Virus record (IMG/VR): IMGVR_UViG_2558860226_000001
Span: 36,780 to 100,779 of that record
Strand: one strand, 5' to 3'
Length of the DNA: 64,000 nt
From: a virus
Lineage: Duplodnaviria; Caudoviricetes
A program made the position numbers and the translations under genes. The notes beneath the pieces are model-generated. The model saw only the letters and a list, made by a program, of their open reading frames with translations. It had not been told where the DNA came from and did not search any database. Positions 1 through 64,000 of the stretch are shown here, piece after piece. The stretch's first letter is position 1, and each line of letters begins with the position of its first letter.

Positions 1-649
1 TTGTGAACAAATCAGCAACCACGGCAGCGTTAGCGCCATGAGACAAGCTTGCCCCGGTCGCCGATGTCAGCAGCAGGCTTGCAGACAGCGTGCCAGATGC
101 ATAACCGATGGCTGAATTAGAGCCGGATGAAACGGTTGTAATATAAAATTTTTTCTGTGTTGTATCGAATCGAACGCTAACCTGAGCCGATGATTTCACC
201 GTGTTAATTGCATTCTCGATGACGGTCGCGGCTGCGGCAAAACTGGTTACCGCTGACAGATTAATATTACCTGTAGTTACGGTGGTATTGTTAATCGACA
301 GCGATAATGTGCCGCTCATAGCCTGCAATTGAGCAATCGTTACCGATGCCATGGAGCCAGATCGCAACCACGCAGATACTCCCAATTCATTATATTGAGC
401 AAACAGCAATTCACCCGGCAAGCGTGATGCATTGTTATATCCGCTGAAATATTTTGCTGCCATCGTGTATTCAGTGGACAGTGCGCCAAAATAAGATTTT
501 ACGTCATCGGCGGTTGTGAAATTTAACACAGCTCCGGTAGGGATGCGTGTGTCTCCGGACAGAATTAACCCATTAACATCAAGTGCAGATCCAGATGCAG
601 CCAGTACACCGGGCAGAATCTGCACGATTTTACTTAACGAAATCGACAT
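1..649 (-). CDS. Tail sheath protein, DUF3383-like (5' part, runs off window)
   Basis: Manual translation from ATG at 649: MSISLSKIVQILPGVLAASGSALDVNGLIL...; follows neck genes. Confidence 0.75.
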   Translation of the reverse strand, partial: MSISLSKIVQILPGVLAASGSALDVNGLILSGDTRIPTGAVLNFTTADDVKSYFGALSTEYTMAAKYFSGYNNASRLPGELLFAQYNELGVSAWLRSGSMASVTIAQLQAMSGTLSLSINNTTVTTGNINLSAVTSFAAAATVIENAINTVKSSAQVSVRFDTTQKKFYITTVSSGSNSAIGYASGTLSASLLLTSATGASLSHGANAAVVADLFT

Positions 650-652
650 TTT

Positions 653-1189
653 TTATCCTTGAGGTGGAAATTGAACGTTTACAGGTACGGCATTTGGATT
701 TGCGCTGGTCATATATTGCTGAGGTGTTGTTATTACCGGGTTTGTTTGTCCGATAAAATCCATCGTCCATCGCGGCTCATATTGCTGCTCACCGTTAATC
801 ATTGTTGTTTGGTGCGGGTCATTTGAATACAGAGGCGATAGCGCGGAACCATTTGAAGAAAACCATCCAGCCGCATACTCATCTCTAATCATGGTTGAAA
901 TTATGACCGCATTGTTTTGTGCGTTAGGCCCGTAAAAATCGATCTGACATCGCCATTGACTATTTCTGTTTGTTTTTTTCTGTCCATTTTCACCGTCATG
1001 AACCCATTTGTTTGTTGACGTGGCTACGGAATCAATAGGCGTCATTACAATGTAATCAGTGCCAATTTCCGGCATTGGAACATTATTTTCCTGACCAAGG
1101 ACACAATCAGAAACATCAACGAGAGACAATAAAAAACCACGGAGAGCCGTGGTTAAATCATCCTCTGATATTGATATCGTAGCCGTCAT
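653..1189 (-). CDS. Phage neck/tail terminator protein
   Basis: QIDFYG and PLY..NGEQQYEPRW motifs; lies just before sheath. Confidence 0.65.
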   Translation of the reverse strand: MTATISISEDDLTTALRGFLLSLVDVSDCVLGQENNVPMPEIGTDYIVMTPIDSVATSTNKWVHDGENGQKKTNRNSQWRCQIDFYGPNAQNNAVIISTMIRDEYAAGWFSSNGSALSPLYSNDPHQTTMINGEQQYEPRWTMDFIGQTNPVITTPQQYMTSANPNAVPVNVQFPPQG

Positions 1190-1557
1190 GTTTTCCTCTG
1201 CAAATTGATTATCAGTTTGCACCAGTCATACCAGAGTTCTGCTATTTTAACGATCAGCCACTCATTTCCATTCACGACCAAAATATCCCCACCAGTTTGA
1301 TTGGCACGATTTATAGCGCTGAAATTCCCGTGTACATACGCAACGCGAGTAATCCCCTGCACATTCAATGAATCCATTTGCTTCAAATCCATTGATGACA
1401 ATTCCTGCAATTGAACTGAAACATCAGCCTGAGAATAAGACGGCGTGCGCTTACCGCTGGGTGCAGTAACATAACCGGTGTTTATTTTTATTACCGCAGG
1501 GACATAATCATTGACGAGTGACACCGCGCCGGATGTGATATTAAACAGATCCATCAT
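1186..1557 (-). CDS. Head-tail joining/closure protein
   Basis: Position in neck cluster; GGDIL..W motif. Confidence 0.5.
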   Translation of the reverse strand: MMDLFNITSGAVSLVNDYVPAVIKINTGYVTAPSGKRTPSYSQADVSVQLQELSSMDLKQMDSLNVQGITRVAYVHGNFSAINRANQTGGDILVVNGNEWLIVKIAELWYDWCKLIINLQRKT

Positions 1558-2020
1558 CACCCCCATTGATTTCATAATCCACTGCGCGTTGCATTGAACC
1601 GGAGTCAATCAGCGTTTTATCTGGCTCTTTACGGCCTTTTCTGATTTTTGCATCGATAGTTGATTTGGCGTTAGCGGGAGGTATCGATGATTCAATCGAA
1701 TCTCGAATATCCTGAACTATGGTTAATCCCAACCTATCGAACCCTTTTTTAACCACGCCTGGATCGGCACCAATACCATCCAATGACTTAGCCAGTTGCT
1801 GTGACCAGTCTTTAGCGTGGTTATCAATCGATGTACGCATGAATGGACGAGGGGGGATGGTTTTAGTGCCGTATTCATTTGCAGCAGCATACGGAGCAAT
1901 TAGCTCCCCCATATCCTCATTTGTCGCCCCCGCCAGAATACCGGCACTCAGACTAATCTGCGTCTTTTCTGCGATAGCCTGGAGTGCCGACAGCATTTTA
2001 TCGCCGCCAGAAATACCCAT
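1541..2020 (-). CDS. Virion morphogenesis/neck protein (HK97 gp10-like)
   Basis: NEYGTKTIPPRPFMR and LIDSGSM motifs. Confidence 0.7.
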   Translation of the reverse strand: MGISGGDKMLSALQAIAEKTQISLSAGILAGATNEDMGELIAPYAAANEYGTKTIPPRPFMRTSIDNHAKDWSQQLAKSLDGIGADPGVVKKGFDRLGLTIVQDIRDSIESSIPPANAKSTIDAKIRKGRKEPDKTLIDSGSMQRAVDYEINGGDDGSV

Positions 2021-2023
2021 AAA

Positions 2024-2437
2024 TCACCCCCAAGGGTGGTAATATCGCTGCACATGATATCTGCCACCAACCACATATTTCCGCGTAGCCTGCCAGTATT
2101 GCTGGCCATATCCCGTCAACATAAACCATGATTTGGTTCCCGGAACTGCCGTAGCAAATGACGAACTCACCGACCCCTGAGATGCGCTTGATAATGGGCT
2201 CGAAACGCCTTTAGCGGCCCACTGTAGTGATTGCGACACATGAGCGGTTAGCAAATAGAGCAACGTCTTACGCTCAATCTCACCGTTATCCGGGTCATAC
2301 GGACTAATCGACCCATCGGTGTTATCGAGATACAGACATGCGGTGCTGAATGCGTTAGTCAATTGCCCGGTGGTCAGCGTGGAAAAATTGGGGTAACTCG
2401 TCAGGAATTCGGCAGCGTCAAACACCACGACGCCCAT
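2024..2437 (-). CDS. Head-tail adaptor, DUF4054-like
   Basis: F..YPNF, LLTAH, GSVSSS, TGYGQQYW motifs. Confidence 0.75.
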   Translation of the reverse strand: MGVVVFDAAEFLTSYPNFSTLTTGQLTNAFSTACLYLDNTDGSISPYDPDNGEIERKTLLYLLTAHVSQSLQWAAKGVSSPLSSASQGSVSSSFATAVPGTKSWFMLTGYGQQYWQATRKYVVGGRYHVQRYYHPWG

Positions 2438-2439
2438 AA

Positions 2440-2874
2440 TTATGCAACCTCGTCGGTGACTTCTTTAGTCTTGACGGTGGGGTCTTTCTCAACATCAACA
2501 GGCTCGCGGCCATGTCGAGATTCCCGGCGCTCTTTTGCAGCAGCAACGGAACTTGCATCTTCTGCGTGATAAACCAGTGTGTTATTGCGCTCCAGATTTC
2601 TAATTAAATCGGGGTAGGTTGATTTGACCAACTCCCATTTATCGGCGTCGACAACGGTGTGGCCAAACAGTCCGGTTGGCAGCACGCCTTTTTCCTGTCC
2701 CAGCAAGTGGAACGCGTTGCCTTTAAGGGTCACTCCCGTGCCATCAAAATGAATACCGTGCGGGTGATTGAGGCGAACATGAATTTTACCTGACATAGAA
2801 TTTCCTGATTCAGAAAAAGAAGCGGCCTCTAATGAGGCCGAATTGTCTTGTTGCTTACGTGGACGTCCGCGCAT
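2440..2874 (-). CDS. Phage head-region hypothetical protein
   Basis: ORF tightly coupled downstream of capsid gene. Confidence 0.55.
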   Translation of the reverse strand: MRGRPRKQQDNSASLEAASFSESGNSMSGKIHVRLNHPHGIHFDGTGVTLKGNAFHLLGQEKGVLPTGLFGHTVVDADKWELVKSTYPDLIRNLERNNTLVYHAEDASSVAAAKERRESRHGREPVDVEKDPTVKTKEVTDEVA

Positions 2875-2875
2875 A

Positions 2876-3886
2876 TCACATGCCCGTCATCTGAGCGACA
2901 GCAGCCGGAACCCGAATAACGCCGCCGTAGGTGGTCGAGGTCACTTTCTGGCTGTATGAGGACAGACCCGGAATGATACGACCCATGCGCATTTTCTCAC
3001 CAAAACCTAATAGGCCCGTTTCATTGCCGAGAACCTTGGGCGCGATAAACATCATTGTCTCAACACCACCGCTTGACAGCTGGGGCAGGCTGACAATGGT
3101 CAAATTGCTGAAATAGGTTTCCAGCATTTTCAGTACCGACACATTGAAATCGGTCGCGCCACCCAGCAGAGTGCGCAGGCCGGGCGACATGGTCAGGATC
3201 AGCTCATCTTTTTCCGACACCAGACCCTGCAACTGATTAACCAGACGTGTAAACAGCGTCAGGATATCGTTGTAACGCTGGACAGTGGTTTTAGCTGACC
3301 ACGCAGTTGAACTGCCTGTGCCAGTTGCAGCGGCGGTAATTGCCGCAGTCAGATTCGGATCATTCAGAACGCCATAGATTTCCTTTCCTGACACGCCCAG
3401 CAGATAGAATTTATTGGCGTCGATGTCGATAATCGTCGCAGCAGCACGCTGTTTGTCAGCAGCCAGATTGATTTTTGCCTGCGATGCCATATCTGCTTCC
3501 AAATCACCATACTGAATAATGGTTTGGAACCGATACTGTTCGCGGGTAAACCACTCTTGGTTAACGCCTGCAACGCCGAATTGCCCGAAATCACTGTATG
3601 CAGCGGTATTACCGGTAATTTCAGATGCACGCCATTTGAAATACGGTGCTGTCCAGTCGCCCTTTTTCTCTTCCGGGTAAAGTTCACGCGCATTACGCGG
3701 CGCGGTCATGATTTCGATGACAGTTGGGTCAATGTACGCCAGCAGTTCAGCCGGTACGGTTGAGTTCGCGGAGGTGATTAACGCGGCATCCTGTGCGATT
3801 GCTGCGCGGTTTTCCGGGGTAATCCACATGCGACCGCCGGGAAACACGAACCCGTATTGTTTTGCCTGATCAAACGTAATATTCAT
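2876..3886 (-). CDS. Major capsid protein (DUF2184-like)
   Basis: ~336 aa; YGVLNDPNL and C-terminal GGVIRVPAAVAQMTGM. Confidence 0.85.
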   Translation of the reverse strand: MNITFDQAKQYGFVFPGGRMWITPENRAAIAQDAALITSANSTVPAELLAYIDPTVIEIMTAPRNARELYPEEKKGDWTAPYFKWRASEITGNTAAYSDFGQFGVAGVNQEWFTREQYRFQTIIQYGDLEADMASQAKINLAADKQRAAATIIDIDANKFYLLGVSGKEIYGVLNDPNLTAAITAAATGTGSSTAWSAKTTVQRYNDILTLFTRLVNQLQGLVSEKDELILTMSPGLRTLLGGATDFNVSVLKMLETYFSNLTIVSLPQLSSGGVETMMFIAPKVLGNETGLLGFGEKMRMGRIIPGLSSYSQKVTSTTYGGVIRVPAAVAQMTGM

Positions 3887-3959
3887 TTTGTCTCCATGCA
3901 GGCGCGACAAATACCACTCTTATTTCAGAGTGTGCACGTCACGCCAGATTATTTAGTGT

Positions 3960-4454
3960 TTATGCGGAAGCTGGGTTCCAGTTGGAAATGACAGCAAGGC
4001 CAGAAGTTGAGTCAACGCCTTTACAAACAAACGTGGTCTCGACGAATCCTGACACGGTGGCACCAGCAGCGGCAAAGTGCACCGAACCATTGGTTTTTGA
4101 TGCAAATGCTTTCTGACCTACTGTAGGCACTGAACTGTTGTCGTATGTGACATAAAACTCGCCGATTTTTGCCACGGTCAACGATGTGTTATCTGGCAGC
4201 GTCATAGTCGAACCAGACGTCAGCGTAAAATTGTAGTAGTTCAGCAGGCGCTCAATGAACCCAACCGGCGCGTCAGAGCCGGATGTGGATGATTTGACCT
4301 GTGTGTTATCACTGCCAGCGAATACAAACTGACCCACATACACGGTATTTTCTGCTCGTGGATTGAACGGCAGATACACAACCGGATTTTGTGACGCCCG
4401 ATCGCCCTTTACTGCCGGGGCGTAAAACTGATTTACCTGAGATTGCAGACCCAT
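3960..4454 (-). CDS. Head decoration/cement protein
   Basis: Between protease and capsid; GDRASQNP motif. Confidence 0.65.
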   Translation of the reverse strand: MGLQSQVNQFYAPAVKGDRASQNPVVYLPFNPRAENTVYVGQFVFAGSDNTQVKSSTSGSDAPVGFIERLLNYYNFTLTSGSTMTLPDNTSLTVAKIGEFYVTYDNSSVPTVGQKAFASKTNGSVHFAAAGATVSGFVETTFVCKGVDSTSGLAVISNWNPASA

Positions 4455-4467
4455 TTACAGGCTCCCA

Positions 4468-5982
4468 TTAAAGACGAATATTTGCCAAACCGGCGAATTT
4501 GCCATCCAGTTTCGCGGGTTTGTTGAATGCTGAGTCACCGACCGGCGCAGGTTGAGATTGTTTCTGCTGCAGCATAATTTCTACCATACCAGCGTAACCA
4601 GCAGGTTCGAATTTACTGGTGTCGATGCCCTTCGCTTTCAGTGCGTGAGCATAGATGTCGGCAGCGGAGTCAAACGCCATTGCATCAACTTTGCCGCACA
4701 AGCCCTCAACCTTGCTTGCCGCCGTGGTCAGCGCCTTAGCCCGTTCGCGCTCGGCCTGAGCCACTTTCTCGGTTGCTGATTTGATTGCGGCATCCATGAC
4801 GGCCTGTGTCACCACGTCTTTTTTCTCCTGATTTTCTTGACCGCCTTCCGCGCCGCCAGCAGAACCGTTTTCGTCATTGGCTGGAACCATCAGGCATTTC
4901 AACACCGCATCAATAGTTTCAGGCGGTACGCTGGCCTGCTCCAGAATTTGTTTGATGCTCTCAGCCGGTGATTCCGCATCATATGCCGGTGATTCCTCTT
5001 CCTGTTGCGGCTCTTCTTCCACGCCGTCGCCGATTTGTTTTTCCTCTGGCTCAACAACTTGCTCGGCGGCCTCTAGCGCTTCAGCCAGTTCTGTAGGATC
5101 GATTTCAATATCCTGCGCCAACAGCGGCGCAAATTTCTGCACTGCGGCTTTAGCAATCGCAACAGGGGTTTTGTTTGCTCGCACCAGAGCAGTTAATTCG
5201 CCCGGTGCGGCGTCTTGCGCCAGCAGTGGTTTCAGGTGAGCTGCCAGCGCAGAACGCAACGCCACCCCTTTACGATTCAATTTCTTCATCGTATCTATTA
5301 CCTTTTTTTGTGAGAGATTAGACGGCATTGCGTCATGTACATATACATCCGGGCCAGCCCGGCCTTTTTCCACCAGCGCAACATGGTTTCCCCTCAAATT
5401 GCGCATGACAAAATCATAATTGACACCGTTGAATTCACCCGGAGTGAAGTCCGGTTCGAAAAAATATCCGCAACTAATTTCACGCAGCGTGCCGTTATTG
5501 ATTTTTTCAATCGCGTCCGAATCAGTGACAATCAACGCATTATCAAGATACGGAGCACTCCAGACAGGCGTTGTGCCGATTGATCCGATCCGAAATTCTT
5601 TGAGCGGAGCATCTGCGCTATCCTGTCGGTGTTCGCGCAGCAGGGGCATTCCATTAAATGTGTCTCTGGCCTTTTCCAGCTCTTCGCCAGACCTGTAACC
5701 GTAGTAGACGCGCTCAGGTTCGAGGTTTAATTCCTGCCAGCCTGGAATCTCCTTGCCCAAATACGGAGCGACTTGTTCTTTTGTTAGATGGGTCTGACTA
5801 ACGTGCAAGTAGCCGTTTTCATCAATTCGGCGGCGCGATGGCTCAGAATCTAGTGCTATTTTTCTGTCACCAATATAACCATTGGCATATGCTGCCTTTT
5901 CTGCTTCTTCTGCTTTTTCGCGTGTGGGGAATGGCCCTTTTGACCCAAACCACCAGCGGCCATTTTTTTTATGTACTGGCAT
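4468..5982 (-). CDS. Prohead protease/scaffold, DUF2213-like
   Basis: EISCGY and GNHVALVEKGRAG motifs plus acidic scaffold tail. Confidence 0.85.
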   Translation of the reverse strand: MPVHKKNGRWWFGSKGPFPTREKAEEAEKAAYANGYIGDRKIALDSEPSRRRIDENGYLHVSQTHLTKEQVAPYLGKEIPGWQELNLEPERVYYGYRSGEELEKARDTFNGMPLLREHRQDSADAPLKEFRIGSIGTTPVWSAPYLDNALIVTDSDAIEKINNGTLREISCGYFFEPDFTPGEFNGVNYDFVMRNLRGNHVALVEKGRAGPDVYVHDAMPSNLSQKKVIDTMKKLNRKGVALRSALAAHLKPLLAQDAAPGELTALVRANKTPVAIAKAAVQKFAPLLAQDIEIDPTELAEALEAAEQVVEPEEKQIGDGVEEEPQQEEESPAYDAESPAESIKQILEQASVPPETIDAVLKCLMVPANDENGSAGGAEGGQENQEKKDVVTQAVMDAAIKSATEKVAQAERERAKALTTAASKVEGLCGKVDAMAFDSAADIYAHALKAKGIDTSKFEPAGYAGMVEIMLQQKQSQPAPVGDSAFNKPAKLDGKFAGLANIRL

Positions 5983-6004
5983 GGAATCACCTTTTTATGG
6001 CAAT

Positions 6005-6029
6005 AAAAAAGACCACCTAGGTGGTCTTG
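6005..6029 (-). terminator. Intrinsic terminator-like hairpin
   Basis: AAAAAAGACCACCTAGGTGGTCTT hairpin with T-run on minus strand. Confidence 0.45.
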
Positions 6030-6066
6030 ATTGCGTTAACTTTTATTTCTATGCATCGCGCATAGA

Positions 6067-6855
6067 TTATTTGGGTATCACCGGTCTCATATCACACTTG
6101 CAGTTAACGAGCTGACCCGGCATCACATGCTGTCTTTCATGCGGATCCCAACACCCCTTTGAGATGCTGAATACCTCGCCATTCATTTTGACATGTGACT
6201 CTCGATAGGTTTTGCTGCCACCTGCACGATGCACCCATATTGCCTCGGTAATACCAGCTGATTTACAACGCTCAACAGCAATTGCATTCGAGGCTTTGGC
6301 GTTTTGGTCACGGGCTATCACTTTTGCTCTTCTCTCGGTAACGCCGTAGCGCTTTTTTAACTCGTCTTTGAGATATCCGACATCACGCCCACGCGTCACG
6401 CTTTCCTGAACCAGCACCCCTATTTGCGTTAGGTATTGCTCAGGTATGGACTTGATTAGCGTTACCTGTGTTTCATAAAGCGAATCGAGGACATTTTTCA
6501 CCTCTGGCGTAACTTTGAAATTGACAGTCATACCAGCGGCGCGGAGTTTATTGCTCACTGACGTTGATGCGTAGGTATTTGAGCGATTGACGAACCACAG
6601 AGCGATTTCCTTTGCGCGTTCATCAAATTTCTTTTGCCACCCCGCCATTATCTCCAGCAATCGGCTATGCACCGATTTTGCCGGTGATGCGTCGCCGACT
6701 ATTTTTGACTCCTGTCGTTTGTATTCCGCGACAAGCCAGTAGTTAACCGAGTTGTTCATTTCCTTGGTTAGCGATATCAACCTCCGGCGATATTCCATTT
6801 CCAGACCCGCGTTCGGAGACGTCGCCTTGGCTGTTTTCGGTTTCCGCTTCTTCAT
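6067..6855 (-). CDS. Minor head protein (Mu gpF/SPP1 gp7-like)
   Basis: RAKVIARDQ, R.SH and PGQLVNCKC motifs. Confidence 0.85.
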   Translation of the reverse strand: MKKRKPKTAKATSPNAGLEMEYRRRLISLTKEMNNSVNYWLVAEYKRQESKIVGDASPAKSVHSRLLEIMAGWQKKFDERAKEIALWFVNRSNTYASTSVSNKLRAAGMTVNFKVTPEVKNVLDSLYETQVTLIKSIPEQYLTQIGVLVQESVTRGRDVGYLKDELKKRYGVTERRAKVIARDQNAKASNAIAVERCKSAGITEAIWVHRAGGSKTYRESHVKMNGEVFSISKGCWDPHERQHVMPGQLVNCKCDMRPVIPK

Positions 6856-8338
6856 TTTGCATCTCCGGCACAGCATCAGCATCAATTCCAGCAAATCCGC
6901 TGGCTGGGTCGTTAGCCAATAATTTGCGAACCTCCATTGCATCCAGCACACCGTTTTCCAGATAAGTGGCATGTGTCTGGGCGCGGATAGATTGAGCCTC
7001 AGCCGCCGCTTTGTCGTCGGATTCATTCAGACTGACAAAATCAAACGTCACTGAGCGATTCAATTTCCCCAGCTTGACTATCTGTAAAATGTCGAGGACT
7101 TTTTGCAGACCTTTGCGGAATACTTTTTCCTGCTGCGTGCTGATGTGGTCGTTGTAATTCTTGAGGTCAGCGTCGCCCGTATTAAATCCGGCGGGTGATA
7201 TACCGAGTAATTTAACAGCCGGAGTACGGTTAATGGCGACAATCATTTCCAGTTGCTGACGCACAATATCAGTTACACCAGATAGCGGTGTGTTGATATT
7301 GACGTATTCCTCCATTTCCTTATCAATCGCCAGAATCCCATCATTTGAGCGATACGCAGACATATAGGCCAGCCGCGAATCGAGAGATTTTGTTGAGTTC
7401 GGATTGGTCAGAATATCCTGCATATCAGTCATCAATACAGTCTGACTGAATTTATCCAGCAACCTGGACTCTGCTACACGAGCATCCTGAAAATGGATTA
7501 CATAGTCATACAGCACCTGCGCTTGCGGAACGCCGAGGAAATTATAGTTCGCCTTTAACAATACCGGCACCTCATTGCCGCAGATGCGAATTATCCGGCT
7601 AGCGTGAACCTCTTTCCCCAGCACCCACCATGTGCGCGGCTCAAAATAATCAGACTGCAATGGATTTGTGGACTGATACAGTCCGGGAAATACGTTGATT
7701 GGCTCAATAACAGTAAACCGCTTGAGGTTTTTCAGTTCCGCCGACATTTCGGAAATGTCCAACGGGGTGAGTAAATCCCGATCATCTGCACCTGTATCGA
7801 TGTAGATTAAGCACCCGCCGAAATATCCGTCAAATTCCGCCGCCTTGTGGAACACCTGCCGAACGCAGAAATCAATCAGCGCATCATCCAGTGTTTTTTT
7901 CTCGTCAGAACTGTCGCCGTCTCCATTTGTATCAACCGCGCTAATCTCTATCCATTCGCGTGTCATATCATCAGCGACGGTCTCAATGCAGGCACGGATT
8001 AGGCCGTTTTGCATCAGCGATGATAGCGCGGCATATCCCATGAATGACGGGCCTAGCGAATATCCCTGCCCCATCTCAAAAGCGTGCTGAATCAACGCAT
8101 AACCGCCAGCGTCTTCCATCGAGTGATCCATTGCCATTCTGGCCGAATCTGGCGTATGCAGCGTTCTGGCCGGGCCGTACATTGATTTGATTTGCTCAAT
8201 TGTCGGCAAGGCATATGTGGGATCTGACATGGATTCTATTTTTGCCATCATCGCGGCGGATGTGGTTAATCCGCGTCGAGTATTAGGCGTAGCAAGTCCC
8301 CGCCGAGCAGACGCGGTGTTTCTGTTTTTGCGTGACAT
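6743..8338 (-). CDS. Portal protein (DUF1073-like)
   Basis: VHASR, P.VKLLGISPAGFNTG motifs; follows TerL. Confidence 0.85.
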   Translation of the reverse strand: MSRKNRNTASARRGLATPNTRRGLTTSAAMMAKIESMSDPTYALPTIEQIKSMYGPARTLHTPDSARMAMDHSMEDAGGYALIQHAFEMGQGYSLGPSFMGYAALSSLMQNGLIRACIETVADDMTREWIEISAVDTNGDGDSSDEKKTLDDALIDFCVRQVFHKAAEFDGYFGGCLIYIDTGADDRDLLTPLDISEMSAELKNLKRFTVIEPINVFPGLYQSTNPLQSDYFEPRTWWVLGKEVHASRIIRICGNEVPVLLKANYNFLGVPQAQVLYDYVIHFQDARVAESRLLDKFSQTVLMTDMQDILTNPNSTKSLDSRLAYMSAYRSNDGILAIDKEMEEYVNINTPLSGVTDIVRQQLEMIVAINRTPAVKLLGISPAGFNTGDADLKNYNDHISTQQEKVFRKGLQKVLDILQIVKLGKLNRSVTFDFVSLNESDDKAAAEAQSIRAQTHATYLENGVLDAMEVRKLLANDPASGFAGIDADAVPEMQNEEAETENSQGDVSERGSGNGISPEVDIANQGNEQLG

Positions 8339-8345
8339 AGTGCCT

Positions 8346-9632
8346 CTAGCGGAATGGACGACGCGCCCGATGTTGGGCTTGTTTGATTAATGCTGGATTG
8401 ATGTTTATTTTCCCCTTGCCCTTAATCATCGGCGCGAGGGCATACCTTGTGGCATCAATAAAATGGTTGTGAGCATCGACAATATCAGTCAGAACATCAC
8501 CGGTAAGCCTGTCGGTCTTGTAACTGTATAGCCTCGCCTCTTTTAGCCATTCCTTGCAGCGAGAGTGGATAATGATTTCTTTGTAACTGCGCAAATGAGC
8601 AATACCATCCTCTACGCTTCCCGTCCATTTCTCAACACCGGTAATTTTTGGCAGATTATTGCGTTTACCATTACCTGTTGATTTGACGTGACTGATAGTT
8701 TCCGGTCTCGCAGAATCGGCGCGAATAACATGCTCTTCAATTTCAGGAAGGCGCTGAATCATAAAATCAGCAATGTCATCGTTTTCCAACCCGACTTTTC
8801 CAGCCTCGTATTCGATCCAAAGCCTGTCATTACCGACCCAGCACTTAACGCCAGCGGTCGGGTCTTGGCTAAATCCCCAGTCAATACCGTAATATGGACC
8901 ATCCCAATGGGCTTCTGGCTCAAATTCAGCCACACGATATTTACCAGCCAGAATTTGTGCATCGCTATTTTCCCGATATGCGCCGTCCCAAATCCATGCA
9001 TACGTCTGGTCGTCCAATCTGTCTCGGTCATTCAGCCGTTCTTGGTCGAGAACATCGGGAAACCACGGATTATCTGTGTAATTCAGTTCGACAATTTTCG
9101 CGCCATCTGGTTTTTTTTTCCTGAATCGCGTATCTGTGGGGCTACCGTCCTTTTCAGGGTTCCACGTTACCCAAACTTCCGAACCCTCTTCACGCACGGT
9201 TGGCAGCAATTTTTGCCACGCTATCTCGCTGACTGTTTCGGCTTCATCAATCCATGCTATCAGTATGCGGGCTTTGGATTTGATGCTGTCGAGATTATGC
9301 CGCAAGCCGGAAAACGCATACCAAACCCGGCGATTTTTGGTGCGAATGTATCTGTCACCAATATCAAAATAATCACTCAGCCAGGATACGGAACGAATAG
9401 CCTGCTTAATTTCCTCCATACTGGAGTCTTCAAGCGAGTTCATAAACTCACGAGCGCCGAGAATAACACCAGAAACGCCAGCTTCGGCGAACATATACGC
9501 CCGAATAGCAGTCATCAAGGCAAATGATCGAGTTTTCGCCGATCCTCGACCACCGTATGCGCCGCGATAACGCGCTTCGCCGCTAAATACCGGGATTAGC
9601 TTCGGTGGTAATTCAATCCGTGCTACTGACAT
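8346..9632 (-). CDS. Terminase large subunit, PBSX type
   Basis: YGGRGSAKT Walker A, WIDEAE Walker B, GIDWG and NHFIDATRYA nuclease motifs. Confidence 0.95.
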   Translation of the reverse strand: MSVARIELPPKLIPVFSGEARYRGAYGGRGSAKTRSFALMTAIRAYMFAEAGVSGVILGAREFMNSLEDSSMEEIKQAIRSVSWLSDYFDIGDRYIRTKNRRVWYAFSGLRHNLDSIKSKARILIAWIDEAETVSEIAWQKLLPTVREEGSEVWVTWNPEKDGSPTDTRFRKKKPDGAKIVELNYTDNPWFPDVLDQERLNDRDRLDDQTYAWIWDGAYRENSDAQILAGKYRVAEFEPEAHWDGPYYGIDWGFSQDPTAGVKCWVGNDRLWIEYEAGKVGLENDDIADFMIQRLPEIEEHVIRADSARPETISHVKSTGNGKRNNLPKITGVEKWTGSVEDGIAHLRSYKEIIIHSRCKEWLKEARLYSYKTDRLTGDVLTDIVDAHNHFIDATRYALAPMIKGKGKININPALIKQAQHRARRPFR

Positions 9633-10038
9633 CTGGAGCCACCAATTTAATTACTGATGGTTTTGGGGACATAGAGCCATCTGACGAGATATGATCAACG
9701 ATCTGCTTATCCAGCCCGGTAAGTTTTGCTTTCCCCAGCGTGGCGGCAACCGCAGCAGATGATTGCGGGGTTTCAGCGCCCAGTGCTGCCTGTCGGGCTT
9801 CTTCAAGTTCAGCCAGCAACGAATCAACCGTGACATTGTGACGCTGTTTAATTTCACCCTGCAATTCAGATACCCTTAGTGCCACCTTAGCGTTATCAAG
9901 CAGCTTGCTTGCGTTTACATGTATTGCTTCCGGCTTCATCTTGTCAGCAGCATACGCCGTGCGATAAGCCTCGGAAGCGTTACCCGTTTCGATGTATGCC
10001 TGACAGAAAGTCTCTTGCTTTATAGTCAGACCTGTCAT
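9613..10038 (-). CDS. Terminase small subunit
   Basis: LTIKQETFCQAYIETGNASEAYR HTH; overlaps TerL. Confidence 0.9.
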   Translation of the reverse strand: MTGLTIKQETFCQAYIETGNASEAYRTAYAADKMKPEAIHVNASKLLDNAKVALRVSELQGEIKQRHNVTVDSLLAELEEARQAALGAETPQSSAAVAATLGKAKLTGLDKQIVDHISSDGSMSPKPSVIKLVAPDVSSTD

Positions 10039-10169
10039 TCAGAATATCCTGCTGGTTTTGCTTGATGCTTGCCCGGTGATTTTTGATACCACCCTCAATG
10101 AGACTTATATAAAACTCTAAAATGCACCCCAATAAGACGCGCATTGTGGAATTTTATAAATTGATGGAA

Positions 10170-10469
10170 TCAATTAAACGGGGCAATCCCGTATTTCGAT
10201 GTGAATTGCGCGGTGGTGAGATTAGTTACGGTGCCGGTAGTGTTATCGCCGACATAAACCGCTTCACCAGATTTCGCCATCATGAACGGAAAAAATGATT
10301 TATTTCTTGTCTGGCAGAGCCGCGCCCAAAACGCCAGCAGCGGTGATGCCGGCTGAAATGACAAGCGCCTAGCAGATTCCTCTGAGCAGCCAAGACGCAA
10401 GGCAACGCCAGCAACAGATAGCCCACCACCCCAGTAAAGCGCAGTCAACAGCTCCTTAGTCACTTCCAT
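10170..10469 (-). CDS. Hypothetical protein with N-terminal HTH-like segment, possibly a deletion hybrid
   Basis: LLTALYWGGGLSVAGVALRLGCS; overlaps methyltransferase stop. Confidence 0.4.
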   Translation of the reverse strand: MEVTKELLTALYWGGGLSVAGVALRLGCSEESARRLSFQPASPLLAFWARLCQTRNKSFFPFMMAKSGEAVYVGDNTTGTVTNLTTAQFTSKYGIAPFN

Positions 10470-10849
10470 TCGATATCACCCTCAACGCCTTTGGCTCTTA
10501 GCTGCCGCTCTACTTCTGCTCGGATATCGACTCGCCAAAGGTCTCGGCTTTTCGGGAACCCCGACCCGTACACCCATGCGATCATGTCGCGGATTTCAAA
10601 TCCTGCGTCCTCAATACGCGCAGCCATTCGATGCTGTGTACGTGTACCAGCAAACGCTAGCAGGTGGCCGCCAGGCTTCAAAACGCGCAGACATTCAGCC
10701 CAGACATCAACGTCTGGCACATCGTAGTCCCATTTTTTACCCATGAATTTCAGGCCGTAAGGCGGGTCAGTAATGATGCTATCGACTGAGCTCTCTGGCA
10801 TTGTGCGCAGTACATCTAAACAGTCGGAGTTGTGCAATGTGTAGGTCAT
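10460..10849 (-). pseudogene. N-terminal half of beta-class N6/N4 DNA methyltransferase
   Basis: ITDPPY catalytic motif and RVLKPGG present; no DPF.GSG SAM-binding motif before stop. Confidence 0.75.
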
Positions 10850-11086
10850 GACAAAAACATCTCGCGTTCAGCGGCGTCAGTAAGCCAAGTGCTCTCCGCA
10901 TAGATCACGACGAAGATAGAAAAGGTTTTCTTGATGACGTTGACACACAGCCAGCACTTGTCAGCAAAAATCCGGAGTTAATCAGCGGTTCCGATTTATC
11001 GGATTATTTACGCAGAGAAAACAACAAAACAGTAATCAGCAGTCCAGCGCAGAAAACAAGAAATCCGGGCGCCATCAGATAGCCCG

Positions 11087-11311
11087 TCATTTTGATTTAC
11101 CCTCGCAATTGGCTTGCCAGCTACGATTATGAGCCAGAATGTCTTTTTTGGTCTGCGTATCGAGAACCTTGACATCATTGACTGTCAGATATATTGGCTT
11201 GACCCAGTTACATGACGTATCAACGACCACCGGAGCCGGGGCGTGTCCAGTTGTTGAGCAGCTCGTTATCGACAGCGCTATCAGAGAGGTGATTAATAGT
11301 TTCTTTAACAT
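11087..11311 (-). CDS. o-spanin (Rz1-like lipoprotein)
   Basis: Signal peptide with lipobox ITSC; overlaps i-spanin. Confidence 0.8.
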   Translation of the reverse strand: MLKKLLITSLIALSITSCSTTGHAPAPVVVDTSCNWVKPIYLTVNDVKVLDTQTKKDILAHNRSWQANCEGKSK

Positions 11312-11501
11312 CTGACGCCTCTTTCGTTACTTTAACTTGCCGTTCCGCGACAGTTTTTGTTGCCGTTATAACCGATTCCGATTCCGCCTTTCCCGCCGCT
11401 GACTTTGCCTCATTCTTGCCTTTTGAGTGGCCGAGACCGAACGCAGCGGCAATGGCAGCAATTACGGCAGCAATCGCAGTCAGTATCATGTCAATGCTCA
11501 T
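11220..11501 (-). CDS. i-spanin (Rz-like)
   Basis: N-terminal TM helix then helical periplasmic domain. Confidence 0.7.
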   Translation of the reverse strand: MSIDMILTAIAAVIAAIAAAFGLGHSKGKNEAKSAAGKAESESVITATKTVAERQVKVTKEASDVKETINHLSDSAVDNELLNNWTRPGSGGR

Positions 11502-11704
11502 GATTGCTGGCCCTGCTGAATGACGCGCCCAACGATACCGGCCACAGCCACTACAGCAGTGATGATGCTCATTGCGCCTGCCGGAATTGCCGTCTTGAAT
11601 TCGTCTGGCAATGAAACCCACATTGCAGGAATTGCGCCGGAAATAGCCAGGGCGTGCACGCTAAACCATCGCCACGCCTGTTTCCAGTCTTCGATTATTT
11701 TCAT
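11498..11704 (-). CDS. Small 2-TM holin-like protein
   Basis: WKQAWRWFSV followed by two hydrophobic helices. Confidence 0.65.
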   Translation of the reverse strand: MKIIEDWKQAWRWFSVHALAISGAIPAMWVSLPDEFKTAIPAGAMSIITAVVAVAGIVGRVIQQGQQS

Positions 11705-12183
11705 GCGACTACTCCGCCACTTTGTTTATAAACCACAATCAACGTATCGATAGAATGCTCGCGCTGGCCGTAACCCGCTCCCGGCAGTGACGCCCATATA
11801 TTGCAGCATTTGCCGATAGCCGACTGAATCCGTCCAGCGATAACATCATCCAATGCTTTCCGCTCTCGGATTAACTGTGTCGCCAAAGCGTCCTGCGAAT
11901 TAGGGCCAAAATCTGGCAGTTTTAACTGCGCCTTGTATGTCGGCCAGTAGCGGTAAAGTTGTTGATAGCGGCCAGAGGCCGTGGAGCGCTGCCCTTGTTT
12001 GTTGAAGATTTTTCCCGGACGACCATTAGCGAATGGATGATTTTGGTAGTCAGTAAATATCTCCGGTTTACCATCAATACCAGTAACAATGACATCGTAA
12101 CCGCGATTACGAGTGATCGGATGTGTTGAGGTTCCCTCGGAAAATGCCAGCACATCCAAAAACGCAGTCAGATTTTTATTCAC
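11701..12183 (-). CDS. Endolysin, lambda R-type transglycosylase
   Basis: AFSEGT, STASGRYQ, IWASLPGAGYGQ motifs. Confidence 0.95.
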   Translation of the reverse strand: MNKNLTAFLDVLAFSEGTSTHPITRNRGYDVIVTGIDGKPEIFTDYQNHPFANGRPGKIFNKQGQRSTASGRYQQLYRYWPTYKAQLKLPDFGPNSQDALATQLIRERKALDDVIAGRIQSAIGKCCNIWASLPGAGYGQREHSIDTLIVVYKQSGGVVA

Positions 12184-12190
12184 GCTTACC

Positions 12191-12499
12191 TCAAAAACGA
12201 ATATCGCTACTATTACGCAACTCAGCGTAATTACGCTGAACAGACTGAGAGCGCTGCTGCTCAGACGGGACTATCACTGTCACGTTGGGCTGGTTTTGCT
12301 GCGTCGTCAATTTTGCGTTTTCCGATGAAAGCCTGGAATTTTGCATATTTGCCGCCGTCAATCGTCGAGTCATCGCTGATGACTCTTGCCCGATTTGATA
12401 CCCGCAAAATGCGGTCAGCGCGATAAATAACAGCGGCATAAATCTGATGCTGTATTTACCAAAAATTTTGATGTCATTGTTTCCGACCATCGTCATCAC
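12191..12499 (-). CDS. Single-TM lysis-region protein
   Basis: One hydrophobic helix plus coiled segment. Confidence 0.45.
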   Translation of the reverse strand: MMTMVGNNDIKIFGKYSIRFMPLLFIALTAFCGYQIGQESSAMTRRLTAANMQNSRLSSENAKLTTQQNQPNVTVIVPSEQQRSQSVQRNYAELRNSSDIRF

Positions 12500-12776
12500 C
12501 GTTAATGTTCACACCGGGCGGATTTATTCGCCGGATAATCGATGCCCCATGCCACCCAGCCAACCCGCAACACATACCAACCAAAGGCAAGCTCCAGCCT
12601 TGCTGAATGCCGAGCAAATACATCATTGCCCCAGCAAACGCTGAAATAACTATGTGATTTCGAATCGGAACATTTTTTGATGATGTGTATGCATATTTGG
12701 CTACAGACCCTATCAGGGTCATAGCGGCAGCGATCAGGGCAGCAATGAGTTGCTGTCCATCGTACATGTGCTCCAC
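12474..12776 (-). CDS. Holin (3 TM)
   Basis: Three hydrophobic segments; first gene after late promoter. Confidence 0.7.
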   Translation of the reverse strand: MEHMYDGQQLIAALIAAAMTLIGSVAKYAYTSSKNVPIRNHIVISAFAGAMMYLLGIQQGWSLPLVGMCCGLAGWHGASIIRRINPPGVNINGDDDGRKQ

Positions 12777-12818
12777 CCGTTAGGCGGCCAGAGAATTAGC
12801 GCCCGTGGAGCGCGGAAA

Positions 12819-12849
12819 TAAAAAACCCCAGCAATTGAGCTGGGGTTTG
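12819..12849 (-). terminator. tR'-like terminator upstream of lysis genes
   Basis: AAACCCCAGC...GCTGGGGTTT hairpin followed by T-run on minus strand. Confidence 0.6.
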
Positions 12850-12916
12850 AATTCTTTTTATTGCTACAAATAAATCCAGTACAATAACAACACGCAATTT
12901 CCGCATTGTTGTGCTT

Positions 12917-12944
12917 ATATTAACCAAATCTATTCAGGTGTCAA
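12917..12944 (-). promoter_or_regulatory. Probable late promoter pR'
   Basis: TTGACA-16 nt-TAATAT on minus strand just upstream of tR'. Confidence 0.5.
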
Positions 12945-12954
12945 TATATACAAA

Positions 12955-12977
12955 ATAAAAACCCCGCTGGAGCGGCG
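12955..12977 (-). terminator. Terminator after small acidic ORF
   Basis: CCGCTCCAGCGG hairpin followed by T-rich tail. Confidence 0.55.
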
Positions 12978-12997
12978 TGTACTGGGTTGTCATGGGT

Positions 12998-13179
12998 TTA
13001 TATGTTTTCTTCATCCAGAATCTCAACGATTTTCCCAGTTTTTTCTATCGGATTGCCATTCTCATCGCGCAAGTGGACATTAAGAGTCTCTCCGATAAAA
13101 TCATTCAGGTCGCCGTCGATTGTGTCTTCATTAACTGTACCAACGGTGTCATCATCCAGCAAAACTGTCCATTTTTCAT
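12998..13179 (-). CDS. Small acidic protein (~60 aa), candidate anti-CRISPR/anti-defence; 1-nt frameshift in A5 run after ATG
   Basis: SD-like AAGGG + ATG; adding one A gives MKKWTVLLDDDTVGTVNEDTIDGDLNDFIGETLNVHLRDENGNPIEKTGKIVEILDEENI; own promoter with Aca-type operator. Confidence 0.6.
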
Positions 13180-13231
13180 GATGTAGCCCTTATTTGTGAT
13201 TGAATGTGTGTCGCTTCGTCTTGATGGCTTC

Positions 13232-13260
13232 AATATAACCCCTTAATGGTTATGTGTCAA
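13232..13260 (-). promoter_or_regulatory. Sigma70 promoter with ATAACC-N7-GGTTAT operator (second copy)
   Basis: TTGACA-17-TATATT; inverted repeat 13235-13253. Confidence 0.8.
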
Positions 13261-13272
13261 CGTGCGGATGGT

Positions 13273-13455
13273 TTATTTTGTGACGGGTATCTCTCTTCTG
13301 ACGGTGCAGAGGAATGCCCTTCCATCATCGTCGATGTGGACTATCGTTTCAGACGATAGCCACTTTGTGATTTTTTGTGGTGGAACACCCATGTGGCGAG
13401 CGAATTCTGCCCGGCTACCGCCAAAATTCTGATCGATGTAATCGGCTAATTTCAT
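13273..13455 (-). CDS. aca5: Anti-CRISPR-associated HTH repressor, Aca5-like
   Basis: YIDQNFGGSRAEFARHMGV..KW...VRREIP resembles Aca5 as recalled; directly downstream of acrIF11-like gene. Confidence 0.8.
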   Translation of the reverse strand: MKLADYIDQNFGGSRAEFARHMGVPPQKITKWLSSETIVHIDDDGRAFLCTVRREIPVTK

Positions 13456-13456
13456 A

Positions 13457-13954
13457 TTATTCTGCCGTTATTTTTGGGTTAACGATTAAATAACTGGTGC
13501 CGTGCTCGTCTCTCATTTCTACAGCATCAAAACCAAGGTGCGCCGCAACGCGACCGCGTAGGCGTTGAATTTCCCACGAATATGCACCCCCGATATCAGA
13601 TCCGAGCCGAGGAAATAACAATACATCAGCAAATTCATCATCTTGATTTTCGTCATCAACTATTGCGCGGGCTAATTCATTAACTCTATCCATGTTTTCA
13701 GAATTAATTTCATATTGATCGAGCAGAAATCTTACTATCTCCTCAAAATTGGCATCCAAGTCGCGTGATTCAGCCACCCTTTCTTCATCAACAATATATG
13801 TAAAAATGTTACCGTTTCCGTGGGATGCCGCTGCGTCCCAGTCGCCGCTGGCAAAGATGCCATCAAATACGTTTTCGCTAGCACCGAGCATTTCGAATGC
13901 GCCAACTTTTATTGCTGGAGCTACGGTACTGCATGAGCCGTGAAACAGTTTCAT
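13457..13954 (-). CDS. acrIF11: AcrIF11-family anti-CRISPR ADP-ribosyltransferase
   Basis: MKLFHGS, F.G.F, ASHG, WEIQRLRG, AVEM.DEHGT motifs match AcrIF11 as recalled. Confidence 0.85.
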   Translation of the reverse strand: MKLFHGSCSTVAPAIKVGAFEMLGASENVFDGIFASGDWDAAASHGNGNIFTYIVDEERVAESRDLDANFEEIVRFLLDQYEINSENMDRVNELARAIVDDENQDDEFADVLLFPRLGSDIGGAYSWEIQRLRGRVAAHLGFDAVEMRDEHGTSYLIVNPKITAE

Positions 13955-13986
13955 TTTTTGGGCCTCAACCTCGTTTTGATGGCCTA

Positions 13987-14015
13987 ACTATAACCACTTT
14001 ATGGTTATACATCAA
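13987..14015 (-). promoter_or_regulatory. acr promoter with ATAACC-N7-GGTTAT operator
   Basis: TTGATG-17-TATAGT; inverted repeat 13990-14008. Confidence 0.8.
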
Positions 14016-14112
14016 GATGGCGGACGAATTATTTTTCTCTGCGCATTCAGCCAATTCGATTAGCGCCCAACCATGTGAGCGCTATGTGAGCACGCATCGA
14101 CTTCAAGGCGAA

Positions 14113-14925
14113 TTAACTGGTAACGCGCCTCAAATTAATCTCTGCAGTTGATTCCGCCTGATGACACGCCGAAACGAGCCGCTCATACATCGGTTTTACA
14201 TGGCGTGACCATGTCGGCTGTGATATCTCAACGCCAGCGGCACATAGCGCCCTGCGGACGCTCTCAGCTGGCAATCGAGAGTATCCAGTGCCGTGGCACC
14301 GCTCACATTCTTTTGTCACCGGTATTCCGCCATTTATCGCTGTAGCCCGCTCATCAATCACAATTCCGCGTCCACGGCACCGGCATGAATTACTGACCAA
14401 CCCCCTTCCTTTGCAGGTCGGGCATTGCACACGGACTATCTCGCGCCGTTCGTGAGTAACATTGCAAGCTAGCGGTTTATCCAGCATTTCGATTTTCGGC
14501 ATAGCATCAATGACGCGTTTTCCATACGCCGCCTTCAGACTGAACACCTCCACGTCGATAAACCCATCATCGCAGTCAGGGCAACGCTTTACGCTTGCAG
14601 CACTACGCGCATAGTCATGATATGCAAATGTTGCGAGCAATTGCAGCGCTCGCAGTTTACTATCTGCATCGAGTTCTGAAAGAGGTTTGCAGTGTCCCGC
14701 CAGACTTTTTGCAATCTCTATCAACCCCTCAATGGCTTTATCAGGGCTGCTTACCCCGATTTTAGCGAGAAACAAATCCATCCCAATGCCGCTAGATTGG
14801 TGACTCATGCCGATAGCGGCCATCACATCACTGATACCTAATCTGTCGCTTGCTGTTGCCGGTGATTCGTCGGAGAGTTTTGGTGATTTCGGCGAGAAAA
14901 ATTTAGGAATTGATTCTAGATTCAC
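14113..14925 (-). CDS. Late antiterminator Q (lambda type)
   Basis: NLESIPKFFSPKS, YHDYARSAAS, repeated CxxCxG zinc motifs. Confidence 0.85.
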   Translation of the reverse strand: MNLESIPKFFSPKSPKLSDESPATASDRLGISDVMAAIGMSHQSSGIGMDLFLAKIGVSSPDKAIEGLIEIAKSLAGHCKPLSELDADSKLRALQLLATFAYHDYARSAASVKRCPDCDDGFIDVEVFSLKAAYGKRVIDAMPKIEMLDKPLACNVTHERREIVRVQCPTCKGRGLVSNSCRCRGRGIVIDERATAINGGIPVTKECERCHGTGYSRLPAESVRRALCAAGVEISQPTWSRHVKPMYERLVSACHQAESTAEINLRRVTS

Positions 14926-15193
14926 TTGGATTTCCTCCGCTCTGGATATGCATCCCATGACTGATAATGCGCCGGTTTAACCGCCGGAATTATTGGTGCA
15001 AACAAAGTCAGAATGTAAGGAAGATATTTCATGATTTATCACCCTTGTTCAGTGAGTATCGATTGATAATTTCCCGGCGGCGCTCATTTTTCCACTCAAT
15101 CGACTTTTCATGATCGGATATTTCTTTTTCCAGTCTAAGTAATTCCGCTGTCACATGCGTAGGGATTTTATCGATCATAATCCACCTCGGTAT

Positions 15194-15382
15194 TCACAGT
15201 TCCGAATCTATCTTGCCGTGTTGTGTATATTTTTTTTTGCGCAAGCGCTCTCTTGTTGTGCTCATCTCCTGACTGACTCGCATAGTGCCGTCTCTTTTTT
15301 GAATGACACAGTGATGATGCTTTTCAGTTGCACGCAGGTATCGCGCTTCTTCTATTGCCGCGTTGATATTTGTAAACATCAT
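15194..15382 (-). CDS. nin-region hypothetical protein
   Basis: Coupled ORF; FTNINAAIEEARYL. Confidence 0.5.
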   Translation of the reverse strand: MMFTNINAAIEEARYLRATEKHHHCVIQKRDGTMRVSQEMSTTRERLRKKKYTQHGKIDSEL

Positions 15383-15606
15383 GCTGCCTCCCTGTTAGCC
15401 TGCATTGCATTCAGATATAGGCCGTTAAAGCTGTATCTTATGCCATCCCAAATATTTTCCAGCGTAGCATATGGGAAATAACTCAAATAAAAATTCTCTG
15501 CTTTGTCTATTTCATTAAACAAGTCACTGCGGCTTTGTGCCCTGATAATGAAAATGACATCTTGAAATATCGCTGCCGTTTCGCATGGGTAAATTATTTT
15601 GGTCAT
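15379..15606 (-). CDS. nin-region hypothetical protein
   Basis: ATGA-coupled ORF. Confidence 0.5.
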   Translation of the reverse strand: MTKIIYPCETAAIFQDVIFIIRAQSRSDLFNEIDKAENFYLSYFPYATLENIWDGIRYSFNGLYLNAMQANREAA

Positions 15607-15965
15607 ACCTTCCCCAATTCAATAATGACGATATCCAAACTGCCGCCTTTAACTTGATCGCCACGCCTTACTCTGAAATCATCTATCTGTTCATCATCCA
15701 GCATGAATCCGGCGTGCGTGAGCGAATCAAAAACCGCCTTTTGCAGGTTATCGAGGTCACGTCTTCGCTTGTCTGGAGCGCTGGCGATGATGGAAATTTT
15801 CAGTCTTGCGGGAGTATTGATATCGAGGTTTTGTTGCTGGATTATCTGGATGATTCTTTGACGGTATTCTTTGCCTTTCTCGCTGATATAGTGCCCGTGT
15901 CGTGCGTGTCGCCAGTATGTGTTTAGGCTTGGTGGCCACGGCAATTTGAGGTGATATTCAGTCAT
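15603..15965 (-). CDS. rusA: Holliday junction resolvase RusA
   Basis: LPWPPSLNTYWR, RRRDLDNLQK, DDEQI. Confidence 0.95.
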   Translation of the reverse strand: MTEYHLKLPWPPSLNTYWRHARHGHYISEKGKEYRQRIIQIIQQQNLDINTPARLKISIIASAPDKRRRDLDNLQKAVFDSLTHAGFMLDDEQIDDFRVRRGDQVKGGSLDIVIIELGKV

Positions 15966-15968
15966 CGC

Positions 15969-16457
15969 TTAATCTCCGGCATAGAATTCACCATGATTTT
16001 CTTTGCAAAATGATATGTAGGCATTTTTTGCATCTGATAATTCATTAAAAAGGCCAAGATAATATCTTTTCCCATTTAGTCCGGCCTGAGCTTGCCATTT
16101 ACTTGTTCGCTTATTCCACACAACCCCTTTAACTCCTGATGTGTTGTTTGATGGAACTGCTCTATTCATTTGATTTTCCGACTTGCTGCATTCCCTTAAA
16201 TTATTTAATGAGTTGTTATCTTTGTTTCTATCCAAGTGGTCTAAGTTTGAAGGCCAATACTTATGCTTGTAAAACCAGGCGAGACGATGCGCAAGGTGCA
16301 ATTCTCCAAATAATTTAATCATGCGATAACCTAGGTTGTTTATATATCCGGCCTCGTCACCTTTTTTAACGCCACCCGTTCTATCCACATTCCATGTGAA
16401 AATTCCTGTAGATTCATCGTAATTAATCAACTCAATTAGTTGTCGATGACTTAGCAT
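15969..16457 (-). CDS. HNH homing endonuclease with AP2-like C-terminal domain
   Basis: AHRLAW, DHLDRNKDNN..NLR, NNTSGVKGV..KWQA. Confidence 0.9.
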   Translation of the reverse strand: MLSHRQLIELINYDESTGIFTWNVDRTGGVKKGDEAGYINNLGYRMIKLFGELHLAHRLAWFYKHKYWPSNLDHLDRNKDNNSLNNLRECSKSENQMNRAVPSNNTSGVKGVVWNKRTSKWQAQAGLNGKRYYLGLFNELSDAKNAYISFCKENHGEFYAGD

Positions 16458-16741
16458 TTGATCTTTCCCTCCGCCAGTAACACGGCCTGCGTCCTGATTA
16501 CACCCTCAAGGTGTGCCAGATGTGCGCTATCTGCGTCTGTGAGGCGTGTACGGCGGTCTATCTCGTCATGGCACGACGAGCATGTCCACGCGCCGAAAAG
16601 GTCATCAGGCTTCATTCCTGTGCCGCAAATGCCAGACATTCGGTAATGCGCCAGCACCACGGTTTCAGCATTGCCGTTACAAATGCCCTGAAGCCTGACC
16701 TGACACTCGCGGCCTCTGGCCTCTTTGCGTAAATTAGCCAT
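16451..16741 (-). CDS. YbcO/DUF1364 HNH-like protein
   Basis: LRKEARGRECQVR..C..ETVVLAH..KPDD..CSSCHD. Confidence 0.85.
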   Translation of the reverse strand: MANLRKEARGRECQVRLQGICNGNAETVVLAHYRMSGICGTGMKPDDLFGAWTCSSCHDEIDRRTRLTDADSAHLAHLEGVIRTQAVLLAEGKIKC

Positions 16742-17024
16742 TCATTAGCTCCTTTTCTCTCTCGTCTTCGTGAGTGAAGTCGTCGCCGTCAATGGGCATG
16801 AGCCATGCGCCGGGGCATTTGCAGTTTTGCCCCGGCTGAATAATTCCCTTTACTCCGTAAAGCGGTGAGTTAGTGGAATTGACGCGCCAAATGTCATTTC
16901 TGTTTTTGTGCGGGCCATAATCTACGGCACCCAAAAACTCAAACAGGTTTACAACCCTGCCAATGTTTTCGTGATTTATACTGTAAACAATAATAGCCAT
17001 CCCTCCAATTCTTAATTCAGCCAT
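16734..17024 (-). CDS. nin-region hypothetical protein
   Basis: Coupled ORF ending WLMPIDGDDF. Confidence 0.55.
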   Translation of the reverse strand: MAELRIGGMAIIVYSINHENIGRVVNLFEFLGAVDYGPHKNRNDIWRVNSTNSPLYGVKGIIQPGQNCKCPGAWLMPIDGDDFTHEDEREKELMNG

Positions 17025-17193
17025 TATTTTCCTCCCGCACTATATCCATCACATCACCGCCCAATAATTCATCCGTGCATTTTTCGCACGCATAAACCTC
17101 ATTTTCCTTCAGACCGCCACCGCATTGAATGCAATATCCTGCACGCTCTATGCACTGTCGCTGATAGTCAGTTATTTGATTCTGAGTTAGCAT
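17017..17193 (-). CDS. NinF-like zinc-finger protein
   Basis: YQRQCIERA.YCxxC...EVYACxxC. Confidence 0.7.
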   Translation of the reverse strand: MLTQNQITDYQRQCIERAGYCIQCGGGLKENEVYACEKCTDELLGGDVMDIVREENNG

Positions 17194-17479
17194 TATATTT
17201 CTCCGGGTTCTCATCAATCCACATCAGGAATAGCAGGCAGCAAATGGCATGAGCTAAATGTGGCAATCCGCTCTCATCATCCAGTCGCTCACCATCCCAC
17301 CATGCTGTTATATGCCGTATGCTGGCATCAAAATAGCGACGACGAGCATCAGGAACGGTTTTCCAATTATCAATAGCGTATTTCTTTGCTCCGAATTCCA
17401 GAACATCCACAACGCTCTTTATTGCACCTAATGGCAGTAGACTAAATCGCCATTTACCGACATCGTTTTTTGTCGTCAT
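17168..17479 (-). CDS. dATP/dGTP diphosphohydrolase-domain protein (DUF5664-like)
   Basis: K.D.GK.R.SLLP, FGAKKYA.DNW, D.ESGLPHLAHA. Confidence 0.8.
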   Translation of the reverse strand: MTTKNDVGKWRFSLLPLGAIKSVVDVLEFGAKKYAIDNWKTVPDARRRYFDASIRHITAWWDGERLDDESGLPHLAHAICCLLFLMWIDENPEKYNANSESNN

Positions 17480-17646
17480 CGCGTAATCCTGTTTCTGGTT
17501 CTGTCCCACATAGCCTTTTTGAGTCCGTAGACATAATCGAATGTCTGGACTTCACTAGCTGGCGGGATTTTCTTGGGTTTATTTCGACTGCTGCGGGTGG
17601 GTCTGAATATACAATTGTCACAAACTACTTGGGTTGGGCTTCTCAT
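17476..17646 (-). CDS. NinE-like protein
   Basis: RSPTQ...IFRPT.R..KPKKIPPASEVQTFDYV. Confidence 0.75.
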   Translation of the reverse strand: MRSPTQVVCDNCIFRPTRSSRNKPKKIPPASEVQTFDYVYGLKKAMWDRTRNRITR

Positions 17647-18091
17647 CACCCTCACCTCCTGAGCGTTGCGCCCATTCATACTCGCGTCGAGATTCATCGC
17701 TCCATTTGACACTCCTCTCAGAGCCAAACCAAAATATGATTTCTATCAACTCTGTCATGCTGGCCTTGCGCATCTTGCTTGTGCGAACGCCGAACAGCAC
17801 AACACCGCCATCGATACCCGGCGCACTGCGTTGCTCCTGACGTTTCGTTTTCAGCCATAGCGCTGTGAAAATGTCCTTCCAGTCGCTTTCGTCATACCGC
17901 TTACCATGCCAAAGAACTTGCCGTGAAACGTCCTGCAGCATCGGCCACATGCGGTCGTTTTGCGCTTTACTTCGCTTGGGTTCTTTGACGTGAATTTCGT
18001 GCGGTGATTTGTCGTCAATTGGTAATGCGAGGATGGTGTCTATTGCGTTATTTCTGATCGCTTCATTGCGAAGCAGGTAGGTTTGCTTCAC
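17618..18091 (-). CDS. ninB: NinB/Orf recombination protein
   Basis: KRSKAQN..MW.ML.DVSRQV.WHG, RTSKM. Confidence 0.9.
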   Translation of the reverse strand: MKQTYLLRNEAIRNNAIDTILALPIDDKSPHEIHVKEPKRSKAQNDRMWPMLQDVSRQVLWHGKRYDESDWKDIFTALWLKTKRQEQRSAPGIDGGVVLFGVRTSKMRKASMTELIEIIFWFGSERSVKWSDESRREYEWAQRSGGEGDEKPNPSSL

Positions 18092-18193
18092 TGTTTATTC
18101 CTATATTTCGTGATTACGAATCAGGGTGAGTAAAATACAGCAGCGCAATAACAAAAATTGCACTGATTGCTATTTCAAAAAATTCTATAAATT

Positions 18194-19658
18194 TCATGGC
18201 TTTCTGCCTTGCACGGTGATGCCAGCTGCGCGGATAGCATTTGCTGCGTGCTCTCGCATCATATTCCAGTCGTCACCTTCCCAAGCGACTTGATGCGCCC
18301 CCATCGCTGCCGGTATCTCAACCACCAGCGCAGCGCGGCTGGCTTGCCATGCCTCCCAGCTGCTTTTGTGCAGTTTTTTAATGGACAGTAGGCTAGCCCC
18401 ATTCCGCATCATTTCTTCCTTTTGCGGCTTAAACCACGCCTCAAACTCACTGCGCATCTGGTCTGTGCTCATGGCCTGCCTCGCTCAAATCGTCGATTAG
18501 CAAAATATTATAAATTACAGGCTGGTACCTGCGCCTATACTCCATCACCGGTATCATTATACCCAGCACCCAGAACATGAGTCCGAATATTAATCCGCCG
18601 TGATGTGGCGATACAGACATCAAAACCATGACCATGCTTCCCAACCACAGGAAGCCAAGCAGACATGTCATACCATCCGCCTCCCAATCTCCGCCGCAGC
18701 CTCGACGATGGCACGGCGAGTGGCGGCTAATTCATCCGCTCCGTTGACCCTGACGCTCAGGCCCGCAATGGTTTCTGCTAGAGCCGATTCCGTTGTAATG
18801 CTAACCCGCATACGCAATTCTACCGCCAGCCTGAAAGCATCGCCGTCGTTGGTTAGAGGATTCCAATATGAATGCATCGCGGCCATGATTTTGTTCTTTG
18901 GTGCTGGCAAACGGGGTCCGAAATACAAGCCGTGGCCTTCTCTTTCGGCGTAATCAAAATCAAGCGGACCCATCCCGGCAGCCTTCGCCGCCAGCTCCAG
19001 CAATTCGCGGTCAGTCATGCCCCACCTCCACCAACTCCTGCGGCACTTCTACTTCTTCCCCAAGCACCGATGCGACTACAGCGCGGCAAATGGCGATCAA
19101 CTGCGTCTCACCTCTCTGGATTGCGTTATCCACGTGTGGATGAATGCTGGCAATGTGAGTTAATCTATTTTCGTCCTCGTCGTCACTGAGCCATATTCCA
19201 TATTTCTCAATAAGCGGGGCACATTCTTTCCAATGTGTGCTGGGGCTGTATCCCATCTTGTCGAAAGAGCCGATTTTTAATTTCGGGTCTGATAGCTCAT
19301 CGCCCCATATCCAATATCCGCCGTTTGCTCCAATCCCAAAATCCATTGGATCATACTTAATTTCATGACCATCAGCGGTCGCTACAGCCCAATCAAGCGC
19401 CGCTCCACTCAACTCACTTGTTTTCACTTTCACTTTTCACCCCTTTAATCAGTAAGGAATACATTCATCACAACCAGCAGACCAGCCAACTCCACCACAT
19501 TTAGGGCAGACATATGGCTCGGCATCTTCATCCTGCGTCAGTCTTTTTAGAACTGATTCCAAGTGCTCACTTTCGAATCCATCTTGGAAAAAGCAGGTGA
19601 TTAGTTGCGTCAGTTCATCCTGTTCAAATTCATTGAGTTCGATTTGCATCGCTTTCAC
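18194..19658 (-). CDS. Cluster of small nin-region ORFs: 18194-18472, 18447-18671 (TM), 18668-19018 and 19011-19433 (NinX/DUF2591-like), 19449-19658
   Basis: Translationally coupled ORFs; ELSGAALDWAVA..YSPST.W..PLIEKY in 19011-19433. Confidence 0.6.
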
Positions 19659-19867
19659 CTTTAACTTTTCTCGCGCACAAACTCGCGCCGCCTATTCCTG
19701 TTTGTTTATATTGCCTTCACCAACGGCGTGATATTCGTTTAGTGCGTCAACGATGACATCGATAATATCCCCTGTTGACATTTGTCCGAGAATTTCAATA
19801 ACGCTAAAACTTTGTTCAACCCCAAAAAAACTTTGTAGCGCCAAAATTAATTCTTGGTATGTAGTTT

Positions 19868-20353
19868 TCACGGTCTCACCTCATCTCTAATGCGCTCTAT
19901 TTCGCTAATTGCTGATAACATCCCGATCCGCATACGTTCCGATTTTTCCAACCGCAATTTATCTCGCACAATTGCCAGCGCTGAATTGAGTGATTCAATT
20001 TTCGCCTGTGCAATTGCCTGTCTATGTGTTTGTTTTAGTGCTGGCTTGATATTTACTTTCGGAGTCCATAGCGATTTACGGCTTCTTTGCTCTGCCATGA
20101 TAGCGTCTAACATTTCTCGCTCGTTTTGCATAGAATCACCCAATGTCACATGCATATGGCTTATGATGTATTCCGGCGTTTCTTTCACCTCAATCCTGTC
20201 ACCGCTAGTCATTCTCAGAACTGTTCTCCCAGCAGAAAAAAATGATTCGATGTGGCTAGGCTGAATATAAATCGGCTCATACTCGATTCGCTCTTGTCCA
20301 TCGATTCCTGCCGATTGAATTAGGTGTACCTGACTTAATTTGATTACGTTCAT
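19868..20353 (-). CDS. Hypothetical phage protein
   Basis: AGGAGG SD before ATG; 161-aa ORF. Confidence 0.55.
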   Translation of the reverse strand: MNVIKLSQVHLIQSAGIDGQERIEYEPIYIQPSHIESFFSAGRTVLRMTSGDRIEVKETPEYIISHMHVTLGDSMQNEREMLDAIMAEQRSRKSLWTPKVNIKPALKQTHRQAIAQAKIESLNSALAIVRDKLRLEKSERMRIGMLSAISEIERIRDEVRP

Positions 20354-20377
20354 ATCACATCCTCCTGTTTATTCGGT

Positions 20378-20587
20378 CTAGGCGTCAACGTCCCAATCTG
20401 AGAACTCGATAATTAAATCGAATACCCGTTCGATTGATGCTTTCGCCTGCTGTAAATTCTCCGCTGATTCAGCATCAGCGCACTTAACGCCGTTAAGCTG
20501 CCCCATAACCAACTCCTTAAACTCTATGGCGTCTTTGCGGTTGCTGATTGCTCTGGTTCTGCTGAGAAAGTCGATGATTTCAGCCAT
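20378..20587 (-). CDS. Hypothetical phage protein
   Basis: MAEIIDF start coupled to upstream stop. Confidence 0.5.
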   Translation of the reverse strand: MAEIIDFLSRTRAISNRKDAIEFKELVMGQLNGVKCADAESAENLQQAKASIERVFDLIIEFSDWDVDA

Positions 20588-21180
20588 CACGCAGCCCCTT
20601 TGTTTTCGATGAGGAACATCCCGTTGCGGATCTGCTTGGCTTTGGTCACATCGCCCAGCAAAAACGGCTTTGGCGCTTCCTGAAATCCAGAGCGGATGTT
20701 TTGGGCATCGTCCATGCCGATCAGGATGGTTTCGCACTTCTGCACACCAGTGATCAGCATCGCTCGGTAGCGCTTCTCAAACTCACGCGCTCGGAACGGC
20801 AACTCCTCCTCAGTGACGCCAGCAAACTCAATCCAGCCACCCATTTCAGAAATCACTGCGTGAATCGCGGGATCATCGAATACAACGCTGTTGCGGCGTC
20901 CGTAGCTGCAAATGGCCTTGTATGCCTTGCTCCATGCCTGTAACGCTCTGCCGTCCTTGTTTCCCTCGATGTGCCGTAGCAGGTCAGCAGGCTTGGGAAA
21001 GAATTGCCCGTTGTCGGTGTCGCGGGTATGCCCCTGAAATGCTCTTTGCACGTCCTCAGACGGATACGGCTTTAGGGCGTTCCAGTAAATCCCGATCATC
21101 ACCTCGGAAATCTCTTTCCCGTATATCTCGCCAATCGCTGCCATCGACTGAGCGAACTTAGGTTTTTCAGTGTCGTTCAT
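20587..21180 (-). CDS. Putative helicase loader (DUF6475-like, P position)
   Basis: FFPKPADL, SVVFDDP.IHAVI.MGGW; directly after O. Confidence 0.65.
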   Translation of the reverse strand: MNDTEKPKFAQSMAAIGEIYGKEISEVMIGIYWNALKPYPSEDVQRAFQGHTRDTDNGQFFPKPADLLRHIEGNKDGRALQAWSKAYKAICSYGRRNSVVFDDPAIHAVISEMGGWIEFAGVTEEELPFRAREFEKRYRAMLITGVQKCETILIGMDDAQNIRSGFQEAPKPFLLGDVTKAKQIRNGMFLIENKGAA

Positions 21181-22103
21181 CAGAATGGTGCTCCGCTGTC
21201 GCCCTCTCCTGCCCAGCGCTGGAGACGGTCAAGGTTTCTTGCAGTGGTTGCCGAGTATTTCCCGGCGGCGATCGCCTTCGCGTGCTCGTTGTCGTCAAGG
21301 TCGCGTAGCTTTTCGACCTGAGCGGCGTCACGCAGGATTGTCTCGATGCCGTCATAGCGCTTGTTGGACGGGTTTTTGCCCATTAGCCAAGAGTCGTATT
21401 TGGCACCAGATATCGCTTTGCAGAGGTCAGCAACGGTGAATCCCTCATCGAGACGGGCGTTGATTCGCTTGCGGCGCTTCTGGTCGAGTTTTGATGTCAG
21501 GTGGTTATGCTCTGCCTGCCAGTGGCTGAACACGGTTTTAATGGCTTGTGATGCTGGTTGTTCTGGCGGTTTCTCTTCGTCCTGCTCAGGTGGTTTTTCA
21601 CACGCGTCCCCAGCGGGGACTATAGGGGTAATACTGTCTTTATTGTCTTTTGTAATATTGTCTTTTGTGTTTGACCGTTTCGGTAAATCGCTTTTTACCG
21701 ATTTAGGAAAGGTTTTCTTTACCGATTCGGTAAATGTTTTACTGAATCCGTTAAACTTGGTTTTCCACTCAGAAACGGCCTTGTTCATCCCTACCTGACG
21801 CCCTTGTTGTACAAGGACTCCCATCCTGATTAACTCGTTTCTTGCTGTAGAGCATTTTGTTGCCGCCATCCCTGTTAGCTCTGCGAACTGCTCATTGCCG
21901 ATCCAGTCCATTTTTTTGTTATAGCCGTAGGTCTTTCTCCATACGGCCATAACAATCAGCAGTTGGTGTTGCGTCAGGCCGGATAACATCACGGCCTCCA
22001 GCAATTCGTTAGCAGTTCGCGTGTAACCATCGTCGAGATCTGCCACTCTTTTCTCCTGCCCCGGCTCAGGTCCGGGGAATTTGATTACCTCAGCAGTGTT
22101 CAT
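21180..22103 (-). CDS. Replication initiator O-like protein
   Basis: VADLDDGYTR.ANELLEA, RKTYGYNKKMDW lambda O N-domain. Confidence 0.9.
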   Translation of the reverse strand: MNTAEVIKFPGPEPGQEKRVADLDDGYTRTANELLEAVMLSGLTQHQLLIVMAVWRKTYGYNKKMDWIGNEQFAELTGMAATKCSTARNELIRMGVLVQQGRQVGMNKAVSEWKTKFNGFSKTFTESVKKTFPKSVKSDLPKRSNTKDNITKDNKDSITPIVPAGDACEKPPEQDEEKPPEQPASQAIKTVFSHWQAEHNHLTSKLDQKRRKRINARLDEGFTVADLCKAISGAKYDSWLMGKNPSNKRYDGIETILRDAAQVEKLRDLDDNEHAKAIAAGKYSATTARNLDRLQRWAGEGDSGAPF

Positions 22104-22112
22104 GCCCCCTCC

Positions 22113-22649
22113 CTAGATGCGCATCGGCATAATGACCAGCGTTCCATTGCCGAAAGCGCTGTTGAACTCAACGATTGATGCTTCTGTGTTACCGTTTGGC
22201 TTGATCTTGATGCCACAGAATTTCGGGTTGTATAGCTTTGCGGCTTTTTCGATGTCAGCCAGATAACCAGCGTTAAAGCCGATCTCGTCAGTAGGCTTAC
22301 TTTCAAATTTTGAGGTGAGGCGTTCGATGTCAGGGAATCGAGCGTCAATTACTTCACACAGGCCAGCGCCAACGCGCAATCCATGAGCGTCAAGATAAGA
22401 AACGTTACCTGTATCAGTATCAATTTCGGCTTTCTCGAATCTGGTAGGCTTGGCACCCTTGATAGCGACGATCACGCGATCTTCTAGGCCATCAGTTTCA
22501 TGTTGGCCGATAAACGCTCTGTGGCCATCTGTCGAATAAAGCTTTTTGTCAGGAGCAAAACAGATGCCATTGAGGTAATAACGAACATCCGCTTTTGCTT
22601 GGAAAATCATTGCGCTTAACAGCGCGGTTTTGCTGACAGTTAAAATCAT
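22113..22649 (-). CDS. Partial DNA polymerase III beta-clamp-like protein
   Basis: DVRYYLNG, STDGHR, RFPDIER, IGFNAGYL, VIMPMRI. Confidence 0.75.
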   Translation of the reverse strand: MILTVSKTALLSAMIFQAKADVRYYLNGICFAPDKKLYSTDGHRAFIGQHETDGLEDRVIVAIKGAKPTRFEKAEIDTDTGNVSYLDAHGLRVGAGLCEVIDARFPDIERLTSKFESKPTDEIGFNAGYLADIEKAAKLYNPKFCGIKIKPNGNTEASIVEFNSAFGNGTLVIMPMRI

Positions 22650-22667
22650 GGTATTATTCCTATCGGT

Positions 22668-22961
22668 TTAAAATTCCATCGATATCTGAGAATCCGTGTC
22701 CTTGCCCGACGCGGATTTTTTCTTTATGAGCAACAGAGCAACTTGTTTAGCCAAATGCGCCAACTCATCGTCATCAACGCCCCATTCCAGCACTGCCAGT
22801 AACAGGCTCATGCGCGGTATCAGCGTTTCTTTCCACCGGGTAATCTGTGATGGATTTACGCCCACTGCCTCAGCAATAGCGCTGACCCCTTTCACAGCAA
22901 TTTTGTTCAGTAAAGCGCTCTCAATGTGCAGAGCTTCTTTGCGTGTTTTTGCACGTTCCAT
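22668..22961 (-). CDS. cII: CII transcriptional activator
   Basis: IESALLNKIA, SQITRWK, LLAVLEWGV, C-terminal QISMEF. Confidence 0.9.
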   Translation of the reverse strand: MERAKTRKEALHIESALLNKIAVKGVSAIAEAVGVNPSQITRWKETLIPRMSLLLAVLEWGVDDDELAHLAKQVALLLIKKKSASGKDTDSQISMEF

Positions 22962-23013
22962 TTGTGATACTTATCCGTGTTGAATACATAGGCATCCCGT
23001 GGGGTGCCACTGT

Positions 23014-23056
23014 GTTTGTTTGGGGTGAATCACCCACATCAGGCTGTTAAAGAGCG
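23014..23056 (-). promoter_or_regulatory. nutR (boxA + hairpin)
   Basis: CGCTCTTTAACA then GCCTGA and GGGTG-ATT-CACCC just after cro. Confidence 0.75.
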
Positions 23057-23063
23057 GCGTTAC

Positions 23064-23279
23064 TTATGCGGCACTGAAAATATCAGGGTAAAGTTCTTCC
23101 TTACTGAGTCCGGTTGCTGCCAAAAATTTGTTCATTTTTCGTGCTGGCAACCGGCCACCGCGCCGTTTAATCATGTTGATGGCCTGCGGAGTTACACCCA
23201 CTTTTTCAGCCAAGTTCTTTTGGCTGCCACCAACAGCGGCTACGGCTTTTTCCAGCGGTGTAGTCTGCGTGTTGATCAT
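23064..23279 (-). CDS. cro: Cro-like repressor
   Basis: HTH GSQKNLAEKVGVTPQAI, ELYPDIF; divergent from cI. Confidence 0.85.
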   Translation of the reverse strand: MINTQTTPLEKAVAAVGGSQKNLAEKVGVTPQAINMIKRRGGRLPARKMNKFLAATGLSKEELYPDIFSAA

Positions 23280-23295
23280 ATCTATCTCCGTTTAT

Positions 23296-23375
23296 TTAAA
23301 TCAACGTAATGTTAACTCCTTAGCTGGAATAAATCAACATAATGATGATGGATGTGAATAAACAATATGTTTATA
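23296..23375. promoter_or_regulatory. oR operators (about three AACAT-N-ATGTT-type palindromes)
   Basis: TCAACGTAATGTTAA, TCAACATAATGATGA, TAAACAATATGTTTA between cro and cI. Confidence 0.7.
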
Positions 23376-23396
23376 TTTTGTGATATGGAGATCGCC

Positions 23397-24110
23397 ATGA
23401 AAACAGCTGAAGACAGAATCGAATACATCATTGATAGTGAAGGGATTAGGCAAAAAGACCTAGCCCGAATGGTCAATGCCACACCTCAAACAGTAAATAA
23501 CTGGAAAAAACGAAACTCGATCAGCAAGGACGCAGCAAAAAAAATAGCTGAAATGTATGGCTATTCCTTAGAGTGGGTTCTTGATGGGACAGGTAGCCCA
23601 AAGCCAATCATCAATAGAGAGTCCACAGTTCCACCGGAATCAGAGTGGGATACAGTTGATGCATGGGATAAAAAAACACCACTACCTAGCGACGAGGTCG
23701 AAGTTCCATTTTTGCGTGACATAGAACTCGCCGCTGGAGATGGTCGAATATCAGAAGACGATTATAACGGATTCAAATTGAGATTTTCGAAAGCCACTTT
23801 GCGCCGGGTTGGCGCTAATACTGATGGGTCTGGAATTTTCTGTTTTCCCGCAAGGGGTAACAGTATGGAGCCTAACATACCAGACGGAACAACTGTTGCC
23901 GTCAACATTGACGACAAAAAAATAGTTGATGGAAAAATATACGCAATAAATCAAGATGGCTGGAAACGCATAAAACTACTGTACCGGACCGGGCCGGATA
24001 CATTGAGTATACGCAGCTATAACAGCGCAGAACACCCGCCAGAAGAAGCCGCCATCTCAAATGTAGAGATTATCGGGCGCGTATTCTGGTGGTCTGTAAT
24101 AGATTACTAG
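23397..24110 (+). CDS. cI: CI repressor (HTH + S24 autopeptidase)
   Basis: HTH, LAAG cleavage site, GNSMEP catalytic Ser, RIK Lys. Confidence 0.92.
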   Translation: MKTAEDRIEYIIDSEGIRQKDLARMVNATPQTVNNWKKRNSISKDAAKKIAEMYGYSLEWVLDGTGSPKPIINRESTVPPESEWDTVDAWDKKTPLPSDEVEVPFLRDIELAAGDGRISEDDYNGFKLRFSKATLRRVGANTDGSGIFCFPARGNSMEPNIPDGTTVAVNIDDKKIVDGKIYAINQDGWKRIKLLYRTGPDTLSIRSYNSAEHPPEEAAISNVEIIGRVFWWSVIDY

Positions 24111-24180
24111 CCACAGGCGGTGGGTGTTGGTGCGAACTTCAATAGGCAGCAAACAGTAAATTTACTGTATATGAGATCAG

Positions 24181-25134
24181 GTGAATGCCATAATGGAAGC
24201 AAGTGGAATTGCGGAAACAGACGACATGAAGTTCAGAATTGTTTATGACGGCCCAGCCCTAGACAACCATGAGATGGATGTCCGCGATTTGGCACCTGCC
24301 CTTCTGTCGCTATCTGATGCTTTAGAGGAGGCGGGAAAGACAATCTATGGAAAAGAAAGGCGCGTATCAGTAAAGGTAAATGCTTCTTTTAAAGCTGGAT
24401 CTTTCGGCGTCGATCTCATAGCTCAATCATCATCACTAACCAGCCAAATAATCGGAGCTTTTTCTGGCAATAGTGCCTCTGCTGCCTGCAACATAATAAG
24501 CCTGGTTGGGTTTGGATATTTAGCATCAAAACAGTCTTATAAAGGTCTGCTCCAGTTAATCAAATGGCTGGGGCCAAGAAAGATAAAAAGAATAGAACCA
24601 ACATTTGATGGCTGCACAGAGATTTTCACTGATGGTGAAAGTGAGGTTTTTGAGTCTCAAGTTATTGAATTATATAAAAACAAAAAATTAAGGCGATCTC
24701 TTGAAAATGTAATCACTAAACCTTTAGAGAGAGATGGTATCGACAGTTTCGCCGTCACCATCGACAACGGGAAAACTTTTGTTGAAGTCAGTAAAGACGA
24801 AGCGATATTTTTCAAAGTTGATAACATAGAAGAATCAATAATATCTGAGTCCATTACTGAGAAAGCACTTCAACCCTTAGATATCTCTTTTCGTGAAGGA
24901 CACAAGTGGCAGTTTTCAGATGGAGCGAGCCCATTTCAAGCTGAAGTTAGTGATGAACGATTCCTAAAGGCTATTGATGACCAATCAATAGCCTTTGCTA
25001 AGGGTGATCTCTTGCTAGTTGATTTGAAAGTAACGCAGTATCTAGCAGAGAAAGGCATCAAGACTACCTATGAAATTGTGAATGTTAAGAAGATCATAAA
25101 CCCACAACGGCAAATTGAATTCCCCTTCGAGTAA
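24181..25134 (+). CDS. Hypothetical protein in the cI-N (rex) position
   Basis: 317-aa ORF co-oriented with cI, followed by terminator. Confidence 0.75.
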   Translation: MNAIMEASGIAETDDMKFRIVYDGPALDNHEMDVRDLAPALLSLSDALEEAGKTIYGKERRVSVKVNASFKAGSFGVDLIAQSSSLTSQIIGAFSGNSASAACNIISLVGFGYLASKQSYKGLLQLIKWLGPRKIKRIEPTFDGCTEIFTDGESEVFESQVIELYKNKKLRRSLENVITKPLERDGIDSFAVTIDNGKTFVEVSKDEAIFFKVDNIEESIISESITEKALQPLDISFREGHKWQFSDGASPFQAEVSDERFLKAIDDQSIAFAKGDLLLVDLKVTQYLAEKGIKTTYEIVNVKKIINPQRQIEFPFE

Positions 25135-25139
25135 TCCCA

Positions 25140-25163
25140 CCCGGCTCCGCGCCGGGTTTTTTA
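25140..25163 (+). terminator. Intrinsic terminator
   Basis: CCCGGC-TCCGC-GCCGGG-TTTTTT. Confidence 0.7.
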
Positions 25164-25261
25164 TGCCCATCCTCAATCCCCTTTGTCTTGAACACATAAA
25201 TCAACACTGATAAAAATAAATAAACATAAAAATCAACGGAATGAGCATTTTTATAAAAAAT

Positions 25262-25305
25262 AAATCAACATTATGTTGACCGAGCAATTCACATGATGTT
25301 TAATT
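25262..25305 (+). promoter_or_regulatory. pL/oL
   Basis: TCAACATTATGTTGA and TTCACATGATGTTTA operators overlapping TTGACC...TTTAAT. Confidence 0.7.
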
Positions 25306-25346
25306 GATTCACAGCAGGACGCTGACTCAGTACAAAACGGATTTAT

Positions 25347-25391
25347 TGCTCTTTAACAATACGCCTGAGGGTGTTTCACCCCCAAAAAAAC
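25347..25391 (+). promoter_or_regulatory. nutL (boxA + hairpin)
   Basis: GCTCTTTAACA, GCCTGA, GGGTG-TTT-CACCC matching nutR. Confidence 0.75.
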
Positions 25392-25451
25392 AAGCGATTT
25401 CACCCTGCTGCTTTACGAAGCGGCATGAATGAAACCACTGGAGATATCCAT

Positions 25452-25691
25452 ATGCCAAGAAACACACACAAGAATTTAGCGCGAGCGATTGCTCATCGTG
25501 CAGCACAGCAAGCCGATATTCGACTGGCTCGGAAAATTGAGGCGGCAATTTCAGGTTGTTCAGAACGCGTAACAAAGGCTCTGATTGAATTACCGCGAGT
25601 GACAGAAGTAGATAGCGGTGCTACATGCATACCTGATGTTGCGCTATTTCGAGCCGGGTATCGTAAATCTGAAAATATTAGTGCGAGGTGA
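25452..25691 (+). CDS. N-like antiterminator
   Basis: First pL gene; SGCSERV and C-terminal CIPDVALFRAGYRKSENISAR typical of lambdoid N proteins. Confidence 0.75.
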   Translation: MPRNTHKNLARAIAHRAAQQADIRLARKIEAAISGCSERVTKALIELPRVTEVDSGATCIPDVALFRAGYRKSENISAR

Positions 25692-26921
25692 GTATGAAAG
25701 ACAGGCCAAATAAAATTTTACTTACATGCATTCAAAACAACGAACATTCTCCGGAGCGATTAATAAATCAAAAAAGAATGGTTGAGATGGCTATATCAGC
25801 ATGGTCTATTGGTGGCAATTGTTATGATGAGAACAAGCACATCGCCGGATATTGCGAAGAACAAAGAGGCTATTTTTACGAGGCATTAAATCTAATAAAT
25901 AATCTGCTAGTTAAGTTTAATTGAAAGGCCGCATAGCGCGGCCTCTTTTATTACCACATAAATTCTATGGGATGCGGTGACGCCAACACCGGGGTGCGAA
26001 TATACAGACATTGTTTGTATCTCACCGCATCGCCATAGAGTTTATTGCATCCGATTAATAACTGAGTGAGGGGATATGGACGATATATGCGTTGGATATA
26101 TCCGAATAAATAACAGCAACGGAACATACTTAATGGATGGCACGACGCTTCCAGTTTATGTTGATGCCGATTTTGGACTGTACGCCATTGAAGAGTATGA
26201 GAAAGGCGAGCCATGTAATCACTCTCTCCAAGATTTACGAGAGGATGGCGTAGATTTCACGCTGGTAAATATTAATAACTTAATCAGTACAGAGAGGTGA
26301 GAGATGGGTAAATACATCATCGTCTGGAATGAGAATAAAACGCAAGGGATTCTTCTCAGCCAAGAGAACGAAACAATAGATACATACGATGACGCATTTC
26401 ATGCAGGCGGGGGAATGGAGCAAGGTAATGTTGCGTCATTGGCTGATGCTTTCAGAAATATATATGGGGAAGAACAGCAGTGCTCTTATCAGTGCGTAGA
26501 TATTGAAAACGAAAATAGCATTCCGATCGAACATGATAGCTCAACTTGGGATGATGATTGGGATTATGAAGACGCTAACAATTAACCACCACCCCCGCGC
26601 CAACACCAGATAACGCGATAACACTTAACGCCCTATTGGGCATTGGAGATAGAGATGACAAAGAAAGAAAAGCAATTCGTTGACGATATGATTCGTTGCC
26701 GTGGTATCGATTTTGCCCGTATCGGAATGATGGTTGAAGTTTACGGAGATATCGGAACCATCGTAGGCATGAACGGCAGCGCTAATTTAGATGTGGTTTT
26801 CACCAATCAGCTTAAATATGGAAAGCATCCTGAAAACTGCCATCCAATTTGTGAAGTTAAATATTTCGACGCTGACGGGAAAGTTATTGCTGATTACACA
26901 ACCAAAAATACGGCGGCATAG
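25688..26921 (+). CDS. Small early-left ORFs: 25688-25924, 26076-26300, 26304-26585, 26655-26921
   Basis: SD-preceded co-oriented ORFs, no family recognised. Confidence 0.6.
25925..25951 (+). terminator. tL1-like terminator
   Basis: AGGCCGC-ATAGC-GCGGCCT-CTTTTT. Confidence 0.65.
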
Positions 26922-27008
26922 TTATAAATCAACGGGAGGGAGTGATAAGTAAAATTACCATCCCTCACATCCGCATCACCTACTAATTAATCAATCAGGA
27001 GTTACCCA

Positions 27009-27200
27009 ATGGCATATACCAATGTCGGGGCTATCCCTATGGGTAGCTCACAGCCAGTTTTTGAGTTTGACGCAATTAAATCTATTCAACATGCGAGAGT
27101 GAATATTCTCGCTAGTTCATCATTTACAACTAAGAGTTGGCTGCAACGGTTATTCGAACAAATTGTCGCAACGGTTAATCAAAAGGGGTGTCCGCTATGA
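27009..27200 (+). CDS. CIII-like protein
   Basis: Position and C-terminal WLQRLFEQIVATVNQKGCP. Confidence 0.5.
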   Translation: MAYTNVGAIPMGSSQPVFEFDAIKSIQHARVNILASSSFTTKSWLQRLFEQIVATVNQKGCPL

Positions 27201-27391
27201 GCCAGTCAGTAGAAACCCTATTCCCAAAAACAAGAGTTGCAGCGGCATCTTGGCATCATCACTGTTTAATCATGGCTGGTGAATGCAGAAAAATGGGGAA
27301 TATTGGGGCTGCTGCAAACCATCTTTATTCTGCAGCAATTGCAAGATTAAATTTTCAGCATTTTACACCGAGCGGCAAAGAGCCATTTTGA
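27197..27391 (+). CDS. Hypothetical early protein
   Basis: Coupled ORF. Confidence 0.45.
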   Translation: MSQSVETLFPKTRVAAASWHHHCLIMAGECRKMGNIGAAANHLYSAAIARLNFQHFTPSGKEPF

Positions 27392-27401
27392 GGAATAACA
27401 A

Positions 27402-28265
27402 ATGAAATTTGAAAGGGCTGTACGAAAGAAAGCCAGGCTGCGGCTGGCACTTACCGGGCCAAGCGGATCGGGGAAAACATACAGTGCTCTTTTGGTAGCA
27501 AAAGGTATTGGCGGAAAGATAGCGGTAATCGACACAGAAAAGGGTAGCGCATCGCTTTACTCTGATATCGCTGATTTTGATGTGCTAGAGCTCGAACCAC
27601 CATTCTCTCCTGAGCGTTTTATTGAGGCTATTCATGCGGCAGAAATCGCAGAATACGACACGCTGATTATCGACAGCATCACACATGAATGGGCTGGTGT
27701 TGGCGGCTGTCTGGAGCTGGTAGACACCATCGCAAAGAACAAATTCCGTGGGAATAGCTGGTCAGTGTGGAGTGAAATCAACCCGCGCCACCGCCTATTC
27801 CTTGATGCAATTTTGCGCTCAAACATGCACATCATAGCCACTATGCGGAGCAAGACGGAAACTGCGCAGGTTGAAGAAAATGGCAGAAAAAAAGTTGCAA
27901 AACTTGGGATGAAGTCAGAGCAGCGTGATGGCGTGGAGTATGAATTCACTACCGTTCTTGATATAGGGCATGAGACGCATCATGCAATTGCCAGCAAAGA
28001 TCGCACGAAAATTTTCTCTAATGCAGATCCGGTAATTCTGAGCGAGGCAGTGGGCGCAAGGCTTTTAGAGTGGCTTGACTCTGGCGTCAATCAGCACGAC
28101 GAGGCGCTAAAGCATTTTACTGAAGCCGCCGCGTCAGCTAAGAGCGTGGATGAGCTTAAATCGGCATTCGAAGAGGCGTGGCGAACCCTGCGAGGGTCTA
28201 CCCAGCAGTCAGATGCTAAGAGCGTGTACGACATACGCAAATCTGAATTAGAGGAGTCAGCATAA
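27402..28265 (+). CDS. Sak4-like recombination ATPase
   Basis: GPSGSGKTYSAL, IDTEKGS, IIDSITHEW, YEFT; adjacent to ssb. Confidence 0.85.
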   Translation: MKFERAVRKKARLRLALTGPSGSGKTYSALLVAKGIGGKIAVIDTEKGSASLYSDIADFDVLELEPPFSPERFIEAIHAAEIAEYDTLIIDSITHEWAGVGGCLELVDTIAKNKFRGNSWSVWSEINPRHRLFLDAILRSNMHIIATMRSKTETAQVEENGRKKVAKLGMKSEQRDGVEYEFTTVLDIGHETHHAIASKDRTKIFSNADPVILSEAVGARLLEWLDSGVNQHDEALKHFTEAAASAKSVDELKSAFEEAWRTLRGSTQQSDAKSVYDIRKSELEESA

Positions 28266-28865
28266 ATGGCCAGCAGAGGCGTTAACAAAGTGATTCTTAT
28301 CGGCAATCTGGGTCAAGACCCGGAAGTTCGCTACATGCCGAACGGCGGTGCGGTCGCCAACCTGACTCTGGCCACGTCGGACAGCTGGCGCGACAAGCAG
28401 ACCGGCGAGCAGAAAGAGCGCACCGAGTGGCACCGCATTGCCCTTTACGGCAAGCTGGCGGAAATCGCTGGTGAGTACCTTCGCAAAGGCTCTCAGGTGT
28501 ATATCGAAGGCCAGTTGCGCACCCGCAAATGGCAGGATCAGAGCGGTCAGGATCGCTACACCACCGAAGTGGTGGTCGATATCTCCGGTAGTATGCAGAT
28601 GCTGGGTGGCCGCGCAGGCGGCGGTGCACCAGCCGGTGGCGGCATAGGCGGTAATATGGGTGGTGGTAACGCGCCACAAGGCGGTTGGGGTCAACCACAA
28701 CAACCGCAGCAAGCCAACCAGTTCAGCGGCGGCGGTCAGTCCCAGTCCCGCCCGCAGCAAAGCGCGCCGATGCCAGGCAACGAACCGCCGATGGATTTTG
28801 ACGACGATATTCCGTTCGCGCCTATCGGATTGCAATTTAATAAACATTCCATTCACTCAATTTAA
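28266..28865 (+). CDS. ssb: Single-stranded DNA-binding protein with C-terminal extension
   Basis: [20 protein letters not shown]; DFDDDIPF followed by 15 extra residues. Confidence 0.95.
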
Positions 28866-28991
28866 ATAAAATTGACGCAGAACACTGAACCACTCCGTGG
28901 GATTTGTGCCGCATAAAATTAAGGAAATTCATTACCTATCAATTTTCTGTTAATTCTGGAATTGGTTATTCATAACGCATGGTGGAATAAA

Positions 28992-29567
28992 TTGAACAAC
29001 ATAATGATTGACCTCGAAACGATGGGGACTAATCCTCATTCACCCATCGTCGCTATTGGCGCTGTATTCTTCAATCCGGTTACAGGTGAGCTGGGGAAGA
29101 CATTCTATCGAACCGTAGACCTTGAAAGTTCCATGAAACTTGGCCTTACCCCTACTGCCAACACTATTAAGTGGTGGATGAATCAAGATAAGAAAGTTGT
29201 TGAGGAAGTTATTAAGGCAAAATCAAGCATTACTGATGCTCTTACGGCATTATCTCAGTTTGCAGTTTTTGCGTATTCACCTGCAGCTAATTACGGTGGT
29301 AGTCTATTAAAGATTTGGGGTAATGGTTCAGCTTTCGATAACGTTATTCTCCGCGAATCATACAAAGCATGTCATTTGACCCCGTTCTGGGAATTCTGGA
29401 ACGACATGGATGTGAGAACGATTGTCGATATGGGGCGATGTGTTGGCTTCGACCCTAAACGCGATATACCATTTGATGGTGACAGACATAACGCTCTAGC
29501 TGATGCGGTACATCAGGCAAAATACGTTTCAGCGATTTATAAAAAATTATTAAATAAACCCAATTAG
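28992..29567 (+). CDS. DEDDh 3'-5' exonuclease
   Basis: MIDLETMG, WGNGSAFD, HNALADA. Confidence 0.85.
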   Translation: MNNIMIDLETMGTNPHSPIVAIGAVFFNPVTGELGKTFYRTVDLESSMKLGLTPTANTIKWWMNQDKKVVEEVIKAKSSITDALTALSQFAVFAYSPAANYGGSLLKIWGNGSAFDNVILRESYKACHLTPFWEFWNDMDVRTIVDMGRCVGFDPKRDIPFDGDRHNALADAVHQAKYVSAIYKKLLNKPN

Positions 29568-29597
29568 ATTTACGCGCAAAGAATACGCCAAATTAAC

Positions 29598-29867
29598 TTG
29601 GCGTATTATCTATGCAAAAAACAAATGGTGAACATAATGATGCTGGAATATCAACTGGATAAAAAAAATAAGTCAGAAGCTATTAAAAAAATACAACTTG
29701 GGTTTGGCGGAGAGTTAAAGAAAGAATCAAACTATGATCGATGGTTAAAAATGATTGTGTATAGGACGTCATTTCACCCACTACCAAAACAAGATAATAA
29801 ATTCTTCATTCAAGATTCATTCGGTAAATATCGCGGATACGGTCAAGGCCGCGTCATGGGCGACTAA
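29598..29867 (+). CDS. Hypothetical protein
   Basis: ORF only; start uncertain. Confidence 0.4.
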   Translation: MAYYLCKKQMVNIMMLEYQLDKKNKSEAIKKIQLGFGGELKKESNYDRWLKMIVYRTSFHPLPKQDNKFFIQDSFGKYRGYGQGRVMGD

Positions 29868-29880
29868 TCAGGAATAAATC

Positions 29881-30069
29881 ATGAACACAGCATATACTAC
29901 AGCTGCAAATAAAGCAGTTGCGCACGAACGCGCATATGAATTTCATAACGCAGGAATGATGTGGTTAGCTGCACAGCGCTATGCTTCTGGTAAAAATATC
30001 GAACACTGCGAATTACGTGCTGAATTTTGTCAGAAATTTGGTAAATATCTGGAGAGAGACAATGACTGA
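29881..30069 (+). CDS. ANR-family-like small phage protein
   Basis: AVAHER...W..A...N..HC..RAEFC. Confidence 0.6.
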   Translation: MNTAYTTAANKAVAHERAYEFHNAGMMWLAAQRYASGKNIEHCELRAEFCQKFGKYLERDND

Positions 30070-30253
30070 GATAATTGATCAGGCAAATGAATTAGTTGAA
30101 ATGACAATTCAGCACGCTATTAATAGCCGACCTGCTCCGTTGCCATTTACTGGTAAATGCCGTAATTGTGACGAGAAGATATCAGTAGGTTCATTCTGTG
30201 ATGCAGACTGTAGAAATGATTTTGAGCTCAGGAGAAAAAATGAACGCAAATAA
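30062..30253 (+). CDS. DksA/TraR-like C4 zinc-finger protein
   Basis: IIDQANE, CRNC...FCDADCRND. Confidence 0.7.
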   Translation: MTEIIDQANELVEMTIQHAINSRPAPLPFTGKCRNCDEKISVGSFCDADCRNDFELRRKNERK

Positions 30254-31223
30254 TGAAACTGCCTGCCTGATAGAAAAAATAAAATCTCATCTCGAAATAC
30301 AAGATGACTCGATAAAAAACGGAAAAATAGCAAACTGGCAATACATGTATCAGAGATATACAGCACCAGTAGTATTGCATCAGATTATTGAATACATAGA
30401 ATCGGTTGAGAGCCAGCTGACAGCTCTGCGTCAGGCGCAGCAAGAGCCGGTTGCGTACATGTGCGATGATGACGCTGGACGAGAATACAACGGACACAAT
30501 CAATTTTCATGTGGTCGCCGAGGCATTCCTCTATACATCCACCCCACCGCAGTTCCCTCGGTTAACGAACAAGAGCCTGCGGCTTTCCGGTGGCGTCACC
30601 GGGCGGATGGTGAGTTTCCGGCTAGTAAATGGGAATACCTACCGGCAGACCTCGCTGACCGCTTCATCGAGCGCGTAGTCAGCAAAGACAGGGATGTAGA
30701 GTGCGAATATGTATACACCGCCCCCGTCATCACGGATAGCGCTCCAATCATCACGGATAGTGAGCGCCAGTCGGCGATTGCCGCGCTATTGGCGCACCCG
30801 GATAGCTATTTTGGTGAGATGGCGTGTCGCCAGATTGCCGATTGCCTGCGCCAGCTCGAAACCGCTGAGGGTCAGCGAGCTGGCGCTTTTATCGCGTGTA
30901 ACCGCTGGCACGATATGTTCCGAGAGGCAGAGAAACAACTGGCGGAGTTGCAGGGTATTCCCACCCCGCCAGCACCAGCTGTGCCGGATGAGTTGAAGGA
31001 ACTTGCCGACAACATCAATGAGCGACTGCGGAATGGCGGGTTGAGCGGAAGAGAAACGGAAAAACTCGAATATGCGTGGGCCTTAGTAGAGACAGCAAGG
31101 GCGGACAGGGACAACGCCTGCCGCGCCGCAATGATCAAACAGTCAACCAACACTTGTCAGTTGTCCGGTAATTCCGAACAGCTGGGCAATGCTGGCATTA
31201 AAAGCAATGTCGAGGGGGAATAA
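30240..31223 (+). CDS. Mosaic Ead/Eaa-like early protein
   Basis: QEPVAY, PAPAVPDE and NACRAAM linkers. Confidence 0.6.
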   Translation: MNANNETACLIEKIKSHLEIQDDSIKNGKIANWQYMYQRYTAPVVLHQIIEYIESVESQLTALRQAQQEPVAYMCDDDAGREYNGHNQFSCGRRGIPLYIHPTAVPSVNEQEPAAFRWRHRADGEFPASKWEYLPADLADRFIERVVSKDRDVECEYVYTAPVITDSAPIITDSERQSAIAALLAHPDSYFGEMACRQIADCLRQLETAEGQRAGAFIACNRWHDMFREAEKQLAELQGIPTPPAPAVPDELKELADNINERLRNGGLSGRETEKLEYAWALVETARADRDNACRAAMIKQSTNTCQLSGNSEQLGNAGIKSNVEGE

Positions 31224-31564
31224 TGCGACTTAGTAAGAGGGAGATTGAGTACATAAAGCCCGCCTTTCTTTACTCTTGGCAAATTTACGTTAGCGCATAC
31301 AGAAAAACAGCATTGTGGGATGACGACCCGCTAGTGCCTGTAAAAGTTGGTGCTGTAGCGGACGGGCTGATACGGAAAGGGGTTCTGGAGCTAGTGCATA
31401 TGGGATATAGCCGCTCTGTTATTCGCCTCTCGAAACTAGGTGAAACATTCCGTTGCCCTAAATGCGTTAATGGCCGCACTTTTGAAGGTTCCGAGAATCC
31501 AGACGAGACGGTGGAATGTAAACATTGCGTCTCTGGAATCAGAATTGATAACGGAAAAAATTAA
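31223..31564 (+). CDS. Hypothetical zinc-ribbon protein
   Basis: CPKC and CKHC pair. Confidence 0.55.
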   Translation: MRLSKREIEYIKPAFLYSWQIYVSAYRKTALWDDDPLVPVKVGAVADGLIRKGVLELVHMGYSRSVIRLSKLGETFRCPKCVNGRTFEGSENPDETVECKHCVSGIRIDNGKN

Positions 31565-31565
31565 T

Positions 31566-32519
31566 ATGAAAGATAAAGACATTCAATCCCGCATCGACGC
31601 GGCTGTCGAGCTGCTGAAACAAGCGGCCCCGCAAATGCTGGCGGTAAAAGGCCCGGATGGTGCGCTTGTTGGGCCATTGAAAGCTACCGAACAACTGAGT
31701 GCTGCTGAACCTGTAAATAAACGTGATGAGTTCCCCGCCATTCTGCCCTGCGACGTTGAATTAAAGCCGGGACTGAGAATTGGGAAGGGTTGCCCAATCA
31801 GCACTCTGCACTTGGCCTTAAAGCGTCGCGCTGAATATCTCGCCATGCGAGAGTATATAAAACCCGCTGAACACGAAGCCGGGGTTGCAGCAATGCGCAA
31901 TTTCATCCGTGATTGCGCTCCTACCACCGGCAAACCGTTGAAAGACCTTGAGCCTGACGAAATCGTTGAGCTATTCGGGCGCAAATTCCGAGTGGATTGC
32001 AGACACGACTACCACGGTAGGGGGGAAACCCGTTTCGACTTTCGGCGAGCAGAGGATGGGCTATCCCCTATCTGTGTAACGATTGGCATCGACAACGACC
32101 TCGGCCTTGTGGTCAGCAACCATCCGGGATTACCGGATGGTTGGAAGATTGTTCCTGTTGAGCCGACCGAGGCTATGTTGCTCGTTCTCGGAATGAGTGG
32201 CTCGCTTGAGTCGATGATAGCTAGGTATCACAAGATGCTCGCCGCCGCTCCCCTGCCTGACCATTCCGCCAAAAAGGTTGGCGCCGATCAATTTCCTGAC
32301 TTCACGAAAATGGGCAACGGTCTGCTTCCGTGTCCATTTTGCGGAAGCGGTGACGTAGAAGCATTTGCACAAGATAAAGATGATTGCCCGAATATGTCGG
32401 CTATCGTTCGTTGCCATAACTGCAATGCTCAGTCAGCGCAGATGGTCGGAAAAAACAAAATTAGTATGGCATCAAATTCGTGGAATCGGCGCGCATCGGA
32501 GGTGAATCGTGGAAAATAA
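31566..32519 (+). CDS. Eaa-like mosaic protein with C-terminal Lar-like (restriction alleviation) domain
   Basis: PDGWKIVPVEPTEAM; LLPCPFCGS...CHNC...WNRRA. Confidence 0.7.
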   Translation: MKDKDIQSRIDAAVELLKQAAPQMLAVKGPDGALVGPLKATEQLSAAEPVNKRDEFPAILPCDVELKPGLRIGKGCPISTLHLALKRRAEYLAMREYIKPAEHEAGVAAMRNFIRDCAPTTGKPLKDLEPDEIVELFGRKFRVDCRHDYHGRGETRFDFRRAEDGLSPICVTIGIDNDLGLVVSNHPGLPDGWKIVPVEPTEAMLLVLGMSGSLESMIARYHKMLAAAPLPDHSAKKVGADQFPDFTKMGNGLLPCPFCGSGDVEAFAQDKDDCPNMSAIVRCHNCNAQSAQMVGKNKISMASNSWNRRASEVNRGK

Positions 32520-34028
32520 AATGTCTGCTGGGCGCGCTGATCAATATCGTGCAGAGGCACTAGCAGTGAGAAAAGCGTTAGGGTTTTCGCCAGATGCCGA
32601 AGATGTTTCGCCGTCTGATTTGGTCGCCGTTATCAATAATCTGCGCATTAACGCGACATGGACTGACGAGCAATGCGTTGAATTCTTATCCGTTGCGTTC
32701 AGGCATTGCGAAATTAAAGGTGATGTTGTCTTTGATGAAATCAGGCAGGGAGTTCAGTTTGCACTCGCCGCCGCTCCTCAGCCCGATCAATTGCGTGACA
32801 ATGTTCCTGACGCCACGAAAATGGTTCCAGTTGACACACCGGCAAAAGACCTAATTGAACGATGCAAGCAAGTAGTTGATAACGCCGTGCAAAATAGTGG
32901 GCTGACATACGGCATGTCACGCATTGCGGACTATCACCACGTCGCATTATCAGCACTAAATTCCAGCGGTATCGCTAATACTACCGAAATCAGTACAGAC
33001 GATTCCGAGCACCTGCTCGAATTGGTCGAAATACCAGTTGAGCGTGACGGAAACGGATATTGGTCGCACCATGTGTGGAGTGCGCTTTTCGGCGATCGCG
33101 AGGGTATGCCGCTAGATGAACTGAAAGCCACGCTGGCAGCAAAAAATCTCGAATGCACGTATGTCGAGCTGGAGTTAGATCACTCGGCTAAAGCGGAAGC
33201 CGTGGCATATCACTACTTTGAGAATGGCGACACAGACATCAGCGAATGGAACCCGATGCGCCCAGAAGGGGATGGATGGTTCATCGTGTCAATCCACGAA
33301 ACTGATGAAGGACCAGTGTGCTACTGGGTTCGCCCGATTCCACAGAGCGAAGGGGGTGAAGCGTGAGTGATGAATTCCTTCGCCGCATTAACCAACTGGA
33401 AGATGAATTAGGAAACTGCACCACCACGGAGGTTGAGCTGGTCTCATACGTAAAGAACCGTGAAACGGGAACCTCTGAGGCTCGCTATTACGTGAGGCAT
33501 AGCAATCAGACAACAGTTCTTGAGCAGGGATTAGTTATTAGCCGCGATCAGTTCGGTTACTACAAAGCCGATCTGGTAATAACCGACTTTCCTAAGTTGG
33601 GGTCAGCAGAAGAGGCAGCGTTAAAACTGGCTGCATGGCTCAAACGAATGGGTGAGGCCATTGAGTCCAGTTTTAATAGAGAAGGGGGTGAAGCGTGAGC
33701 TATGTATTTCTGATTTTTGTAATCAGCTCTGCTTGTAATTAGCCGCCTAGTGCGGCTTTTTATTGATATAGAGGTCATCATGAAATCAGCAGACGACTGG
33801 CTTAATGAGTGCATTGAGTCAGAGCACGGTATTTTCAAAAAACGCAAAGATGCGCTGGATTTATCGATTGGGCGGGAAAACTTTATTCGACACATTTTCC
33901 GCAGCATTCAGTCAACAGTAGAGGTGTGTGTGCCACAGCCAATTTTAAACGAATCTGCGCATTCGTATCGAAAGCGGGTAATCGATGAAATACATCGGGC
34001 TGGCGGAACTGTTGCGACACTTAAATAA
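32509..34028 (+). CDS. Early accessory ORFs 32509-33366, 33363-33698, 33780-34028
   Basis: Co-oriented ORFs with SD sites, no firm family. Confidence 0.55.
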
Positions 34029-34039
34029 GGGGATATGAA

Positions 34040-34384
34040 TTGAATGACGAGGTTTTGACACTAAAAGAGGTCTCCACACTATTGAAAGTCCACCCCGAAA
34101 CAATAAAGTCACTCGTACAGCGCGGCATCCTCCCGGCAACTGACATCGGCACCGGGCAACGTCATAAATACCGGTTCGTAAAATCAGCGTGTCTTGAAGC
34201 GATGTCAAAACCGATCAACACTGTCGCCGTGAATGCGGGTGACATGACCGAGAAAAAACCATGTCAATCAAACAACGGAACGGTGTCTGGCACTGTGATT
34301 TCACTACGCCGGACGGTAAGCGAGTTAGACAGTCTCTTGGCACGGAAGACAAGCGAGAGGCGCAGGAACTCCACGACAAGCTGA
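34040..34384 (+). CDS. Excisionase-like HTH protein
   Basis: LTLKEVSTLLKVHPETI HTH; overlaps int start. Confidence 0.8.
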   Translation: MNDEVLTLKEVSTLLKVHPETIKSLVQRGILPATDIGTGQRHKYRFVKSACLEAMSKPINTVAVNAGDMTEKKPCQSNNGTVSGTVISLRRTVSELDSLLARKTSERRRNSTTS

Positions 34385-35424
34385 AAGCCGATTCGTGGCG
34401 GTCTGCAAAGCTGGGTGAAGCGCCGGTAAAGCTGTTCGATGAGGCGTGCATTCGGTGGCTGCGCGAGAAATCGCACAAGCGTTCACTGGATGCAGACAAG
34501 TCGAAGATAACGTTTTTTCTCGATCACTTTCACGGACGGGAGTTATCTACGATAACGAATGATCACATTCAGGTGGCGATATCCAAGGCGTACGATAGAA
34601 AGCACAGGGAGCGCTGGGAAGAAATGCGGGACAGGTTGAAGCGAGAAGGGAAATCAGTTCCAGCGTACAGTCCAAAGCCGATATCTGAATCGACCAAGTA
34701 TTCGTTTCAGGCCTTCATGCGTGCTCTGCTACGGATAGCGGCCAACGAATGGGGATGGCTTAACTCGGTGCCAGTGGTGAAAGCGCGGCAGCCGAGAAAC
34801 AAGCGGATACGTTGGCTTACGCATGACGAGGCACGGCAGTTGATCGACTGCCTTCCAGACCATTTGAAATCGGTTGTTACTTTCGCACTGGCAACCGGGT
34901 TGAGGCGGTCTAACATCCTAGATCTTGAGTGGTCACAGGTGGACATGCAGAGAAAGATGGCATGGATTCATCCAGAAAATGCAAAAGGAGGAAAGGCGAT
35001 CGGCGTCGCGTTGAACGATACGGCGTGCGGAGTATTGAGGGGGCAGATCGGAAAGCATCACCGTTGGGTATTCGTTCATGAAATATCAACGACAAAGCCT
35101 AATGGTGAAAAAACGCCAGAAATACGAAAGTTAAGAGTTGACGGAAATAAGGCTTGGAATGCTGCCTTAAAAAGGGCCGGAATTGAAAACTTTCGCTTCC
35201 ACGATTTGCGTCATACGTGGGCGAGCTGGTTAGTTCAATCCGGCGTACCTTTATCTGCATTACAAGAAATGGGCGGCTGGGAGTCGATAGAAATGGTACG
35301 CAGATATGCACATCTGTCGCCAAATCATTTAACTCAACACGCCAAACAAATAGACAGCATTTTTGCCAAGAATGGCAAAAATACGGCACAAGGGATAATC
35401 GGGGAAATAAAGAATGCGATGTAA
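34261..35424 (+). CDS. int: Prophage tyrosine integrase
   Basis: TGLRRSN, FHDLRHTWASW, MGGW, RRYAH. Confidence 0.96.
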   Translation: MSIKQRNGVWHCDFTTPDGKRVRQSLGTEDKREAQELHDKLKADSWRSAKLGEAPVKLFDEACIRWLREKSHKRSLDADKSKITFFLDHFHGRELSTITNDHIQVAISKAYDRKHRERWEEMRDRLKREGKSVPAYSPKPISESTKYSFQAFMRALLRIAANEWGWLNSVPVVKARQPRNKRIRWLTHDEARQLIDCLPDHLKSVVTFALATGLRRSNILDLEWSQVDMQRKMAWIHPENAKGGKAIGVALNDTACGVLRGQIGKHHRWVFVHEISTTKPNGEKTPEIRKLRVDGNKAWNAALKRAGIENFRFHDLRHTWASWLVQSGVPLSALQEMGGWESIEMVRRYAHLSPNHLTQHAKQIDSIFAKNGKNTAQGIIGEIKNAM

Positions 35425-35441
35425 ACGATTAAAAGAAGTGT

Positions 35442-35517
<76 letters not shown>

Positions 35518-35841
35518 AACGGGACGGATTATTCTCTTCTTAACGTCATCTGTCAAACAGTTCATTTTATTTTTTCAGAAGTCAGAGTATTCCTCAAACA
35601 TCTTGTAACCTATCACGATTTTCCCTTCTGGCCTCAACAAGATACCTATGGTTAATATTAGGACATATTCATCTTCTGACGGAAACGTTTGCTCCTGACT
35701 GACTGGAGAGGCGCTGCAACGCATCATCAGATGAATACCGTGTTACTATTAAACACTGTGACTTTTTTATATCTCACGGGTGGCAGGAACAGCAAACCTG
35801 TCAAACCCCACTATGACAGACACAATCCGGAATAATATTAC

Positions 35842-37251
35842 ATGACAGAACAAACGCATCATGCCCCAGGCACAACAGGGCACAGCGACCTACGGCGCAA
35901 TCTGACCAATCGCCATATTCAGTTGATCGCCATCGGTGGCGCCATTGGTACAGGCTTGTTTATGGGGTCGGGAAAAACCATCAGCCTTGCTGGCCCATCA
36001 ATTATCTTTGTTTACATGATAATCGGGTTCATGCTGTTTTTTGTCATGCGCGCCATGGGGGAATTGTTACTTTCCGATCTCAATTACAAATCGTTCAGTG
36101 ACTTCGCCGCCGACCTGCTAGGACCATGGGCAGGCTTTTTTACCGGTTGGACTTACTGGTTTTGCTGGGTTGTAACAGGTATTGCCGATGTTGTCGCCAT
36201 CAGTGCTTACGCACAGTTCTGGTTCCCTGAGCTGTCGCAATGGCTCAGTTCTCTGCTATGCGTTCTGCTACTTTTGACCTTAAATCTGGCTACCGTCAAG
36301 CTGTTTGGCGAAATGGAATTTTGGTTCGCCATGATCAAAATTGTTGCTATCGTCACGCTGATCATCATTGGCGTTGGGCTGGTCATCATGAACTTTACCT
36401 CACCATCCGGTGCCGTGGCATCCGTGACCAACCTGTGGCAGGACGGTGGACTTTTTCCGAAAGGACTCAGCGGTTTTTTCGCTGGTTTTCAAATCGCTGT
36501 GTTTGCATTTGTCGGCATTGAACTGGTCGGTACTACAGCTGCGGAAACTAAAAATCCGACAGTGGTTTTGCCACGAGCAATCAACGCTATACCGATACGT
36601 ATTATTATGTTTTATGTATTTGCGTTGATGATGATTATGTCGGTTACTCCATGGAGCCATATTGCAGCAGACCGCAGCCCGTTTGTTGAGATGTTTGTAT
36701 TAGTAGGTTTTCCGGCCGCAGCCAGCGTCATTAACTTCGTAGTACTCACATCAGCAGCATCTTCAGCTAATAGCGGCGTGTTCTCGACTAGCCGTATGTT
36801 ATTTGGGCTAGCCAGACAAGGTGATGCACCAGCGCGTTTTGGCAAGCTATCAAAACGTGCGGTGCCCTCAGCAGGACTCCTTTTTTCGTGCCTGTGCCTG
36901 CTCTCAGGTGTTGTGCTGATCTACTTGATTCCGAATGTCATGACAGTTTTTACGCTGGTCACCACCGTATCTGCCATTCTTTTCATGTTCGTGTGGAGTA
37001 TTATCCTGTGCTCTTACCTGGTGTACCGCAAGCATCGGCCACAGTTGCACCAAGCATCTTCATATAAAATGCCATGGGGAATTATGATGAGCTGGGCCTG
37101 TCTGGCTTTCTTTGCTTTCGTGCTGATATTACTGACATTGCAACCAGATACGTTGCAGGCATTGATAGTCACACCTATGTGGTTTGTAGTTCTGGCGATC
37201 ACCTACTTCTTCATTCGCCGTGGTAGAGCCAACGCTGATTCTCAAGCGTAG
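35842..37251 (+). CDS. cycA: D-alanine/D-serine/glycine permease (APC family)
   Basis: LRRNLTNRHIQLIAIGGAIGTGLFMGSGKTISLAGPS; multiple TM helices. Confidence 0.9.
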   Translation: MTEQTHHAPGTTGHSDLRRNLTNRHIQLIAIGGAIGTGLFMGSGKTISLAGPSIIFVYMIIGFMLFFVMRAMGELLLSDLNYKSFSDFAADLLGPWAGFFTGWTYWFCWVVTGIADVVAISAYAQFWFPELSQWLSSLLCVLLLLTLNLATVKLFGEMEFWFAMIKIVAIVTLIIIGVGLVIMNFTSPSGAVASVTNLWQDGGLFPKGLSGFFAGFQIAVFAFVGIELVGTTAAETKNPTVVLPRAINAIPIRIIMFYVFALMMIMSVTPWSHIAADRSPFVEMFVLVGFPAAASVINFVVLTSAASSANSGVFSTSRMLFGLARQGDAPARFGKLSKRAVPSAGLLFSCLCLLSGVVLIYLIPNVMTVFTLVTTVSAILFMFVWSIILCSYLVYRKHRPQLHQASSYKMPWGIMMSWACLAFFAFVLILLTLQPDTLQALIVTPMWFVVLAITYFFIRRGRANADSQA

Positions 37252-37333
37252 CACTCAGTACCAGCGCCAATTTAAAACAGCGTCAGATCCAATACGGTCA
37301 GCTACACCTGATGACATAGCTGACCGTATCCGA

Positions 37334-37609
37334 TTAGACACTTACTGTTTGTCGTACACCATTCACTGCGTTTTTAGCCTGTTCGCACTGATTCAAAATA
37401 GTTTGTGCGTGCGAATACAGAATCTTGCCCGCTTCTGTCGGCGTCACGCCACGACGACTACGGACCAGCAGTTGCTTCTCCATTTCGCTTTCGAGCGTAG
37501 CAACTTGCTGGCTCAGCGCTGGTTGCGCAATATGCAACATTTCAGCAGCTTGGGTCAGGCTACCAATATCAACGATTTTCACAAAGTATTTGAGCCGTCT
37601 CAGATTCAT
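37334..37609 (-). CDS. nac: Nac-like LysR regulator, HTH domain only (91 aa)
   Basis: MNLRRLKYFVKIVDIGSLTQAAE.LHIAQPALSQQVATLE matches Nac N-terminus; next to tRNA-Asn. Confidence 0.8.
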   Translation of the reverse strand: MNLRRLKYFVKIVDIGSLTQAAEMLHIAQPALSQQVATLESEMEKQLLVRSRRGVTPTEAGKILYSHAQTILNQCEQAKNAVNGVRQTVSV

Positions 37610-37641
37610 GTGTACCTCCCGAATAGTTACAGCTAAGTAAC

Positions 37642-37657
37642 TGCAAGAAGCGCGCCA
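37642..37657 (-). promoter_or_regulatory. Sigma54 -24/-12 promoter of nac
   Basis: TGGCGC-N5-TTGCA. Confidence 0.8.
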
Positions 37658-37796
37658 GATTATTTTATTATTATCGAAAAAAATGCGGCGCCGTCTTAAC
37701 ATGCTTAAAAATAAGTAAAAGCAATGGCGATAGCAGCAACAGTAACAATGCTAATCCTCTCATCATAATTGATAGTATGTCAGCGCTGTCTCATGT

Positions 37797-37813
37797 TGCA
37801 CCAAACTGGTGCG
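37797..37813. promoter_or_regulatory. NtrC binding site
   Basis: TGCACCAAACTGGTGCG about 140 bp upstream of sigma54 promoter. Confidence 0.75.
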
Positions 37814-37989
37814 GTAATTGCTATCTGAAAGTGCACGCATTAGTCAATCACTCATCATCTGGCGCAAAAAACACCAACCACCTCAGTAATTTCAACAATT
37901 TGATTATAAGTTCATCAAACAGTTACACCTTGCGTCATCATGCTTTGACAAGTAATCAGGCTATCGCTATCATCCACACCACTAGCGAT

Positions 37990-38065
37990 TCCTCTGTAGT
38001 TCAGTCGGTAGAACGGCGGACTGTTAATCCGTATGTCACTGGTTCGAGTCCAGTCAGAGGAGCCA
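37990..38065 (+). tRNA. tRNA-Asn (GTT)
   Basis: TCCTCTGTAGTTCAGTCGGTAGAACGGCGGACTGTTAATCCG...GAGGAGCCA. Confidence 0.97.
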
Positions 38066-38066
38066 A
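38042..38066 (+). repeat. attL core
   Basis: GTTCGAGTCCAGTCAGAGGAGCCAA, identical to 63903-63927. Confidence 0.95.
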
Positions 38067-38074
38067 TTTAAAGA

Positions 38075-38104
38075 AAGCAGACGTTCACTGACGTCTGCTT
38101 TTTT
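38075..38104 (+). terminator. Terminator after tRNA-Asn
   Basis: AAAGCAGACGT-TCACTG-ACGTCTGCTTT-TTT. Confidence 0.75.
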
Positions 38105-38180
38105 GCTTTATATCAATTGGTTATCCCCTTCTTCAGGTTCGCCCTCGTTCACCAAAAAACGCTCGAAGCCATACCCTTTT

Positions 38181-38229
38181 GCTGGTAAAAATACTGGTAA
38201 AGCTGGTTCGATTTCGTTTTTACCAGCAA
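38181..38229. repeat. Integrase arm-type sites (left)
   Basis: Tandem CTGGTAAA repeats plus inverted TTTACCAGC; same motif at 63833-63856. Confidence 0.65.
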
Positions 38230-38244
38230 TCGGAGGGAACCGTC

Positions 38245-39522
38245 ATGTCACTTACTGATACTAAAGTAAAAAATGCCAAGCCGTCAGAAAAGGCGGTGAA
38301 GCTCACTGACGGGTTCGGCCTCTACTTGCTGGTTCATCCCAATGGTTCCAAATACTGGCAGTTAGGCTATCGCTTTGAAGGAAAACAGAAGGTGTTTTCC
38401 ATTGGCGTCTACCCGGCTGTTTCACTGGCTGATGCCAGACAACGACGGGATGAGGCAAAAAAGCTGTTAGCGGCTGGCGTTGACCCCAGCGCTAAAAAGC
38501 AGGCTGACAACAAAACTATTCAAGAGCGACGTAACAATACCCGCGCTTTCAAAACTGTTGCTAAGAGCTGGTTTGCCACCAAAACCACATGGTCGGAAGA
38601 TTATCAGCGTTCTGTTTGGACACGTATTGAAACCTATCTGTTTCCTGACATCGGTAACAAGGACATTGCTGAACTGGATACAGGCGATCTGCTGGTTCCC
38701 ATCAAAAAGATAGAAAAGCTGGGCTATCTGGAAATCGCTATGCGGGTGAAACAGTACGCCACTGCCATTATGCGCTATGCCGTCCAGCAAAAGATGATCC
38801 GCTTTAACCCTGCCTATGATTTGGAAGGTGCGGTTCAGAAACCACAAACGGAACACCGCCCCGCTATCGAGCTGGAAGAGATACCTACCCTGTTGGAACG
38901 CATTGAAGGCTATCAGGGACGTAGCAGGCTGACCCTGCTGGCGATAAAACTCACTCTGTTGATATTTATTCGCTCCAGTGAACTACGCTTTGCCCGATGG
39001 TCAGAGATCGATTTCAAAAGCGGTTTGTGGGTTATCCCTGAACAGCGTGAAGCCATTGAAGGGATCAAACATTCGGGCCGTGGTGCCAAAATGCGCAGGA
39101 AGCATTATGTTCCCTTATGCCATCAAGCACTGGCAATTTTGGAAGAGCTTAAAGGCCTCACCTATGACGTTAACGGTGATGACGGCTTTATCCTGACTGG
39201 CTGTTATGATGCGATGAAGCCAATGAGTGAAAACACCATCAATAAGGCACTACGCAAAATGGGCTATGACACCAAAACCGATCTGTGCGGTCACGGCTTT
39301 CGAACGCTGGCCTGTAGTGCCTTGATTGAATCGGGTATCTGGCCTGAAGATGTGGTAGAGCTTCAAATGAGCCACATGGAAAAGAACAACGTTCGCGCTG
39401 CCTACACTCACAAGGCCAAACACCTTGAACAACGCCGCCTGATGCTGCAATGGTGGGCTGATTTTCTGGACGCTAACCGGAATGGGATGGTCAGGCCGTT
39501 TGAGTTTGCACAGAAGGGATAA
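38245..39522 (+). CDS. P4-family tyrosine integrase
   Basis: LTDTKVKNAKP arm domain; RSSELR, HGFR, QMSH, AAY. Confidence 0.96.
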   Translation: MSLTDTKVKNAKPSEKAVKLTDGFGLYLLVHPNGSKYWQLGYRFEGKQKVFSIGVYPAVSLADARQRRDEAKKLLAAGVDPSAKKQADNKTIQERRNNTRAFKTVAKSWFATKTTWSEDYQRSVWTRIETYLFPDIGNKDIAELDTGDLLVPIKKIEKLGYLEIAMRVKQYATAIMRYAVQQKMIRFNPAYDLEGAVQKPQTEHRPAIELEEIPTLLERIEGYQGRSRLTLLAIKLTLLIFIRSSELRFARWSEIDFKSGLWVIPEQREAIEGIKHSGRGAKMRRKHYVPLCHQALAILEELKGLTYDVNGDDGFILTGCYDAMKPMSENTINKALRKMGYDTKTDLCGHGFRTLACSALIESGIWPEDVVELQMSHMEKNNVRAAYTHKAKHLEQRRLMLQWWADFLDANRNGMVRPFEFAQKG

Positions 39523-39731
39523 ATTTGACTCTTGCTCAAATTTGAGTAAGATAACTGTGAGGCTTAATAAGAGCAGGGCTATCGGATATCACGGTGATAT
39601 TGGTTCGATAGTGTGGATTGTAAGGTTCACCGACCTTATGGTAGCGGTAATCGTAAATGCAAGTTTATGATTGGCATGTGACCCAACTCAAAGAGAGTTA
39701 GCTAAGCAAGCGCTGCGACTACCAACCTCAA

Positions 39732-39770
39732 TAATGAAAAAGGTGTTCTGAAAAGAGCACCTTTTTCATT
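39732..39770. terminator. Bidirectional terminator
   Basis: AATGAAAAAGGTGTTCT-GAAA-AGAGCACCTTTTTCATT. Confidence 0.7.
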
Positions 39771-40261
39771 TATAGAACAGAAACTTGTGCTACCAATGTA
39801 CCGTTTGGGTTTATGTTACGATATGCCGTAACAACGCTATAAATAAGGCTACCCTCATCATTGGGGCTGTCAAATGCCGCTAACACAGCACATCCTTTAC
39901 GCCCTCTCAGAACAACCACTCGGTGGTATCCTCCCATTTCCGAGAATTCACATACTATCCCTGCCTGATGAACAATAATCTCGGATACAAAACGAGGGAC
40001 ATCATGGATGGTAGGAAATCCCCACTGAATAAGCTTAGATCCTCGCTCTGACCAGATATGCCTAACACCAAAGCCTTTGTGAGGACCAATATGCTTACCC
40101 GCACGAAGAAAAATCTTCCCTCCGAGTTGGTTGAACTGTTTACTGGTTATTTTTACTTCACCCCAATGCTCAGTATTGTTCACCGGATGCAAAATATTAT
40201 GATTTTCATGGAAAACATAATCAGCAGGAATTTCCATTAACTTATTATTATGTCTATTCAA
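39770..40261 (-). CDS. Hypothetical protein, possible BECR-fold RNase
   Basis: G..KGFGVRHIW and terminal YSVVTAY strand. Confidence 0.5.
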   Translation of the reverse strand: MNRHNNKLMEIPADYVFHENHNILHPVNNTEHWGEVKITSKQFNQLGGKIFLRAGKHIGPHKGFGVRHIWSERGSKLIQWGFPTIHDVPRFVSEIIVHQAGIVCEFSEMGGYHRVVVLRGRKGCAVLAAFDSPNDEGSLIYSVVTAYRNINPNGTLVAQVSVL

Positions 40262-40362
40262 ACTGCCATTCCCTATGCATTATCATATCATCACAATGAA
40301 CGAAAGATTGTAGCCAGATCCGTGATGCTAAAGCAACGTCAAACTCTTATCCAGATCAGGTT

Positions 40363-40471
40363 AGGTCAAACACCTTGAACAACGCCGCCTGATGCTACAA
40401 AGGAGAACTGATGCTTTATGTTGCCGGAAAGCAATAGTGAGACCGTTTGAGTTTGCGCAGAAGGGATAAAT
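40363..40471 (+). pseudogene. Degenerate duplicate of the integrase 3' end
   Basis: 30 bp identical to 39417-39446; CCGTTTGAGTTTGC.CAGAAGGGATAAAT matches int end. Confidence 0.9.
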
Positions 40472-40563
40472 AACCGCCACGGATGGCTGATATTCCACTC
40501 AACTATTTCGTTAATGATGCGCTATAATCATCGTCTAAATAACACATAGTATGAGGCCAAATC

Positions 40564-40773
40564 GTGGATGAAAGATATATCATTATCCCGCATAAAACCA
40601 ATCTATCATATAGATTTGACGGCAATGAAGAGGTTACTATTGAATTAGAAATGCACCTGATTTTCGATACCGTTAATCAACGAGTTATTACTGTTTGCAA
40701 CTCATTGGAAGAAGCACAGATAAAGATTGAAGAGTTAAAAAGACAAGTTAGCTCAAGACCTCGTATGAAATAA
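40564..40773 (+). CDS. Hypothetical 69-aa protein
   Basis: GAGG SD + GTG. Confidence 0.5.
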   Translation: MDERYIIIPHKTNLSYRFDGNEEVTIELEMHLIFDTVNQRVITVCNSLEEAQIKIEELKRQVSSRPRMK

Positions 40774-41176
40774 AAGGCATTACGTTATATATCCTATGAT
40801 GCTCTTTAATCAGTGGAGCATCAAAATACGCATACATATTGCTACCATCAGGAAATACATACCAACAGCAGCCATTGGATTTATGTCCCCATTCTTCACG
40901 AAAAAACCCTTTTCGAATATTGACACCTTCAGGCCAATCAGTGATTTTTTCTATCAAAAAAGAGTTATCATCTTTCATTGTTAACGAGAATAAAGAAAAC
41001 TCCTCAACATCAACGATAAAAGGCATCTTTACATATCTCTGATAAACCTTTCCATCTTTATGCAAAAAGAACAGTTCTTTACCACACCAAGGGATTTTAT
41101 TTTGATCATATTTAGCTGAATCGAGTTCTTTTACATTATCAGGCCAGTTGTTTTGTACGTTAATTAATATTTTCAT
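40748..41176 (-). CDS. Unknown-family protein A (paralogue of 41433-41941)
   Basis: SD AGGTG + ATG; gap-free similarity to neighbour. Confidence 0.75.
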   Translation of the reverse strand: MKILINVQNNWPDNVKELDSAKYDQNKIPWCGKELFFLHKDGKVYQRYVKMPFIVDVEEFSLFSLTMKDDNSFLIEKITDWPEGVNIRKGFFREEWGHKSNGCCWYVFPDGSNMYAYFDAPLIKEHHRIYNVMPFISYEVLS

Positions 41177-41432
41177 TTAAACACCTATGTTATTTGTGAT
41201 TTATTATTTATTATCAATAGCAAGTTTTTTTGTCAAATTTCACTCTCATCATATAACATCGTAACACAAGAGTTAAATTCAATATCAAAAACATAGGTCA
41301 ATTAATTTCATCCCTAGCACCAATAAAATAAATTTGACACACCTTAATTTTCACTATAATAAACATTACAAATAAGTTAATTACCATAAGAATTATTATC
41401 TATACGACAATTTAAAAAGAGGAATATTCAAT

Positions 41433-41941
41433 ATGAAATATAAACTAAAAATAATAGATGAGTGGCGTGAAATAGCAGAAAAAAAGTCGACTTTACTTAT
41501 ATAAACTTGTTTGACTGGGAAGTTACTCCAATACCTACACCTCTAGAAAGAAAAAAAGTAAGAACACATTTTTTCCTTGATGAAGGAATAGTTTATGAGT
41601 GCATAATCATGTGTCCGATTCTTGCGGATTACCCAGACAATACACTATTTAAGATTGATGCTATAGATTCCAGCACATTTATATTAGATACAGATTGCGA
41701 GTGGCCTGATGGTGTTTCACCAACATCGGGGGTTGTTCCTAAATCAAAATCTAACAGTTCTGATTTTTTCTATACTTTCATGATGCCAAATGAGCGAGAG
41801 GTAGTACCCGCTCATTTGGAAATAAATATAATGAGAAGGTATTGTAAAGAACATAAGAAAAAATCTGCAAATCCTATGATAACGATAGAAGAGATTAGCG
41901 AATATCAAGACCAATATTCAACTGGCGGCAGTCTTCCATAG
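41433..41941 (+). CDS. Unknown-family protein B, split by a -1 frameshift at A-AAA-AAG (41480-41486)
   Basis: GAGG SD + ATG MKYKLKIIDEW; -1 frame joins the 41507 ORF. Confidence 0.7.
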
Positions 41942-42240
41942 CGATATCAAGCTCTCAAGGTCAGAAATTTACCGACCGCAGGTTTTTCTGTCTCGCGTTT
42001 AGCAATTGACTAGCACCAATCCTAGCCTTACATTGCAGCCGATCAGGTACGAAACCTTATCACAACTCACCTGAACACCCGTTTCGCCCCTGAAAGGTAC
42101 GCCAATACCAGACAGGGGCTAACCACACCGTTATGGAGCTAACGCTATGGCTGTTTATCAGTTTACCCATTCCCCACCTGAAAATCTGCATCTGGATACG
42201 GGCTTTTTTACTTCGGGCCAGTCTGTTCTGGAGGTGTGTT

Positions 42241-42435
42241 ATGTTCGATAACACGCCGCTGGAACCAGAAGAAATTATCGATCAGTGTCGGGCATTGATT
42301 TACGCTGTTGTTGAAATTGATAATCCCCAAGCCAAAGAGATACTGAGTTTTGTGCTGTGGGAGCGTCTTGATTTCCTGTATCGGACATGTCATTCCGAAA
42401 GCACTGACGACACAGAGGGTGAATTTCAGGCATAA
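42241..42435 (+). CDS. Small conserved-looking island protein
   Basis: GGAGG SD; MFDNTPLEPEEIIDQCRAL. Confidence 0.6.
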   Translation: MFDNTPLEPEEIIDQCRALIYAVVEIDNPQAKEILSFVLWERLDFLYRTCHSESTDDTEGEFQA

Positions 42436-42526
42436 CAGATAGATATGAAAACGTCAGATCTGCCTTGCGGTGGATCTGACTTTTAAACGATGTTATGGAT
42501 AATACAGAGTGAAAACAAATGCTCTG

Positions 42527-44137
42527 TCAGTTTGATGAACAGAATACAGGCTCATTCCAGTTTGATGCATAACCTCCGCCGCACCCTTCACCTAATGTAC
42601 GCCATGAACTCCAGTCGCCATTATGTTCAACACGCCCCACTTCGAGAGGCCATTGTCCACCACAATAATTTGCACAAACCTTAATGGAATTACCATCAGC
42701 CGCTTTCCAGAGACCATTAACACAGGAAAGAATCGCGCCATTTGCTGCTCTGCCCTGTAAGCCATTCGGTGAACATCCCCAACCAACATTGGCTACGCCA
42801 TTTATCTGTAAAAACTCTCCAGCACTTATTCGGTTTGATGCCCAAATATCGCCCTGAGAATTCATTGTGGCTTTAACCTCTGTATTCGTCTTATTTGTAG
42901 TATAAATTGTCGAGGATGATCTGATATTGTTGTCAGATTCAATATTTCCAGAAGCATAAATATAACCATCTTTAGTCATAAAGGCTTTGGTTGAAGACTC
43001 ACTTCCGGTGTAAATACTGTTTCTGGCGTAAAGGCTATCCCCCGTGCTGATACTTCCATTGGCTGTAATGGTTTGTCCTGAAAAAATATTTCCAGAAGCA
43101 TCAACATTTCCGTTTGAATGGACATAACCACCATATAACCCGCCACTGGTCTGAACATTCTTGCCGCCATAAGCGTTAATGGTTGCCGTATCTGCCATAT
43201 TCCAGCCACCGCCGTATTTCTGGAAATAAATCCCGCCATCACCTAATGTTCTGAACCAGTTTTGCGTATAGGTTTCACCACGAGATACTACAGTTGTGCC
43301 TGAAACAGTATTATTGGTATTGATATTTCCGTTAACCTGAGTGTTCCCCGCCACGGTTAGATCCGCACCTACTGTCGCCTCGCCCACAGTCTTAAGTATT
43401 CCCGTTGTCGTTGTCCCAGCCGCAGTGATGTTCTGAGCGTTATATATATTCTGACCACCCATATTCAGATCGCCCGTCATAGGGAGTGTTCCATCACGAC
43501 GCAGGTAAACAGAATACATTGCAGAATCATATCCCACACGATAAGCCAGAAGCCCCGCAGCGGTGATATTGCTGTAGTCCGTAGAGAGTTCTGACCATTG
43601 ACCACCATAACCTGATGCAGCGGTATCTGTTTTTGTCATTCCACTGTCAATTCCCGCTGTCTGCATCGCTTTGCCCAACAAGTCATAACGGACTTTCCCG
43701 CCATCAGCCCATACGTTCGTAGTCGTAATCAGGCCATTAATGATGTAGTTGGGAACGTTCCCTGAACGTCTCAAAAAAATTTTATATGAAGACTTTTGCG
43801 CATTAACACCAGAAAAAGAGGAAGGTAATAACCCTTCATTCACCAGTGTTTGATAAGTAATCTCGCAGACTGACCCCGAACACGTTCTTGGACCCGGATC
43901 ACTTGACTGGCTGCTACTGGATGTCAGGGTAGAAAGCTTGTCATAACGGATATTGATATAGCCATTTACCGCCTCACCCATTTGCTTTATCTGTTCACCC
44001 ACGGCTTTAGCAACAACAGTTTCCTGTTCATTTTTCATATCCTGAAATTTCATAAAAGTCACTGTTGTTCCAACACCCAGCACCAAAATGAGTTCTAACA
44101 GTGAGAACCCTTTCTTATTTTGTTTTTTCATTTTCAT
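42527..44137 (-). CDS. PilV-like (Shufflon-N) type IV pilus tip adhesin
   Basis: KKGFSLLEL prepilin site; YLRRDGTLPMTGDLNMGG; CSPNGL..G.ILSCVNGLW. Confidence 0.88.
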   Translation of the reverse strand: MKMKKQNKKGFSLLELILVLGVGTTVTFMKFQDMKNEQETVVAKAVGEQIKQMGEAVNGYINIRYDKLSTLTSSSSQSSDPGPRTCSGSVCEITYQTLVNEGLLPSSFSGVNAQKSSYKIFLRRSGNVPNYIINGLITTTNVWADGGKVRYDLLGKAMQTAGIDSGMTKTDTAASGYGGQWSELSTDYSNITAAGLLAYRVGYDSAMYSVYLRRDGTLPMTGDLNMGGQNIYNAQNITAAGTTTTGILKTVGEATVGADLTVAGNTQVNGNINTNNTVSGTTVVSRGETYTQNWFRTLGDGGIYFQKYGGGWNMADTATINAYGGKNVQTSGGLYGGYVHSNGNVDASGNIFSGQTITANGSISTGDSLYARNSIYTGSESSTKAFMTKDGYIYASGNIESDNNIRSSSTIYTTNKTNTEVKATMNSQGDIWASNRISAGEFLQINGVANVGWGCSPNGLQGRAANGAILSCVNGLWKAADGNSIKVCANYCGGQWPLEVGRVEHNGDWSSWRTLGEGCGGGYASNWNEPVFCSSN

Positions 44138-44313
44138 CGTCCTTTTTATTTTCACGTACTATTCAATTAACAAAAATGAAAAAGTGGTCAAGAGCAGGAA
44201 ATGTAAATCCATAAAAAACGAATAATAAGGCATCAAACACATTGATAGTGTCTGCATTATTTTATCGTTTATAGTATGATGTGTATGACGTTCAACATTC
44301 AGGATAAATGATA

Positions 44314-44715
44314 ATGAGTGAAGCCCTAAAAATATTAAATAACATTCGTACCCTTCGTGCTCAGGCTCGTGAAACCGATCTGGCAACACTGGAAGAAATG
44401 CTGGAAAAACTGACCGCCATTGTTGAAGACCGGCGTGAAGAAGAAGCCAGCGCACAGCAACAAAACGCGGAGCGTCAGGCTAAAATCGAAGCCTTACGCG
44501 CCAGACTGCTGGAAGATGGTATTGATCCGTCTGAACTGCTCGACGCAGGTGTTACCAGCAAAACAGCAAAAGCCAAACGCACTCCCCGTCCCGCTAAATA
44601 CAAATATACCGACGAAAACGGCAACGAACAGACGTGGACAGGTCAGGGACGGACACCTAAAGCTATCGCAGCAGCGTTGGAAAGTGGTAAAACACTGGAA
44701 GACTTTGCTATTTAA
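44314..44715 (+). CDS. H-NS/StpA paralogue
   Basis: [20 protein letters not shown]; TWTGQGRTP. Confidence 0.95.
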
Positions 44716-44841
44716 TTATATGACTCCCTGTTGTATTTGGTGCAATGGGGAGTCACTTAATTGGACAGGCTGTTCTGTGCCAAAAGCAGACATTGACATA
44801 TGCTAATTTATGGAGAGCAGTCAATTGAGGAATTTTAAAAA

Positions 44842-45096
44842 ATGTTTGCTAATCGAATAAGGAATTTTGGAAAGGCATTTGAAGGTAGATTAGAGCCTTT
44901 TCTACTTGAAGGTGCTTTGGACTATATAAACTTTAACGAAGAACCATTAGCCTTTGAAATCTTATGCGAACATATTTGTGAGTATGAAGTACAGCTTAGC
45001 CAAACTGAATATGATGAAGCTATAGCATTGGCTAAACATATGGGGTTGGATGTATTGGATGAACCCTACAAGCACTTAGCTGGCTTGATTGTATAA
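44842..45096 (+). CDS. Orphan MafI-like immunity protein
   Basis: 84-aa acidic helical protein; NEEPLAFEILCEHICEYEV. Confidence 0.65.
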   Translation: MFANRIRNFGKAFEGRLEPFLLEGALDYINFNEEPLAFEILCEHICEYEVQLSQTEYDEAIALAKHMGLDVLDEPYKHLAGLIV

Positions 45097-45308
45097 TGAG
45101 TCGATTTGACCTGCTCCCCTTTGCTTAAGACGCATCGATGTAAGTATGCATTCCGAACTTCTGCTCCTCGCTCAGAGCAGACAGTCATATTATTCTGTCA
45201 CGCCTACTACCTTAGACAAGCTACCGCGCCCTCTAGGGCTTGCTCAACAGCTCACCGACCTAAAAGCAAGTTTTAGGCCGGTTCACCGTTCGGACGTGAA
45301 AAAAATAA

Positions 45309-45592
45309 TTAACATTTGGATTTATTTATAACATTTTCGATATAGACTTGGCCCTGTGCTTTATACCTTTCAATATCACGCTCAGGTAGATTAGATATAT
45401 TGAGCAGAACACCAAAGACTAATTCTTTATCTACATAACCAATATCACAACCTAAGACTTTGGCAACCTCTGCACCGAAAATAATTTTCTGGCGTGTGTT
45501 TTCTTTTTTGTTTGTTGTTTCTTTTTAGCTTCCAAGAAATATAAACGTTCCTGTGCTGAAGCAATTTGTTGTTTGATATCTTTTCTGGTCAT
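45309..45592 (-). CDS. TraD/MobC-like relaxosome accessory protein, split by a -1 frameshift at A-AAA-AAG (45509-45503)
   Basis: Manual translation MTRKDIKQQIASAQERL...KK/ENTRQKIIFGAEVAK...ELVFGVLL. Confidence 0.7.
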
Positions 45593-45846
45593 TTATGTTC
45601 TCCCCAATGTTTTTTCTTGTTGGCATAAGGGACATCCGCATAATAATAACCATTACCAATTTTTTTCTTGATTGACTTAATTTTCAATTTAAATTGTTGC
45701 TTTATCTGGCGCTGTTTTGCTTGTTCCCTTATCTGGTTTACTAGTTTCTCTGCCTCTAAATAGGCTTGTTCTGTATTGGTATAGATCCCATCATCTAAAA
45801 GTCGCTTGGCTTCCCAATCAATAGCTTCATCATTATTTTTATACAT
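45589..45846 (-). CDS. Hypothetical protein coupled to traD/mobC
   Basis: GGAGG SD; ATGA overlap. Confidence 0.65.
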   Translation of the reverse strand: MYKNNDEAIDWEAKRLLDDGIYTNTEQAYLEAEKLVNQIREQAKQRQIKQQFKLKIKSIKKKIGNGYYYADVPYANKKKHWGEHK

Positions 45847-46121
45847 TACACCTCCTTGTATTTGTTATATATTATCATTTATCATATTTTTGATAATTAT
45901 CAATACAGGAAGATGATTTTATTTAATGAAAACCACAAGTCAGAATTTATACCTTACACCACAGCATTAACGCCGATTAAAACCAATACGGCTTCATTCA
46001 GTTCTCCGAGTTTCAAGTTTTTGTCTCACGCGACTACAAAATTTCTGGCCGCTCACCCAAAGAAAATCTAATAGACCATTGTATTTTAATGCATTTATTT
46101 CTCGCTCTTTCGGCTTGACTC

Positions 46122-46160
46122 TATACCCATATAGGTATAAATTATTCCCATATGGATATA
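46122..46160. promoter_or_regulatory. Tandem palindromic operators of TA operon
   Basis: TATACCCATATAGGTATA and TATTCCCATATGGATATA next to TTGACT -35. Confidence 0.65.
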
Positions 46161-46177
46161 ACAACACAGATGATGCG

Positions 46178-46534
46178 ATGCTTAAAAATTTGTATTGGAT
46201 TGCCAGCGCAAGGAAAGACATGAAGGAAATGCCTGAAGAGGTTCAGGATGTTTTCGGCTATGCCCTGCATTTGGCTCAATGTGGGAAAAAGCACAGCGAT
46301 GCCAAAGTGATGACCGGATTTAGCGGTGCTGGCGTTCTTGAGGTCGTTGAGGATTACGAAACTGATACGTATCGGGCTGTTTATACAGTTAAAATTGAAG
46401 ATGCCGTATATGTTTTGCATGTGTTTAAGAAAAAATCTAAAAAAGGCATCGCAACACCAAAACCAGATATGGATAAGATCCGTGAAAGGTTGAAACAGGC
46501 TGAAGAACACGCAAATAGTTTAAGAGGAAAATAA
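46178..46534 (+). CDS. RelE/HigB-family (Gp49-like) toxin
   Basis: FGYALHLAQ.G, TYRAVY, YVLHVF.KKSKKGIATP. Confidence 0.88.
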   Translation: MLKNLYWIASARKDMKEMPEEVQDVFGYALHLAQCGKKHSDAKVMTGFSGAGVLEVVEDYETDTYRAVYTVKIEDAVYVLHVFKKKSKKGIATPKPDMDKIRERLKQAEEHANSLRGK

Positions 46535-46535
46535 C

Positions 46536-46865
46536 ATGAAAAACAAAATCGAAGTTAGCAGTGGTAATGTCTATGAAGATCTGGATCTACCAGATTCAAC
46601 AACTATGTTTTTAAAGGCCCAGCTTGCATCCAAAATCACTGATATTATTAAAGATAACCACTATACACAAAATCAAGCAGCAGAAATTCTCGGTATCCCT
46701 CAATCCAAACTCTCCGGGCTGATGCGTGGACAGTTCCGAGGTGTTAGTGAGCTTAAAATGATGGAATGTCTACTCAGACTTGGACTCGATGTTGAAATTG
46801 TTGTAAGAGAACAAAGTAGTGAAAAAAAATCATCCAGCCTAATCCCTAGGGTTATTTTTGCCTGA
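46536..46865 (+). CDS. HigA-like XRE antitoxin
   Basis: SSGNVYEDL, TQNQAAEILGIPQSKLS. Confidence 0.88.
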   Translation: MKNKIEVSSGNVYEDLDLPDSTTMFLKAQLASKITDIIKDNHYTQNQAAEILGIPQSKLSGLMRGQFRGVSELKMMECLLRLGLDVEIVVREQSSEKKSSSLIPRVIFA

Positions 46866-47021
46866 TGAGAAGATTGATTAGAAGGATATTAAATTTCATA
46901 TAGATTTATAAAAAATAAAATTTTCTGCAGATCTAAAACCCCAACTTTATTTGTTGATTTTTTTACCTCTTTGTGTTATTAGTGCTTGCATATTTTAGAT
47001 TAATAATCATTTGACGATTTT

Positions 47022-47921
47022 ATGGAAATATCAAAAAATAAAGTATGGGAAGCAAAGGAATGGGAAAGTCACGTCAATGATCTTCTCCGGCTTAAATTCG
47101 GAGAAGAAAATTATATTCCGATACCTGATTTTCATAATGGGGATGCAGGAATTGAGGGATATTGCATACAAGGGTATGCATTTCAGTCTTATTGTCCCGA
47201 TGAGGCATGTACGGTTGATAAGTTGTATGATAAACAAAGAGATAAAATGACAGCGGATGTTGGAAAATTTATTTTAGATAAAAATGGTTATTTGAAAAAT
47301 ATATTAAAAAACACAAAAATAAAGCGTTGGATTTTAGTAGTACCAAGACATTTATCAAAAAATTTGAATGTGCATGCAACAAATAAAGAAAGTGATATTT
47401 TATCAGCTGAATTACCTTATATCGATAAGGATGATTTTAAAGTATTGATTTGGGATCGAGATAATTTTAAAAAAGAAGAGGACGAGTTAATTAGCAGTGG
47501 GCTTAGATTATTGAAAATTGAAGTACCACGAGTGGATATGTCTGATATTTTTCATCTCAAAGATAGCAGTGAGTTTGGCGATAATATATCAAGAAAACTT
47601 AGAAAAATCAGGAATGATGAAAGCCAAGTTCAGAATGCATCAACAATGCTATTAAGAAATATTGTTATGTATAAAAATATTATGAGCGATCTTAAAGATA
47701 ACTATCCAATTTTACATGAGAAAATAACAAACGGTATTCTGGATCGCGAGCAAGATTTGTCTTTAGCATTTTTTGATGCTAATATTTTGGCTCCGAATCA
47801 GCAAATTGAATTTCTAAATAATAAACTTAAAGAATTTAGTCGCCTTCATCAAGATAATCTAAAATGTATCTCAACTGGAGTAGTTGGTGATTGGCTAATG
47901 CGTTGTAATTTGGATTTTTAA
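47022..47921 (+). CDS. Lamassu/ABC-3C effector (LmuA-like), PD-(D/E)xK-type nuclease + CTD
   Basis: WE...GDAGIEG...FQSY; C-terminal GDWLMRCNLDF. Confidence 0.75.
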   Translation: MEISKNKVWEAKEWESHVNDLLRLKFGEENYIPIPDFHNGDAGIEGYCIQGYAFQSYCPDEACTVDKLYDKQRDKMTADVGKFILDKNGYLKNILKNTKIKRWILVVPRHLSKNLNVHATNKESDILSAELPYIDKDDFKVLIWDRDNFKKEEDELISSGLRLLKIEVPRVDMSDIFHLKDSSEFGDNISRKLRKIRNDESQVQNASTMLLRNIVMYKNIMSDLKDNYPILHEKITNGILDREQDLSLAFFDANILAPNQQIEFLNNKLKEFSRLHQDNLKCISTGVVGDWLMRCNLDF

Positions 47922-47923
47922 TC

Positions 47924-48388
47924 ATGGATCTTTTAAAAGTAACTCCTGAAAAGATGACTTTTAACTCAACTGGATCGCCTGTTGAGCCGGAATTGCGCCC
48001 CATTTGGAGAATATCCTTACTCACTATTATTCTTAACAAACTATGTAGAGGTTCCTCTGCAAGTTTGAAAAAAATACAAGTCTTATATTCTTTAATCGCA
48101 TCTGCTGATAAAAGATCGCGATATCTCTCTGAGGGAGCTTTCTCAGATATTAGCATTCGTTTTGATCCGCTATTGGATAAAGCGATTTCGTTGGGATTGG
48201 CGGAAGGGGTGTTCTCGCTAGACACAGCAAAAAGTGTTGTTTTGACTAATAAAGGAACTCTTTTGTCTAAAAAAATTTATAAAGATTCAACATTATTTGT
48301 TTTTGAGAAAGAGTTCATTGAAAACTATAGTAAATCTGAATTTTCAGACAAAAAAATTGATCAGATATTATATAATGGAATTATATGA
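47924..48388 (+). CDS. ABC-3C middle component (LmuC-like)
   Basis: 154 aa between effector and ATPase; RFDP.L..A, LTNKG wHTH-like end. Confidence 0.7.
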   Translation: MDLLKVTPEKMTFNSTGSPVEPELRPIWRISLLTIILNKLCRGSSASLKKIQVLYSLIASADKRSRYLSEGAFSDISIRFDPLLDKAISLGLAEGVFSLDTAKSVVLTNKGTLLSKKIYKDSTLFVFEKEFIENYSKSEFSDKKIDQILYNGII

Positions 48389-50412
48389 GCAGGCTTAAAA
48401 TCGAACGGTTGATAATTAGAACAAGTACAAGTGATGGGATTTATGGAACAGATCTCAAATTTGACTATGGCTTAAATATAATAAGTGCAGAGAATTCTTC
48501 TGGTAAATCTACCTGTATACAATCAATAATATATGCATTAGGATTGGAAGGTATTTTGGGGCCATCGAGAAACAATCCTTTAAAATCTGCGCTAACAACT
48601 AAATTAAGGGATTATAATGATAATGAAATTCCAGTTAATGAATCAAAAATATACCTCCAAATTGCTAATAAAAATTCAAAGACAATTACCATTTTAAGAA
48701 AAAGTGATAGTGATGCTTCAAAAATAGTTACCGTTTTTGATTGCGAGTTTGACAGAATAAATCCACAGAAATTCACTGATTATTTTCTAAAAGATCCCGG
48801 CTCTGCACAGCGAGAAAAAGGCTTTCATTACTTCCTATCAAATTATTTAGGGATTAAGCAACCTCAAGTCCTAAAATATGATGGAACCAAATGTCCATTA
48901 TATATTGAGTCAATATTTACTGTTAATTACGTAGAGCAGACAAGAGGTTGGGGAGGTATATTAAACATTACCCCTACTTATCTTGGCATAAAGGATTTGT
49001 CACAGAATATTCTTGAATATACTCTTGATCTGGATATTCGCGAGATTAGAAGAAAGCGAGAGATATATTTGGATGAAAAGAAAAATCAAGAGACTAAATG
49101 GCTGAATACACTTTCAGATTTAGAGTCTAATGCAAAAGCGTATGGTTTTTTTGTATCAAGAAGAATACCAGAGAAAATCACAGCGAGATCTGAGATCTAT
49201 CAGGATAGTGATTTATATACATTGGATGAAAATAATCGTGAAATTTCATTGTCACAAGAAAAATCTAACCATGAAAAGGAATTGGAAATAGTTAAAAGAA
49301 AATTAAATAATGATGATATATCAAATAATGGGTCGCTAGATTTAGTGCTTGATAATCTTAGAGCAAGTTTAGAAAATCATGAAAATGCGCTCTCATTATT
49401 AATATCAGATATAGAGTCTAATAGACAGTATATTATCTCAATAAATAGAAGTCTGAATGATACAAAGGAAAGCTTGAGGAAATATAGAGATATTGAGAAA
49501 CTTCAGCTATTAGGTTCACAAGAGGAATTTTCTTTTGTTGAGGGGAGTTGTCCAACCTGTGGGCAAACTATAGAAAATACGCTTTTGCCAGCAACCTTAG
49601 ATGGTAAAATATTAACTATTGAAGATAACATCAAATATCTTGAAAAGACTTTGGCTGTTTTCAATAGTTTAGCAAGAAGTGAAAAATCAAAATTTGAAAA
49701 GAAAGAAGCAACATTAAAAGTTGCTAATGCTAGAGTTCGAGATTTACGTTACCAAGTCAAGGAGACTCAACGTAGTATTTCCTCTCCGATAAATTCAGAA
49801 ATTAGAGAGCTGATAAGAAAAGAAGTAAAATTAGAAAAAGATATTGAAAATTTAAATTCACTTTTAAATTATGAGTTAAGTAAAAAAGATACTCTTCTCG
49901 CGGTTATTTCCGACTGGAGCGAGTGTAATAATAAATTGACAACGCTTCCGTATGATGGTTTTACCCATAGAGATAATTTAAAGTTAAAGTTATTAAGGGA
50001 TTCATTTAAGTCTAATTTACAAGATTTTGGGTACAAAAGCACTCCAATAGAAAATTTTAGCTTATCGAGTAATACCTATAAACCTACTATTGACGGCATA
50101 GATATTGGCTCTGAAGCATCTGCCAGTGATAATATTAGGGTTATTTGGTCATATTTATATTCATTATTAATGTTAGACTCAAATGAAATATCTACTAATC
50201 ATTTGGGATTGCTTATTATGGATGAACCTAGGCAGCAGGAAACAAAAGATGTTAGTTTCAAGACGTTTATTAAAAAAGCGTCAGAATCATATCTAGAGGA
50301 AAAACAGATTATAATGGGGACTAGTGAAAAGTATAACGATTTAATCTCGATGTTAGAAGGTTTACATGTAAATCTTTTACATTTTAATAGTAATATCATA
50401 CGTAAGCAGTAA
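48385..50412 (+). CDS. SMC/Rad50-like ABC ATPase (LmuB-like)
   Basis: AENSSGKST Walker A, YVEQ Q-loop, coiled coils with CPTC hook, SASD, LIMDEP. Confidence 0.85.
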   Translation: MSRLKIERLIIRTSTSDGIYGTDLKFDYGLNIISAENSSGKSTCIQSIIYALGLEGILGPSRNNPLKSALTTKLRDYNDNEIPVNESKIYLQIANKNSKTITILRKSDSDASKIVTVFDCEFDRINPQKFTDYFLKDPGSAQREKGFHYFLSNYLGIKQPQVLKYDGTKCPLYIESIFTVNYVEQTRGWGGILNITPTYLGIKDLSQNILEYTLDLDIREIRRKREIYLDEKKNQETKWLNTLSDLESNAKAYGFFVSRRIPEKITARSEIYQDSDLYTLDENNREISLSQEKSNHEKELEIVKRKLNNDDISNNGSLDLVLDNLRASLENHENALSLLISDIESNRQYIISINRSLNDTKESLRKYRDIEKLQLLGSQEEFSFVEGSCPTCGQTIENTLLPATLDGKILTIEDNIKYLEKTLAVFNSLARSEKSKFEKKEATLKVANARVRDLRYQVKETQRSISSPINSEIRELIRKEVKLEKDIENLNSLLNYELSKKDTLLAVISDWSECNNKLTTLPYDGFTHRDNLKLKLLRDSFKSNLQDFGYKSTPIENFSLSSNTYKPTIDGIDIGSEASASDNIRVIWSYLYSLLMLDSNEISTNHLGLLIMDEPRQQETKDVSFKTFIKKASESYLEEKQIIMGTSEKYNDLISMLEGLHVNLLHFNSNIIRKQ

Positions 50413-51004
50413 ATTGCTCCAAATATCCCTTGTAAATCAAAAAAATAAAAATCCTCTATTTCAATAAGTAAAAAGGGATCCCGCCCTGCTTGCTATGAGG
50501 GCTGGCCCCAATGATGAGAGTTCAATCTCAATACAAGTTTTTATTGTCTTTCACCACACACAGATATGACCAGTTTAAAAAAACGCATAAAAAAGGATGG
50601 CGAAACAAAATTTAAAAACACAATACGATAGTAATCACTAACTATTTTGTCCAATACTCTCCGCGTTACTTATTTTTATTTATTAGTGCTTTTCATTTTA
50701 CTTGTTAAAATTTAATCCTGATTTCCATAGTTGACCTGTGAATTGTGCAACAGGGAAAACTACCGATAAACTTACCTGTTTTTTTGTTTTAGAGTTTTCC
50801 CGCCTTACGGCGGGATAAATTAACACTCTTTTTGTCCTTCGGACGCTATCTAAAACCCATCGCTATAATATCGAGGGAATACTTCGCCCGTTTATCCAGA
50901 TTGCGCCGCTTAATTCGGCGTTTTGTTTTACAGGCATTCATATATTTCGTATTAATTAAGTAGGGAGGCTTTTACATTGTCTCTATTTTTAATAAGACAA
51001 TGCC

Positions 51005-51040
51005 CACTTATACACTGCGTAGCAGTGTGTGGGCCCTACC
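51005..51040 (+). promoter_or_regulatory. Putative MOBQ oriT
   Basis: ACACTGC-GTA-GCAGTGT hairpin followed by GTGGGCCCT (cf. RSF1010-type GTGCGCCCT). Confidence 0.7.
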
Positions 51041-51188
51041 GGGGGTTGCCTGCCGCAGGCTAACACCGTTTCCTTCGGAAACAACGTCAACGTCAACCCC
51101 GAAGTTTTTCTTGCGAAAAACTAACGGCAGCATAGTTATCGTTGCGTTTTATATTTTGGTTTTATTTTATGTTGAGGTCTTTTATTAT

Positions 51189-52610
51189 ATGGCGATATTT
51201 CATCTGGAGTTTAAAATTGTGAAACGTTCTGAGGGTATGTCTTCCTGCAGGAAGGCAGCCTATCATGCACGTTGCAGAATAACAGATGATCGCACTGGCA
51301 ATACCTACGATTTCAGCCACCGAACAGATTTATTCCATCATCTGATATTAGCGCCTGTTTCCGCACCTGCTGATATTGTCGAAAACTCAAGCTCCTTGTG
51401 GAACGAAGTTGAAAGGGTTGAGCGTCAGAAAGACGGTCAAACAGCCCGTTATTTTGATGTGGCTATTCCCTGTGAATTGGACAATGAAGACAAGATAAAA
51501 CTGGTTGTTGAATACTGTCAGGAAAATTTCGTCGATAAAGGAATGATTGCCGATATAGCCTTCCACGATTTGGGTGGCAATAATCCCCACGCACATGTAA
51601 TGTTGACATTAAAACCAATCACCGCTGATGGCTTTGGTAAAAAAGAAAGGAGCTGGAACGACAAGAAAAACGTAATACTGTGGCGTGAAGCGTGGTCTGC
51701 TCTTGCCAATCGCTATCTTGAAGCATCAGGCGTGTCAGAACGTATTGATCATCGTTCTATTGAGGCTCAACATAATGAAGCACTCGAACATGCTGCTATC
51801 ACCTTGGATGCAGAAGAAAAAGCACTATGGCTTGCCAAAGCAACAGCAACCAGCCGCCCGGCAATGCAACGTATTCATCGTGCCAAATGGAACAGTCGAA
51901 GCGTTCAGGAAAAACGTGCTGCTGAACAGGCTGTTCGTGATGAGATGATAAAGGAAGCACAGGCCACATATAGTGTCTTCAAAGATTTGGATCTTCAGAT
52001 CGTTGTTGACCTCAGAAGCTTTACCGTGTCGCAGCTTCCTGAACCTCTTGAAATCGTCTTACCTGAAATACAACCTCGAACAGAGTTCTCTGAGACAGGT
52101 TCACAGTCAGCATCATCAGAAGACCAAAAGCCTGTTCTGGTTGCCCCTGCGCCTCATACACGCACCAAATTGAAAACCCCATCCTCTTCAACGGCCAGAG
52201 CGGTTAAACGCGCTCCTGTTAAAAGTAAGAGAAAGCAGGTTAAACCCCGTCAGGACGGTATTTTTAAACGTTTCACTTTGCTGGTAGTGGAATATATAAG
52301 AGAAAAATTTGTCTGGGCCAGAAAGAAACCAGCTCCTGTTTCCGTTGAAGCTGATCACGATAAGCGTATTGCTGAAAACTATGTGTTTGATGAGGTGCAG
52401 GGGATCTATATTCCACGTGCTGAGTATGAAAGACGCGCAAGGTTTAACAGTGACACTTATAGTCCAACACCTGATGAAATAAGACGTTTTCCAAGTCGTC
52501 CGGTTAAGTCAGTACAGCCTGATGATGATCTTGACTACATACCTACGCTTTCTAGTGGCAAAAAACCGCTATTGCCTAAACTTAGACCGCATAATTATCA
52601 TAATGAGTAA
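51189..52610 (+). CDS. mobA: MobA/MobL (MOBQ) relaxase
   Basis: MAIFHL..KAAY, LWNEVE..E, FHD...NPHAHVM, RIDHRS. Confidence 0.92.
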   Translation: MAIFHLEFKIVKRSEGMSSCRKAAYHARCRITDDRTGNTYDFSHRTDLFHHLILAPVSAPADIVENSSSLWNEVERVERQKDGQTARYFDVAIPCELDNEDKIKLVVEYCQENFVDKGMIADIAFHDLGGNNPHAHVMLTLKPITADGFGKKERSWNDKKNVILWREAWSALANRYLEASGVSERIDHRSIEAQHNEALEHAAITLDAEEKALWLAKATATSRPAMQRIHRAKWNSRSVQEKRAAEQAVRDEMIKEAQATYSVFKDLDLQIVVDLRSFTVSQLPEPLEIVLPEIQPRTEFSETGSQSASSEDQKPVLVAPAPHTRTKLKTPSSSTARAVKRAPVKSKRKQVKPRQDGIFKRFTLLVVEYIREKFVWARKKPAPVSVEADHDKRIAENYVFDEVQGIYIPRAEYERRARFNSDTYSPTPDEIRRFPSRPVKSVQPDDDLDYIPTLSSGKKPLLPKLRPHNYHNE

Positions 52611-52700
52611 TAATAACAGTTGGCATATGTATAATTGATTGTGATAATCATATTGAACGTTATAAAATATCATGAGAAAATCTAATTTAATTTTTTCATT

Positions 52701-53192
52701 ATGGAACAGTACATCAGAATGTGTGCGCACGAAATATACTCAAGCCCAGCCGAACTATACTGGCATAAGCCAATAAATCTTGTCGAAATCAACTACAACC
52801 GAAAACACGAACTGATATATCAAATACCGGAAAGTTATGGTATTTATATTTTCCATCGGCGTTATGCTGAATTCGGCGAGGCATTATACATTGGCAAGGC
52901 TTCTAATTTAAGGAGAAGGATATCTCAAGAGTTAAATGCCAAAGAGCTGATTGAGCATGTGAGAGATGCGAAAAGAGGAGCTAAGCTATTATCTTTTGCA
53001 GAAATAAAAATGCATGGTAATTGCAATAAAGATAAGTGTATCGATGATATAGAAAGTGCTCTGATAGAATTATCTATGAACAGAGGTGACCATCTATTTA
53101 ATACTAAAAAAACAAAAGTACACATTCAAGAGGTAACGTCACTAGGAGAGAAACCATCATTTTTAGAAAAAAAATTATATATGTATCAATAA
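52701..53192 (+). CDS. Stand-alone GIY-YIG nuclease
   Basis: GIYIF...LYIGKASNLRRRI, E..LI, FN. Confidence 0.8.
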   Translation: MEQYIRMCAHEIYSSPAELYWHKPINLVEINYNRKHELIYQIPESYGIYIFHRRYAEFGEALYIGKASNLRRRISQELNAKELIEHVRDAKRGAKLLSFAEIKMHGNCNKDKCIDDIESALIELSMNRGDHLFNTKKTKVHIQEVTSLGEKPSFLEKKLYMYQ

Positions 53193-53199
53193 TAAGCAG

Positions 53200-53235
53200 A
53201 AAAAATGGAAGGCAAAAAGCTGCCTTCCATTTTTT
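53200..53235. terminator. Bidirectional terminator
   Basis: AAAAAATGGAAGGCA-AAAAGC-TGCCTTCCATTTTTT. Confidence 0.75.
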
Positions 53236-53238
53236 AAT

Positions 53239-53895
53239 TTATTCGTTAGTGGGGTTTCTCTGATCTAAAGCATCCTGATATCGCTGCCGTTCAACAATAT
53301 TCAGATTTGCATCAAGCAAAATACTCCGCCCCTTCACAGCAATATCGTAGTCAATTTGTGATTGCATCTCATATTCTTTGGTCGGTTTAAAATGATCTGA
53401 TTGCGGTGCATATGACGATGCAGAATAACCAGAATATGTTTTACTCCCACCACAACCGAGATAAGCCAGCAGACAGGCAAACAGGAAGCACAACGTCCAT
53501 ACCATATTGAATCCATTAAGCGTGTATCCGCTGCCATTCACATTTGAAAATACGCTATGAAATCTGACGGCATAGACAATCAGGAATGATGAGAGGATAA
53601 CAACCCTACTTTTACCTACGGTCAAATGCTTACGTATAAATTTTATCGTTGGCACCAGTGTGACCATAAACAGCCCGATAGCAGCTAACATCAGCCATAA
53701 CGGGAACAGTCCGTATTTTTGCGTGGTGTTCTGCGATAGCGTCACAATAGAAAGTACCAAGAAGGCGTTCAGCAGAAAAAGCCTCAGGGCCAATGATACC
53801 TTAACCTTCTTTGATATCTTATGTAGAAATAGTACCGGAGCCAGTGATGGTATGTTCACCAGCAGAGCAATCAAAAACATCCAGATAGTGTTCAT
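53239..53895 (-). CDS. Multi-TM inner-membrane protein
   Basis: About five hydrophobic segments. Confidence 0.7.
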   Translation of the reverse strand: MNTIWMFLIALLVNIPSLAPVLFLHKISKKVKVSLALRLFLLNAFLVLSIVTLSQNTTQKYGLFPLWLMLAAIGLFMVTLVPTIKFIRKHLTVGKSRVVILSSFLIVYAVRFHSVFSNVNGSGYTLNGFNMVWTLCFLFACLLAYLGCGGSKTYSGYSASSYAPQSDHFKPTKEYEMQSQIDYDIAVKGRSILLDANLNIVERQRYQDALDQRNPTNE

Positions 53896-53912
53896 AGCGT
53901 CTTTTCCTGAAA

Positions 53913-54467
53913 TTACTGTGCTGACCAGCCGTTATTGGTTTTCACCAGAACAGTTTTGGTTTCTTCAGGTGTAGCCATCCCCTTGACGCCAGAAAAGGTT
54001 TTCTTATCCACCCAGCCCGGTACACCATCCAGTTTCCACGTATAGGTCACTTGCGTCATTTTAACGCCATTACCCTCGCTGGGTTCGGTCCAGCTTTTCA
54101 CCTCAGCGACAACACGATGACCCACACAGGCACCGTCTTTGCGATCCCAAAACTCAACTTCCTGACCTTTATCGGTAACTTCCAGAACATCAACACTGTT
54201 AAACCCGTCAGATTCTTGCGAAACCTTTAACAGCCCCTGTCCAACAAGTCCTTTAAGGATTTCATCACTGGCACTGTATCCGGCAGAGCGGAAACCACGG
54301 TTCACCCGTCTGGGGAAGCCTTTATTGAATACAACATCATTGTCCTTGAGTGAGTAGCACACTTTGGACGATGATATTTTTGCGTTGATAGCCTTCTCAA
54401 AGTCGCCTTTCTCACCACATCCCGCCAGAACCAGTGCCGTGCCAGCAACGAGCAAAATCTTCTTCAT
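53913..54467 (-). CDS. Lipoprotein
   Basis: Lipobox LAGC. Confidence 0.8.
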   Translation of the reverse strand: MKKILLVAGTALVLAGCGEKGDFEKAINAKISSSKVCYSLKDNDVVFNKGFPRRVNRGFRSAGYSASDEILKGLVGQGLLKVSQESDGFNSVDVLEVTDKGQEVEFWDRKDGACVGHRVVAEVKSWTEPSEGNGVKMTQVTYTWKLDGVPGWVDKKTFSGVKGMATPEETKTVLVKTNNGWSAQ

Positions 54468-55137
54468 CTGCTTATCCATCCTGATAATCAAAAACGCTGT
54501 CATTTAAGGGAGGCGACTGTTTACCGGTATCCGTTACAGCTTGTTCTGACAGACACATAAGAGCACAGCCACCTCATTAACCAATTGATAGCTTTCAATT
54601 ATTTCTGCTGGCCGTCATATCGTTTGTAACGATCAAAACTGAATTAATGATAGATATTAGCTATCATTAATTTTTTATCGATCGATTTAAACAATTAAAA
54701 TACCGATCGATAAACCTATTTTAATCGCTATTATCTATCAATATTCAATTATCGATCTGATATACCGATCATTTTGCTTGCCATACCTGACGCTGATAGA
54801 TAGAGTTAACCAGAGGCTCATAAAGCGATTTGCCACGTACTTCTGGCTCAGTAAAAACAAAGCCTTTCAGATGGTAAGAAACGCGCTATAGGCTGTTTTA
54901 TGAGGCAGGAATGGCTGTTATGCACATCAGGGAAACTACGCAGACAAGATTTCATATGGAATAACGTGATAATCACTTAATTTACCCGATTACTCGTTCA
55001 CCTAATGCTTTTCCATTTTCTGTGGAGGCATATGTTCGCCAGTAATCAATGAAACAGGCTTGTGGCGGTTTATGACCAACACGATTTTTAATCTCCCTCA
55101 TACCACTTTTTTATTGTTATGTTTTATCGGAGCTAAT

Positions 55138-55515
55138 ATGAAAAAACAGCTTATTGCGGCACTGGTTATCCTGCCTCTTTCCGCCTGCACGACTTATGGT
55201 AATAAATCTCTGAAAAACGAAACCCAACAGACCGTTAAAACCAAAATCGTTAAAGGGAAAACTACGCAGCAGGAAATCTTAGCTGCATTCGGTGAGCCTC
55301 AAACACGCGCCAGCAATGATGGTCAGGAGATGTGGTCTTACTCCAGTATGTCAGGCGAGAGCCAGATATCGAACTACGTTCCCGGTCTGGCCCTGCTGAA
55401 GAACAGCAACACCGCTCATATGAACTCCCTTGAAATCTGGTTTAAAGGGAATGTTGTTGACCGATATAATTTCAGTCAGACAGCAACTAAGGTTTCGCGT
55501 GGGTTGTTGGATTAA
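55138..55515 (+). CDS. SmpA/BamE-like lipoprotein
   Basis: Lipobox LSAC; GKTTQQEI..FGEP...WSY. Confidence 0.75.
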   Translation: MKKQLIAALVILPLSACTTYGNKSLKNETQQTVKTKIVKGKTTQQEILAAFGEPQTRASNDGQEMWSYSSMSGESQISNYVPGLALLKNSNTAHMNSLEIWFKGNVVDRYNFSQTATKVSRGLLD

Positions 55516-55522
55516 AACCTAT

Positions 55523-55551
55523 AAAAAAAGCCACTTTCTATAGTGGCTTTT
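55523..55551 (+). terminator. Intrinsic terminator
   Basis: AAAAGCCACT-TTCTAT-AGTGGCTTTT. Confidence 0.65.
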
Positions 55552-56748
55552 AAAAACAGAGACTATTTTTACTTAAAAAGATTCTTTCTCTAAAACTTCG
55601 GGTAGAATGCTCTATAAGTTTAATGGCATTCGTTATATTTTTCTCCTTTATTATTTATAGTAATGTATCTTATAGGAGACATTAAGTTAAATATCACCAA
55701 ACTTTTTAGACACTTATTTTCAGATTATTATCCGAATTTACAAAAATTCTACTATCAATTTATAACGCCAATTTTCTTTGATTACTCTCTTCAGAGTAAA
55801 GTAATTACCACAGAGATCATCGGATTCTTTTTTATTTTTTCAATATCTGAATTTTTCTAGCGTTAGTAATTTAGCATGCTGTCGTTTTTACGCTTGAAAA
55901 TGACATAGAAACTGACTACAGAGTCAGGAACACTGACTGTACGGTCAGTCGCATACTTTCGTCCTAAGTCTTATACTGCAAGGGCTACAGGCCGACTTTT
56001 CCTTAATTTAATTTTTCAATAAGTAAGATGTAATACTTAAGAGGATTAAAAGAAACCGGGCGATTTTTATGATCGCCATGAAGGGTTTGGACATTAAAAA
56101 TCATTAGATTTTTCTGAGTGCAATCTTCATTTTTATTGTGAAGCTTTCCTTATTATTTTATTAAAACCTTTTTTTTGAAAATCACCATCCTCTATGAGCT
56201 GATGCTCATGTGCTGACGCACGGCTACGCCCTAACGCTGTAAAATATATTTAATGTTTTAAAAATGGTATTTGCTATGTTTGCGGAGAAAGTCAAAAGGA
56301 TCAATCTCTGTTCTTTTAATTATAATAAGATATATATGATCCTATATGTCATAACAGTATTAGCACTAAAACATATAGCATTTGCTCTTAAACGTATAGG
56401 AAAACTATATTCAAAGAAGCAGCACTTCGTGATTGTCCGAAACAATCACATTGCTGGAACAGGGCTTGCCCCTGTTAGTGATGGATTTATCCATAAAGAA
56501 TTGCGGCGACAGCCGCCAATAAAATAAAGGTAAAACAATTGCAGTATTCCTAAGATGCCAGCAGCGCTTCGTGATTGTATTAAACAATCACTTCGCTGAA
56601 AATAACTCTCAAGAAAACCACATATTCCCACGTAAAACACTCCGCACATAAGAAAAAAGGAAAACTGGACTCTCTTAACTTCTTACTAATTATTTAATTA
56701 TAAGCACTGTCTCAACCCAATAAAATCAAGGCTTCACAACTTTTTTTG

Positions 56749-56832
56749 CTATGTTCGAACATAGCGGAATCCTATGTGCGCACATAGATCTGTCCTATGT
56801 TCGAACATAGCGAGATCTATGTTTGAACATAG
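56749..56832. repeat. Four palindromic 16-bp iteron-like repeats
   Basis: CTATGT-N4-ACATAG at 56749, 56772, 56795, 56817. Confidence 0.9.
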
Positions 56833-56956
56833 TTTTTTTAACATATAACAATAGCATAATAATAAAAGTCCTATTTTATTTATAGTTTAACTATTGACTT
56901 TTATTTTTCTGCATAGTATTAAAAATAACATAATAAAAACTATAAGAGAGAATAAT

Positions 56957-57691
56957 ATGAATACTAATGACACTGAACTACTTCACCTATTTGAAACATT
57001 AACCACAGAACAAAAGATTGATATCGCAAGACACTTACTGCAAAACAAGGATATAAAATCGACCACTGTTATTTCAACAGAAGAAGATAAAGCAATCTCA
57101 TTTGCACAGCCTTATGTTTTTGCTTTCACGTCCAACTTTCGTGTTTTTTCTGATTTAGACATATCTAAGAATGAATTCCGTGTATTAACTTATATTTTAG
57201 AATATATGGAGTTCGGAAATCTTATCAATCTGTCTCAATCATCACTCTGCAAAGCATTGAATATCGCATCCGGTAATATGTCAAACATATTCAAAAAACT
57301 AAAACAGAAAGGAATACTCGTTGAGCATCATGGTCATCTATATATTAACTCGAACATTTTCGCCAAAGGTCTAAGTCATCAACTTGATGAGAAGCGTAAA
57401 GAGCATTTAAGTAATGCCAGAAGTCTTCATGCGGAGCTTGAACAATACCCAGAAAACTATACTGATTACTCAAAGCAAGAAAGACGAAACTTAGCGTTAG
57501 AAACAGAAACGAAAGAGATCTACACGGACGCATTTATTTTTAGTAAGAAGAAAAAGAATAATGCAGTTCCTAATGCTAAAAACAGTATCAAGATCGATAA
57601 ACCACGAAAGGTATACAAACGAACGAAAGAAAATGAAGCGGCAAGAAAAGAATTAGCTGATGGCACAAATCTTTTGAAAGCAGTATCCTGA
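56957..57691 (+). CDS. RepL-like winged-HTH protein
   Basis: RVLTYILEYMEFGN.I.LSQ..L..AL....N.S..FKKL..KGIL...YINSNIF.KG. Confidence 0.65.
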   Translation: MNTNDTELLHLFETLTTEQKIDIARHLLQNKDIKSTTVISTEEDKAISFAQPYVFAFTSNFRVFSDLDISKNEFRVLTYILEYMEFGNLINLSQSSLCKALNIASGNMSNIFKKLKQKGILVEHHGHLYINSNIFAKGLSHQLDEKRKEHLSNARSLHAELEQYPENYTDYSKQERRNLALETETKEIYTDAFIFSKKKKNNAVPNAKNSIKIDKPRKVYKRTKENEAARKELADGTNLLKAVS

Positions 57692-57718
57692 TAAAAACAA
57701 TAATAACAAGGAGAAAAA

Positions 57719-58519
57719 ATGAAAAAACTACCCGGTTCACTTGAAATAAAACTTCATGAAAAGCTATCTAAAAACGACATTCTGAACGTCTTAGCAGAAC
57801 ACATGACTATGCTTGAGGAAACATTTGGCATTGAAGAGTTCAAACTCTATTCTTATCTTGAATGTTATCGTGACAATAAAAAACAAGCTTTATATCACGA
57901 TGGCCAAACCACCATTGTAGGTTCATTTAATTTAAGAAGTCAGGAAAACTTAGAGAATACAGCAAAACTAATCTCAAAAGAGGGTAATACCCGTATCATT
58001 TCTTTTGATAAAAAACTTGATACAGATAAAATAATCACTACAGTTGAAAACATTCAGTCGAGTAATCCTTACCGATATTGGTCAAACAACATTCAGGTTA
58101 TTCCAGCTTCGCAGGTAAGTAGCATCATTCAAGATGAACAAAATCGCCAACAGGCAGAGAAAGATAGGCTCTATCTCATCGAACAGCAACGTAAGAAGGA
58201 AGAACAAGCCCGTAAAGCCAGAGAGAAAGAAGAATATGAACGTCCACTAAAAGATTTTATTGCCACAAAAATTAAAGAAAGTGGTTTATCTGAAAAGGAC
58301 TTCAAAAAGCAAATTTGCTCAAGCTATAACTATCTAATAAATCATACTATAAAATCAAAATATTTTAATGAGCGCCAAGACCTATTAAAAGAATATTACG
58401 ATGTTAGATTAATTCGCTACTCAATCAAGAGACCTGATGGAAAAATCGGCAAAGTTGAGATTTATACTGACGATGGTGCGTTGATTTTCGAGCAGTATAA
58501 AACTCTTCAGCTTGTTTAA
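57719..58519 (+). CDS. Hypothetical protein with coiled-coil linker
   Basis: AAGGAG SD; 266-aa ORF. Confidence 0.7.
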   Translation: MKKLPGSLEIKLHEKLSKNDILNVLAEHMTMLEETFGIEEFKLYSYLECYRDNKKQALYHDGQTTIVGSFNLRSQENLENTAKLISKEGNTRIISFDKKLDTDKIITTVENIQSSNPYRYWSNNIQVIPASQVSSIIQDEQNRQQAEKDRLYLIEQQRKKEEQARKAREKEEYERPLKDFIATKIKESGLSEKDFKKQICSSYNYLINHTIKSKYFNERQDLLKEYYDVRLIRYSIKRPDGKIGKVEIYTDDGALIFEQYKTLQLV

Positions 58520-58702
58520 AATAACAATCTCATCCTAGTATTAGGATAGATTGAAGCAAGGCTAACACTATCACAGACGGTTTTTATGCCAAATAAAGTA
58601 AGAGATGAAAATAAATTTCCTTATTTAATTCCCTACTGAATTTGACACTTTCTCTATATACCTTAACATATAAATATAACACATATTAATAGCGAGGTAT
58701 TT

Positions 58703-59191
58703 ATGAGAAATGTAAAATTAGACAACAGCGATTTATTAGCATATTTAGATACTATTGAAAAACTAAAACAACAACCATCAATGGATGAATATAAAGAAGG
58801 ATATCGTAAACTGCGTAATGAAGACGCATTTGAATATGAAATTAAGAAATATAAATCTGCACATACAGAACTACGCAGGCTAGATAAAAAGAGAAAATCT
58901 CTAATGGTTAATTTTATCGATGAAATTAATCCTATAAGTTATTCAGAAGCTAAAAAATCTGTCCAATCATCAGGGGATTTTGATAAGCTTTATGAACGCA
59001 GGCTTTATGCGAAAGCGATTGTAGAAAAAAGTGATGATGAAATTATCGCTCTCGTGGTAAAGCAACGAACTGAAGCGGCACTTGATTTTCAGCAGTCTGT
59101 TGAGAAAAACCTTGAGCAACTTTCTGATATATCATTTTTAGTAAATGGATATGCGATAACGAATACAAAACGTAGGAAAATGGCTGTTTAA
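58703..59191 (+). CDS. Hypothetical helical protein
   Basis: GAGGT SD; 162-aa ORF. Confidence 0.7.
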   Translation: MRNVKLDNSDLLAYLDTIEKLKQQPSMDEYKEGYRKLRNEDAFEYEIKKYKSAHTELRRLDKKRKSLMVNFIDEINPISYSEAKKSVQSSGDFDKLYERRLYAKAIVEKSDDEIIALVVKQRTEAALDFQQSVEKNLEQLSDISFLVNGYAITNTKRRKMAV

Positions 59192-59327
59192 ATGAACATA
59201 GAGAGACCATATTGGTGACCTCACCAATATGGTATGTAGTGATTGACATTTACTTCACCCACTTTTTTACGAGCTTACTTTCTGGAAGGAAAGTTCATTC
59301 AAGTAATACCTTTCGCAGTTTCTGGTG

Positions 59328-59570
59328 TCAGCAATAAAGATCTTCTGGCGAAATACGGTCACTTTCCATTTTTTCAAGCAGCTTCTGTAATCTTTTCATC
59401 TTATGTTTGCGTGCTTTCTTCTCACCAATCTCCTGATAGTATTCTTCCCGCCGCTCTGCTACAACCTTGCGGAACTTCTTCAACAGTTGGTTCAGGGTTT
59501 TAAGGTCTGTCGTAGCGGCTTCAGTTTGGATTTTTCTGTACATAAACATAACGTGGAATTCATCAATCAT
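59328..59570 (-). CDS. H-NST-like truncated H-NS (oligomerisation domain only)
   Basis: TDLKTLNQLLKKFRKVVAERREE..ISPEDL aligns with [32 protein letters not shown]. Confidence 0.8.
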   Translation of the reverse strand: MIDEFHVMFMYRKIQTEAATTDLKTLNQLLKKFRKVVAERREEYYQEIGEKKARKHKMKRLQKLLEKMESDRISPEDLYC

Positions 59571-59633
59571 ATTAAGCCTCTCAGTTTTATTTTCTATGTT
59601 ATTTCCCTCTCAACGAGGGAATATAACCGTTTA

Positions 59634-60754
59634 TCAATCACGGTCCACTGTCATTTTTAACTTCCAATAAACAGGACCGTCAGTGTCATTCTGATTTATG
59701 TTTTTCAACACCATTTCAATGATATGTTCTTTATGCCAATATAAAATCTTTTCCTTCAACTCATCAAAGTTGATATCAGATAAATCTTTATACCTCTCAT
59801 CTTTTACACACACTTCAACTTCATGTGCAATCAGAACGTCATAAAGTATCTCTGACAACATTTCTCCTGATAAAATATTCATTGCTGTTTCAGGCTCTGT
59901 TTCATTTATGTGATAAATCGTTTCACAATACCCCTGTAATACTGTTGATATAAGATGTATTACCGTTTCACTTTTTTCATTCAATACTATCTCTTTCATT
60001 TTTAATCCTTCTGTTATATTTATGATTGTTAGCCCCTTGCGGGGCAACGTTAAACTTACTTTCTAAAACTATCTGAATACCGCACCAACATTGCTGCAAC
60101 CAGTTCAAAGTTAACTTCGGTAATATCACCACGATTACCTTCTTGAGCCGTAAACCTTTCAAAGTTCCTCTTAATATGGTCAAATACATTCATAATGAAT
60201 GGACTCATAAAATCAGGATCATCCAGAAGCTCCGTACTTTCACCATTAATCTCTTGCAGGACTTTCCAGCTTGCCTTAAATGACCTTTTAGCAAGGTCAA
60301 AGAACAGTGCTGTGGATTTATTTTCAATAACGTTTTCTTTAGACATATTTATATCCTCATAGTTAAATGCTTTTATATTTCACTTTGATATTATTTACCC
60401 CTGACGAGGCAGATCGAACACCTACTGGTGGTCGTTTAAAATACAGCAGCTCACTGCATTGTGTATTTCGCGTAGATTCACAAGAACTTCATCAAAGTGA
60501 ACGTCATTAAGCGAACCTTTATATCTGTGCCTTTTTAAAAACTTGTTAAAACCTATCTTGCTGTTTCCTATGACTGCTTTTAAAATATCTTCCATATACT
60601 CATCATCCTCAAGGATGTAATAGAACCTTTCCCCCACACATTCCTGCATGCGTCGTAAATACTTATCATAACCCTCACAACTTTTTAATATAAAATATCT
60701 TGTGGAATCATTAGTGACATTCATTTTCATTGATGGCAATACCATACTCTTCAT
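59634..60754 (-). CDS. Three small hypothetical ORFs (59634-59999, 60056-60346, 60422-60754) downstream of alpA
   Basis: SD-preceded co-oriented ORFs. Confidence 0.65.
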
Positions 60755-60774
60755 TTTATTTCCTCTTGTTTATA

Positions 60775-60993
60775 TTATTTAGATGCATTACGTGATTGTG
60801 AAATTGCGTTATCAATCCACGAATCAATCTCACTTTCGATAAAAGCTACTGCTCTTACACCCGTTTTTACCTGTGTAGGAAAACGTCCGGCTTTGATAAG
60901 TTCATAAATCCACGTCTTACCAAATCCTGTTCTTCTTATTACTTCCGGTAAACGAATAAGGCGGTTTTTTTTATTTTCTTCGATTTGAACCAT
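60775..60993 (-). CDS. alpA: AlpA-family regulator/recombination directionality factor
   Basis: LIRLPEVIRRTGFGKTWIY..FP..V..G.RAVAF.ESEIDSWI. Confidence 0.92.
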   Translation of the reverse strand: MVQIEENKKNRLIRLPEVIRRTGFGKTWIYELIKAGRFPTQVKTGVRAVAFIESEIDSWIDNAISQSRNASK

Positions 60994-61144
60994 ATTTATC
61001 TCCTGTGTTGTTTCGATGGAAATAATTGTATGGATAACTCATGTGAGAAACTAGGTTGGTTCACCAGCCCTGAACAGGCGGGAAGTTCAGGACCAGTGAA
61101 TTTAGGGGATGTTTATGGGAGTTGAATACCGGGGACGTTCAGGC

Positions 61145-62020
61145 TTAGCGAACATCCCTTGTTTTCTTTTTGTCTTCCGGTTTGTCATTCATAGTGATGA
61201 CTTCAATAATATTCGAACTCTTTATGAGCATGTTTTTTATGAAGAAATCATTTAACGACTTGAAATAATTGTCATTGTTCAAGAAGTCATAGGCTAGAGG
61301 GTAATCAGTGTCTTTGATTTGCTCGCTGCCTCTGGCATAACGTATATCGGGGTGCAGGAGTCCAGCCAATACAGGATACGGGATCTTCTGATTGTAGAGT
61401 TGTTCCCATCCGATAAGATCCATCAAAGGGATGATTTTGTAATCGAGTATCTTTTGGAATGTTTTATGACCAAAGCGGAAATCTTTTTCCGGGGGCTTAG
61501 GTGCTTTCAGGTGCTTCTGCCATTGAGTGATCAGCACTTTTAAATGTTCAGCCAGATCATCACTGCTGGCTTCATCCAAATCAATTTCAATCAGCATCTT
61601 GTTAGCAGGATTCAAACCGCCTTGCTTCAAGTATTCAGAGATGTATTCCGAACTCACCGAAACATCATCTTTAGGCGTGTTGTTTTCCAGACGATACATC
61701 GCCCTTCCATAGTTAAACAACGAAGTCCTTGTCATTGGCCTGACAGCATAACTATGGGCCAGCATATGGCTGTCAGAAAGCCATTTAGCCTCACGTATAA
61801 CCTTACCAGAACGGATCAGAGCATCATGGTGTATCGCCAGCATTTGGTTATCTTCACCTGCTGTTTCCCATTGCTGCCGAGTTTTATAAGCAAAAATCCG
61901 TCTTTCCAGCTCAGCATAAATTTGTTCTAGCGTTAAGTCTTTCAGCACATCATAGCGACTTACATCAAACCATTTGCTTAATGCTTCGACGATCTCCGCT
62001 TTAGACATCTTTTTGGTCAT
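61145..62020 (-). CDS. DUF6387-like island protein
   Basis: WFDVSRY, IDL...DD.L, YKIIPLMDL.W; upstream of alpA. Confidence 0.65.
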   Translation of the reverse strand: MTKKMSKAEIVEALSKWFDVSRYDVLKDLTLEQIYAELERRIFAYKTRQQWETAGEDNQMLAIHHDALIRSGKVIREAKWLSDSHMLAHSYAVRPMTRTSLFNYGRAMYRLENNTPKDDVSVSSEYISEYLKQGGLNPANKMLIEIDLDEASSDDLAEHLKVLITQWQKHLKAPKPPEKDFRFGHKTFQKILDYKIIPLMDLIGWEQLYNQKIPYPVLAGLLHPDIRYARGSEQIKDTDYPLAYDFLNNDNYFKSLNDFFIKNMLIKSSNIIEVITMNDKPEDKKKTRDVR

Positions 62021-62333
62021 TTTTTCTCTACAAATTTTCCAGTTGTAATAAATTTATATCACAAAACGCGGATGTTGTTGACATAAGACAGTTTTATTGT
62101 CTGGGCATTAGATTAAAGCGGGTGATTCAACTTCTCTTTGGATCATAATAAGCTGGAGGGTTTGATTCGTTATTTTTGGATTGAAGTAGATGATTCGTTA
62201 AAGATCTCTGAGCCAATGGGAATCTGAAAACTATAGTAACAGTTCCACTTATTTACAAATAAACATTGACAACTCAGAAAAAGCGTTAACATAATATATT
62301 AATGCCATATAATCTAGGTAGGTAGGAGAACTT

Positions 62334-62780
62334 ATGTCAAATAACTTATTACTGGTAGAATATAGCCAATCTTCAGATGGTAAATTATTAGAAAATACTG
62401 CTCACATAATTGAAACGGCTTTTATTGATCAAAGACTTTTAAAAGAAATAAGAGAACGTTGGGATTTCAACCTTACCGTTATATATGAAGAGGAAGATAG
62501 TGATGAACAAATTGAAATTGAAAGCTTAGGAGATGACGAAATCAATGATATTTATAATTATTTTTTCGAAGCTTTCAAGAAATTGATAATAAAAGAGAAC
62601 GAAAAAATCACACTCACCGCCAAGGATACATTAATAAATATTGGTGAGGATAATAAAAATCTTGACTTCACTTTTAATGATATCGAGAGATTTAAAACGT
62701 TAGCAAATTTAATATCAATTCTAAAATTAAAAAATGATAATTACTATGGCTCTAAAAATGTATTTTTAAAGGTAGGTTAA
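62334..62780 (+). CDS. Acidic hypothetical protein
   Basis: AGGAG SD; D/E-rich 148 aa; TTGACA-18-CATAAT promoter at 62266-62295. Confidence 0.75.
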   Translation: MSNNLLLVEYSQSSDGKLLENTAHIIETAFIDQRLLKEIRERWDFNLTVIYEEEDSDEQIEIESLGDDEINDIYNYFFEAFKKLIIKENEKITLTAKDTLINIGEDNKNLDFTFNDIERFKTLANLISILKLKNDNYYGSKNVFLKVG

Positions 62781-62783
62781 CCA

Positions 62784-63353
62784 ATGTCTAAAAAAAATAA
62801 AGGTAGAATAGGTGAAACCAGAGTAATTCGTGTTATCACTGATATCATGGATGTCGGAGGTGATGTGGACTTTACGCGTCATACTAACACAAATACTGCG
62901 GATAGTGGTGCAGATATAGTTCTTGAACATCCGCAAGGTTTTGTAGATAAACTTGAAACAATAGCTACTAAGTCAGATACTGAGTCCACAATTCCGAATT
63001 TACCGCCAAGTGAAGTGATAACTAATACAGAGAAAACAAGAATTGATGTAAAAAATACTGATAGGAAGCTTGGTAAGGATACAGTAATTAAGTTTGGTGG
63101 TGATATAAGAAAAAATCCTGACTGCAAAAATCATATTTTAATGGGTGGAAGTGCTCTTACTAAAGGAGCAAAGGATGAACTGATTAGTCTTCAAACTGCT
63201 CACTCACAATCAGGAAAAACAATCCTTCACATAACGAATGCAGGGTTGATAAACATTGAAAGTCATTATAAGTCTTTGAATTCTCCTGAGACTAATAGCA
63301 CCCCAGAACCATCTGAAACCAAGGATAATCAAAAACCATCTGAAACTGATTAG
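62784..63353 (+). CDS. Mrr-like PD-(D/E)xK nuclease
   Basis: KGRIGE, DSGADIV, IDVK, LTKGA motifs in order. Confidence 0.65.
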   Translation: MSKKNKGRIGETRVIRVITDIMDVGGDVDFTRHTNTNTADSGADIVLEHPQGFVDKLETIATKSDTESTIPNLPPSEVITNTEKTRIDVKNTDRKLGKDTVIKFGGDIRKNPDCKNHILMGGSALTKGAKDELISLQTAHSQSGKTILHITNAGLINIESHYKSLNSPETNSTPEPSETKDNQKPSETD

Positions 63354-63832
63354 CTGTTATTAACTGAACTAACTGAGCAGTAATATGAATATGTTTATTG
63401 CCAGATCTAATAACATGCCCTAAATAATTCGAGTTGCTTGTAGGTGCCAAGTTCAGCCCGTAGATTAGCATAGATAAGCTATGTGACTCGGCGGGCTGGT
63501 TGTCGGTAACATGTGTGACAGGTATATACCGAACGCTCAAAGCAGCCTGTCAAATGGCATAGTAGGTTTCTCAGACTTTGTTGGAGGCTAATCTACTGAT
63601 GTAGGTTCTCACTCATAGTGTATTCACTATCAATATACGTTCTCTTCAACAGTAGACAAAGTAAAAAATCCACTTATAACTTCATAATATGATGTTTTTA
63701 AAGCATTAAAATCATAGAAATACTGACAACTTGATGTTTAACCTAACAGTTTTGCCAAATAGCAATGGACAACAAAATATTTTCATAACAAATTGTTTTT
63801 AATTGACATTTAATTGTTAGGCATTAAATAAT

Positions 63833-63856
63833 GACGGTAAAAATGCTGGTAAAAAA
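63833..63856 (+). repeat. Integrase arm-type sites (right)
   Basis: GACGGTAAAAATGCTGGTAAAAAA. Confidence 0.65.
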
Positions 63857-63902
63857 TCACAGCGTTCACATAAAGCCACTAATAGCAGGAGATACAGATG
63901 AA

Positions 63903-63927
63903 GTTCGAGTCCAGTCAGAGGAGCCAA
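63903..63927 (+). repeat. attR core (duplicated tRNA-Asn 3' end)
   Basis: Identical 25-mer to 38042-38066. Confidence 0.95.
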
Positions 63928-64000
63928 ATTCTTGTTTTCATGCGGCTTTGCGAATCCTTATATGATTCGGATTCAATAAGTTAGCGTGAAATATCTTCAC

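What the first reader, a model, noticed from the sequence alone, without database searches (positions are those of the whole stretch)
12998..13260. Candidate new anti-CRISPR/anti-defence gene under a second, separate Aca5-type operator-promoter
Seen: right after aca5 the acr promoter architecture recurs. It reads TTGACA-17-TATATT with ATAACC-N7-GGTTAT and a GCCATCAA leader, versus TTGATG-17-TATAGT with the same operator and leader upstream of acrIF11. It drives an ORF missing from the ORF track, encoding a very acidic ~60-aa protein (MKKWTVLLDDDTVGTVNEDTIDGDLNDFIGETLNVHLRDENGNPIEKTGKIVEILDEENI) with its own terminator. As given, the sequence lacks one A in an A5 run after the ATG. Established: Aca proteins repress strong acr promoters through such inverted repeats, and many Acrs are small acidic DNA mimics. 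Inference: a two-promoter Aca5 regulon whose second gene sits downstream of aca and would be missed by searches upstream of aca. I do not recognise it as a named Acr.
Basis: partly seen in the sequence, partly recalled or inferred. Interest (0 to 1): 0.85.

Follow-up and report, generated by a model that had tools for sequence, protein, structure and literature searches.

The report
Second Aca5-controlled promoter, broken acidic gene
Right after the anti-CRISPR genes of a Dickeya prophage sits a second copy of their repressor-controlled promoter, driving a tiny, very acidic gene of an unstudied but widespread phage family that is a good, untested candidate for a new inhibitor of bacterial immunity, although this particular copy is broken by a one-base deletion.

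Summary
On the minus strand, Q is followed by P1 (operator ATAACC-N7-GGTTAT), acrIF11 and aca5. Then comes P2 (TTGACA-17-TATATT, same operator), a 60-codon acidic gene and a weak terminator. The operator occurs only twice in the 100.8-kb virus record (0.1 expected).

The gene is real. Two related phages carry it intact with A6 where the window has A5. Profile searches find hundreds of related small, uniformly acidic proteins with no match to any named family or solved structure. AlphaFold gives a confident small beta-barrel.

The A5 frameshift is present in two deposited assemblies of the host (Dickeya poaceiphila NCPPB 569), so it is probably a true, recent inactivation.

P2 recurs after aca5 in 5 of 7 loci examined, with three different cargo genes. 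Distant homologues often sit directly upstream of unrelated small HTH or RHH regulators, the classic acr-aca layout.

The most likely reading is an Aca5-repressed second cargo slot holding an anti-defence (possibly anti-CRISPR) gene. Function and Aca5 binding are untested.

Dual upstream and downstream promoters are proven for Aca11 and Aca13. A 2026 survey named Aca5 as one of two families without such a case. This is therefore a new member of a known kind.

Earlier notes from this scan flagged the same stretch, and two-operator Aca5 repressors on IncI2 plasmids.

The parts
14113..14958 (-). Q-type late antiterminator gene (281 aa), immediately upstream of the acr locus
   Evidence: Pfam PF03589 Antiterm, 130 bits
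13987..14015 (-). P1: acr promoter TTGATG-17-TATAGT with the Aca5-type operator ATAACC-N7-GGTTAT at 13990-14008
   Evidence: Sequence; promoter scan 9/12; operator pattern search; aligns with P1 of four other aca5 loci
13457..13954 (-). acrIF11 homologue (165 aa), an ADP-ribosyltransferase anti-CRISPR
   Evidence: NCBIfam NF052490 AcrIF11_anti, equivalog, 116 bits against a cut-off of 50; PDB 6kyf AcrF11, E 3.5e-10
13273..13455 (-). aca5 homologue (60 aa HTH repressor)
   Evidence: 60% identical to the L041 protein. That protein is letter for letter WP_100849903.1, listed as an Aca5 homologue in Pinilla-Redondo 2020 supplementary data. Weak HTH_28/HTH_3/YdaS Pfam hits.
13232..13260 (-). P2: second promoter TTGACA-17-TATATT with operator ATAACC-N7-GGTTAT at 13235-13253. 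It starts 12 nt after the aca5 stop codon, with no terminator in between.
   Evidence: Sequence; promoter scan 11/12; operator search; conserved in L001, L002, L041 and L044
13180..13231 (-). 5' leader of the P2 transcript. It includes the conserved GCCATCAAGAC (13218-13228) and the Shine-Dalgarno AAGGG (13187-13191). No stable RNA fold is predicted.
   Evidence: Alignment of ten promoter regions; RNA fold -3.2 kcal/mol, z -0.6
12998..13179 (-). Acidic small-protein gene, frameshifted. ATG is at 13179-13177 and the A5 run at 13172-13176 (A6 in relatives). The conserved frame is open from 13162 (54 aa).
   Evidence: ORF list. Intact 60-aa orthologues P0002/L001 and L002 = WP_033576142.1. Substitutions against L001 are 5 synonymous to 1 non-synonymous. 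AlphaFold pLDDT 92.
12952..12973 (-). Short hairpin plus U run: a weak intrinsic terminator after the acidic gene
   Evidence: Terminator scan; folds (the L001 counterpart is stronger)
12917..12944 (-). Next promoter-like site (TTGACA-16-TAATAT), followed by a strong terminator at 12823-12848 and the lysis genes. Inferred to be the Q-dependent late promoter region. It marks the downstream border of the inserted acr module.
   Evidence: Promoter/terminator scan; holin-like and lysis ORFs downstream. The late-promoter reading rests on analogy with lambda PR'-tR'.

Best explanation
The lambdoid prophage of Dickeya poaceiphila NCPPB 569 carries an anti-defence module between Q and the late promoter. 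P1 drives acrIF11 and the repressor gene aca5. Twelve bases after aca5, a second and stronger promoter (P2) carries the same inverted-repeat operator across its spacer and -10 hexamer.

Inferred mechanism: on entry into a cell both promoters fire. As Aca5 accumulates it binds both operators and shuts both down. The P2 gene is therefore expressed in the same early burst as the anti-CRISPR. Because no terminator separates aca5 from P2, Aca5 bound at P2 could also block read-through from P1.

The P2 gene encodes a 60-residue, very acidic (net charge -11, pI about 4) small beta-barrel protein. Its family is uncharacterised and widespread in phages and plasmids. The most likely role is a stoichiometric inhibitor of a host defence system: an anti-CRISPR or another anti-defence protein, possibly acting as a nucleic-acid mimic.

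In this genome the gene has lost one A of an A6 run at codons 2-3. Translation from the proper ATG therefore ends after 24 codons. At best a 54-residue product lacking the first beta-strand could be made from an internal TTG. This copy is probably a recently inactivated gene.

Shown: the sequence architecture, its conservation, the reality of the gene family, and the frameshift. Inferred: Aca5 binding at P2, the timing of expression, and the anti-defence function.
For: Operator and promoter:
- The operator occurs twice in 64 kb against 0.10 expected. It occurs nowhere else in the 100.8-kb record.
- It has the same layout as the published Aca5 motif, with one symmetric base change per half-site.
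- P2 matches the consensus at 11 of 12 positions.

Conservation of P2:
- P2 with its operator follows aca5 in 5 of 7 aca5 loci examined.
- The cargo is the acidic gene in the window, L001 and L002, a 171-aa gene in D. dadantii L044/L045, and a 103-aa gene in L041.
- L002 and L044 share the flanking genes, so the P2 cargo behaves as a swappable cassette.
- P1 and P2 keep distinct leader variants across loci. P2 is therefore an established element, not a one-off duplication.

Validated Acr families in the P1 operons of these loci:
- AcrIF11 in the window.
- AcrIF20 and AcrIF17 orthologues in L002, and an AcrIF22-like gene in L001.

The gene is real:
- Intact 60-aa orthologues exist at 96-98% identity.
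- A profile search gave 341 representatives at E<=1e-3, most of the listed ones 50-90 aa.
- The AlphaFold model has pLDDT 92.4.
- Substitutions are 5 synonymous to 1 non-synonymous.
- The family is uniformly acidic, with median pI 4.2.

Guilt by association:
- Distant homologues lie directly upstream of unrelated small regulators: HTH_31 (L007), HTH_3 (L013/L014, L016), and an RHH-like protein plus KorA (L012).
- Weaker cases are NikA-like RHH (L003) and HTH_3/MqsA-like (L033).
- P0070 is an in-frame fusion of the same RHH-like module to the family domain.

Other points:
- The host has type I-F cas (Csy3, 492 bits) and CRISPR arrays.
- A5 is present in two deposited assemblies.
Against: - No experiment and no homology to any protein of known function supports it.
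- Small acidic phage proteins under early promoters also include host-takeover and regulatory factors.
- Only about a quarter to a half of the distant homologue contexts show an adjacent regulator. No matched control set was counted.
- Family members occur in hosts as distant as a Fibrobacter MAG and in Klebsiella IncHI1B/FIB plasmids among anonymous small genes. This argues against a target limited to type I-F CRISPR-Cas.
- The copy in this window is broken while acrIF11 is intact, so the function is dispensable in this lysogen.
- A named-Acr database was not available. NCBIfam also failed to recognise the AcrIF17, AcrIF20 and AcrIF22 orthologues, so its silence is weak evidence that the protein is unnamed.
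Confidence: 0.55

Rival explanations
1. The acidic protein is a regulatory or host-takeover factor, not an immunity inhibitor. For example, it could be a DNA mimic or antirepressor that binds DNA-binding proteins (Aca5 itself or host nucleoid or transcription proteins) and tunes early expression.
For: - It is recurrently adjacent to small DNA-binding proteins and occasionally fused to one.
- Aca5's closest solved relative, according to Shehreen 2022, is a repressor in a repressor-antirepressor complex.
- The fold is SH3/Tudor/KOW-like, and the weak structural neighbours include KorB-C and T7 Gp2 (Z about 3).
Against: - The neighbouring regulators belong to structurally unrelated families (Aca5-type HTH, XRE HTH, KorA, RHH). 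This fits modular acr-aca pairing better than a specific protein partner.
- Many homologues have no regulator nearby.
- The structural matches are at noise level.
Confidence: 0.15
2. P2 is a by-product of cassette shuffling at the conserved acr promoter and has no special regulatory meaning. The gene is an ordinary prophage accessory gene (moron) of unrelated function.
For: - acr-aca5 loci are known to recombine and shuffle (Pinilla-Redondo 2020).
- P1 and P2 are about 80% alike, including the leader.
- The gene is dispensable here because of the frameshift.
- 2 of 7 aca5 loci lack P2.
Against: - The operator is kept intact (0-1 mismatch) in P2 of five loci, with three different cargo genes.
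- P2-specific leader features are shared across loci. Such conservation is not expected for a neutral relic.
- Repression is a direct physical consequence of an operator overlapping the -10, provided Aca5 binds it at P1.
Confidence: 0.12
3. The protein is an antitoxin-like decoy or part of a toxin-antitoxin-type module. One UniRef record labels a family member DUF2283.
For: - The UniRef name of P0024 is 'DUF2283 domain-containing protein'.
- The protein is small and acidic, like many antitoxins.
- Regulators such as MqsA-like and HicB-like proteins lie nearby in some loci.
Against: - Pfam finds no DUF2283 match in any of 64 members, even at E 10 for eight of them.
- Profile-profile comparison with a DUF2283 alignment gives probability 0.6%.
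- No toxin-like partner is present in the window, L001 or L002, where the gene stands alone between P2 and a terminator.
Confidence: 0.06
4. The missing A is a homopolymer sequencing error, and the gene is intact and functional in the living strain.
For: - Homopolymer indels are the commonest assembly error.
- The rest of the ORF is undamaged and shows a purifying-selection pattern.
- Both close relatives have A6.
Against: Two separately deposited assemblies (GCA_000406125.1 and GCA_007858975.2, with chromosome lengths of 4.21 and 4.32 Mb) are identical over 3165 nt and both show A5. Raw reads of the source were not available to check.
Confidence: 0.22

Closest known systems
Aca11 and Aca13 dual-promoter acr loci of Streptococcus prophages (Song et al., NAR 2025, PMC12282945)
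   Same: An aca gene is flanked by acr genes on both sides. The upstream and downstream promoters each carry the same inverted repeat between -35 and -10, and one Aca represses both. In that work the inverted repeat was used to find a new Acr.
   Different: - The repressor family (Aca5) and the host clade (Enterobacterales, type I-F) differ.
- Binding at P2 is not tested here.
- The downstream cargo there is a proven Acr. Here it is an uncharacterised family.
acr-aca5 operons of Pectobacterium, Serratia, Klebsiella and Dickeya prophages (Marino 2018; Pinilla-Redondo 2020, PMC7648647; Shehreen 2022, PMC9410906)
   Same: - The same repressor family and the same position downstream of acrIF11 or other type I-F acr genes.
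- The same kind of promoter-embedded inverted repeat. The published motif is ATAATCAATTTTTGATTATA, against ATAACC-N7-GGTTAT here.
- The same prophage slot after Q.
   Different: Published work looked only upstream of aca5 and described one promoter per locus. The operator half-site here differs by one base (T to C).
Predicted Aca regulation of neighbouring anti-defence operons, including RHH-type Aca14 (NAR 2026, PMC13551039)
   Same: It states the general principle that one Aca controls its own operon and adjacent operons holding candidate anti-defence genes. RHH proteins can take the Aca role, as seen next to several distant homologues here.
   Different: That survey found such examples for every Aca family except Aca5 and Aca7. 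The present locus and its four relatives supply the missing Aca5 case.
Small acidic anti-CRISPR and anti-restriction proteins acting as DNA mimics (e.g. AcrIF2, AcrIF10, AcrIIA4, Ocr, ArdA; recalled from general knowledge)
   Same: Small size, strong negative charge, an early strong promoter, and carriage on mobile elements.
   Different: There is no sequence or fold similarity to any of them in the PDB searches. Mimicry is only a hypothesis from the charge.

Membership tests
Aca5 (the 60-aa HTH at 13273-13455) | Sequence homology to the Aca5 reference set | tested here: met
   60% identity over the full length to the L041 protein. That protein is identical to WP_100849903.1 in the published Aca5 homologue list. 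There are 23 invariant columns across seven homologues.
Aca5 (the 60-aa HTH at 13273-13455) | Encoded directly downstream of a known acr gene in a mobile element | tested here: met
   It starts 1 nt after the acrIF11 stop, in a prophage between Q and the lysis genes.
Aca5 (the 60-aa HTH at 13273-13455) | Inverted-repeat operator inside the acr promoter resembling the published Aca5 motif | tested here: met
   ATAACC-N7-GGTTAT spans the spacer and -10 of P1. The published motif is ATAATCAATTTTTGATTATA.
Aca5 (the 60-aa HTH at 13273-13455) | Binds the operator and represses transcription | not testable with these tools
   Needs an EMSA or reporter assay.
Aca-controlled adjacent operon (Aca11/Aca13 type) - P2 | The same inverted repeat as the cognate acr promoter, placed between -35 and -10 of a second promoter next to aca | tested here: met
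   Conserved in L001, L002, L041 and L044.
Aca-controlled adjacent operon (Aca11/Aca13 type) - P2 | Repression of the second promoter by the Aca protein | not testable with these tools
Anti-CRISPR (Acr) - the acidic protein | Inhibits a CRISPR-Cas system | not testable with these tools
   Requires phage or plasmid targeting assays.
Anti-CRISPR (Acr) - the acidic protein | Small protein on a mobile element, genetically linked to an aca gene or Aca operator | tested here: met
   60 aa, under the Aca5-type operator in three phages. Distant homologues lie upstream of HTH or RHH genes.
Anti-CRISPR (Acr) - the acidic protein | Homology to a named Acr family | tested here: not met
   - No hit in NCBIfam, Pfam, PHROGs or PDB sequences.
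- The motif is absent from the supplementary sequences of the aca5 screen.
- Caveat: no dedicated Acr database was searched, and NCBIfam misses several Acr families.
AcrIF11 (the 165-aa protein at 13457-13954) | Match to the curated AcrIF11 family model above its cut-off | tested here: met
   NF052490, 116.2 bits against 50. PF26151 is listed for the same gene.
DUF2283 (PF10049) - the acidic protein | Match to the family profile | tested here: not met
   - No Pfam hit at E<=0.01 in any of the 64 members.
- No hit at E up to 10 in the eight members scanned again.
- The genome search of G004 found no match.
- hhalign probability is 0.6%.

The most novel reading that the evidence does not exclude
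Aca5 runs a two-promoter regulon whose second, downstream slot is a swappable cargo site. The 60-aa acidic protein would then be the founding member of a new, broadly distributed anti-defence family: a new anti-CRISPR type, or a DNA or protein mimic acting on a widespread defence. The 171-aa and 103-aa proteins found in the same slot in other Dickeya prophages would be further unknown inhibitors.
Probability: 0.4. Interest if true: 0.75.

Novelty: new member of a known kind. Interest (0 to 1): 0.6.

Why it matters
Anti-CRISPR discovery by guilt-by-association has looked almost only upstream of aca genes. Here a conserved Aca5 operator marks a second expression slot downstream of aca5, and that slot has been skipped. 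Aca5 is one of only two Aca families for which a recent survey found no neighbouring regulated operon.

The slot gives three concrete, cheap-to-test candidate inhibitors. It also gives a simple search rule: the operator motif within about 100 nt after aca5.

The acidic protein belongs to a family with hundreds of diverged members in phages and plasmids and no annotation. A single positive assay would therefore annotate a large family.

The broken copy in NCPPB 569 is a reminder that such cargo is gained and lost quickly.

Tried and rejected
- Near-identity DNA searches of the locus in the phage and E. coli collections found nothing. A protein search of the phage collection also found nothing.
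No RNA holder was listed. The only runs laid were contigs of relatives, one of which is the L001 contig and merely re-showed A6.
- Fold searches gave only weak, generic small beta-barrel matches. These were Foldseek against PDB, VIA-align wide (best Z 3.5) and BFVD (only uncharacterised phage proteins).
- The ESM Atlas gave no usable hit.
- The genome-contig scan was swamped by the short DENGNPIE-like pattern and gave only two loci.
- Long surface proteins among the profile hits match only the 'V-x-L-x-D-E-N-G-N-P-I' hairpin, as in Big/invasin repeats. They were set aside as motif matches, not relatives.
- N- or C-terminally extended family members gave no informative domains.
- The Klebsiella and E. 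coli plasmid contexts are anonymous small genes.
- The DUF2283 relationship was rejected.
- The 17 spacers of the two type I-F arrays next to cas in the host have no match of 18 nt or more in the 100.8-kb virus record. Other arrays were not searched.
- A third exact operator match in the host chromosome has no promoter context and is about what chance predicts. My own rough estimate is about 0.26 sites per 4.3 Mb.
- A degenerate promoter-operator pattern scan of IMG/VR mostly returned unrelated phages.
- Literature searches for the protein accession or its motif found nothing.

Full report
**Anatomy**

All genes of interest are on the minus strand.
- A Q-type antiterminator lies at 14958-14113 (PF03589).
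- P1 follows: TTGATG-17-TATAGT at 14015-13987. It has a perfect inverted repeat, ATAACC-N7-GGTTAT, at 14008-13990.
- Next is a 165-aa AcrIF11 homologue at 13954-13457. It scores 116 bits against the NCBIfam AcrIF11 equivalog (cut-off 50) and matches PDB 6kyf.
- One base later comes a 60-aa HTH gene at 13455-13273.
- Twelve bases after its stop codon, with no terminator, lies P2: TTGACA-17-TATATT at 13260-13232, 11 of 12 consensus positions.
- P2 carries the same repeat at 13253-13235, and the 3' half-site overlaps the -10 hexamer.
- A 52-nt unstructured leader follows, then a Shine-Dalgarno AAGGG and an ATG at 13179.

**Is the operator more than chance?**
- The exact operator, even with one mismatch allowed, occurs only at these two places in the window. 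The expectation is 0.10, and none of 100 shuffles reached two.
- It occurs only there in the whole 100.8-kb virus record.
- In the 4.3-Mb host chromosome there is one further exact match. It has no promoter context and is about what chance predicts by my own rough estimate.

**The repressor is Aca5**
- The HTH protein is 60% identical to the one in locus L041.
- The L041 protein is letter for letter WP_100849903.1, a Dickeya fangzhongdai protein in the published list of Aca5 homologues.
- The published Aca5 DNA motif is ATAATCAATTTTTGATTATA (Shehreen 2022 supplement). It has the same spacing and the same position in the promoter. Each half-site differs symmetrically at one base from the operator here.
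- ATAACC-N7-GGTTAT is therefore best read as the operator of the Dickeya branch of Aca5.

**The ORF and the frameshift**
- From ATG 13179 the reading frame closes after 24 codons.
- The conserved frame is open only from TTG 13162 (54 aa).
- A search with those 54 residues found a 60-aa protein, P0002, beginning MKKWTVLLDDD.
- Its DNA (L001, a 43.7-kb phage contig) reads atgaaaaaatgg where the window reads atgaaaaatgg.
- An IMG/VR provirus (L002) has the same A6. Its protein is WP_033576142.1, 'hypothetical protein' of Dickeya chrysanthemi.
- More distant homologues keep the N-terminal strand (YTVxL). In the AlphaFold model (pLDDT 92.4) residues 2-8 form the first beta-strand. The 54-aa product would lack a structural element.
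- The window copy differs from L001 by 5 synonymous and 1 non-synonymous changes over 54 codons. The gene was under purifying selection until recently.
- The same A5 is present in two separately deposited assemblies, GCA_000406125.1 and GCA_007858975.2. They are identical to the window over 3165 nt.
- The second assembly is CP042220, Dickeya poaceiphila NCPPB 569T.
- I therefore read the frameshift as probably real (about 75%), not a sequencing slip. Raw reads could not be examined.

**The two-promoter layout is conserved and its second slot is variable**

I examined seven aca5 loci.
- L001: P1, an AcrIF22-like 96-aa gene, a 101-aa gene, aca5, P2, the acidic gene.
- L002 (D. chrysanthemi): P1, an AcrIF20 orthologue (WP_033576137.1), a 185-aa gene, an AcrIF17 orthologue (WP_033576139.1), a 114-aa gene, aca5, P2, the acidic gene.
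- L044/L045 (D. dadantii): P1, acrIF11, aca5, P2, an unrelated 171-aa gene.
- L041: P1, a 76-aa gene, aca5, P2 (one operator mismatch, TTGAGT/TATAAT), a 103-aa gene.
- L077 (acrIF11-aca5 followed by a terminator) and L042/L043 (aca5 at the end of a helicase-methyltransferase operon) have no P2.

L002 and L044 share the genes that flank the P2 cargo, at 75-78% identity. The cargo has therefore been exchanged in place.

An alignment of the ten promoter regions shows invariant TTGA, ATAAC, GGTTATA and CA-C positions. It also shows leader variants specific to P1 (CATCGAAACGAG) and to P2 (CATCAAGAC) that hold across loci. P2 is thus an old, maintained element rather than a local accident.

**The protein family**
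- A profile of the first eight homologues, searched against 1.84 billion cluster representatives, gave 341 hits at E<=1e-3.
- About 110 of the 150 listed hits are proteins of 45-145 aa that align end to end. Some 40 are long repeat proteins that match only the central hairpin motif. I set those aside.
- The small proteins are uniformly acidic: median pI 4.2, median net charge -8. The 60-aa form has charge -11.
- None matches Pfam, NCBIfam or PHROGs. A profile search of all PDB sequences found nothing credible.
- The model is a small SH3/Tudor-like beta-barrel. It has no structural neighbour above Z 3.5 in the PDB and only uncharacterised phage proteins in BFVD.
- One UniRef label (DUF2283) for a member could not be reproduced by Pfam or by profile-profile comparison, which gave probability 0.6%.

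**Context of distant homologues**

In IMG/VR and metagenome loci, the homologue is often the first gene behind a promoter and is directly followed by a small DNA-binding protein of varying family.
- HTH_31 in L007.
- HTH_3 in L013/L014 and in L016.
- An RHH-like 145-aa protein plus a KorA-type repressor in L012.
- A NikA-like RHH in L003 (weak).
- An HTH_3/MqsA-like protein two genes on in L033 (weak).
- An HTH_26 protein just upstream in L019.

One cluster (P0070) is an in-frame fusion of the same RHH-like module seen downstream in L012 to the family domain.

This is the canonical acr-aca arrangement, including its known fused form. However, roughly half of the contexts show no regulator, and I did not count a control set.

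Homologues also occur on 47 Klebsiella, E. coli, Vibrio and Pseudomonas plasmids among anonymous small genes, and in a Fibrobacter MAG.

**What is known already**
- Pinilla-Redondo et al. (2020) screened only small genes upstream of aca5.
- Song et al. (2025) showed that Aca11 and Aca13 repress both an upstream and a downstream acr promoter through the same inverted repeat. They called this arrangement distinct from other Aca families.
- The present locus and its relatives supply the Aca5 case. The principle is therefore known; the member and its cargo family are new.

**Host**

The NCPPB 569 chromosome encodes Csy3 (492 bits) and two type I-F arrays beside the cas genes. None of their 17 spacers matches the virus record.

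**Verdict**
- The regulatory reading is well supported by comparative evidence but untested.
- The anti-defence role is a reasonable inference (about 55%; anti-CRISPR specifically about a third).
- The copy in this window is most likely a fresh pseudogene.

Noticed in passing
window 12823-12944 (minus strand): Directly after the acidic gene's terminator there is a promoter-like site (TTGACA-16-TAATAT, 12944-12917). About 70 nt later comes a strong 10-bp-stem terminator (12848-12823), just before the holin-like gene. This looks like a lambda-type PR'/short leader RNA/tR' unit, so the whole acr module sits between Q and its target promoter.
   Followed up: partly
window 13218-13228 and 13973-13983; L001, L002, L041, L044 promoter regions: The first ~12 transcribed bases are conserved in both promoters across loci, regardless of cargo. 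P1 reads CATCGAAACGAG and P2 reads CATCAAGAC. No RNA structure is predicted. The role is unknown: initial transcribed sequence, a second Aca5 contact, or an RNA-level site.
   Followed up: partly
L044:3273-3788 and L041:3286-3597: Two other genes occupy the P2 slot in Dickeya prophages: 171 aa in D. dadantii and 103 aa in an IMG/VR provirus. Neither has any Pfam or NCBIfam match. They are further untested anti-defence candidates.
   Followed up: partly
L042:499-3195 and L043: An aca5 homologue (77% identical) closes an operon that encodes a ResIII/DEAD helicase, an N6_N4 DNA methyltransferase and a 114-aa protein. The 114-aa protein is 66% identical to the gene just upstream of aca5 in L002. 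No ATAACC-N7-GGTTAT operator was found within the fetched 3 kb.
   Followed up: no
P0070 / P0061 and L012:3161-3598: An RHH-like module (…RVPAATKxRWVRxSRAAGMRLTDWI…) is fused in frame to the N-terminus of the acidic-family domain in one protein cluster. In L012 the same module is encoded as the next gene after the family member, followed by a KorA-type repressor.
   Followed up: partly
L022:3001-3425: A marine phage contig has the family member directly followed by an 81-aa protein with the same motif pattern (YTAKLHNGTAGEL…VKLRDENGIP). This is an apparent tandem paralogue, inside a run of small genes that is absent from the related contig L021.
   Followed up: no
L011 / L081 (pLVPK NC_005249.1 107154-107318 and 46 other plasmids): A 54-aa homologue (WP_011154586.1, 50% identity) is conserved on large IncHI1B/IncFIB Klebsiella and E. 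coli plasmids. It lies in a three-gene cluster of tiny hypothetical genes near a hok toxin gene.
   Followed up: partly
G004:C1:2593803-2593821 (L087:1501-1519): This is the third exact ATAACC-N7-GGTTAT site in the host chromosome. It lies in an intergenic region beside an ABC-transporter operon, without a matching -35/-10. It is probably chance.
   Followed up: partly
G004:C1 about 770300-771000 and 779500-780000 (L114): The host carries an intact type I-F system (Csy3 at 777880-778851). Two arrays (11 and 8 repeats) have slightly different repeat variants. None of the 17 spacers matches the 100.8-kb virus record.
   Followed up: yes
L049-L072 (IMG/VR contigs): Many unrelated environmental phage contigs have strong promoters of the form TTGACAnATAACCC-N5-GGGTTATAAT. 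This is a similar half-site in the same promoter position, but without an aca5 homologue in the fetched stretch. It may be the operator of another repressor family.
   Followed up: no
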